A program made the translations under genes and the position numbers. Under the pieces are notes generated by a model that was not told the origin of the DNA, ran no database searches, and worked only from the letters and a program-made list of their open reading frames with translations. From positions 1-35,467 of IMG/VR virus record IMGVR_UViG_3300005077_000060: 35,467 bases of DNA, one strand, 5' to 3'. Positions 1 to 35,467 of this stretch are shown here, one piece after another. Each line of letters begins with the position of its first letter. Positions within the stretch are counted from its first letter, which is position 1. Source of the DNA: a virus. Its lineage: Duplodnaviria > Caudoviricetes.

Positions 1-50
1 TTATTAATATTTATTAATATTAATATTTATTAATATATATTTATTAATAA
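1..50. repeat. Pure A/T low-complexity imperfect tandem repeat (TTATTAATAT-like units)
   Basis: The first 50 nt contain only A/T, with repeated TTATTAATA units, upstream of gp46; cut by the window edge. Confidence 0.6.
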
Positions 51-103
51 CAAGGTAAGGGATTAATATGCAATTTAATGGTCTGAAATAAAAAAGGAGA
101 AGT

Positions 104-1864
104 ATGCACATTCATTTTGAAGAATTATCGTTTAAAAACATTTTATCATATGGTGCATCTATCACAACAATTAAATTTGAAAATGGACTTAATCTTATTG
201 TTGGAAAAAATGGTAGTGGAAAATCTACATTTCTTGATGCACTATCTTTTTGTCTGTATGGTAAACCATATCGTAGAGTTCGTATTGAAGAACTTATCAA
301 TCGTAAAAATAAGAAAAATTTATGGGCAAAAGTTAGTTTTAAAGTAAATGAAAATAGATATGAAATTGAGCGTGGTCGATCACCAAATATTCTTAAAATA
401 CTTAAAAATGGTGAAGAAATGGATGAATTATCCACAAAAGCCCTAACACAAGAAGAGCTTGACCGCATTATTGGTATAGATTATACAATGTTTAAACAAA
501 TAATATCTCTTGCAGTAAATTATAATAAACCTTTTCTTTCACTAAATACAGGAGAAAAAAGAAGTATTGTAGAATCAATTTTCAGCATTAAAGTATTTAG
601 TGAAATGATGAAGATAGCTAAAGGAAAAATAACAGGTATTCGTATACAATGTGACATTGATAAAAAATCACTTGCTGTTATGGAACAAAACATTCGACAT
701 TTACGAAAGCAAATTAGAGAATTGCAAATTGCTATTAAAGATTTTCAAAAAAATTGTGACGATGATTTTTATCGTTTAGATTCTCAACATAAAATACACG
801 AACGAGAAATTATGTTGATTAACAAACGTATCAATCGATTTGAAATTAAGTTAAAAAAAATAGTTATTGATGATGTAAATATTTTCCGTGAAGAGCTTGA
901 AAAATTAGATAATGAAATTGGTGTAGTGAACTATAAATTTGAACAACTAAAAAAAGAAAAAGACCTCATTGACAAGAACTCAATATGTCCTTTTTGTCAT
1001 CAAGAAATTAATTCAGAACACAAAATATTAGAAGAGGAACGAATTGCATCAGAACAAAAAAATATAATAGAAAAACAAGAAGTGCTTAATAATAATAAAA
1101 CAAAAATATTAAAACATATTTCAAAAATTGAAGAAAATAAATTATCTGTCACAAAAATTCAACAAGAAATTAAAACTAATAAGCAAAAATTTGATTGGTT
1201 GAATAAAAATATTGTAAATATAGACGAACAAATTAAAGCTGTAAAAGAACGCAAAATTGATTTTAATATAGAACAAGCAAAGTCTGATCTCGAAGATAAA
1301 GCTAACACATATACATTACTTTATGATCAATATATAGAAAAAAATCATGAACTGCTTGTACTTGAGAATATCACTACTATTTTATCAGATAATGGTATAA
1401 AATCATTCTTTTTTCGTAAGTATCTTCCTTTACTAAATAAAAAAATTAATGAATATCTTCGACGTTTTGAATTATCAATTCATGTGGAATTTAATACAGT
1501 AATGGATGAAAAGATATGGAATCAAGAAAGTATACGTAAAGAAGTTTCATATCATACATTTTCCGAGGGTGAAAAGAAACGAATTGATATGTCTATCTTG
1601 CTTGCTTTTATTGATATTGCAAAAACAATTTGCAATTGGAATACCAATTTATTAATGTTTGATGAGTTATTAGATAGTGCTGTTGACGATGATGGTCTGG
1701 AACAAATAATTAGTTGTCTTCAAAATATTATCAAAAGTAAACAAGATAAAACTATTTATGTGGTCTCCCATCGTATGCGAGAATCAGACCATTTTGATCA
1801 TATTTTAATGATAACAAAAAAACAAGGTTTTTCAACAATTACAAATGATTCTGAATCCAGTTGA
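104..1864 (+). CDS. gp46: T4 gp46-like recombination endonuclease ATPase subunit (SbcC/Rad50)
   Basis: Walker A GKNGSGKST, coiled coil with CPFC zinc hook, signature FSEGEKKRID, Walker B LLMFDE, VVSH; AGGAG RBS. Confidence 0.95.
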   Translation: MHIHFEELSFKNILSYGASITTIKFENGLNLIVGKNGSGKSTFLDALSFCLYGKPYRRVRIEELINRKNKKNLWAKVSFKVNENRYEIERGRSPNILKILKNGEEMDELSTKALTQEELDRIIGIDYTMFKQIISLAVNYNKPFLSLNTGEKRSIVESIFSIKVFSEMMKIAKGKITGIRIQCDIDKKSLAVMEQNIRHLRKQIRELQIAIKDFQKNCDDDFYRLDSQHKIHEREIMLINKRINRFEIKLKKIVIDDVNIFREELEKLDNEIGVVNYKFEQLKKEKDLIDKNSICPFCHQEINSEHKILEEERIASEQKNIIEKQEVLNNNKTKILKHISKIEENKLSVTKIQQEIKTNKQKFDWLNKNIVNIDEQIKAVKERKIDFNIEQAKSDLEDKANTYTLLYDQYIEKNHELLVLENITTILSDNGIKSFFFRKYLPLLNKKINEYLRRFELSIHVEFNTVMDEKIWNQESIRKEVSYHTFSEGEKKRIDMSILLAFIDIAKTICNWNTNLLMFDELLDSAVDDDGLEQIISCLQNIIKSKQDKTIYVVSHRMRESDHFDHILMITKKQGFSTITNDSESS

Positions 1865-1911
1865 TTCTTATACTCATTAAAAATTAATTTATAAGTTAAA
1901 GGAGAAAACAT

Positions 1912-2286
1912 ATGGCAACAAACTATTGTAATAAAACAGAAATGTTATCTGAACTAAAAGATTGGCAACAAACAAAATCTCGAATAGCGTACGAAAGATT
2001 GGGTAAAAAATTTTTGCTTATAGCAACAAATTATTTAAATAATATAAATTTTATCAGATATTCACAAGATCGTAAAGATGAAATGGTATCTGATGCTGTT
2101 ATAATAATGTTAAAATATATCAATGATTTTGATACTACAAAGACAAACCCATTTGCATATTTTACAAAAATAACATATCATTCATTTTTACAGACAATTA
2201 AACGATCAAAAAGACGATCTAAAATGTTTGTTCCACTTGATATTGCAGAACAATCATGTGATTTTACACTATTAGAGATTAAATAA
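1912..2286 (+). CDS. gp55: T4 gp55-like late-transcription sigma factor
   Basis: NFIRYS..KDEMVSDA...KYINDFD..KTNPFAYFT.I motif; lies beside gp46/gp47. Confidence 0.88.
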   Translation: MATNYCNKTEMLSELKDWQQTKSRIAYERLGKKFLLIATNYLNNINFIRYSQDRKDEMVSDAVIIMLKYINDFDTTKTNPFAYFTKITYHSFLQTIKRSKRRSKMFVPLDIAEQSCDFTLLEIK

Positions 2287-2290
2287 TTTT

Positions 2291-3343
2291 ATGAAAATTG
2301 CACTTGTTGCTGACCCACACTTTGGTATAAAAAAAGGAACTGATTTATTTTTAGAAAATCAAATTCGTTATTTTTGTAATGAATTTGTTCCTTATTTAAT
2401 AAAAAATAAAATCACACATATTATATTTTTAGGTGATATGTTTGATAATAGACATTTTATAAACGTAAAAGTAAAAGATGCTGTGTATAAATTGTTTGAA
2501 GAACAATTATGTCAATTTGAAATATATATTTTGTTAGGAAATCATGATACATATTATCGTTCTACAAATACTATTCATTCATTGCAATTTTTTAAAAAAT
2601 TTTCGAATATAACAGTAGTGGATGATGTTGAAAAATTTGAAATTAACAATCGTCAAATATTAATGGTTTCGTGGCAACCAGATATGAATGCGTTTGTAAA
2701 ACGTGTTGCAGAAAAAAATATTCAAAGATTAGATATATGTCTTGGTCATTTTGATATTTCTGGTTTTAAATTAAATAAAAAGAAAGTAAGTGAAGATGGA
2801 CTTGATAGTGGTTTATTTTTTAATAACTATACATTAACATTTTCAGGTCATTTTCACACACGAAGTAAATCCAAATATGGTGAATATGAAATTATTTATA
2901 TTGGAGCACCATATCATCTTACAAGACAAGATATGGGTGAAAAACGTGGATTTTGTGTGCTTGATTTAGATACATTACATTATCGTTTTGTAAATAGTCA
3001 AAATACAATTAAATATACACAAATAGAATTTCCTAAACCATTTACTTCAAAAATGATTGAAGGAAATATAATTGATGTACAAGTTAATTATGATGGTCAA
3101 CTTAATGAACAACAGCTTGAAACTTATATTGAACGAATAGAAATGTATAAACCAGCTTTACCACCAAATGTAATAATGGTAAATAAGTTGCTTGATTTAC
3201 AAGAAGAAAATTCAACAGTTAAAATGAAATCAATTCGTGGTCTTATGCGTGAATATGTCAATGGTTTAAATCTTACAAATAAAGTTGAGATAATAAAATT
3301 AATGGATGAACTTTACAATGAAGCAAAAAATAGTGATATTTAG
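2291..3343 (+). CDS. gp47: T4 gp47-like recombination nuclease (SbcD/Mre11 metallophosphoesterase)
   Basis: DPHFG, GDMFD, GNHD, GHF and SGHFH motifs. Confidence 0.95.
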   Translation: MKIALVADPHFGIKKGTDLFLENQIRYFCNEFVPYLIKNKITHIIFLGDMFDNRHFINVKVKDAVYKLFEEQLCQFEIYILLGNHDTYYRSTNTIHSLQFFKKFSNITVVDDVEKFEINNRQILMVSWQPDMNAFVKRVAEKNIQRLDICLGHFDISGFKLNKKKVSEDGLDSGLFFNNYTLTFSGHFHTRSKSKYGEYEIIYIGAPYHLTRQDMGEKRGFCVLDLDTLHYRFVNSQNTIKYTQIEFPKPFTSKMIEGNIIDVQVNYDGQLNEQQLETYIERIEMYKPALPPNVIMVNKLLDLQEENSTVKMKSIRGLMREYVNGLNLTNKVEIIKLMDELYNEAKNSDI

Positions 3344-3349
3344 GAGGTA

Positions 3350-4567
3350 TTGATGACTGATGTAAAAATCAATATGTTGCCAACTGCTGATTTAGATTTC
3401 TTTCTTCAACAGTTGAATAATGTTAATAAAAATATGCAAATGGAATTTCAACAAGATAAACGTATCACACAAATAAAAAAGAATATTATTATTTCTTATG
3501 TTAGTGATGCTTCTGGTTGTGGTCATATTAGAAATATTTTTCCTATGACGTATATCAATGCATGTTTTGGAAAAAGCGGTGAACTTGTACCGCTTATTGC
3601 TCCATTTTATCTTTTTCAACATGATATTCTTATACGAACTCGTGTATTGTGGTTTCAACGACAAATGAATGTTGAAAATATTGAAAAGGTTGCTCAATAC
3701 AAAGAAATGCAGAAAAAATATCGTTATAAGATGTTGTGGGAAATTGATGATTTTATTTGGAAAGGTGATGATAAAGGTGAATGTATTCCTGAGTATAATT
3801 TTGCTTCTATTAAGTTGCCAGAAGAAATTCGAACAGCATCGATAAAAATTGCTAATATGATGGATACAGTGGTTGTTAGTACAAATTTCTTGAAAGAATA
3901 CATGTCTACACACGGAATAAATGTACCAATTGTTGTTATTCCTAATGCTGTTATGAAAGCATTCTGGGGCGGTCTACCAAAACGCCGTCCAATTAATGAG
4001 CGGTTGAAAAAACCTCGTGTGATATGTACTGATTCACCTACTCATTACTGTAATCAACGCAAGTTGCTTGGTGACTGGGATAATGCTTGGAGAGAGTGGG
4101 TTATTAAGAATGTAATGGACAATAAAATTGAGTTTCTTATTATGGGTGGTGTTCCTTTCTTCTTTGAAGGTATAAAAAATAAAGTTAATTTTCATCATGT
4201 TGATTGGGTTAATAGCTATCAATTTCACGTACCTTTTCAACGTTTTCGTCCAGATATTGGACTCGCGCCATTGGTACCAAACTACTTTAACTATTCTAAG
4301 TCTGATTTGAAGTTTGTTGAGTATAGTGCGGCAGGTTGCATTGCAACCGGTTCAGTATTTACTAATGGTAAACCATCACCATATGATAATAATATTGTCA
4401 AATTTCCTGATAATATCACTGTTGAGCAACTCGATGAAGAAATGAACAAGTTATATGAACCTGACGAATTCAATCGTGTTATTAAAGCACAATATGATTG
4501 GCTTCAGAATGCAGGTCGTTGGCTGGAGGATCCTAAATATTTAAATAATTTTTTAGAATTATTTTAG
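3350..4567 (+). CDS. GT-B fold glycosyltransferase
   Basis: DASGCGHIR.. N-terminal motif, EIDD, DIGLAPL..NYFNYSKSDLKFVEY C-terminal motif typical of phage GT4-like enzymes. Confidence 0.8.
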   Translation: MMTDVKINMLPTADLDFFLQQLNNVNKNMQMEFQQDKRITQIKKNIIISYVSDASGCGHIRNIFPMTYINACFGKSGELVPLIAPFYLFQHDILIRTRVLWFQRQMNVENIEKVAQYKEMQKKYRYKMLWEIDDFIWKGDDKGECIPEYNFASIKLPEEIRTASIKIANMMDTVVVSTNFLKEYMSTHGINVPIVVIPNAVMKAFWGGLPKRRPINERLKKPRVICTDSPTHYCNQRKLLGDWDNAWREWVIKNVMDNKIEFLIMGGVPFFFEGIKNKVNFHHVDWVNSYQFHVPFQRFRPDIGLAPLVPNYFNYSKSDLKFVEYSAAGCIATGSVFTNGKPSPYDNNIVKFPDNITVEQLDEEMNKLYEPDEFNRVIKAQYDWLQNAGRWLEDPKYLNNFLELF

Positions 4568-4721
4568 GGCCGAATTCCTCTAACCACCGTACATACTTCA
4601 AAAGGTGATATTGTGAGCAGAGTACACCTAATTTGCAATTGAAAGGCAAATATGATAAGGGATGAAGAACCTTTTTGGTTGCAAGACCAAATTCCATGTC
4701 TTTTAGAAAGAGAAATATTAC

Positions 4722-5825
4722 ATGATAGGTATAATTGATATTGATAAATGTGGTAATAATCATACAACTCACCCAAATTTAGTTTGTATGAAATTAAGCT
4801 CATTTCATAAACAACGAGGTGAAGATGTGAGGTTAATTTCTACTTATGAAGAAGCTGTTCATTGTACTCAAATATTTGCATCTAAAGTATTCACATTTTC
4901 ACAAGAACCAAAGTGGTTAAAAAATCTAAAAAACGTTACGAGAGGTGGTACTGGTTATTACTATGATAAATCTCCACGGCTTCCAGATGAGATTGAACAC
5001 CTAATGCCTGACTATCATCTTTATAATGATTATGTGAAAGAACATGTTGAGAAGAAAGGTAAGAAGGCACATCCAGAAAATTACCAAGATTTTTCTATTG
5101 GTTTTCTTACCCGTGGTTGTTTTCGTAAATGTGATTTCTGTGTTAATAAAAATTATGACAAAGCTGTCCTACATTCTCCTCTTGAAGAATTTCATGACGA
5201 ATCTCGTCCGTACCTTCGCTTCTGGTGTGATAACTTTTTAGCAGTGAATCGTAAAGATTTTTTGCGGATTATCAATGATATACGTAAAGTGAATAAACCA
5301 GCTGTGTGGCAACAAGGTTTAGATATTCGTTTAATGACTGAGGAAAAGGCTGATATAATGTCAAGTTTAAAGTGGTATAAAAAGAATTGGTTATTTGCTC
5401 TTGACCATGTTGAAGATATTCCACAAGTTGAACAAGGTTTTTCTAATTGGATTAAATATGTAAAACAAAACACACGTGTCCGATCGATGTTTGGAAAGGT
5501 GTATGTATTGGTTGGTTTTGAAGGTTTGGGTATTGAAGATGTTGAATCAATGTTCAAACGTATTAAATTTCTCTCTGAGCATGCTCTAATTAGTATGCCG
5601 ATGTTTTTTAATGGCACTAATTATATCAATAAATCAGAATTTCATTGGTTGTATAAATTAGTAAAAAATTGGACCAACCCTATTTGTTTTAGCAAACAAA
5701 GTTTACTACAATATGCTACTAAATACAGACCAAAATTAATAGCACAAATAGATGATTTATTGCTACAATTTCCACACCTATCACAGTATTTCCACATGAG
5801 ATACTGTGATCTGAAAATGGTGTAA
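4722..5825 (+). CDS. Radical SAM protein (phage family with N-terminal DID...PNL..MKLS motif)
   Basis: TRGCFRKCDFC (CxxxCxxC), DNFL, QGLDIRL, YVLVGF. Confidence 0.85.
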   Translation: MIGIIDIDKCGNNHTTHPNLVCMKLSSFHKQRGEDVRLISTYEEAVHCTQIFASKVFTFSQEPKWLKNLKNVTRGGTGYYYDKSPRLPDEIEHLMPDYHLYNDYVKEHVEKKGKKAHPENYQDFSIGFLTRGCFRKCDFCVNKNYDKAVLHSPLEEFHDESRPYLRFWCDNFLAVNRKDFLRIINDIRKVNKPAVWQQGLDIRLMTEEKADIMSSLKWYKKNWLFALDHVEDIPQVEQGFSNWIKYVKQNTRVRSMFGKVYVLVGFEGLGIEDVESMFKRIKFLSEHALISMPMFFNGTNYINKSEFHWLYKLVKNWTNPICFSKQSLLQYATKYRPKLIAQIDDLLLQFPHLSQYFHMRYCDLKMV

Positions 5826-6071
5826 GTATTAACCATCTCTCATTCTTATAATATTTGTATAGAATATGATGGTCATCAACATTTCGAACCTATTGAAGTA
5901 TGGGGAGGAAAAGAAGCCTTTGAATTGGGTCAGAAGCGTGATGAAGTGAAAAATCAATATTGCAAAGAAAATGAAATTAGGTTAATATGTATTTCATATC
6001 GTCAATTTAACAACATTAAGTTGTTGCTTGATGATTTGATTTTGAAAGGAGTAGATAATGAAGTTGAATAG
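5826..6071 (+). pseudogene. Start-less 3' remnant of a PD-(D/E)xK (DUF559/Vsr-like) homing endonuclease
   Basis: Manual translation VLTISHSYNICIEYDGHQHFEPIEVWGGKEAFELGQKRDEVKNQYCKENEIRLICISYRQFNNIKLLL... matches the C-terminus of 27552-28493; it directly follows the TAA of the radical SAM ORF in the same frame. Confidence 0.85.
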
Positions 6072-6966
6072 TAAAAGCCGCATTTTATCGGTGTCGCACT
6101 GGGATATGGATGGTTCAACCTGCCAAATTGTTCTTGGCAATTATTTCGAGAACATTGAATATCACAGTGCAACCTTCACCAACATTGATCACATGATGAA
6201 AATTATGGCTCCAAACTTTCACAAGTATGATGCTGTTATTCTCACTGATGTGTATCCAAAAGATTCAGCTTTGTTGGACCATCCAAACATTATACTACTC
6301 GATCACCACGAAACAGACAAACATCATGATGCAACAAAAAATAGATATGTTATTCAAGATAATTGTGCCGCTGTGCTCACACAGAATTGGGTTGAGACAA
6401 AATTTAATGTAAATTTTAGCCATCTTTATGAACTTACACGTCTTGTTAATGACTACGATCTTTGGATTCATCAAGATCCAAAAAGTCGTGAAATGAATGA
6501 CATATTTGATTTATATCGTGAAACAAAATTTCACAAACGTTTTTTTAATGGTGATGTTGAATTTACAGAAAAAGAAAAAAATCATATTAAAATGAGAAAA
6601 GAATTATTCGAAAAAAAATGGAACGAACTTGATGTCTTTGAATTTGAAAAAATTAATGCATGTTTAGTACAAATAGATGATTTTCCAAATGAAATTTGTG
6701 AACGACTTTATACACAAGAGGGTTATGATATTGTATTTGCTAAAAACATTAAAAATGATAATATTAGTGTTCGTACTGGTCGTGATGATATTCATCTCGG
6801 TGAGTTGTTCACAGATCTTGAGATAGGTGGTGGACATGCAAAATCGAGTGGCATAAGAGGCCACAACAACATAGATTCCCTTAAATTAGTACTTGAAATG
6901 GTGGAAAAAGAACTTTATAGACTCTATCCTCAAATAAGAAAACGTAAAAAAGCGGTTAAAAGATAA
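6058..6966 (+). CDS. DHH/DHHA1 family phosphoesterase
   Basis: SHWDMDG, LTD, LLDHH and GGGH motifs. Confidence 0.9.
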   Translation: MKLNSKSRILSVSHWDMDGSTCQIVLGNYFENIEYHSATFTNIDHMMKIMAPNFHKYDAVILTDVYPKDSALLDHPNIILLDHHETDKHHDATKNRYVIQDNCAAVLTQNWVETKFNVNFSHLYELTRLVNDYDLWIHQDPKSREMNDIFDLYRETKFHKRFFNGDVEFTEKEKNHIKMRKELFEKKWNELDVFEFEKINACLVQIDDFPNEICERLYTQEGYDIVFAKNIKNDNISVRTGRDDIHLGELFTDLEIGGGHAKSSGIRGHNNIDSLKLVLEMVEKELYRLYPQIRKRKKAVKR

Positions 6967-7048
6967 CTTGCAAATGACCACCAGCAAGGAGTACTTATGG
7001 CTATATTGAACAAATTTTAGAAACACAAATCACAAAGAAGGATAAGAA

Positions 7049-7444
7049 ATGAAAACAATACGTGCCAAATCTGTAATGAAATGTGATGTGCCAAATGCTA
7101 ATGGTGTTGTCTTTCCGACAGATGTAATGCAAAAGGCGATTGAAAAATACCAAGAAAAAATAGATGCTGATAAAGCATATGGTGAACTTCAAATATCACC
7201 TTGTGCAAAACCATCTATTAACTCGGCACAAATATCACATAAAGTTACTAAAATAGAATTGGATAAAGATGGTTCATACAACGTTGAAGCACTTGTGCTC
7301 GACACTCCACAAGGCAAAATACTTTCACAAATACTTGAAAGTGATATTAAACCACGTACAAATATGTGTAGCTGCGGTGTAGTAAAAGATGGTGTTGTTA
7401 AGAGCATGAAAATCATTTCAATTGATTTCCTACCTCCACAATAA
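7049..7444 (+). CDS. T4 gp21-like prohead protease homolog, probably catalytically altered
   Basis: NANG..FP, AYGEL, ISHKVT and LDTPQGKIL match gp21; GELxHP is GELQIS and VSSRG is MCSCG. Confidence 0.7.
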   Translation: MKTIRAKSVMKCDVPNANGVVFPTDVMQKAIEKYQEKIDADKAYGELQISPCAKPSINSAQISHKVTKIELDKDGSYNVEALVLDTPQGKILSQILESDIKPRTNMCSCGVVKDGVVKSMKIISIDFLPPQ

Positions 7445-7509
7445 GTTGAAATGTTTACTTTGAAAATATGAAATTAAATTAAATTGTATATTTTCAACAA
7501 GGGAGTTAA

Positions 7510-10500
7510 ATGTTTAATCGAATTTTTTATGATCGAAAGAAGTCACAAATACATTTATGGGAAACTATAAATGGTAAGCGACTTCATCACACTTATGAAT
7601 TTGAACACGATTACTATATTGAAGATCCGTCTGGCAATTCTGATTTTATAGATATCTTTGGTAAACATGTCGTGCCACGTAAAGCACCTTCAAAACGATA
7701 CTTGAATGCTCTTACTCAACAGGGCATTTATTGTTGTGAGGCAGATTTACCGGAAGAATTTCGTTTTCTGCATAATCGGTATGAAGGTATGACTTTGAAG
7801 GCAGATATGTCACAATTTAATGTGTGTTTTCTTGATATTGAAATTGAAATTGAATCAGAATTTCCATGGCCTGATAAAGCAAAATATCCAATTAACCTCA
7901 TCACAATGTATTTTTCACGTACAGGACATCAATATACATTAGGTAATCGTGAATATACTGGCGACAGTCCAATGGTCAAGAATTATATGTTTATTCCAGA
8001 TGAGAAACGAATGATGCAACGATTTGTTGATATTTTTCGTAAAGAGAGACCAGATTTTCATACAGGTTGGAATTCACATGTATTTGATATACCTTACATC
8101 ATCAATCGTTGTCGTAAGATTGATGTAGATTATACTAAAATGTCACCCGTTGGGCACGTTGATGCCAACAAACACGGTGAATATCTTATTGGTGCTGTTG
8201 CTGATCTTGACTATCAACAGCTATACAAGAAGTTCACTTTTGATAAGAAAGATAGTTACACACTTCAAGCCATTGGTCAGCTTGAAGTAGGTGAAGGAAA
8301 GATCGATTATGAAGGTACATTGTATGATCACTACAAAAAAGATTGGAATAATTTTGTTGAATACAATGTACAGGATGTAATGCTTGTAAAGAAGATCGAT
8401 GATGAAAAGAAGTTTCTTGAATTAGTTGTAAATGTTTGCTATGAGTCACTTATTCCATTTGATCGTATATTCTCAACAATTGCTATGCATACAGGATATG
8501 CAATGAGTTATTTGCATAACCAAAAGATGGTTATGTCGCCTCGCAATAATACTCGAGGCACCGAAGTTCCAGGTGCATTTGTGTTTGCTTTGTCTGGTTT
8601 TTTTAAGTATTTAATTTCATTTGATGTCACATCATTGTATCCATTTGAGATTATAACATATAATATTGGTCCAGAAACTCTTCGCCTATGGCCAAAGGAT
8701 ACAACGAATCTTATTCGTACACCACTTTCAGAGTCTGATGGTATTTGGTATGATGGTACGAAACAAAGTGTTCTATCTCAAATTGTCGAGGAAATCTTTA
8801 ACACACGTGTTCGATTTAAGAATAAGATGAAAATTTGTGAACAGTGGGAACATGGTGTTGGTGCTAATGAGTATGCAACAATTGCTGACCGTGTAGGTAT
8901 AAGCGTTGAAGAAGCAGACCAGTTAGCAGCTGATATTGAAAAGGAACAAGGTAATGCTAAGTTCTATAATTCACAACAGCACATACGTAAGATTATGATT
9001 AATTGTTTTCATCCCTCAACTTGTATTATAACAGTTGATGGCATAAAACAGATCTCAGATGTAAAGGTTGGTGATATAGTTTATAGTATAAACAAACAAA
9101 CAAAAATGTTAGAAAAGAAAATAGTAGAGCATATTTATGTTTATGATTTTGATGGTGAATTAGAAACTATCCATAACAATCGTTTTAAAATCATGGTTAC
9201 TCCTGAACATACAATGCTTGCAACTACAAGAACTGGTAAAGTTAAAGAAATTAAAGCAAATGATTTTTGTCAACGAAGTATAAATTGTATACCAAATCAT
9301 CTAATTGTTAATCAAAAAACAGATGAAAAAGCTTTTTGCATACTTCCATTTATTGACAAAACAAAATATCAATTTGAGATTATTCACACTGAACATTTAA
9401 GTAAACTGAGGAAATTATTACCCTCAATTCATATAGCTAAATTACCCAAAAAAAATAGGTCACTGTTACAAGAAATTGATGAAAATATAGTAAAAGAAAT
9501 TTATGAACAAGGTTATAAAGTTATATGTAAACCAAAACGTGACTACAAATGTAAATCTACAGAAGTTATGTTATCTATAGACATATTTTCTAAATTTATT
9601 GGTTTTTATTTATCAGAAGGTCATTTATATAGTTCAACTAAAAAAACGTACAATACAACTGTAAGAGGTATAACTAACAGTATTTGTATTTCACAATGTC
9701 AAAATATTAATCCTAACACTTATGCTGAAATTTACGATGTGTGTAAATATTTGTCTCATAATATTCAAACAACACCAGAACGTATAACAATCAGCAATGA
9801 TGCTATTAGTGAAATGATTGCTAAAAATTTTGGTATTAAATACGATAAACATATATTTGGTGGTAAACTTATTGAACAACTTAATAAAAACATTATTTTT
9901 GAATCAATGTACAAAGGTGATGGTGTAAAAAAATATAACTGTTATGTGATAGGATGTAAATATAAACAATTATTTGAAGACACAATGAAATTGTTAGTAG
10001 AGATTGGTAGAATTCCGCGCTTTACAATAGATAAATTTTCAACTATTAGTTCATATAGAATTAGTTGGAATGAATGTGATATTTATACACAAAAAACAAA
10101 CTATAGTCGTACTCATTATGTAGGAAAAGTTCACAATATTACAGTTGCTGACAATCATACAGTTTTAGTAGGTTCAGATGGAACATTTGGTTGGACTGGC
10201 CAAAGTTTATATGGTGCTTGTGCTAATGAATACTTCCATTTCTACAATCCACACAATGCTAAATGCATTACACAAAGTGGTAAACATCTTATTCAGTATC
10301 TATCGAATACATTCAATGATTATTTCAAGGAATATTTTTGGAAGAATAAGAAATATTTCCCAGTAGCTGATGAAAAAAATAAGCTTAAAAGAGATGTTGT
10401 TGTGTTGATCGATACAGACTCAAATTATGTATGTCTTGAAGAGGTGATTGAGAAACTTGGTCTTACATTTAAAACCAACGAAGAATTTCATGCATGGGCA

Positions 10501-11277
10501 CTTATATTCATTAATGATTTTTTTGAGCCATTTATTAAGCAAATTCTTGAAGTATATGCAGAGGGATTTGGTACAAAACAACTCATTCACTTCAAGCGTG
10601 AAAAGATTATTTCACAGATGATGGTTGTTGCAAAGAAGCACTACGCTACTGAAGTGCTTGATAAAGAAGGTACGGTGTATCAAATTCCAAAATTAGAAGT
10701 TACTGGTATTGAAATTGTGAAAACAAGCACACCTTTATTTGTACGTAATAAACTAAAAACTTTTCTTAAAAATATTTTTACAAATAATGGCAATAATAGC
10801 GTTAAAGAGTTAATGTTAGAAGATTTACGAACCATACGTAAAGAATTCGAAAAAGCACCAATTGATCAAATAGCCAAGCCGTGTGGTTTGACAGATTACG
10901 ATAAGTATGGTAAATCAGGAGAATATTATAAACAACATGGTATTTCATATCCAAAAAAATGTCCACCACATCATAAAGCAGCCATCAATTATAATTATTT
11001 AATTGTGGTCAAAGGTTTGAAATTGTTACCAATTTCAAACGGTACTAAAATGAAATTTATTGCTGTAAAAAAGAATAATAAATTTGGTTTTGATCGTATT
11101 GCATTTATCAATAAGTGGCCTGAAGAATTTAGTGAATGGTTTGAAATTGACTATAATTCACAGTGGGAAAGCACTGCACAAACTCTTGTTGAAGGATGGT
11201 TTAAAGTTCTTAAATGGGGACCGGTTAATTTACAAAAATGTAAATTGAGTGAGATATGGAAAAAGAAAAATAAATAA
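7510..11277 (+). CDS. gp43: Family B DNA polymerase (gp43) containing an intein
   Basis: Exonuclease motifs DIE, GWN..FDIPY, YNVQD; polymerase motifs SFDVTSLYP, KIMIN|SLYG, IDTDS. Confidence 0.97.
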   Translation: MFNRIFYDRKKSQIHLWETINGKRLHHTYEFEHDYYIEDPSGNSDFIDIFGKHVVPRKAPSKRYLNALTQQGIYCCEADLPEEFRFLHNRYEGMTLKADMSQFNVCFLDIEIEIESEFPWPDKAKYPINLITMYFSRTGHQYTLGNREYTGDSPMVKNYMFIPDEKRMMQRFVDIFRKERPDFHTGWNSHVFDIPYIINRCRKIDVDYTKMSPVGHVDANKHGEYLIGAVADLDYQQLYKKFTFDKKDSYTLQAIGQLEVGEGKIDYEGTLYDHYKKDWNNFVEYNVQDVMLVKKIDDEKKFLELVVNVCYESLIPFDRIFSTIAMHTGYAMSYLHNQKMVMSPRNNTRGTEVPGAFVFALSGFFKYLISFDVTSLYPFEIITYNIGPETLRLWPKDTTNLIRTPLSESDGIWYDGTKQSVLSQIVEEIFNTRVRFKNKMKICEQWEHGVGANEYATIADRVGISVEEADQLAADIEKEQGNAKFYNSQQHIRKIMINCFHPSTCIITVDGIKQISDVKVGDIVYSINKQTKMLEKKIVEHIYVYDFDGELETIHNNRFKIMVTPEHTMLATTRTGKVKEIKANDFCQRSINCIPNHLIVNQKTDEKAFCILPFIDKTKYQFEIIHTEHLSKLRKLLPSIHIAKLPKKNRSLLQEIDENIVKEIYEQGYKVICKPKRDYKCKSTEVMLSIDIFSKFIGFYLSEGHLYSSTKKTYNTTVRGITNSICISQCQNINPNTYAEIYDVCKYLSHNIQTTPERITISNDAISEMIAKNFGIKYDKHIFGGKLIEQLNKNIIFESMYKGDGVKKYNCYVIGCKYKQLFEDTMKLLVEIGRIPRFTIDKFSTISSYRISWNECDIYTQKTNYSRTHYVGKVHNITVADNHTVLVGSDGTFGWTGQSLYGACANEYFHFYNPHNAKCITQSGKHLIQYLSNTFNDYFKEYFWKNKKYFPVADEKNKLKRDVVVLIDTDSNYVCLEEVIEKLGLTFKTNEEFHAWALIFINDFFEPFIKQILEVYAEGFGTKQLIHFKREKIISQMMVVAKKHYATEVLDKEGTVYQIPKLEVTGIEIVKTSTPLFVRNKLKTFLKNIFTNNGNNSVKELMLEDLRTIRKEFEKAPIDQIAKPCGLTDYDKYGKSGEYYKQHGISYPKKCPPHHKAAINYNYLIVVKGLKLLPISNGTKMKFIAVKKNNKFGFDRIAFINKWPEEFSEWFEIDYNSQWESTAQTLVEGWFKVLKWGPVNLQKCKLSEIWKKKNK
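9004..10203 (+). mobile_element. 400-aa intein with LAGLIDADG endonuclease in polymerase motif B; ends in Gln
   Basis: Starts CFHPST after KIMIN; block B VTPEH; LAGLIDADG-like FIGFYLSEG and MYKGDG; block F VHNITVADNH; ends WTGQ before +1 Ser (SLYG). Confidence 0.93.
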
Positions 11278-11305
11278 CAAAATAATAACCAACAAAGGAG
11301 TTTTT

Positions 11306-12433
11306 ATGGCAAAAAAGAGTATTAAACCTTTTGAAAGTCTTGTAAGTAAAATTCTTGCAAATAGTAATAATGCATTTGCTGCAGCCTTGAGTGAATCTCA
11401 GTTTTATCAACATGATGTTGAATTTATTGATACGGGTATTCCAATGATTAATGTTGCATTAAGTACAAGAATAGATAAAGGTTTGTGTGGTGGTGTTACA
11501 ACTATAGCTGGTGAATCTAAGCGTTTTAAAACTCTCTTTAGTTTATACATGCTTGAAGCTTTTCAAAAAAAATATTCAGATGGTGCTGCATTATTTTATG
11601 ATACTGAATTTGGTGCACCAAAAGATTATCTACAAAAATTTAACCTCGATTGGAAACGTATTATTCATATACCTATTTCATGTGTTGAAGAACTTAAACA
11701 TGAACTATCATCAACACTTGAGTTGTTGAAAGAGGAATATAAAAATGGTGCTGAACCAAAACTTTTTGTATTGATTGATTCAATTGGTAATTTAGCTTCC
11801 CGTAAAGAAATTAATGATGCTGTTGAAGGTAAAGAAAAATCTGATATGACTCGTGCAAAAGCACTGAAAAGTTTTTTTCGAATTGTTACATCATCACTTA
11901 AAATGATGAATATTCCATGTGTGGCAATTAATCATGTCTATAAAGATCAATCGAGCGCCAATCCAATGTTTGCAGCAACAATTGTTGGAGGTGGTCAAGG
12001 TATAATGCTTGCATCTGATAATGTGTGGATAATTACTCGTCGACAAATTGGAGTATCATCTGAGTTAAAAGGTTATCAATTTATCATTAATGTTGAAAAA
12101 TCTCGTTTCTGTAAAGAAAAATCTCAAATTCCAATTAATGTACATTTTGAAAGTGGTATTCATCGTTACTCAGGGTTGGCTGACCTTGCTGAAGCACTTA
12201 AAATTATCGAAAAAATAAAAATTGGAAAACAAACAGCATATAAATACGGTGATTTGACATGTTTAGCTGAACAAATTGATTTTAATAATGTATTTTGGGA
12301 AAAAATTCTCAAAGAAACGAGTCTTGCAGAAGATATTGCTAATGTTTATGCACTTGGAGCAGGTAATACATTTACTATCGATCCTCAAATTGAAAACGTA
12401 ACAGTATCAGAAACAATAGACGAAGAGGAATGA
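11306..12433 (+). CDS. uvsX: UvsX / RecA-like recombinase
   Basis: DTGIPMINVALS, AGESKRFKT, YDTEFG, IDSIGNLAS; ATG at 11306 follows AAGGAG, so the start is moved from 11249. Confidence 0.95.
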   Translation: MAKKSIKPFESLVSKILANSNNAFAAALSESQFYQHDVEFIDTGIPMINVALSTRIDKGLCGGVTTIAGESKRFKTLFSLYMLEAFQKKYSDGAALFYDTEFGAPKDYLQKFNLDWKRIIHIPISCVEELKHELSSTLELLKEEYKNGAEPKLFVLIDSIGNLASRKEINDAVEGKEKSDMTRAKALKSFFRIVTSSLKMMNIPCVAINHVYKDQSSANPMFAATIVGGGQGIMLASDNVWIITRRQIGVSSELKGYQFIINVEKSRFCKEKSQIPINVHFESGIHRYSGLADLAEALKIIEKIKIGKQTAYKYGDLTCLAEQIDFNNVFWEKILKETSLAEDIANVYALGAGNTFTIDPQIENVTVSETIDEEE

Positions 12434-12440
12434 TAAAAAC

Positions 12441-14288
12441 ATGTCAATAAATTATGAAGATCAAGAAATTACAATTGATCCGTTGTTTTTTGAGCAAATT
12501 ATAGTTAAAATATTATTTACTGATGCTAAGAAAAGGGATAAAATTATCCCCTTTCTTAAACCTAAGTTATTTAATGGTTTTGAAGTACAACAAATTATCA
12601 AACACATTCAGCGTTTTATAGAAACATATGGAACATTTCCTACATTCACTGAATTTAAAGTCGAAATTGAACACAAAGACTTACACAATTATCTTTTAAA
12701 ATGCTTGAATACAGATACTTCACAATTATCTGATGTACATTTATTGGATAAAATTGAATCATTTTTTAAACAGAATTTAGCATTTAATGCTATTGTTGAT
12801 GCAAAAATTCAACTTGAAGATAATAATATTGAACAAATGATTTTATATGCAGATAAATTACGTGAAGCTGTTAGTTTTAGTTTTAAAACAGATATTGGAC
12901 TTGATGTGTTGAGTGAAGAAGGCGAAGAAGAAATGTTTAACCATCTTCATGATCAAGATAAAGTTGTTCCAACTGGAATTGAATATTTTGATCAGATGAT
13001 TGAAGGTGGTTTTCATGAGAAATCACTATCGTTATTTTTAGCTGAATGTGTAACAAAAGACACTATAGTAAAGATTCGTGTGTTAAATTCTTCACATCAT
13101 CATGAGAATAAATGGATTGAAAAAGAAATATCCATAGGAGACATTCAACAATTATTAAAAGATTTTGAGGTTGAAGTATCTTCACCTGATGGTTATGTGC
13201 CAGTTAAACAATATATTTCTAAAGGTAAAAAAAGAATTTATAATGTTGTATGTGGTCAAAAAAGTATTAAATGTAGTGGAAAACACTTATTATTTACCAA
13301 TCGTGGGTGGGTAGCTGTAGAAGATATACAAAAAAAACACAAAATTTTAATGTCTTCTGGTAAATATGAAACTGCACATATATATCAACTGGATAAGAGT
13401 GAAGAAGTTGTTGATATAGCGGTTGATCATCCAAATCACCGATATTTTACTAATGGATTCACAAGTCATAATACAAATATGGGTAAGTCACTTATCATGG
13501 CTGGTTTAGCAGCCAATCAACTTATATTAAATAAGAATGTGTTGTATGTAACGTTGGAAATGTCACGACATAAAATGACAGAGAGAGTGTTGGCTAATTG
13601 TTTTGATTTAGATATAGACCAACTTAAATTACTTACACGTGAAAATTTTCATGCAAAATTTAATCGTTTACGTGAACGTATAAAACACAAACTTGTAGTG
13701 TTAGAATATCCAACACGAACAATTAGCACATCAACATTACGACAAGTTTATAAAGAATTAGAAATAAAAAAAGGTTTTAAACCTGATATTGTTTTTGTTG
13801 ATTATATGGGTATTATGTTACCTATACAAACTCGATCAGATGAAAATTCATATAGTGAACAAAAACGTGTAGCAGAAGAGTTACGTGGTTTAGCAGTTGA
13901 AACAGGAATTCCATGGGTTTCTGCAGTACAAACAAATAGAGGCGGTTTTGATTCTACTAATATTGATTTGAAAGATACTGCGGATTCAATTGGTACAGTA
14001 GCAACAGCTGATATTATTATTGGCGTAACACAATCAGATGAACAAAGACAATTTGGAAAATATAGTTGGATTATTCTTAAAAATAGGTATGGAATTAATA
14101 AACGAAAAACAACTATTGGTGTAAATTATAATAAAATGCGTATATTTGCTGATGAAAGTGTTTCTAATAAAGATCCAGAAAAGCAGTCCCAATCAACACG
14201 AATAGTTGATGAAGCAAGTAGTGTAGCTCTTGGAGTCAATAAAAAAAGTCGGGCAGCTGAACGAAAACAAGATTATAATTTTCACTGA
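12441..14288 (+). CDS. gp41: gp41-like DnaB-family replicative helicase containing a mini-intein
   Basis: Walker A LAE|TNMGKS, YVTLEMS, FVDYM, SAVQTNR, KNRYG. Confidence 0.95.
   Translation: MSINYEDQEITIDPLFFEQIIVKILFTDAKKRDKIIPFLKPKLFNGFEVQQIIKHIQRFIETYGTFPTFTEFKVEIEHKDLHNYLLKCLNTDTSQLSDVHLLDKIESFFKQNLAFNAIVDAKIQLEDNNIEQMILYADKLREAVSFSFKTDIGLDVLSEEGEEEMFNHLHDQDKVVPTGIEYFDQMIEGGFHEKSLSLFLAECVTKDTIVKIRVLNSSHHHENKWIEKEISIGDIQQLLKDFEVEVSSPDGYVPVKQYISKGKKRIYNVVCGQKSIKCSGKHLLFTNRGWVAVEDIQKKHKILMSSGKYETAHIYQLDKSEEVVDIAVDHPNHRYFTNGFTSHNTNMGKSLIMAGLAANQLILNKNVLYVTLEMSRHKMTERVLANCFDLDIDQLKLLTRENFHAKFNRLRERIKHKLVVLEYPTRTISTSTLRQVYKELEIKKGFKPDIVFVDYMGIMLPIQTRSDENSYSEQKRVAEELRGLAVETGIPWVSAVQTNRGGFDSTNIDLKDTADSIGTVATADIIIGVTQSDEQRQFGKYSWIILKNRYGINKRKTTIGVNYNKMRIFADESVSNKDPEKQSQSTRIVDEASSVALGVNKKSRAAERKQDYNFH
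13047..13472 (+). mobile_element. 142-aa mini-intein (no endonuclease) in the helicase P-loop
   Basis: CVTKDT start, block B CSGKH, block F VVDIAV, ends SHN before +1 Thr. Confidence 0.93.
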
Positions 14289-14303
14289 TAAAAGGAGTAA
14301 TTT

Positions 14304-14675
14304 ATGAACAACAATACACAACTTATGGCACATGAAAAAGAAACAGATGTTCTTGATAAAATTGATGGTGAAAAATTTTTAATCACACTTAAAAAGTACA
14401 ATGTAGATCTAACACATTTTTATCTTAATAAACGTAATATTGATCCTATTGAAATGATTAAGTTGAATAAAGCAATAATTGCATGTAAAAAAGAGTATGG
14501 TCTTAGAATAATTGATTGTATTGTAGTTTTAGAAAAAGATTACTTTCCAGCAACAAAAATAGTAGACCTTTTAAGTGAAAAAGTTCGAAAATTATTACGA
14601 CAAGAATTAAAAGAATATGTACCACATTTGAAAGTAACACAAAATACTCTTTCATCATTTTTTTCAACAAAATAA
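14304..14675 (+). CDS. Possible gp33-like late-transcription coactivator
   Basis: IIDCIV...IVDLLSEKVRKLLRQE resembles gp33; matches the T4 33-59-32 gene order. Confidence 0.45.
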   Translation: MNNNTQLMAHEKETDVLDKIDGEKFLITLKKYNVDLTHFYLNKRNIDPIEMIKLNKAIIACKKEYGLRIIDCIVVLEKDYFPATKIVDLLSEKVRKLLRQELKEYVPHLKVTQNTLSSFFSTK

Positions 14676-14681
14676 ATAAAA

Positions 14682-15272
14682 ATGAATAATTCTGTTTTAC
14701 AAGTTTTTTCAATTTATCAAAATATTAAGAAGCTCGTTAAAAGTAAACATTTAGTAACATATTATGATGTGTACAGAACAGTAAGTCGAGTGTGGTTTTC
14801 ACGTTCACCTGAACCTATAAAAATAATGTCACAAAAAATTTATAACGATATTGAATGTCATTTTTATACCCTTGAAGATTTTGCGTTGACTTGTTTACTC
14901 GAATTTCTTTATAATAATAAATGTGATTTAAAAATGTTGAATCATGAAAATATAAATAATACAAGAGAATTATTCTCAAAAGAACGGTTTGTATTGGACA
15001 AACAACTCCTTATGGAGATGAATGCACAAACCCAATTAAATGGCTTAGCTGACTATTTTCGTATTAACCGTCTTGGTAATTCAATTGTTTATGAACTCAT
15101 AATGCATGAAAAAAGATTTCTGTCGCCATATTTTTTTCTTCGTTTTGAAGTTAAAGCAACAGATGAAATGAGTGCAGATGAAAAAATGAATGAACCATCA
15201 GAAGAATATAGGAGGTTTAGCCGTGTAATAAATATAATAAAAGCATCTTTAACAACTTACAAAATTAACTAA
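14682..15272 (+). CDS. Hypothetical protein, possibly a gp59-like helicase loader
   Basis: Size and position between the gp33-like gene and gp32; no diagnostic motif recognised. Confidence 0.3.
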   Translation: MNNSVLQVFSIYQNIKKLVKSKHLVTYYDVYRTVSRVWFSRSPEPIKIMSQKIYNDIECHFYTLEDFALTCLLEFLYNNKCDLKMLNHENINNTRELFSKERFVLDKQLLMEMNAQTQLNGLADYFRINRLGNSIVYELIMHEKRFLSPYFFLRFEVKATDEMSADEKMNEPSEEYRRFSRVINIIKASLTTYKIN

Positions 15273-15301
15273 TTTTTTAACAAACAAAAAAGGAGCCACA
15301 A

Positions 15302-16204
15302 ATGGCAAACAAGACAAAGCTCGATTGGTCAGGTCTTTCAAAGAAAATGGAAGAAGTAAGTCAGGGAAAACGTTCTACACAACAAATAGATTCTCGTTTT
15401 TATCAGCAGAAGTTTTCTGAAGATGGAATAGCACAATCTATTATTCGATTTCTTCCAGCACCCCCTAATGATGTTGATGTTCCTATCACAGCAATTTTCA
15501 ATCACAGATTTGACGGCCCTGGTGGAACATACATTCAAAATTGTCCTACAACTATTGGTCAACGGTGTCCAGTGTGTGACGCAAATCGTGCAATTTGGTC
15601 AACAGATGAAAATCTTGCACGTGTACGCGCACGTAAAAAGAAGTGGATCGCTAATATTCTTATAATCAAAGATCCTAACTGTCCAGAAAATGAAGGAAAA
15701 GTATTTTTGTTTCGTTTTCCTAAGACTATTTATGATAAAATCTGGACAAAAGTACAACCACCAAAAGGTGCTGTTGATGAACCTGTAATTGTTTTTGATC
15801 CTGATGAAGGTGCAAATTTTAAACTTATTGCTGAACAGAAGAAAATCAAAATCTTGCGTCGTGAAATTGTTTATCCTGATTACAAAGATTCAAGTTTTGC
15901 TGAAATTTCTTCTCTTGATAATTATGAGAAAGATATAAAACCAAAACTTTTTAAACTCAGTGAATTTACTGCAGAAGATCAGTTTAAATCTTTTGAAGAG
16001 TTATCAAATCGCTTTGCAATAGTTACAAATCAATCAATTACAAATTCATCATCTCCTTCAACCACAATAGAAGAAACTGAAACTGATATTGAGGATAATG
16101 AGGATAGTGTTCCTCTATTCACTATTGAAAACAATAATACTGATGATGAACATGATGATGATGACTTCATTAGTAAACTCAGAAAGAAAAAACAACAAAA
16201 TTAA
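15302..16204 (+). CDS. gp32: gp32 single-stranded DNA-binding protein
   Basis: IIRFLPAP, H..DGPGG.YIQNCPTTIGQRCPVC zinc site, NEGKVFLFRF, GANFKL, acidic tail. Confidence 0.95.
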   Translation: MANKTKLDWSGLSKKMEEVSQGKRSTQQIDSRFYQQKFSEDGIAQSIIRFLPAPPNDVDVPITAIFNHRFDGPGGTYIQNCPTTIGQRCPVCDANRAIWSTDENLARVRARKKKWIANILIIKDPNCPENEGKVFLFRFPKTIYDKIWTKVQPPKGAVDEPVIVFDPDEGANFKLIAEQKKIKILRREIVYPDYKDSSFAEISSLDNYEKDIKPKLFKLSEFTAEDQFKSFEELSNRFAIVTNQSITNSSSPSTTIEETETDIEDNEDSVPLFTIENNNTDDEHDDDDFISKLRKKKQQN

Positions 16205-16234
16205 TTATTTATTTCAGTTATTTAATTCGTTGTT

Positions 16235-16266
16235 AGTGTGGGCGATTCGCCCACACTTGTTTTTAC
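16235..16266 (+). terminator. Rho-independent terminator after gp32
   Basis: AGTGTGGGCG-att-CGCCCACACT perfect 10-bp stem followed by TGTTTTT. Confidence 0.85.
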
Positions 16267-16288
16267 TTACTAAATGGAGTAATATGGT

Positions 16289-17335
16289 ATGAATCAATAT
16301 ATCAATCAATTCATACTCGATAAATATATTCATATAATTCTTAATTCACAAAAAAATATTTTTGGTAACATTATTGCGAATCGAGAAGAATATAATTTTC
16401 GTTGCAATGTGTGTGGTGATTCAAAAAAATCAAAATATAAACGTCGAGGTTATATTCTTAAACAAAAAACACCATGGATGTTTTTTTGTTTTAACTGTAG
16501 TGCATCAATGCCAGCTCATGTGTGGATGAAAAAATATTTTTATCAACATTATGTTGAATATATCAAAGAATCTATGCAAATTGAAAATAATAATTTAGAA
16601 GTACAAAAACTTCCCGAAATTAAAAATAAAGTACCAGAAAAAAAACAAGAAATAAAAAATATAGATGATTTACATTATTTTAAACCCATACTACAAAGAC
16701 GAGATGGGTTATTTAAAATGGCACAAGAACTATGTGTTTCACGACATATTCCTGAACACATTTGGCATCGTTGGTATGTTGCAATCGATGGTAAATATTT
16801 TGGAAGATTAATTATACCATTTTATGATAAAGATGGTAATATTTATTATTTTCAAGCACGTTCATTATACAAAAAAACAAGTAATAAGTATATCAATATG
16901 GTTGAAAATAGAGATGATGCAATTTATAACTATGATTTTATTACAACCGATCGCCCAATTATATTAGTTGAAGGTCCTATTGATAGTTTGTTTGTTGAAA
17001 ATTCAATTGCTGTTCTTGGTTTAAAATTTAGTGATGTGGTGAGAACAAAAATAAATAAACTTTCACCTTACTATCTTCTCGATTTTGATAAAGATGGTTT
17101 AGCAAATTCGTATAAACTTTTGTTGCAAGGCAAACCTGTGTTCTTATGGGAAAATTTTAAACGTAAATTTAAATTACCAAACCGTGAAAAGTGGGATGTA
17201 AATGATGCTTATGTATATTTACAACGATCATCACCTTTTACTTTTGAAGAACTCAAACCTTTCTTTACAACATCTATATTTGATAAAATTTATCTTGTAC
17301 CACGTAAACCCAATATAATAAGGAAATTCATATGA
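16289..17335 (+). CDS. gp61: gp61-like DNA primase
   Basis: FRCNVCGDS...FCFNC zinc finger, RLIIPF, FQAR, TOPRIM VEGPIDSLF and DFD. Confidence 0.93.
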   Translation: MNQYINQFILDKYIHIILNSQKNIFGNIIANREEYNFRCNVCGDSKKSKYKRRGYILKQKTPWMFFCFNCSASMPAHVWMKKYFYQHYVEYIKESMQIENNNLEVQKLPEIKNKVPEKKQEIKNIDDLHYFKPILQRRDGLFKMAQELCVSRHIPEHIWHRWYVAIDGKYFGRLIIPFYDKDGNIYYFQARSLYKKTSNKYINMVENRDDAIYNYDFITTDRPIILVEGPIDSLFVENSIAVLGLKFSDVVRTKINKLSPYYLLDFDKDGLANSYKLLLQGKPVFLWENFKRKFKLPNREKWDVNDAYVYLQRSSPFTFEELKPFFTTSIFDKIYLVPRKPNIIRKFI

Positions 17336-18063
17336 AAGAACAAATAATATGTGGATTTGATTATTCTGTAAATTCTCCAGGCGTTGTATTCGTAAAGACT
17401 GATAATGAATTTAATGTTGTTGACCGTGCATGGTTAACTTTTACCAATAAAAAGAAATATGTTAATGATGATCCACGAAATAGAGTAATTTATATCAACA
17501 CTACAAAAGGTAAACGTACCTATCCTAATTCACTCGATCAAGCAACGTCTATACGAGATATTATTTGGGAATGGTTTGTGTCAACTAATTGTTTTGATAT
17601 CAATTATGTTGCTTTTGAAGATTATGCACTGGCTGCAAACGGTCGAGTTTTTCATATTGCAGAAGTGACCATGACTATGAAACTTCAAATTTATAATTGT
17701 AACATTCCTATGAGATTATATCCACCTAATCATATTAAACTATTTGCAACTGGACACGGGAATGCTGATAAATTCGAGATGGAAGATGCTTTTGAGGCAC
17801 TCACAGATGTTGAACGATGTGGAATGGATTTAACATGTCTTCCAACTCTCCATGAGCAAAAAAATGGTAATCCGAGAGACAATGTTATTGATGCATTTTG
17901 GGTTTCAGAACTTCTTCGTACAGAGTTACGTATTAGAAGTGGTAATTTAATGATAAATTCTTTACCAGAACATCAAATTAAAGTGTTTAATCTATTAACG
18001 AAATCTTTTACGACAAATATTTTAGCTCGAAATTTTCTTCAAAAAGGAGTTTATTGTGACTAA
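17332..18063 (+). CDS. RuvC-like Holliday junction resolvase / RNase H-fold nuclease
   Basis: GFDYS..SPG, FEDYA, IKLFATGHGNADK, D.VIDAF. Confidence 0.8.
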   Translation: MKEQIICGFDYSVNSPGVVFVKTDNEFNVVDRAWLTFTNKKKYVNDDPRNRVIYINTTKGKRTYPNSLDQATSIRDIIWEWFVSTNCFDINYVAFEDYALAANGRVFHIAEVTMTMKLQIYNCNIPMRLYPPNHIKLFATGHGNADKFEMEDAFEALTDVERCGMDLTCLPTLHEQKNGNPRDNVIDAFWVSELLRTELRIRSGNLMINSLPEHQIKVFNLLTKSFTTNILARNFLQKGVYCD

Positions 18064-18973
18064 TACATTGAGTAATTTTTTTATACAAGCAGAAAGACAA
18101 AAATTAAAACGTAAATTACTCATATTTGATATGCATAATTTAGTTTTTCGCACATTGTTTGTAGCTGCATTTTCAGCAAAAAAACAGTTAATGTCAGATA
18201 TTGAAATGTGGGATTATTGGAAATATTTAATGATAAATAGTCTTTTTAATTGTATCAAATTTAACCAACCTTCACGTGTTGTAATTGCTGTTGATTCTCA
18301 TAATAGTTGGCGAAAAGATGTATATGAAAATTATAAGGAAAATCGTAAAGCTGCCAGAGATGCAGCTGATATAGATTTTGATGCTTTTTGGCCTATTTTA
18401 GATGATTTTATTGAACAAATGAAGAAAACATTTAAAAATCTATATATAATCAAGCTCGATAGATGTGAAGCTGATGATATTATTGCTGTGGTGATAAAAG
18501 AAGAAAGTGACAAAAATACAAACATTGTAGTTATTTCATCAGATAGAGATATGGTTCAATTGATGAAAAATAAAAATGTTGAACTATTTGACCCTATTAA
18601 ACGAAAAAACGTTAAGAGTCTTAATCCTGAACGAGATCTTCAAATCAAAATTATAGCAGGTGATAAATCAGATAATATTCCAGCTATCAAAAAACGTTGT
18701 GCAATTCGTACTGCTAATAAGATGCTTGATGAAGGACTTGAAATATATCTTGCAGATCCTGAAATAAAAGCAAATTATGAACGCAATACACAACTAATTG
18801 ATTTTAATTGTATACCGTTAGAAATTGTAAAACAAATAAAGAACACATATATAAACTATGTATTGGAACCAATCGATGGTATGAATATAATAAAATTTTT
18901 AAGATATAATAACATTAATGTTTTTGCTGAAAACATAGAACAATATTTACCATCATTGCGTAATATTAACTGA
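18056..18973 (+). CDS. rnh: T4-type RNase H / 5'-3' flap exonuclease
   Basis: IFDMHN, SWRK..Y..YKENR, EADDIIA, SSDRDMVQL, GDKSDNIP. Confidence 0.93.
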   Translation: MTNTLSNFFIQAERQKLKRKLLIFDMHNLVFRTLFVAAFSAKKQLMSDIEMWDYWKYLMINSLFNCIKFNQPSRVVIAVDSHNSWRKDVYENYKENRKAARDAADIDFDAFWPILDDFIEQMKKTFKNLYIIKLDRCEADDIIAVVIKEESDKNTNIVVISSDRDMVQLMKNKNVELFDPIKRKNVKSLNPERDLQIKIIAGDKSDNIPAIKKRCAIRTANKMLDEGLEIYLADPEIKANYERNTQLIDFNCIPLEIVKQIKNTYINYVLEPIDGMNIIKFLRYNNINVFAENIEQYLPSLRNIN

Positions 18974-18984
18974 TATTATTAATT

Positions 18985-19137
18985 ATGATGGTAAAAAAGA
19001 AACACAAAGCTGGGTGGAGTCAAGGTGAATATTGTGTTATCAATAAACAAAAATATATTGGTGACAACATACCCATTTATCGGAGTTCATGGGAACACCG
19101 ATTTATGTGTTATATGAAAATTGCAGAAATTGTTTAA
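18985..19137 (+). pseudogene. 50-aa N-terminal fragment of a second gp4-like nuclease (absent from the ORF track)
   Basis: Manual translation MMVKKKHKAGWSQGEYCVINKQKYIGDNIPIYRSSWEHRFMCYMKIAEIV* aligns with the N-terminus of 19443-19940. Confidence 0.8.
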
Positions 19138-19426
19138 CACACAATATGTATTTAGCGGTTGTAAAAAGAAAAAATCATTACGGTTTGATTTCTTTTTGCC
19201 AAAACAAAATATATGTGTTGAATTTGATGGCAAACAACATTTTAAGGAAGGAGTTGGCAGTAATGTTGGCAAACATCAAATAACTTATAAAGATTGGTTA
19301 AACATATCTGAAAGGGATGCTATTAAAACACAATTTTGTTGTATACAAAATATTAAATTGCTTCGGATATCTTATAAACAAATGTCTATAATTAGTAACA
19401 TTCTTGAAGAAAGTCTATTAAATTAA
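19121..19426 (+). pseudogene. Isolated nuclease domain of the PD-(D/E)xK homing endonuclease family
   Basis: RFDFFLP..NICVEFDGKQHF...ERDAIKTQFC...IKLLRISY; no DNA-binding repeats; TTG start only. Confidence 0.75.
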
Positions 19427-19442
19427 TAAATGGTTTAAATAA

Positions 19443-19940
19443 ATGAATATGAATATAAAACATAACCAAGGATGGATGCAGAGTATTTATCAGTTTAAAG
19501 ATATGCAGAATGCAAAAAAATATTTAGGAACAAAACCACCTATCTGTAGAAGTAGTTGGGAAAGACGGTTTTGTAGTTGGTGTGATTTAAACAACAAGGT
19601 ATTGATGTGGGGATCAGAACGTGTAAAGATTCCTTATATTTGGCAAGGCAAACCACACACATATTATACTGATTTTTTTGTTATTCTTATAGACAATAAC
19701 AACAATATACGTAAATTTATAATTGAGATTAAACCACATGGTCAAGGACCTTTTGCTAACAAAAAAGGACAAATCAGCAGACCACGTGAGCCAAAAAACC
19801 GCACTGTTAAAGCACTCAAACGTTATTTATATGAGGTGCAACGGTGGGAAAAGAATGCTGCTAAATGGGCGGCTGCACAATCATATTGTGCACATCATAA
19901 TCTTGAATTCATTATCCTTTCTGAGGAGGATTTACTTTGA
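19443..19940 (+). CDS. gp4: gp4-like head completion nuclease (TnsA-N-like PD-(D/E)xK)
   Basis: RSSWE, WGSE..KIPY, YYTDF, IEIKP, N.AKW.AA, ILSE. Confidence 0.92.
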   Translation: MNMNIKHNQGWMQSIYQFKDMQNAKKYLGTKPPICRSSWERRFCSWCDLNNKVLMWGSERVKIPYIWQGKPHTYYTDFFVILIDNNNNIRKFIIEIKPHGQGPFANKKGQISRPREPKNRTVKALKRYLYEVQRWEKNAAKWAAAQSYCAHHNLEFIILSEEDLL

Positions 19941-20119
19941 TGCATATAGTACAAGCCTTAATGCGTCCTATCAATTCATTTACACTTGAAGAAATAGATG
20001 AAGCAATAATGTACATACAAAGATTGATTGATAGTAAACGATTTTCTTATGACCTCACAATCCTTACAAATCGCATGCATGACCTCCAAGAACGAAAGGA
20101 ATTTGAGCAATGTCAATAA
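19937..20119 (+). CDS. Small hypothetical protein
   Basis: 60-aa ORF overlapping both neighbours, consistent with translational coupling. Confidence 0.55.
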   Translation: MMHIVQALMRPINSFTLEEIDEAIMYIQRLIDSKRFSYDLTILTNRMHDLQERKEFEQCQ

Positions 20120-20673
20120 CTTCAAAAATACTTGATACAAAATTCATGTATCCTTTTACTGCATCATTCCTTGACTATCCTAATGCAGAAGATATTGCTG
20201 TTCTTATCTTTATGATGGGTTGTAATCACAATTGTGATGGTTGTCAGAATCCATTATTTCAAAATCCAGACTACAATGAACAAACGAAACAATTTACACG
20301 TGAAAGTTTAATTAGTGAAATTAAAAAAGCGTGTAAGAAGTTTCACACTACTAAGATTGTTCTTACTGGTGGCGATCCACTGTTTGTAAAGAATTTGGAA
20401 GCTACTAATTGTATACTCAAAGATCTTCGCAACGAGTATGACATTTGCATATATACTGGTTATAGTATTGTAACTGTTGCTCAATATAATTTTATACGCG
20501 GCTTTAAGTATATTGTTTGTGGAGTGTTTGATTTGACAAAAGCTGTGCAGTCAGAAAAGACCGATGATTATATTCAACTCGCCAGTACAAATCAAGAAAT
20601 TTATGACGGCGGCTTTTTTCGGATGACTGACGGAAAGGGTCGTATGTACTTTAATCCAAAGGAGAACCATTAA
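20110..20673 (+). CDS. nrdG: Anaerobic ribonucleotide reductase activating enzyme
   Basis: GCNHNCDGCQN, LTGGDPL, IYTGY, ASTNQ; adjacent to nrdD. Confidence 0.92.
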   Translation: MSITSKILDTKFMYPFTASFLDYPNAEDIAVLIFMMGCNHNCDGCQNPLFQNPDYNEQTKQFTRESLISEIKKACKKFHTTKIVLTGGDPLFVKNLEATNCILKDLRNEYDICIYTGYSIVTVAQYNFIRGFKYIVCGVFDLTKAVQSEKTDDYIQLASTNQEIYDGGFFRMTDGKGRMYFNPKENH

Positions 20674-21837
20674 ATGTTTACAGATGATAATGCAACTACA
20701 TTGCGTACACTTCGTAATATTAGAAAATGTATTAGAAATAGATTGAGAGATTATCATAGCATTGAGGATAAAAAGGTAGAAACGATGGTTGATGATATTC
20801 TACAGATTCATGGAATCCACAAAGACCACTTTGATTTTCTTTCTCGCATTGATACGTTTATCACTGGTGTGTTAAATGACAAATCAATTGATGCAAATAG
20901 CAATAAGAATGAAAAAACGACCGAAGCAGTGATGCAAGAATCACTCGCGCCTGTTCGTAAGGCTATTGGTTTTGATTACTTGTATAGAGAGCTTCGTGAA
21001 CTATATGGTAAATCGAAAGCTCAGGAACTTATGGCTGAGATATTTGACTATTCTCTTGGACTTTCTGATTCTACAAACATTCTTCGTCCATACTGTTGGG
21101 CATTAGATGCCTCAAAGATTGTTACTATTGGTCGAGATTTTGGACAACTTCATTCAGCTCCATCTAACCGTGTGCAGAGTTATATTTCAGCACTCTGTGA
21201 AACAATTCATCAAATGAGTTCTCATTTAGCTGGTGCTATTGCAATTGGTTCTTTCTTTCTGGACATTGCACATGTGTTATTGTTCGGTAAAGAAAAATTA
21301 GATTTAATTGAACTTCGAACAGGTAAACGATTCCGAAAAATGCTTGAAAATGAGTTTCAGCAGTTTGTACATTCAGTAAATCACCTGTCAAGAAACGGAG
21401 TTGAGAGTCCGTTTACTAATCTTTCTATTTTTGATAGAGTTAAACTTCGTACATTATTGAAAGATATGAAGTGGTATTTTCCTTTTGATCAACTACCAAT
21501 CGATCATCCTCAAGATTTAGATGAACAACAAGCAGAAGATTTTTACATAAATTATGTTGTTGATTATATTATAGAAATTCAAGATATTTTTTTGGATTTC
21601 TTTGATAAAGGTGATCCATTGCGTGGGTCAAGTCCTTACCGGTTTCCAGTTTGTACCCTGAACTTATCGAAAGTATCAATGGAAGGATATGACATCGAGC
21701 TTGAAGATGGTACCACCCGGTTTATCCCGGAAAACCAGCTTATTTACGCTATGAACAACGAAACACATGAAAAAATTCGTAAACCAGCGAAAGATATTTT
21801 TGAAGAAAACAACAACGTTTACAGTGTTAAATTATAA
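20674..21837 (+). CDS. nrdD: Class III ribonucleotide reductase, N-terminal part, with a ~55-aa foreign C-terminal tail
   Basis: DANSN, PYCWALD, FQQFVHSVN...R..VESPFTN, YRFPVCTLN; no ATP cone. Confidence 0.9.
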   Translation: MFTDDNATTLRTLRNIRKCIRNRLRDYHSIEDKKVETMVDDILQIHGIHKDHFDFLSRIDTFITGVLNDKSIDANSNKNEKTTEAVMQESLAPVRKAIGFDYLYRELRELYGKSKAQELMAEIFDYSLGLSDSTNILRPYCWALDASKIVTIGRDFGQLHSAPSNRVQSYISALCETIHQMSSHLAGAIAIGSFFLDIAHVLLFGKEKLDLIELRTGKRFRKMLENEFQQFVHSVNHLSRNGVESPFTNLSIFDRVKLRTLLKDMKWYFPFDQLPIDHPQDLDEQQAEDFYINYVVDYIIEIQDIFLDFFDKGDPLRGSSPYRFPVCTLNLSKVSMEGYDIELEDGTTRFIPENQLIYAMNNETHEKIRKPAKDIFEENNNVYSVKL

Positions 21838-21938
21838 GCGCTCTTAGGAACAGCTTATGTGTAAACTACAACAACACACTTGTTCGTATTTCATATCAAG
21901 ATTATGATAACATTAGCAATATTTTTGGAGGAACAAAT
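21838..21938 (+). pseudogene. Extreme 3' remnant of the homing endonuclease family between the nrdD halves
   Basis: Reads ALRNSLCVNYNNTLVRISYQDYDNISNIFGGTN in frame with nrdD-C, compared with DIKSQWCLENNIKLLRIAYNQQNQITQLL in the intact copy; contains the GGAGGA RBS of nrdD-C. Confidence 0.7.
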
Positions 21939-23006
21939 ATGTCCTATCAACAAATAAAAAAGGTTACAAAAACAACGAAGTACATTATCGGAGATACTAA
22001 GTTTCTTAAGAAGGCTTGTCGTCGTGATATTTTTCGCTACAACATCTTTGCTTCAGAAGGCACTAAGGTAGCAAGCTGTTGCCGTTTGATCAACAACAAA
22101 GAGATGTTGGACTACGCATCACAATCAAATAGTTTCGGTGGTGTTGGTATATCTATCGGTTCACACCGTGTTGTGACAGTTAACTTTGCTCGTATTGCTC
22201 TTGAAGCAAAGACAGAAAAAGACTTTTTCACCATTCTCGATTTACGAACCGAAAATGCTGCAAAGATTCTTGCCGGTCATAAAGCGTTAATTAGACGTCT
22301 TTGTGATAAAGGACTCCAACCATTCATCGCAAATGGATGGATTAATATGAATCGTTTATTTTCAACATTTGGTATTCTTGGTATTGTAGAAGCGGCTCAA
22401 ATTTTTCAGGGCAAGTTTGGTAATGGTCGTGATATCATTGGTGATTTTTTGAAATATTATAATAAAAAAGTTAATGAAGTGTCAGAAAAGTATAATATTA
22501 TTGGCAACATTGAACAGATTCCAGGTGAGTCATTTGCCATCCGTTTGGCTAAAGCTGATCGATTGCTTTACGGTGAAAATCAAGTACCATTTAAATTATA
22601 TGCTAATCAGTTTGTACCTCTTTGGAATGATGCTTCACTATGGGAACGTATGAAACAGGATGGCAAATATAATCAACTTATTACTGGTGGTTCGATTGTG
22701 CATGCGCAGATAGGTGAGAAGGTTACACCAAAGCAGGCTGAAAAAATTATTCAATATGCTGTTGAGTGTGGCTGCGAACATTTTGCGCTCAATGCTGTTT
22801 ATAGTGAATGTGAAAAAGGTTGTACAACGTTAGGAAAGAATAATGTGTGTTCGGATTGTGGCGCACCTATCATAGAATACTATACAAGAGTTATAGGATT
22901 TTTTAGTCCCGTAAGTGCTTGGCAGGATGTCCGACGGGAATGGGAGTTCCCGCGTAGAACCTTCATAGATCTCAAAGAAATTGAAGATGTTAATAATGTA
23001 TATTGA
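21939..23006 (+). CDS. nrdD: Class III ribonucleotide reductase, C-terminal part
   Basis: ASCCRL active-site loop, IGSHRVVTVN, EQIPGES, zinc ribbon, glycyl-radical motif TRVIGF; own GGAGGA RBS. Confidence 0.92.
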   Translation: MSYQQIKKVTKTTKYIIGDTKFLKKACRRDIFRYNIFASEGTKVASCCRLINNKEMLDYASQSNSFGGVGISIGSHRVVTVNFARIALEAKTEKDFFTILDLRTENAAKILAGHKALIRRLCDKGLQPFIANGWINMNRLFSTFGILGIVEAAQIFQGKFGNGRDIIGDFLKYYNKKVNEVSEKYNIIGNIEQIPGESFAIRLAKADRLLYGENQVPFKLYANQFVPLWNDASLWERMKQDGKYNQLITGGSIVHAQIGEKVTPKQAEKIIQYAVECGCEHFALNAVYSECEKGCTTLGKNNVCSDCGAPIIEYYTRVIGFFSPVSAWQDVRREWEFPRRTFIDLKEIEDVNNVY

Positions 23007-23166
23007 AATATTTGGAATGACAACTTTGAAATTCTATTGATCGAAGATGTTAAAAAAAGATTGATTCTTATACTAAACATAAAGTAAATTATAGACAGTT
23101 AACTGAACGAGATTTTACGGGTAAGTTTAAATTAAGATATCAAGAAAAATTAAAGGAGTGGTTTTT

Positions 23167-23901
23167 ATGAAAATGGTTGAGTTCTTCAAAAGTATACAGG
23201 GCGAGGGCAACAGTCAAGGTGTTAATGCCCTCTTCATCCGCTTCCCCGGCTGTAATTTGCGGTGTAGGAGCTGCGATACTCCTATGTCATGGAAGAAAGT
23301 TGAAGCTACTGAATATGATGAACAATTGATTTTAAGTGAATCTCAGGAAACTAATCTTGTTGTTTTTACTGGAGGAGAACCTCTTCTTCAAGGCAATCTT
23401 TTAAATGCAATGAAAGTTATGGACTCTAATCGTAATCAACGTTATGAAATTGAAACAAATGGAACTATTCCAATTGATATCAAAAAGTGGGATGATTTGT
23501 GGATTACTGGGATTGGTCGTTGGAATTCTGAATCAATGAATCCTCTTCGTACACTAAATCTTCAGTTCAATATTTCACCCAAAGAAAACTTTGAACAAGA
23601 AGCTAATTTAAATACCACACCTGTTTTAATTCCCGGTATACAAGCTATCAATCACTCATTTCCTAATATTAAATATATTGTAAAATACCTCTTCAACAGC
23701 AAAGAGGATATCGAGCACATTGCTCGACAAACTGAGTTTTATCATATTCCTCGTCATCTGATTTGGCTTCAGCCAAAAGCAACCATGGCTGATGATGTAG
23801 TGAGTATCGTTAAGGAACATTTTAATGATATTGTTAAACGAGGTTGGAATATTTCTATGAGAACACACGTGTTGTTATTCAATGATAAGAAGGGGGTATA
23901 A
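23167..23901 (+). CDS. queE: 7-carboxy-7-deazaguanine synthase (radical SAM)
   Basis: FKSIQGEG, FIRFPGCNLRCRSCDT, TGGEPLLQ, IETNGT, ISPK, LQP, RTH; ATG at 23167 after AAGGAG. Confidence 0.93.
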   Translation: MKMVEFFKSIQGEGNSQGVNALFIRFPGCNLRCRSCDTPMSWKKVEATEYDEQLILSESQETNLVVFTGGEPLLQGNLLNAMKVMDSNRNQRYEIETNGTIPIDIKKWDDLWITGIGRWNSESMNPLRTLNLQFNISPKENFEQEANLNTTPVLIPGIQAINHSFPNIKYIVKYLFNSKEDIEHIARQTEFYHIPRHLIWLQPKATMADDVVSIVKEHFNDIVKRGWNISMRTHVLLFNDKKGV

Positions 23902-23982
23902 GGGTATAATATGAAACTATTTGTATTGATAAACAATTTGTTGAATCAGAATGAACAAAAATAAGAAAATAAAGGAGACCAA

Positions 23983-24198
23983 ATGAAATATACACAAGAA
24001 TCGTTAAACAATATTTTTACTTACAACTCACCAAAAAATGACCAACCACTACGATATCAAATTATTCGTGAAGAAGGTCGTCGTTTTGCTTCACTTATTC
24101 TTGATAATTGTCCAGCACATTCGAGCCGTGATGAAGCAATTGATAAAATTCGAGAAGCTGTGATGTGGGCAAATGCAAGTATAGCAATTAACGAATAA
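23983..24198 (+). CDS. Small helical-hairpin protein resembling the Acb2/Tad1-like anti-defence sponge family
   Basis: FTY..P...Q..RY..IR.....FA.LI...CP...R..AI.KI.EAVMWANASIA pattern; strong RBS. Confidence 0.6.
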   Translation: MKYTQESLNNIFTYNSPKNDQPLRYQIIREEGRRFASLILDNCPAHSSRDEAIDKIREAVMWANASIAINE

Positions 24199-24207
24199 GG
24201 AAATAAT

Positions 24208-24402
24208 ATGTCGGAATGTGATAGTAGATCATGGTTTGCAAGTCAATGTGTTTGTGAATGTGGATATAATGTTGTAGTCACACAACCTTCACCGGAAAGC
24301 GGAATGGATTGCTGGTGGTATTGTTCAAACAAACTATGTAAAAATCACGTAGGTGAACAAACAGGAGATATGGAAAAACCTGATTGGTTAAGACAGATAT
24401 AA
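24208..24402 (+). CDS. Small Cys-rich (putative Zn-binding) hypothetical protein
   Basis: CECG...YCSNKLCKNH; in-operon position. Confidence 0.6.
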   Translation: MSECDSRSWFASQCVCECGYNVVVTQPSPESGMDCWWYCSNKLCKNHVGEQTGDMEKPDWLRQI

Positions 24403-24420
24403 TAATTTAAAGGAGTTAAA

Positions 24421-24888
24421 ATGAAAATTTGCAAGACATATGAAACAGAAACAGCACATCGAGTTTTAAATGCAGAATCCATTAGGTGCGCACAAGGTCC
24501 TCATGGACATAGTTATAAATGGGAAATTGAAATTGAAGGTCCAATAAATCCAGATACAGGAATGATTATTGATTTTGGTTCTTTAAAGCCTATTAAACAA
24601 ATGATTGATAAATTTGATCATGCTTATGTATTTTGGCAAAAAGAAGATCCAGAAATTATTGAATTTTTTAAAAAACATTTTAAACGTCTTATTATTATGA
24701 AACAAAATGTAACAGCTGAAAATATGGCTCGTTGGGCACACCGGTGGATAAATTTATGGTTATCATCAAATAAAAAGGGTAGATATAAAATTAATAATAT
24801 TAAAGTTTGGGAAACACGTACTGGTTGTGCTGTTGCTGATTATTCTACTGAAGAAGATCAGTTAATTTATGTACATGAAGAACCTTAA
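24421..24888 (+). CDS. queD: 6-carboxy-5,6,7,8-tetrahydropterin synthase
   Basis: AHRV...C...HGHSY, GMIIDF..LK, FDHA, TAENMA, VWET. Confidence 0.93.
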   Translation: MKICKTYETETAHRVLNAESIRCAQGPHGHSYKWEIEIEGPINPDTGMIIDFGSLKPIKQMIDKFDHAYVFWQKEDPEIIEFFKKHFKRLIIMKQNVTAENMARWAHRWINLWLSSNKKGRYKINNIKVWETRTGCAVADYSTEEDQLIYVHEEP

Positions 24889-24959
24889 TTAAATAGAGAG
24901 ATAAAAATGTGGGAAACAACACGTAAATGTCCAAGATGTGGTGGAAGGGTAGTAAAATT

Positions 24960-25310
24960 ATGAAGCTTAAAACATTTTTAATATGTCCTGTTCGTGGACA
25001 TAGCGTTGAGGAAACGGCTGATATCGTAGCTAATCTTGAAAAAGAATTTATTGTACATTGGCCACCTCGTGATACTGATCAAGAAGATCCAACTGGATAT
25101 AGAATTTGTTGTCATAACGAATTAGCGATTAAAAATGCTGATGTGGTTCATTTTGTCTGGGATGGTAAAAGTCAAGGATGTTTGTTTGATCTTGGTATGG
25201 CTTTTGCTCACAATAAAAAAATTATAATTGTACGTATGCCTGACCTAACAGAAGGTAAATCATTTCAAAATATGGTTCAAAAATGGCAGAGTGTGTGTAA
25301 TAATGAATAA
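24960..25310 (+). CDS. Nucleoside 2-deoxyribosyltransferase-like protein
   Basis: FLICPVRG, P.RD, AIKNADVV...DGKSQG..FDLGMAFA..KKI; probable start at ATG 24960. Confidence 0.7.
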   Translation: MKLKTFLICPVRGHSVEETADIVANLEKEFIVHWPPRDTDQEDPTGYRICCHNELAIKNADVVHFVWDGKSQGCLFDLGMAFAHNKKIIIVRMPDLTEGKSFQNMVQKWQSVCNNE

Positions 25311-25806
25311 TGAAAAATATTTTATGACGTGGAATGAAGTGCTGGAAAGAATAAAGTATGTTGATAAACCATCTAACATTATTTACGGTATACCACGTGG
25401 TGGAGCTTGTTTGACAGTAGCATTTCAACATGCAAAAATAACTTGGGATGTTACTAAAGCAAATTTAATCATCGATGATATTGTGGATTCGGGTTCAACA
25501 AGAACAAAATATTTACAACTATATCCACACGCTAAATTTTGGGCCCTTGTTAATAAGTTGCCTTATCAAGAAGAACGATGTATTTCTTCTTGGTGTCATA
25601 TTAATGATGCTAAACTTCCCTACATAGTTTTCCCGTGGGAAACAGATAAAGATGAAACAGTTGAAGAACACATCACTCGTATATACCAAATAGTAAACAG
25701 TGGCCATCAATTTGATCAAGATGAATATGATTGTTTTGAACTTGCAGTAAAAAATTTTATCAAACAAATAGTTAATCCATTATATGAATTTAAGGAGGAT
25801 AAATGA
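25303..25806 (+). CDS. Purine phosphoribosyltransferase (Gpt/Xpt-like)
   Basis: YGIPRGG, PRPP loop LIIDDIVDSGST, YIVFPWE. Confidence 0.85.
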   Translation: MNNEKYFMTWNEVLERIKYVDKPSNIIYGIPRGGACLTVAFQHAKITWDVTKANLIIDDIVDSGSTRTKYLQLYPHAKFWALVNKLPYQEERCISSWCHINDAKLPYIVFPWETDKDETVEEHITRIYQIVNSGHQFDQDEYDCFELAVKNFIKQIVNPLYEFKEDK

Positions 25807-26186
25807 ATATCAATCCAATGGAAGTGTTGAAACGTGGTATCATTATAGCACCTAAGGATTACCCTTTAGTGACAGATTTTAAGGAAAAAGAATGTCAAAT
25901 TAGCAGTAATGGTATTGATCTACGAATTAACGAAACGGTAGTGATTGAACCTAAGTCTTTTAAAAATGTTGAAATTATGGAGCGCTTTAACATGGATGGT
26001 GTTTTTGGCGCAATATGGATTCGTAGTTCATTTAGTAGACGTGGAATATTCCATACTGCGGGTTTATTTGATGATGGGAATGAAAAACTAAAAATAACAT
26101 TAAACAATATGAGTGAAGATGCTATTATGATTGAAAAAGGAACACGAATTTGTCAGATGGTGTTTTTCAAGACTTCCGTTTTTTAA
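25803..26186 (+). CDS. dut: dUTPase/dCTP-deaminase-fold protein, copy A (motifs 1, 2 and 4 intact; no C-terminal arm)
   Basis: NGIDLR, RSSFSRRG, HTAGLFDDG, GTRICQMVFF, then stop. Confidence 0.8.
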   Translation: MNINPMEVLKRGIIIAPKDYPLVTDFKEKECQISSNGIDLRINETVVIEPKSFKNVEIMERFNMDGVFGAIWIRSSFSRRGIFHTAGLFDDGNEKLKITLNNMSEDAIMIEKGTRICQMVFFKTSVF

Positions 26187-26589
26187 TGGCAAATGTTTTA
26201 CATTTACCCAGTGGTTACGCTTAAAGGAACATGATGATTTAAAGACACAGTGGTGTAATGATAGTCACGTACAACTTATTCGTATCAATTATAAACAACA
26301 AAGTAAAATAGCAAGTATATTAAATGAAAGTATTCTTTTAAACAAGAAAGGTAAGATTTACAATATGAAACTTAAAAATTTTATTATTGGTGAAAATGTA
26401 GAATGGACACAAAATGGTGTTTTATTGCGAATCAATGAAACAGTAACTATTAATTTGAAATCTTTTAAAAATGTTGAAATTATGGAGCGCTTTAACATGG
26501 ATGGAGTTTTTGGTGCGATTTATATTGATAATGATTTTCATATGAAATATCCTCAATGTTGGCACACCGCGGGTTTATTTGATGATGGG
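25956..26589 (+). repeat. Direct repeats shared by the two dUTPase-like copies
   Basis: 44-nt identity at 25956-25999 and 26461-26504; 21-nt identity at 26058-26078 and 26569-26589. Confidence 0.9.
26185..26364 (+). pseudogene. 3' remnant of the homing endonuclease family between the two dUTPase-like copies
   Basis: NGKCFTFTQWLRLKEHDDLKTQWCNDSHVQLIRINYKQQSKIASILNE matches the C-terminus of 27552-28493; in frame with copy B. Confidence 0.8.
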
Positions 26590-26775
26590 TTTGGCGTTGG
26601 TATTAGTGGTGGGTCAATTGGTGGTGTATCACTTTACAATTTTGGTGATGAAGCCATTACAATAGAAAAAGGTACCAGAATTTGTCAAATGGTATTTTTT
26701 GAATCTAATCCAGCAAAGAAATATGACGGTTTCTATAATCAAAATCAGACTATCAAATCACAATACGAGAAATAA
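26365..26775 (+). CDS. dut: dUTPase/dCTP-deaminase-fold protein, copy B (motifs 1 and 2 degenerate; motif 3 loop and C-terminal arm intact)
   Basis: NGVLLR, IDND in place of IRSS, HTAGLFDDGFG, GTRICQMVFF, KYDGFYNQNQ; probable start at ATG 26365. Confidence 0.78.
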   Translation: MKLKNFIIGENVEWTQNGVLLRINETVTINLKSFKNVEIMERFNMDGVFGAIYIDNDFHMKYPQCWHTAGLFDDGFGVGISGGSIGGVSLYNFGDEAITIEKGTRICQMVFFESNPAKKYDGFYNQNQTIKSQYEK

Positions 26776-26776
26776 A

Positions 26777-26977
26777 ATGGGCAAAGCTATTGAATTATTT
26801 TCTGCTTTTCAAGAAGCCATTGACAAATTTAACTTGAGAAAAGAATATGACCTTAATGGGGGGTTCATTTCCCCCAGTACAAAAACGGTGGTCAAACATT
26901 ACATTATGCAAAGGTTAAGAGGTCGCGAAAATCCAAAAACAATTGATTGGCTCATTGATTACGAATTTTCAATATAG
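26777..26977 (+). CDS. Small hypothetical protein
   Basis: ATG directly after the copy B stop; 66 aa. Confidence 0.5.
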   Translation: MGKAIELFSAFQEAIDKFNLRKEYDLNGGFISPSTKTVVKHYIMQRLRGRENPKTIDWLIDYEFSI

Positions 26978-27139
26978 GACCTGAATATGAAATAATGTGG
27001 TTGGGATATTCACATTTATAAAAGATAATAAAAAGGAATTGAAAAGTGGACTGGGAAGTAGTGAAATTAATAGTAGTTTATGGTATTATTATGTACCAAG
27101 AGTATTTACGTTTTAAGATATAATAATTAGGAGTAATGA

Positions 27140-27499
27140 ATGGAAGCACAAGTAGTAGTTTCATTGCAAATGGATGGCATACATAGTTGGCCGAGCTGCC
27201 CTTTCGAAGAGGTAGCTTTTTTACGTAATGAACACCGTCATGTTTTTCACATCAAATGTTGGAAAAATGTGCGACATAATGACCGAGATGTGGAAATAAT
27301 TATGCTTAAACGTAGAATACAAGAAACGATGATTGAATATTGGGGTGAACCTTCAAAGAATCCGGGTGTACGTATGCCAATATTAAAATTTGGTGCTATG
27401 TCATGTGAGATGATTGCTGAAAAACTCATTCATACCTTTGATCTCAGTTCATGTGAAGTTCTCGAAGATGGAGAGAATGGCGCTTTAATTTCCTGTTAA
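27140..27499 (+). CDS. dpdL: QueD-like T-fold protein of the DpdL type (putative CDG decarboxylase)
   Basis: LRNEHRHVF (LxxxHRHxF), DRDVEII, SCEMIA, EDGENGA; a canonical queD is also present. Confidence 0.7.
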   Translation: MEAQVVVSLQMDGIHSWPSCPFEEVAFLRNEHRHVFHIKCWKNVRHNDRDVEIIMLKRRIQETMIEYWGEPSKNPGVRMPILKFGAMSCEMIAEKLIHTFDLSSCEVLEDGENGALISC

Positions 27500-27500
27500 A

Positions 27501-27553
27501 ATATAAATATATTTGACGTGGTAAAACTTACTTACATGGAGAAATATTTATAT
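27501..27553 (+). promoter_or_regulatory. T4-type late promoter TATAAATA with a hairpin that can sequester the endonuclease start codon
   Basis: TATAAATA at 27502-27509; ATATAAATAT (27501-27510) is the exact reverse complement of ATATTTATAT (27544-27553), which overlaps the ATG. Confidence 0.75.
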
Positions 27554-28493
27554 GAGAAGGAGAATTTGTAGCACTGAAGAATTGTTGCATGTTTTAAGAG
27601 TAGAGGGATATGCAAAGTACGATTATTCGAATGCTGTTTGGACCGGCAAAATCACTAATAAAATTCAGATATTGTGTCCAAAACACGGTGTTTTTTATCA
27701 GAGAATAAATGATCATCTTCGTGGTCAACGGTGTCCGAAATGTAAATTTGAAAAACTTAGTCAAAAATTTCGTCTTACTACTAAAGATTTTGTCTCTAAA
27801 GCTAAACTAATTCATGGTGATAAGTATGATTATTCACGTGTTCAATATCAAAATGATCACGCACCAATTACAATAGTTTGTCCAAAACACGGTGAATTCA
27901 TACAACGGCCACACAACCATCTACATGATCGTTGCGGATGTCCAAGTTGTGGTAATGTTAAACATCTTACTACTAAAGATTTTGTCTCTAAAGCTAAACT
28001 AATTCATGGTGATAAGTATGATTATTCATGTGTTCAATATAGAAATACTCAAACTAAAATTACAATAGTTTGTCCAAAACACGGTGAATTCATACAAATT
28101 CCTACAAAACATTTGCAGGGAAATGGATGTCCTCAATGCAATGAATCAAAAGGAGAGCGTCAAATTCGTTTGTGGTTGGAACAAAATCACATTGAACATG
28201 AATATCAAAAACGTTTTGATGGTTGTCGATATAAATTACCACTTCCCTTCGACTTTTGGTTACCACAACAAAAAATGTGTATTGAGTATGATGGCATTCA
28301 ACATTTTGAAGAAGGAATTGGAAATTTTTTTCAAGGACAATACACATTTACAAGAAAAATGTGGAAAAGTTTATCTGAAAGAGATGATATTAAATCTCAA
28401 TGGTGTTTAGAAAACAATATTAAATTGTTACGGATTGCTTATAATCAGCAAAATCAAATTACACAATTATTAAAAAGGTTTGTTTGTTTATGA
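27552..28493 (+). mobile_element. Free-standing putative homing endonuclease: three Zn-binding CPKHG...CPxC repeats plus a C-terminal PD-(D/E)xK (DUF559/Vsr-like) nuclease
   Basis: Repeats KYDYS...I.CPKHG.F.Q...HL....CP.C; SKGE, FDFWLP, IEYDGIQH, LLRIAY. Confidence 0.85.
27773..28028 (+). repeat. Intragenic tandem duplication with a 192-bp period
   Basis: 64-nt exact identity at 27773-27836 and 27965-28028. Confidence 0.9.
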
Positions 28494-29053
28494 AACAAGT
28501 TTTATTTTTAACTGGGCCTATCGCTTCTGGTAAAACATACTTTGCAAAGCACCACGCTCCTAATCATACTTATCTTAGTATTTCAAGCATTGTAAAGGGA
28601 CTTATCTCTTCTACCAAACGAAGTGAGTTGCAAGATACAGGAAATCTCGATAGCAAAATTGCGAGTGAAACAATCCGTTTCATTTCGCAGTCTTTACTTA
28701 CATCTGATAAGGTCCTAATTGATGGTGTTCGACAACTATCAATTATAGTGGCCATTCTCAAGTACTTCAAAACATCCATCATCACTGGTGATATCAGGTT
28801 TCGATTAATATGGTTAGAGGTTCCTGAAAAAACACTACGTGAACGATATGAAAAACAGACCGATAAAAAAAATGATGTGTCTTTTGACGATGCAATTAAA
28901 CGTGATGATGAACTTGGTTTATCTGAAATTCGTAAAATTATTATTAACTTCAGATGTAAATACGATTCTATGATGACTACATGTTGTCATGGTCTTGAAC
29001 CATGGTGTGAAGTTTATGAATTAGAAGGAGAATATGAGAATAATGAGTGCTAA
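28490..29053 (+). CDS. P-loop nucleotide/nucleoside kinase-like protein
   Basis: LTGPIASGKT, VLIDGVRQ, lid-like LRERY. Confidence 0.7.
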   Translation: MKQVLFLTGPIASGKTYFAKHHAPNHTYLSISSIVKGLISSTKRSELQDTGNLDSKIASETIRFISQSLLTSDKVLIDGVRQLSIIVAILKYFKTSIITGDIRFRLIWLEVPEKTLRERYEKQTDKKNDVSFDDAIKRDDELGLSEIRKIIINFRCKYDSMMTTCCHGLEPWCEVYELEGEYENNEC

Positions 29054-29891
29054 AATAAGACCTGCTAAAAAAGTTCACTTTGGATATATTGCCCCCATCT
29101 CTTATCTACACAAAGTCCCTGAAGATGAATCTTTTCATCTTATTCTTGCACATTTGCTCGATAATGAAAAGTATGTAAATTTTTACAACAAACGTCGATA
29201 TATAGGTGATTATATTCTTCTTGATAATTCAGCATTTGAATTTAAACGTCCAATTGAAGCTGATGAATTATTAAAATTGATTGATAAAAGTGGCATTAAT
29301 GCTAATTGTTTAGTAGCTCCTGATTATCCATTTCAATCTGGAATAAAAACAATAAAATCAACTGAAAAATTTGTAAAGCAGCTTCAAGAAAAAGGACTCA
29401 GTTATGATGTAATGGCTGTTCCACAAAGTGAGAAGGGTGATTGGCAAGATTGGTTAAATTGTTATAATGAACTTGCATCTATTGATGGTGTGACTCATAT
29501 TGGTATGAGTTGTTTAGGAACTGTTAATGCTTTTTGTGAAATTACTCGTACAACAAATGTAATGATCAATCGTATTTTAGCATCTATGACACTTTTTCAA
29601 AAAAAATATTATCAACCAAACATTTGGCATCACTATTTGGGTATAGGTGACATAAATGAAATAATCATACAACGAGAAATTGGTATAATTAACAGCATGG
29701 ACACTTCAAGTCCTATATGGTGTGGGATAAATATGTTGCAGTATAATGAGAATTTTAGAGGTTTTGATAAAAATGAAATTAAAATTCCCGTTGATTTTAA
29801 TGTGAAGAAAACAAAGGAAACACTTAAAGCAAAACAAATAAGTCATATTATTGATACTAATATCAATGAAATTAAAATATTAACTCGTTAA
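29034..29891 (+). CDS. TGT-fold transglycosylase, putative DpdA-like DNA 7-deazaguanine inserting enzyme
   Basis: ILLDNSAFEF, VAPD, MAVPQ, HHYLG and SMDTSS motifs of the TGT fold; adjacent to folE2. Confidence 0.7.
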   Translation: MRIMSAKIRPAKKVHFGYIAPISYLHKVPEDESFHLILAHLLDNEKYVNFYNKRRYIGDYILLDNSAFEFKRPIEADELLKLIDKSGINANCLVAPDYPFQSGIKTIKSTEKFVKQLQEKGLSYDVMAVPQSEKGDWQDWLNCYNELASIDGVTHIGMSCLGTVNAFCEITRTTNVMINRILASMTLFQKKYYQPNIWHHYLGIGDINEIIIQREIGIINSMDTSSPIWCGINMLQYNENFRGFDKNEIKIPVDFNVKKTKETLKAKQISHIIDTNINEIKILTR

Positions 29892-29909
29892 ATCGAAAAG
29901 GAGTTATAA

Positions 29910-30875
29910 ATGAATACTAATAATTTACCTGATGTGCAAAATGACCCTGACAGCAATCATCCAAAATTGTCAATAAATAAGGTTGGTGTGAGAAATATAA
30001 GAGTACCGTTTAGATTATTGTGTAAAGATGGGTCTACTATTACGACCAGTGCTAAAGTGTCAAGTTATTGTAATTTAACACAATCCTTACGCGGAATTAA
30101 TATGTCCAGAATTTCACGCACCATCAATGATGTTTTAGATCGTCAAACATCAACAGGTTTTGCTGGTTTAGAAAACTTTGCTTATGAATTACAAAAAGCT
30201 CATGGCACTGATAACATCTGGATTAAAGCTCATTTTGAGTTTGTTTTTAAAGATAAAACACCACTATCAGGCATTTTAAGTTATGAACCAATAAAAGTCA
30301 CGTTTGAAAGTATACTCAAAGGAAGTGATATTAAAAATTACGTAACAGTAGAAACTGTTGAAATGAGTCTTTGTCCATGCTCGAAAGAGATGTCAATGTT
30401 GAAAAACAATCTTACAAATAAAGAAATGGCGGAAATTGCTGTAATACAGGATGATGGTTTGCGTCAGAAAATTTTATTAGCTGGTTTTGGTGCTCATAAT
30501 CAAAGATCTAATATTCAGGTAAAGGTAGAACTTGCTTCTGATCGTAGTGCACTAATGTGGATTGAAGATATCGTTGAAATTATCAAGAAGGGTGCATCGT
30601 CACCAACGTGGTCAACTTTGAAGAGACCTGATGAAAAGTGGGTCACAGAAGTGAGTTACATGGGTGGTTATTTTAATGAAGAATATAAGTTTATTGAAGT
30701 TGGTGGTGGACCAAAATTTGTTGAAGATATTGTTCGACATATTGCTGTGGAATTAAATGTTGAACTTGATAAACGTATTACTGATTATTGTATAGTTGTA
30801 AATAACGAAGAAAGCATACACAGCGGTGATATTATGGCTACCAGTATTATGACTGCTGGTAGAAAAATGTCGTAA
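29910..30875 (+). CDS. folE2: GTP cyclohydrolase IB
   Basis: LPDVQ, INKVGV, RGINMSR, SLCPCSKEMS, AHNQRS, LKRPDE, PKFVEDIVR, EESIH. Confidence 0.95.
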   Translation: MNTNNLPDVQNDPDSNHPKLSINKVGVRNIRVPFRLLCKDGSTITTSAKVSSYCNLTQSLRGINMSRISRTINDVLDRQTSTGFAGLENFAYELQKAHGTDNIWIKAHFEFVFKDKTPLSGILSYEPIKVTFESILKGSDIKNYVTVETVEMSLCPCSKEMSMLKNNLTNKEMAEIAVIQDDGLRQKILLAGFGAHNQRSNIQVKVELASDRSALMWIEDIVEIIKKGASSPTWSTLKRPDEKWVTEVSYMGGYFNEEYKFIEVGGGPKFVEDIVRHIAVELNVELDKRITDYCIVVNNEESIHSGDIMATSIMTAGRKMS

Positions 30876-30890
30876 AGGAGGTTTTGTTTT

Positions 30891-31628
30891 ATGAATAAAA
30901 AAGTTGAGCAGCAAAAAAAGGCATTAGTAACATTCAATAAAAATGTGCTAACAATATTGAAAGAACTAACACCTATTAGTGAAGTTGTTGTTATGATAAA
31001 GAAAAAAGACGAAGAAGGTAATTTAACCGACAATGTATATATTTCTCAGGCAAATGAAAGCGAAGTATTAGGTTACATTTTAAATGTACCTAACAACTTA
31101 TTAACATTTAATGGCGATAAATTAGCATTCCAAGAATTCTCGGAATTCTTTCATTTATATAGTTTATTTACAGATGAACCAGAGATTGAACAATTTGATG
31201 CTGCTAAGTTAATAATTAAAGGTGGATCAACAAAAATCAGTCTCATTGTTGGCGAAGCTGACGTACTTGATTCTGGTCCAGAGGTTGTTCCATTTGATAA
31301 ACCAGATGCTGTATTAACAATTACTTCATCACAATTATTAGAGTTACGTAAAAAAATCAGTCTTATTAAAGCTGAAAAAGTTGAAATTACTGTGGAAAAG
31401 AAATACATTTCACTTAGATTTTTTCTTGATGATAATAATAACAGTATTGAGGAAACGTTTGCAGTGAATAATGAAAAAACATTTCATTTTATTACTAACG
31501 TAGATATGTTTGTTAATGTACCAAAATCTGATTATACGATTAATTTTGTTCAATCAGGGATGGTTGAAATGGTTCATTCTTCACAAATAGTCGATTTGCG
31601 TATTTATTCTGGTGAAGTTCAAAGTTAA
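30891..31628 (+). CDS. gp45: gp45-like sliding clamp
   Basis: 245-aa acidic beta-rich protein, LTILKELTPIS N-terminal pattern, upstream of the clamp loader. Confidence 0.7.
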   Translation: MNKKVEQQKKALVTFNKNVLTILKELTPISEVVVMIKKKDEEGNLTDNVYISQANESEVLGYILNVPNNLLTFNGDKLAFQEFSEFFHLYSLFTDEPEIEQFDAAKLIIKGGSTKISLIVGEADVLDSGPEVVPFDKPDAVLTITSSQLLELRKKISLIKAEKVEITVEKKYISLRFFLDDNNNSIEETFAVNNEKTFHFITNVDMFVNVPKSDYTINFVQSGMVEMVHSSQIVDLRIYSGEVQS

Positions 31629-31642
31629 TAAAGGAGAATATA

Positions 31643-32275
31643 ATGGAACAAAATGAAGAACTTGCTAAAAATCAAAATAACATTTCTGAAGAAATGCTTA
31701 AAGAATTCGAACAACAAGTTATTCCTCAGCAAATTGATGGAATTAAAGATGCTGAGCAACTTGAACCAGAAGAAAATTTGGAATTGGTTGAATCGTACGA
31801 AAATGAATTTGAAGAATTCAATAAGAAATATAAAATTGATAAGAAAATGGCTTACATCGACGAAGAAAAAGGTGAAGTTGTTGACCGTTCTAATCTTACA
31901 CCGTGGGAAATGATTCAATCTTTATCTCGTGAAATGGGTGCCAATCTTAAGGATCCTAAAAAGGGTTGTCGTAGTTGCCATGGTCGTGGTTATATAGGCA
32001 TTCATGCTGATACACATACTCCAATTCCTTGTTTATGTTTATTTGATGAAGAAGCGAAGAAAAAACAAAAAGAAATGATGGCACAACTTGGTTTTATGAA
32101 TCGTCGTACAAAAAGACATTTGCACAGTGTAATGACTAAAGAACGTCAGTTGTGGGTAAAAAAACAAGCAATCAAAGATAATAAGGAACGTCAACTTAGT
32201 ATTAAAACAAAGAAGAAAAAGATTGATAAAACAGCTCGTTTATCTCGTCGAATTAATCGTCAGAAAAGGAAGTAA
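31643..32275 (+). CDS. Hypothetical protein with an acidic N-terminus, CxxCxGxG...CxC zinc finger and basic C-terminus
   Basis: CRSCHGRG...PCLC; strong charge polarity. Confidence 0.6.
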   Translation: MEQNEELAKNQNNISEEMLKEFEQQVIPQQIDGIKDAEQLEPEENLELVESYENEFEEFNKKYKIDKKMAYIDEEKGEVVDRSNLTPWEMIQSLSREMGANLKDPKKGCRSCHGRGYIGIHADTHTPIPCLCLFDEEAKKKQKEMMAQLGFMNRRTKRHLHSVMTKERQLWVKKQAIKDNKERQLSIKTKKKKIDKTARLSRRINRQKRK

Positions 32276-32281
32276 TAATAA

Positions 32282-33232
32282 ATGATGAAAGAACAAAAAG
32301 AATTTGCAACATATCTTTGGATGGAAAAATTTCGTCCTCTTTCTATTCAAGAAATGATTCTTCCTTCAGCAACTAAACGTTTTTTTACAAAGATAATTAA
32401 AAGTGGTGAAATTCCACATCTTTTTTTATATTCAAGTTCTCCAGGTACAGGTAAAACAACAGCTGCATTTGCAATTTGTAATGATTTGAATGTAAAACCA
32501 TTGTATATCAACTGTTCTTCAGATAGTGGAATCGATACATTGCGTTCACGTATATTGAAATATGCAACCTCAAAGACTTTACAAACACAAAAAATCAAAA
32601 TCATTATTCTTGACGAATTTGATGGAGCAGGTGATGCACTACAACGAGCTTTACGTTCGCCATTGGAGAAATATGCAAATTTTTGTAGATTTATAATTAC
32701 AGCAAATTATGCTACACGTATTATTAATCCTCTTAAATCTCGTTGTCAAGAAATAGACTTTAATGTAACGAGTAAGAAGGTAAAAGATGAAGTGCGTGGT
32801 AAAATAATTAAACGTCTTTGTGGTGTGTTGGATATAGAAGGTGTAACTTATGAACAAAATACGATTGAACAGTTGACAGATACATATTATCCAGACATGA
32901 GAAGAATGATAAATCTCATGCAAAAATATTCAAACCAAAATGGTCGAATTGATAATAATATCTTTAATTATTGCACTATAGAAGATACTTTTTTTGATAT
33001 GATTATCAATAAACAATTTACTAAAGCACGTCAGTATGTTATTGAGTCCAACTTTGATATCGATGAAATGTGGCGTGAGTTGTATGACAAATTACTTCCA
33101 CGTCTTGAGAAACCTCAGATGGCACAAGCTCTTATAACTATAGCTAAATATCAATTTTGGTCTTCGCAAGTTGTAGACAAAGAAATTAACTTTGCTGCAT
33201 GTCTTATGAAATTAATTACGGAGGTTTTGTAA
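32282..33232 (+). CDS. gp44: gp44-like clamp loader AAA+ subunit
   Basis: WMEKFRP, SPGTGKTT, IILDEFD, LKSRC, PDMRR. Confidence 0.95.
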   Translation: MMKEQKEFATYLWMEKFRPLSIQEMILPSATKRFFTKIIKSGEIPHLFLYSSSPGTGKTTAAFAICNDLNVKPLYINCSSDSGIDTLRSRILKYATSKTLQTQKIKIIILDEFDGAGDALQRALRSPLEKYANFCRFIITANYATRIINPLKSRCQEIDFNVTSKKVKDEVRGKIIKRLCGVLDIEGVTYEQNTIEQLTDTYYPDMRRMINLMQKYSNQNGRIDNNIFNYCTIEDTFFDMIINKQFTKARQYVIESNFDIDEMWRELYDKLLPRLEKPQMAQALITIAKYQFWSSQVVDKEINFAACLMKLITEVL

Positions 33233-33496
33233 GTGTGGGATAGAGATAGTATTAAAAAATATTTAGAAAAATTAAAAGAGGAAGAAAGAATTCGTTGTCC
33301 ACATTGCAATTTTGATAATTCTTTTGATGGCAATGGTTTTGAAATGAGTGAAACAGGAATCAAAATATCTTATAATGGTTGGCCAGATGAAGAAGACCAA
33401 ATAATTGAATGTCAAGAATGTGGTGAAAAATTTAAAGTTCGTGAACATGTTAGAAGAACATTTGATACATGTAAAGTTAATGAGGAATTTGAGTAA
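33233..33496 (+). CDS. Small zinc-ribbon protein
   Basis: CPHC...CQECG; GTG start after GGAGG. Confidence 0.65.
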   Translation: MWDRDSIKKYLEKLKEEERIRCPHCNFDNSFDGNGFEMSETGIKISYNGWPDEEDQIIECQECGEKFKVREHVRRTFDTCKVNEEFE

Positions 33497-35148
33497 TGAA
33501 AATATTGAAAAATGCTGGTAAGTTTGAAGTCCTAACAAAACCTGAAAATGTTATTAAAGATATTACAACAGCAGCACGAACTTGTTATCAATCTCAAGAT
33601 AAAAGTACTCCAGAGTCAGATAAGAAGCTCGTTGAAAACTTGATGAAGCGAGAACACTTTGCAATGTTTGAGTTCAGTCATATGAATGTTCGCTTCAGTG
33701 ATGTTTGTCGTGGATTTACTCATGAAATGGTTAGACATCGTTTGGCTTCCTTTGCGCAGGAAAGTACCAGATATAATTGTTATTTAAAAACAAAAATACC
33801 TTTAGGATTTAAAAAGATTGATTCTAAAAAAAGACATAAAAATTGTAAATTAACTGTAGAAGAAGAAAAATGGTGTTGTGAAAAATATAAAGAAGGTTAT
33901 AGTCTTTCTGAATTATCCAATGCTGTTAAGATAGATGATACAAGTGTTTATAGATTATTAAAATATTATAATGTTGAACTTAGAAAAAATGATGCTTTTT
34001 CAAAAGGTATCAATGATGATTATTTTAAAAATATTGATTCTAATGAAAAAGCATATTTAATCGGTTTTATTGCGGCTGATGGTAGTCTAAGAAATCAAAT
34101 AATAATATATCAAGCGAGAGAATCGTTTAATATTTTGAGTTATTTTCTCAGAGAAATAAATCCTAACGGAAATTTATGTTTTTCGGAATCACATAACGAA
34201 AAATCTCAGGATATGTTCTCGTTGTTTATAGGTAGTAAAAATAATATTAATTATTTAAATAAATTAGGTATACCTAACGGTAAAAAATCTAAAACTCTCA
34301 ATATTCAAAATATTTTAAATAATATAGATGAAAAATATTGGTCATACTTTTTTAGAGGTTTATTTGACGGTGATGGTCATGTATCAGCAAACGGTACAAA
34401 GATTTGTTTAAGTGGAAATGAACAAACGTGTAAAATTTTTAAAAATATTGTTCAAAAAAAAGTTGGTATTCAAAATAATGTTAAAATATATAAGGATGAA
34501 AATAAAAATTGTAAAATTTATTATTCATCACTTTCTGATACAAAATTGATTTTAAATTGGTTGTATTCTGAACCATTACCGTTGTTTTTTGCAAAAAAAA
34601 TGTTTAGAGCATCTAAAAATTGTTCCAAAGTGTTGAATGTATTAAAAGATTCTGTTTATTTATATGCTAAAGAATTTGGGTTTATTATTGATGATAGATT
34701 TATAAATGAACATTCTTTGAATGATTATTTGTTTAGTATGTATTGGTCGCAAAGAAATTACAAAACTTTAAGTGAAGCTGGTTGGAAACCTGAAGATGCT
34801 CGTCAAGTCTTACCAATAGCAACTCGCTCTCAAATTGTTGTTGGTGCCAACATTAGAGAATGGCGTCATATATTCCACATGAGATGTGACCACTTTGCAC
34901 ATTGGGAAATACGTGCAGTAATGCTTAATCTCCTTCGTTGGTGTCAAGAAAATATTCCTCTTGTATTTGATGATTTTAAATTCTTTACAACTAAAGATGG
35001 TAAAGAATATGCACGTAGAATTATACCAGCAAGAAAAATTGCTAACATGATTGAAGAAAATGAAGACATAAAAGAAATTATAGATAATTTAACAGTTAAT
35101 AATCAATTGAAGATGTTCAAGCACCTTCAATCAATACATTGGAGGTAA
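33496..35148 (+). CDS. thyX: Flavin-dependent thymidylate synthase with an internal LAGLIDADG insertion
   Basis: AARTCY, H.AMFEF, HEMVRHRLASFAQESTRY, PEDARQVLP, NIREWRH...R....AHWEIR. Confidence 0.93.
   Translation: MKILKNAGKFEVLTKPENVIKDITTAARTCYQSQDKSTPESDKKLVENLMKREHFAMFEFSHMNVRFSDVCRGFTHEMVRHRLASFAQESTRYNCYLKTKIPLGFKKIDSKKRHKNCKLTVEEEKWCCEKYKEGYSLSELSNAVKIDDTSVYRLLKYYNVELRKNDAFSKGINDDYFKNIDSNEKAYLIGFIAADGSLRNQIIIYQARESFNILSYFLREINPNGNLCFSESHNEKSQDMFSLFIGSKNNINYLNKLGIPNGKKSKTLNIQNILNNIDEKYWSYFFRGLFDGDGHVSANGTKICLSGNEQTCKIFKNIVQKKVGIQNNVKIYKDENKNCKIYYSSLSDTKLILNWLYSEPLPLFFAKKMFRASKNCSKVLNVLKDSVYLYAKEFGFIIDDRFINEHSLNDYLFSMYWSQRNYKTLSEAGWKPEDARQVLPIATRSQIVVGANIREWRHIFHMRCDHFAHWEIRAVMLNLLRWCQENIPLVFDDFKFFTTKDGKEYARRIIPARKIANMIEENEDIKEIIDNLTVNNQLKMFKHLQSIHWR
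33775..34665 (+). mobile_element. In-frame HTH + LAGLIDADG homing endonuclease domain inside thyX with no recognisable Hint domain (boundaries approximate)
   Basis: HTH YKEGYSLSELS...VYRLLK; AYLIGFIAADG and FFRGLFDGDG; visibly more AT-rich than the flanking thyX sequence. Confidence 0.85.
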
Positions 35149-35149
35149 T

Positions 35150-35467
35150 ATGATTAAGGTAGTCATTGCTCGTCACAATGAATCAATTTATAACAACTAT
35201 ATTGGTCCTACTATTCGCCGTCAACCTTGTATTATGTGTGACGTACACGATAGAGAAGATTTAAGTGAGGATCAACCAACTATTGCTGATAAATATAATT
35301 ATGGTATTATGGCTTTTGCACAAAAAAATCAATTAACGTCACAAGACATAATTGTATTTATACACGAAGATGTAAATATTATAGATCCACAATTTGCACG
35401 TAAAATTGAGATTGTGTTTGCACAAAAACCAGAAGTGGGTGTGTTGGGATTATGTGGATCAACTGAA
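35150..35467 (+). CDS. GT-A fold glycosyltransferase (family 2-like), truncated by the window end
   Basis: Manual translation MIKVVIARHNES...IADKYNYG...DIIVFIHEDV...VGVLGLCG; GGAGG RBS. Confidence 0.75.
   Translation, partial: MIKVVIARHNESIYNNYIGPTIRRQPCIMCDVHDREDLSEDQPTIADKYNYGIMAFAQKNQLTSQDIIVFIHEDVNIIDPQFARKIEIVFAQKPEVGVLGLCGSTE

Follow-up and report, generated by a model that had tools for sequence, protein, structure and literature searches.

How a class III ribonucleotide reductase (NrdD) whose gene is broken into two pieces, each carrying a foreign end at the break, could be assembled without protein splicing is the question raised by this locus. The window (the whole stretch of DNA that was analyzed, 35,467 nt) is a linear virus record encoding a T4-like replication module, which comprises DNA polymerase B, RecA, DnaB, gp32, primase, RNase H, and the clamp loader. 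Intein-like domains were found in three genes of the window; positions 7510-11277, 12441-14288, and 33496-35148 hold intein-like domains (DNA polymerase B, DnaB) and a LAGLIDADG domain within ThyX. Genes for QueE-like radical SAM, QueD-like, and FolE2 proteins (23158-24888, 27140-27499, and 29910-30875) suggest a 7-deazaguanine DNA-modification pathway.

The pieces of nrdD are all encoded on the plus strand, and a gene for an nrdG-like radical SAM activase (20110-20673, plus strand; PF13353, E value of 4.9e-16; PF04055, E value of 1.7e-8) lies directly 5′ of them. ORF1 (20674-21837; PF13597, E value of 5e-14) encodes chain 1 of 387 aa, and ORF2 (21939-23006; PF13597, E value of 9e-53) encodes chain 2 of 355 aa, with a GGAGGA ribosome-binding site (21927-21932) placed 6 nt 5′ of its ATG at 21939. 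A preliminary description of this DNA had reported these two separately initiated ORFs and the ribosome-binding site, which was borne out; an endonuclease remnant in the spacer, described below, had been overlooked. Chain 1 consists of the NrdD N-half (aa 1 to 333; 20674-21672; PF13597) and a 54-aa non-NrdD tail (aa 334 to 387; nt 21673-21834, with the stop codon extending to 21837). Chain 2 begins with a basic leader of 13 aa (21939-21977), a candidate first strand of a C-intein fragment, followed by the C-half with the finger loop and Zn ribbon (21978-23006), to which the PF13597 match of ORF2 belongs. Alignment to Thermotoga maritima NrdD (4COI) places the PYC cysteine, C141 (nt 21094-21096; aligned with T. 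maritima Cys125), on chain 1 and the SCCR motif (22074-22085), finger loop, Zn ribbon, and glycyl-radical motif (radical Gly at 22896-22898) on chain 2, in agreement with the division of motifs proposed earlier. T. maritima Cys125 is universally conserved, and the motif roles are those given in the available portion of PMC4493059. Because the catalytic residues are divided over chains 1 and 2, activity would need both chains.

A close relative, P0240 (locus L010), encodes an unsplit NrdD of 679 aa with only a short loop at the break site. It shares 85% identity with chain 1 (282/333) and 90% with chain 2 (303/337), and it lacks both the tail and the leader, which had been quoted correctly as non-NrdD segments. 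The foreign sequence amounts to a net of ~62 aa (a 54-aa tail plus a 13-aa leader, less about five host residues that they replace). Rough dN/dS values against L010, which take in the time before the split, were 0.083 for the N-half and 0.059 for the C-half; both halves are under purifying selection relative to the unsplit relative. A recently broken pseudogene in which the tail is debris would be in keeping with the several decayed endonuclease insertions and gene stubs in the window, and the split is known from one contig only; however, neither half is damaged, the ribosome-binding site of chain 2 is strong, no catalytic motif has been lost, dN/dS stays under 0.1, and nrdG adjoins, and we consider decay of this kind very improbable.

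Among the NrdD homologs listed (the best 120 of 424 and the best 120 of 2179 matches), most are ~670 aa long and unsplit, and many of the shorter ones represent genuine split inteins located at SC|C. No second nrdD copy split at the same break site was found among the listed homologs, the homolog segments, and the viral contigs searched. True inteins of the NrdD family occupy other sites, FPV|C a short way upstream and SC|C ~40 aa downstream. In L002 (3986-7726), P0002, and P0239, nrdD is truly fractured, with split inteins at SC|C, and the last two represent an intein-split allele with near identity to the unsplit P0240. In L003 (5500-5901; also in P0035 to P0037 and P0042), NrdD is broken at a second site, close to reference residue 511, where the N-part ends in a ~51-aa tail followed by an endonuclease-like ORF and the C-part lies beyond the contig; the L003/P0035 tail keeps a His at the block-B position, and 3 of 3000 shuffles score as well with a block-B profile. 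An nrdD homolog in L074 (853-2685) has many in-frame stops and no frameshifts, which may reflect stop-codon reassignment.

The spacer between the two NrdD ORFs is 101 nt long, and the frame of chain 2 is open from 21831 (36 codons, no start codon), overlapping the last codons of chain 1. The spacer frame matches the C-terminal end of Vsr-like endonucleases; against a profile of four such proteins (from the window and loci), it scored 18.2 bits, a value reached by none of 5000 shuffles (maximum of 9.1). The matching stretch comprises 28 codons (21843-21926, plus strand), and when its nucleotides were aligned with those of the endonuclease at 19118-19426 (3′ end), GGAGGA fell on the last codons of the remnant. 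Judged by the profile match, the spacer is what is left, at the 3′ end, of a gene for a Vsr-like (EDxHD-type) homing endonuclease, and an enzyme of this type likely made the break in nrdD. Since the frame of the remnant remains open over 36 codons, the nuclease may have been deleted recently, and the persistence of the tail therefore says little about selection.

The same reading-frame overlap is a point in favor of a single chain, with the frames joined by ribosomal bypass, a frameshift, or an RNA intron or separated by an assembly indel. Several observations speak against this: there is no XXXYYYZ slippery site in 21828-21837, the spacer corresponds to an endonuclease end, chain 2 has its own ribosome-binding site, the spacer RNA has nothing unusual in its structure (z = −0.91), no Rfam intron match came near the gathering score, and the stop of chain 1 sits where N-intein fragments end. 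We regard a single chain as extremely improbable. A group I or group II intron was rejected on the same z value and Rfam result, together with a spacer length of only 101 nt.

The Vsr-like nuclease family is represented by five pieces in 35 kb, the nrdD remnant and four more. The segment 18985-19940 opens with a 5′ stub (50 aa) of the gene for a head-completion/TnsA-like nuclease, continues with a Vsr-like endonuclease C-half (19118-19426), and closes with a full divergent gene copy (19443-19940), whereas the relative L001 has a single full copy of the head-completion/TnsA-like gene; this arrangement looks like a nuclease-driven gene replacement. Two dUTPase/dCTP-deaminase-like copies are located at 25803-26775, with a Vsr-like remnant in frame before the second one, as with nrdD chain 2. 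A further Vsr-like remnant lies at 5826-6071, and 27552-28493 encodes a Vsr-like endonuclease that looks intact and has DUF723 repeats.

The tail was compared with the N2 (block-B) lobe of inteins by using three profiles built in turn from fetched inteins, of which only the third gave a significant match. Profile 1 (16 N-intein fragments from one site) scored 4.3 bits, with 82 of 2000 shuffles as good, and profile 2 (16 block-B windows) scored 1.2 bits, with 669 of 3000 as good; profile 3 (37 more diverse block-B windows) scored 11.8 bits, which was equaled by 1 of 3000 shuffles. Among 781 natural C-terminal 54-mers ranked with profile 3, the tail came second, behind a true N-intein and ahead of another NrdD tail, at a second break site, while the rest scored at most 6.8 bits. 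When 8516 internal windows were scored, those reaching at least 9 bits were intein pieces, apart from the tail itself, a borderline window, and two NrdD windows that overlap each other. Alignment by hhalign to the 37-sequence block-B profile gave a probability of 71.9% and a pairwise E value of 3.4e-5 over tail residues 6 to 50 (45 columns, gapless), and its score of 23.2 was matched by none of 250 natural C-terminal tails (maximum of 15.0). In this alignment the PENQ of the tail sits in the TxxH register of block B, so that the intein-like register claimed earlier for the tail is upheld. The end of the tail coincides with the stop of true N-intein fragments in the same NrdD family.

Catalytic elements are missing throughout. 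The tail sequence lacks the N-terminal Cys/Ser of block A, and a block-A lobe profile did not match it (hhalign, 0.3%); PENQ replaces the TxxH of block B; and block F, block G, and the terminal (H)N-C/S/T are absent from chain 2, which is back in NrdD after 13 aa (compared with 30 true C-fragments of the NrdD family). Canonical splicing is impossible because block A, TxxH, block F, and the terminal (H)N-C/S/T are missing, as had been recognized at the outset. A circularly permuted reading of the tail as block F plus block A, raised by a short block-F-like match, was discarded; the block-A profile is unmatched, and the spacing fits N2.

No Hint match to the tail was obtained in Pfam, NCBIfam, PHROGs, or PDB sequences; with phmmer, the tail recovered nothing but itself among 1.84 billion representatives; no relatives were found in longer proteins or viral contigs, and annotated phages gave one match at an E value of 2; the ESM Atlas returned only NrdD-fragment clusters with low feature counts. 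A single-sequence AlphaFold2 model of the tail (pLDDT of 57) gave a best Z of 2.5 with Foldseek/VIA-align (RMSD of 4.4, 49 aligned residues), with no Hint chain listed. The weak or absent signal from two of the three profiles and the two to three non-intein windows among 8516 that score 9 to 12 bits leave some room for tail and leader being foreign peptides from an endonuclease cassette, or a small β-rich insert, whose intein likeness is due to chance and composition. This is quite improbable in view of the gapless 45-column, lobe-specific alignment that ends at the natural N-intein stop and the rank of 2 in 781; from these profile comparisons we consider it rather probable that the tail is of Hint origin.

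In split inteins, the N2 lobe pairs with the first strand of IntC. Against a 55-sequence profile of this strand the leader scored 4.6 bits, and the match is not significant because 41 of 627 natural N termini score as high; the earlier identification of the leader with the strand that begins split-intein C-fragments is thus not sustained, and the sequence is compatible with a derivation from it. The leader has a net charge of +4 over 14 aa, opposite in sign to the tail (net charge of −5). These values agree with the way charge is distributed between N2 and IntC in split inteins, as reported for the Npu DnaE split intein, with opposite charges on the N2 lobe and IntC, in the available text of PMC11923092.

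The break site was further examined in distant NrdD proteins. The segment from FPxxTxN to YN measures 19 to 36 aa in 220 of 223 distinct homolog segments and 46 aa in one; the two long ones are L146 (87 aa) and P0038 (92 aa), compared with 90 aa for the sum of the two pieces in the window. P0038 and L146 are distant NrdDs whose corresponding loop holds a contiguous insert equal in net length, and by eye their inserts share the start and end register and the order of elements with the tail plus leader; the L146 insert, also by eye, keeps the His at the block-B position. The contiguous half-Hint insertions that the preliminary description had suggested looking for at this site therefore exist as inserts but have no significant match to inteins: with the P0038 insert, 296 of 2000 (profile 1) and 941 of 3000 (profile 2) shuffles were as good, and with the L146 insert, 474 of 3000 (profile 3; hhalign, 0.8%). 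A BLASTP alignment of the tail with L146 covers only the host motif and the first hairpin (12/28). The P0038 insert had no match in annotated phages, and the search with the L146 insert found only itself, with nothing in the ESM Atlas. The single-sequence AlphaFold2 model of the P0038 insert (pLDDT of 65) is a β-meander whose best Z was 5.4 (Foldseek and VIA-align; RMSD of 3.1, 78 aligned residues), with no Hint chain listed, a result that counts in favor of an insert unrelated to Hint.

In a quick IQ-TREE phylogeny of host N-halves (49 of 53 rows, the four without the motif being left out), the three insert hosts are far apart, and the NrdD of the window groups with the insert-free P0240 and P0003 (SH-aLRT of 97 and 100). 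Such scattered hosts are consistent with a mobile element or with a tolerant loop that acquired its inserts independently. We put forward, as a tentative and somewhat doubtful scenario, that a half-Hint module without catalytic capacity is mobile and spreads from one phage nrdD gene to another in place of an intein; it would start as a one-chain insert at the tip of a surface loop, admit a nuclease at the position of the intein endonuclease, and then become a two-piece clasp free of splicing. The window would show the final stage, with the nuclease gone and the gene divided for good, and P0038 and L146 would be unsplit forms of the same element.

Two known systems and one family of inteins provide the closest comparisons. 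In the nrdA-a/mobE/nrdA-b locus of Aeromonas phage Aeh1, as described in the accessible sections of Crona et al. (PMC3045599), the tails are essential for activity but not for association of the halves; they were proposed to be degenerate-intein remnants, and no database match was found. The nrdD locus resembles that case in several respects: an RNR gene is broken by a homing endonuclease, the foreign ends at the C and N termini carry opposite charges and are absent from unsplit homologs, there is no splicing, and the active site is composite. It differs in the host, class III NrdD instead of class Ia, and in the nuclease, Vsr-like and almost wholly deleted instead of HNH; furthermore, the tail is longer and detectably N2-like, whereas the Aeh1 NrdA-a tail is not (0.14%), which again speaks for an origin unrelated to Hint, and the window is known from sequence alone. 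In the fractured genes of Dassa et al. (2009; PMC2677866, in the part available), a free-standing endonuclease of the Vsr-like or GIY-YIG type lies between the halves of a split intein, and one intein-less SbcD-like case has foreign ends of 25 and 9 aa. Shared with them are two host ORFs with an endonuclease in between (here as the 28-codon 3′ remnant), a Vsr-like 3′ end abutting the downstream start, and later loss of the nuclease; unlike those with split inteins, nrdD lacks blocks A, F, and G and the block-B catalytic residues, and no trans-splicing occurs. Naturally split inteins (Npu DnaE and Aes PolB1, from the same portion of PMC11923092) also have an acidic N2-like end, a basic strand-like start, and a break at the endonuclease position, whereas only one lobe is present here and no chemistry is possible. 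By analogy, the split nrdD is best classed as a fractured gene working like Aeh1 NrdA-a/b and not as a split intein.

The mechanism that we propose, at about even confidence, is that nrdD was cut by a Vsr-like nuclease within an inserted, splicing-dead half-Hint and that the chains are made separately and held noncovalently, helped by pairing of the acidic tail with the basic leader. The ~62-aa module would have sat at the tip of a tolerant surface loop. An endonuclease gene would have entered this preexisting or cotraveling module at the position of the intein endonuclease, which is the split-intein break point, and would later have been mostly deleted. In the resulting protein, the leader would add a strand completing the lobe, the host loop arms would be extended as an interchain antiparallel pair, and the composite active site (Cys141 of chain 1; finger loop and Gly radical of chain 2) would form without ligation.

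The extent to which assembly depends on the foreign ends is the point at which a passenger role has to be weighed. The tail could be a Hint-lobe relic that is dispensable together with the leader, the α/β-barrel halves joining through their own large interface. The Aeh1 NrdA-a/NrdA-b heterodimer forms without tails (same sections of PMC3045599), the leader offers just 13 aa to pair with, and the endonuclease loss looks recent from the open remnant frame, so that no long-term retention is shown; yet the Aeh1 tails are still essential for activity, the charges of tail and leader are opposite, and the hydrophobic register of the lobe is kept over 45 tail residues. On balance we find a passenger role unlikely, and from their sequences the tail and leader likely help to hold the NrdD halves together.

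The statement in the preliminary description that such an arrangement had not been described was too strong, since splicing-free RNR assembly tails with a proposed degenerate-intein origin appear in the consulted text of Crona et al. (PMC3045599). No description of a natural half-Hint docking module was found in the literature searched, most subscription papers being outside its scope. To the earlier cases this locus adds a host enzyme of RNR class III, an unsplit control that is very closely related, a nuclease-loss end state, and contiguous inserts of the same length, and the unsplit P0240 allows a clean controlled comparison. If docking by tail and leader is true, it would give a molecular identity to the "assembly tails" of genes in pieces, for which a degenerate-intein origin was proposed in Aeh1 and not shown, and would provide a small natural peptide pair (54 plus 13 aa) for noncovalent protein assembly. 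It would also mean that the recognition half of an intein can persist apart from its chemistry.
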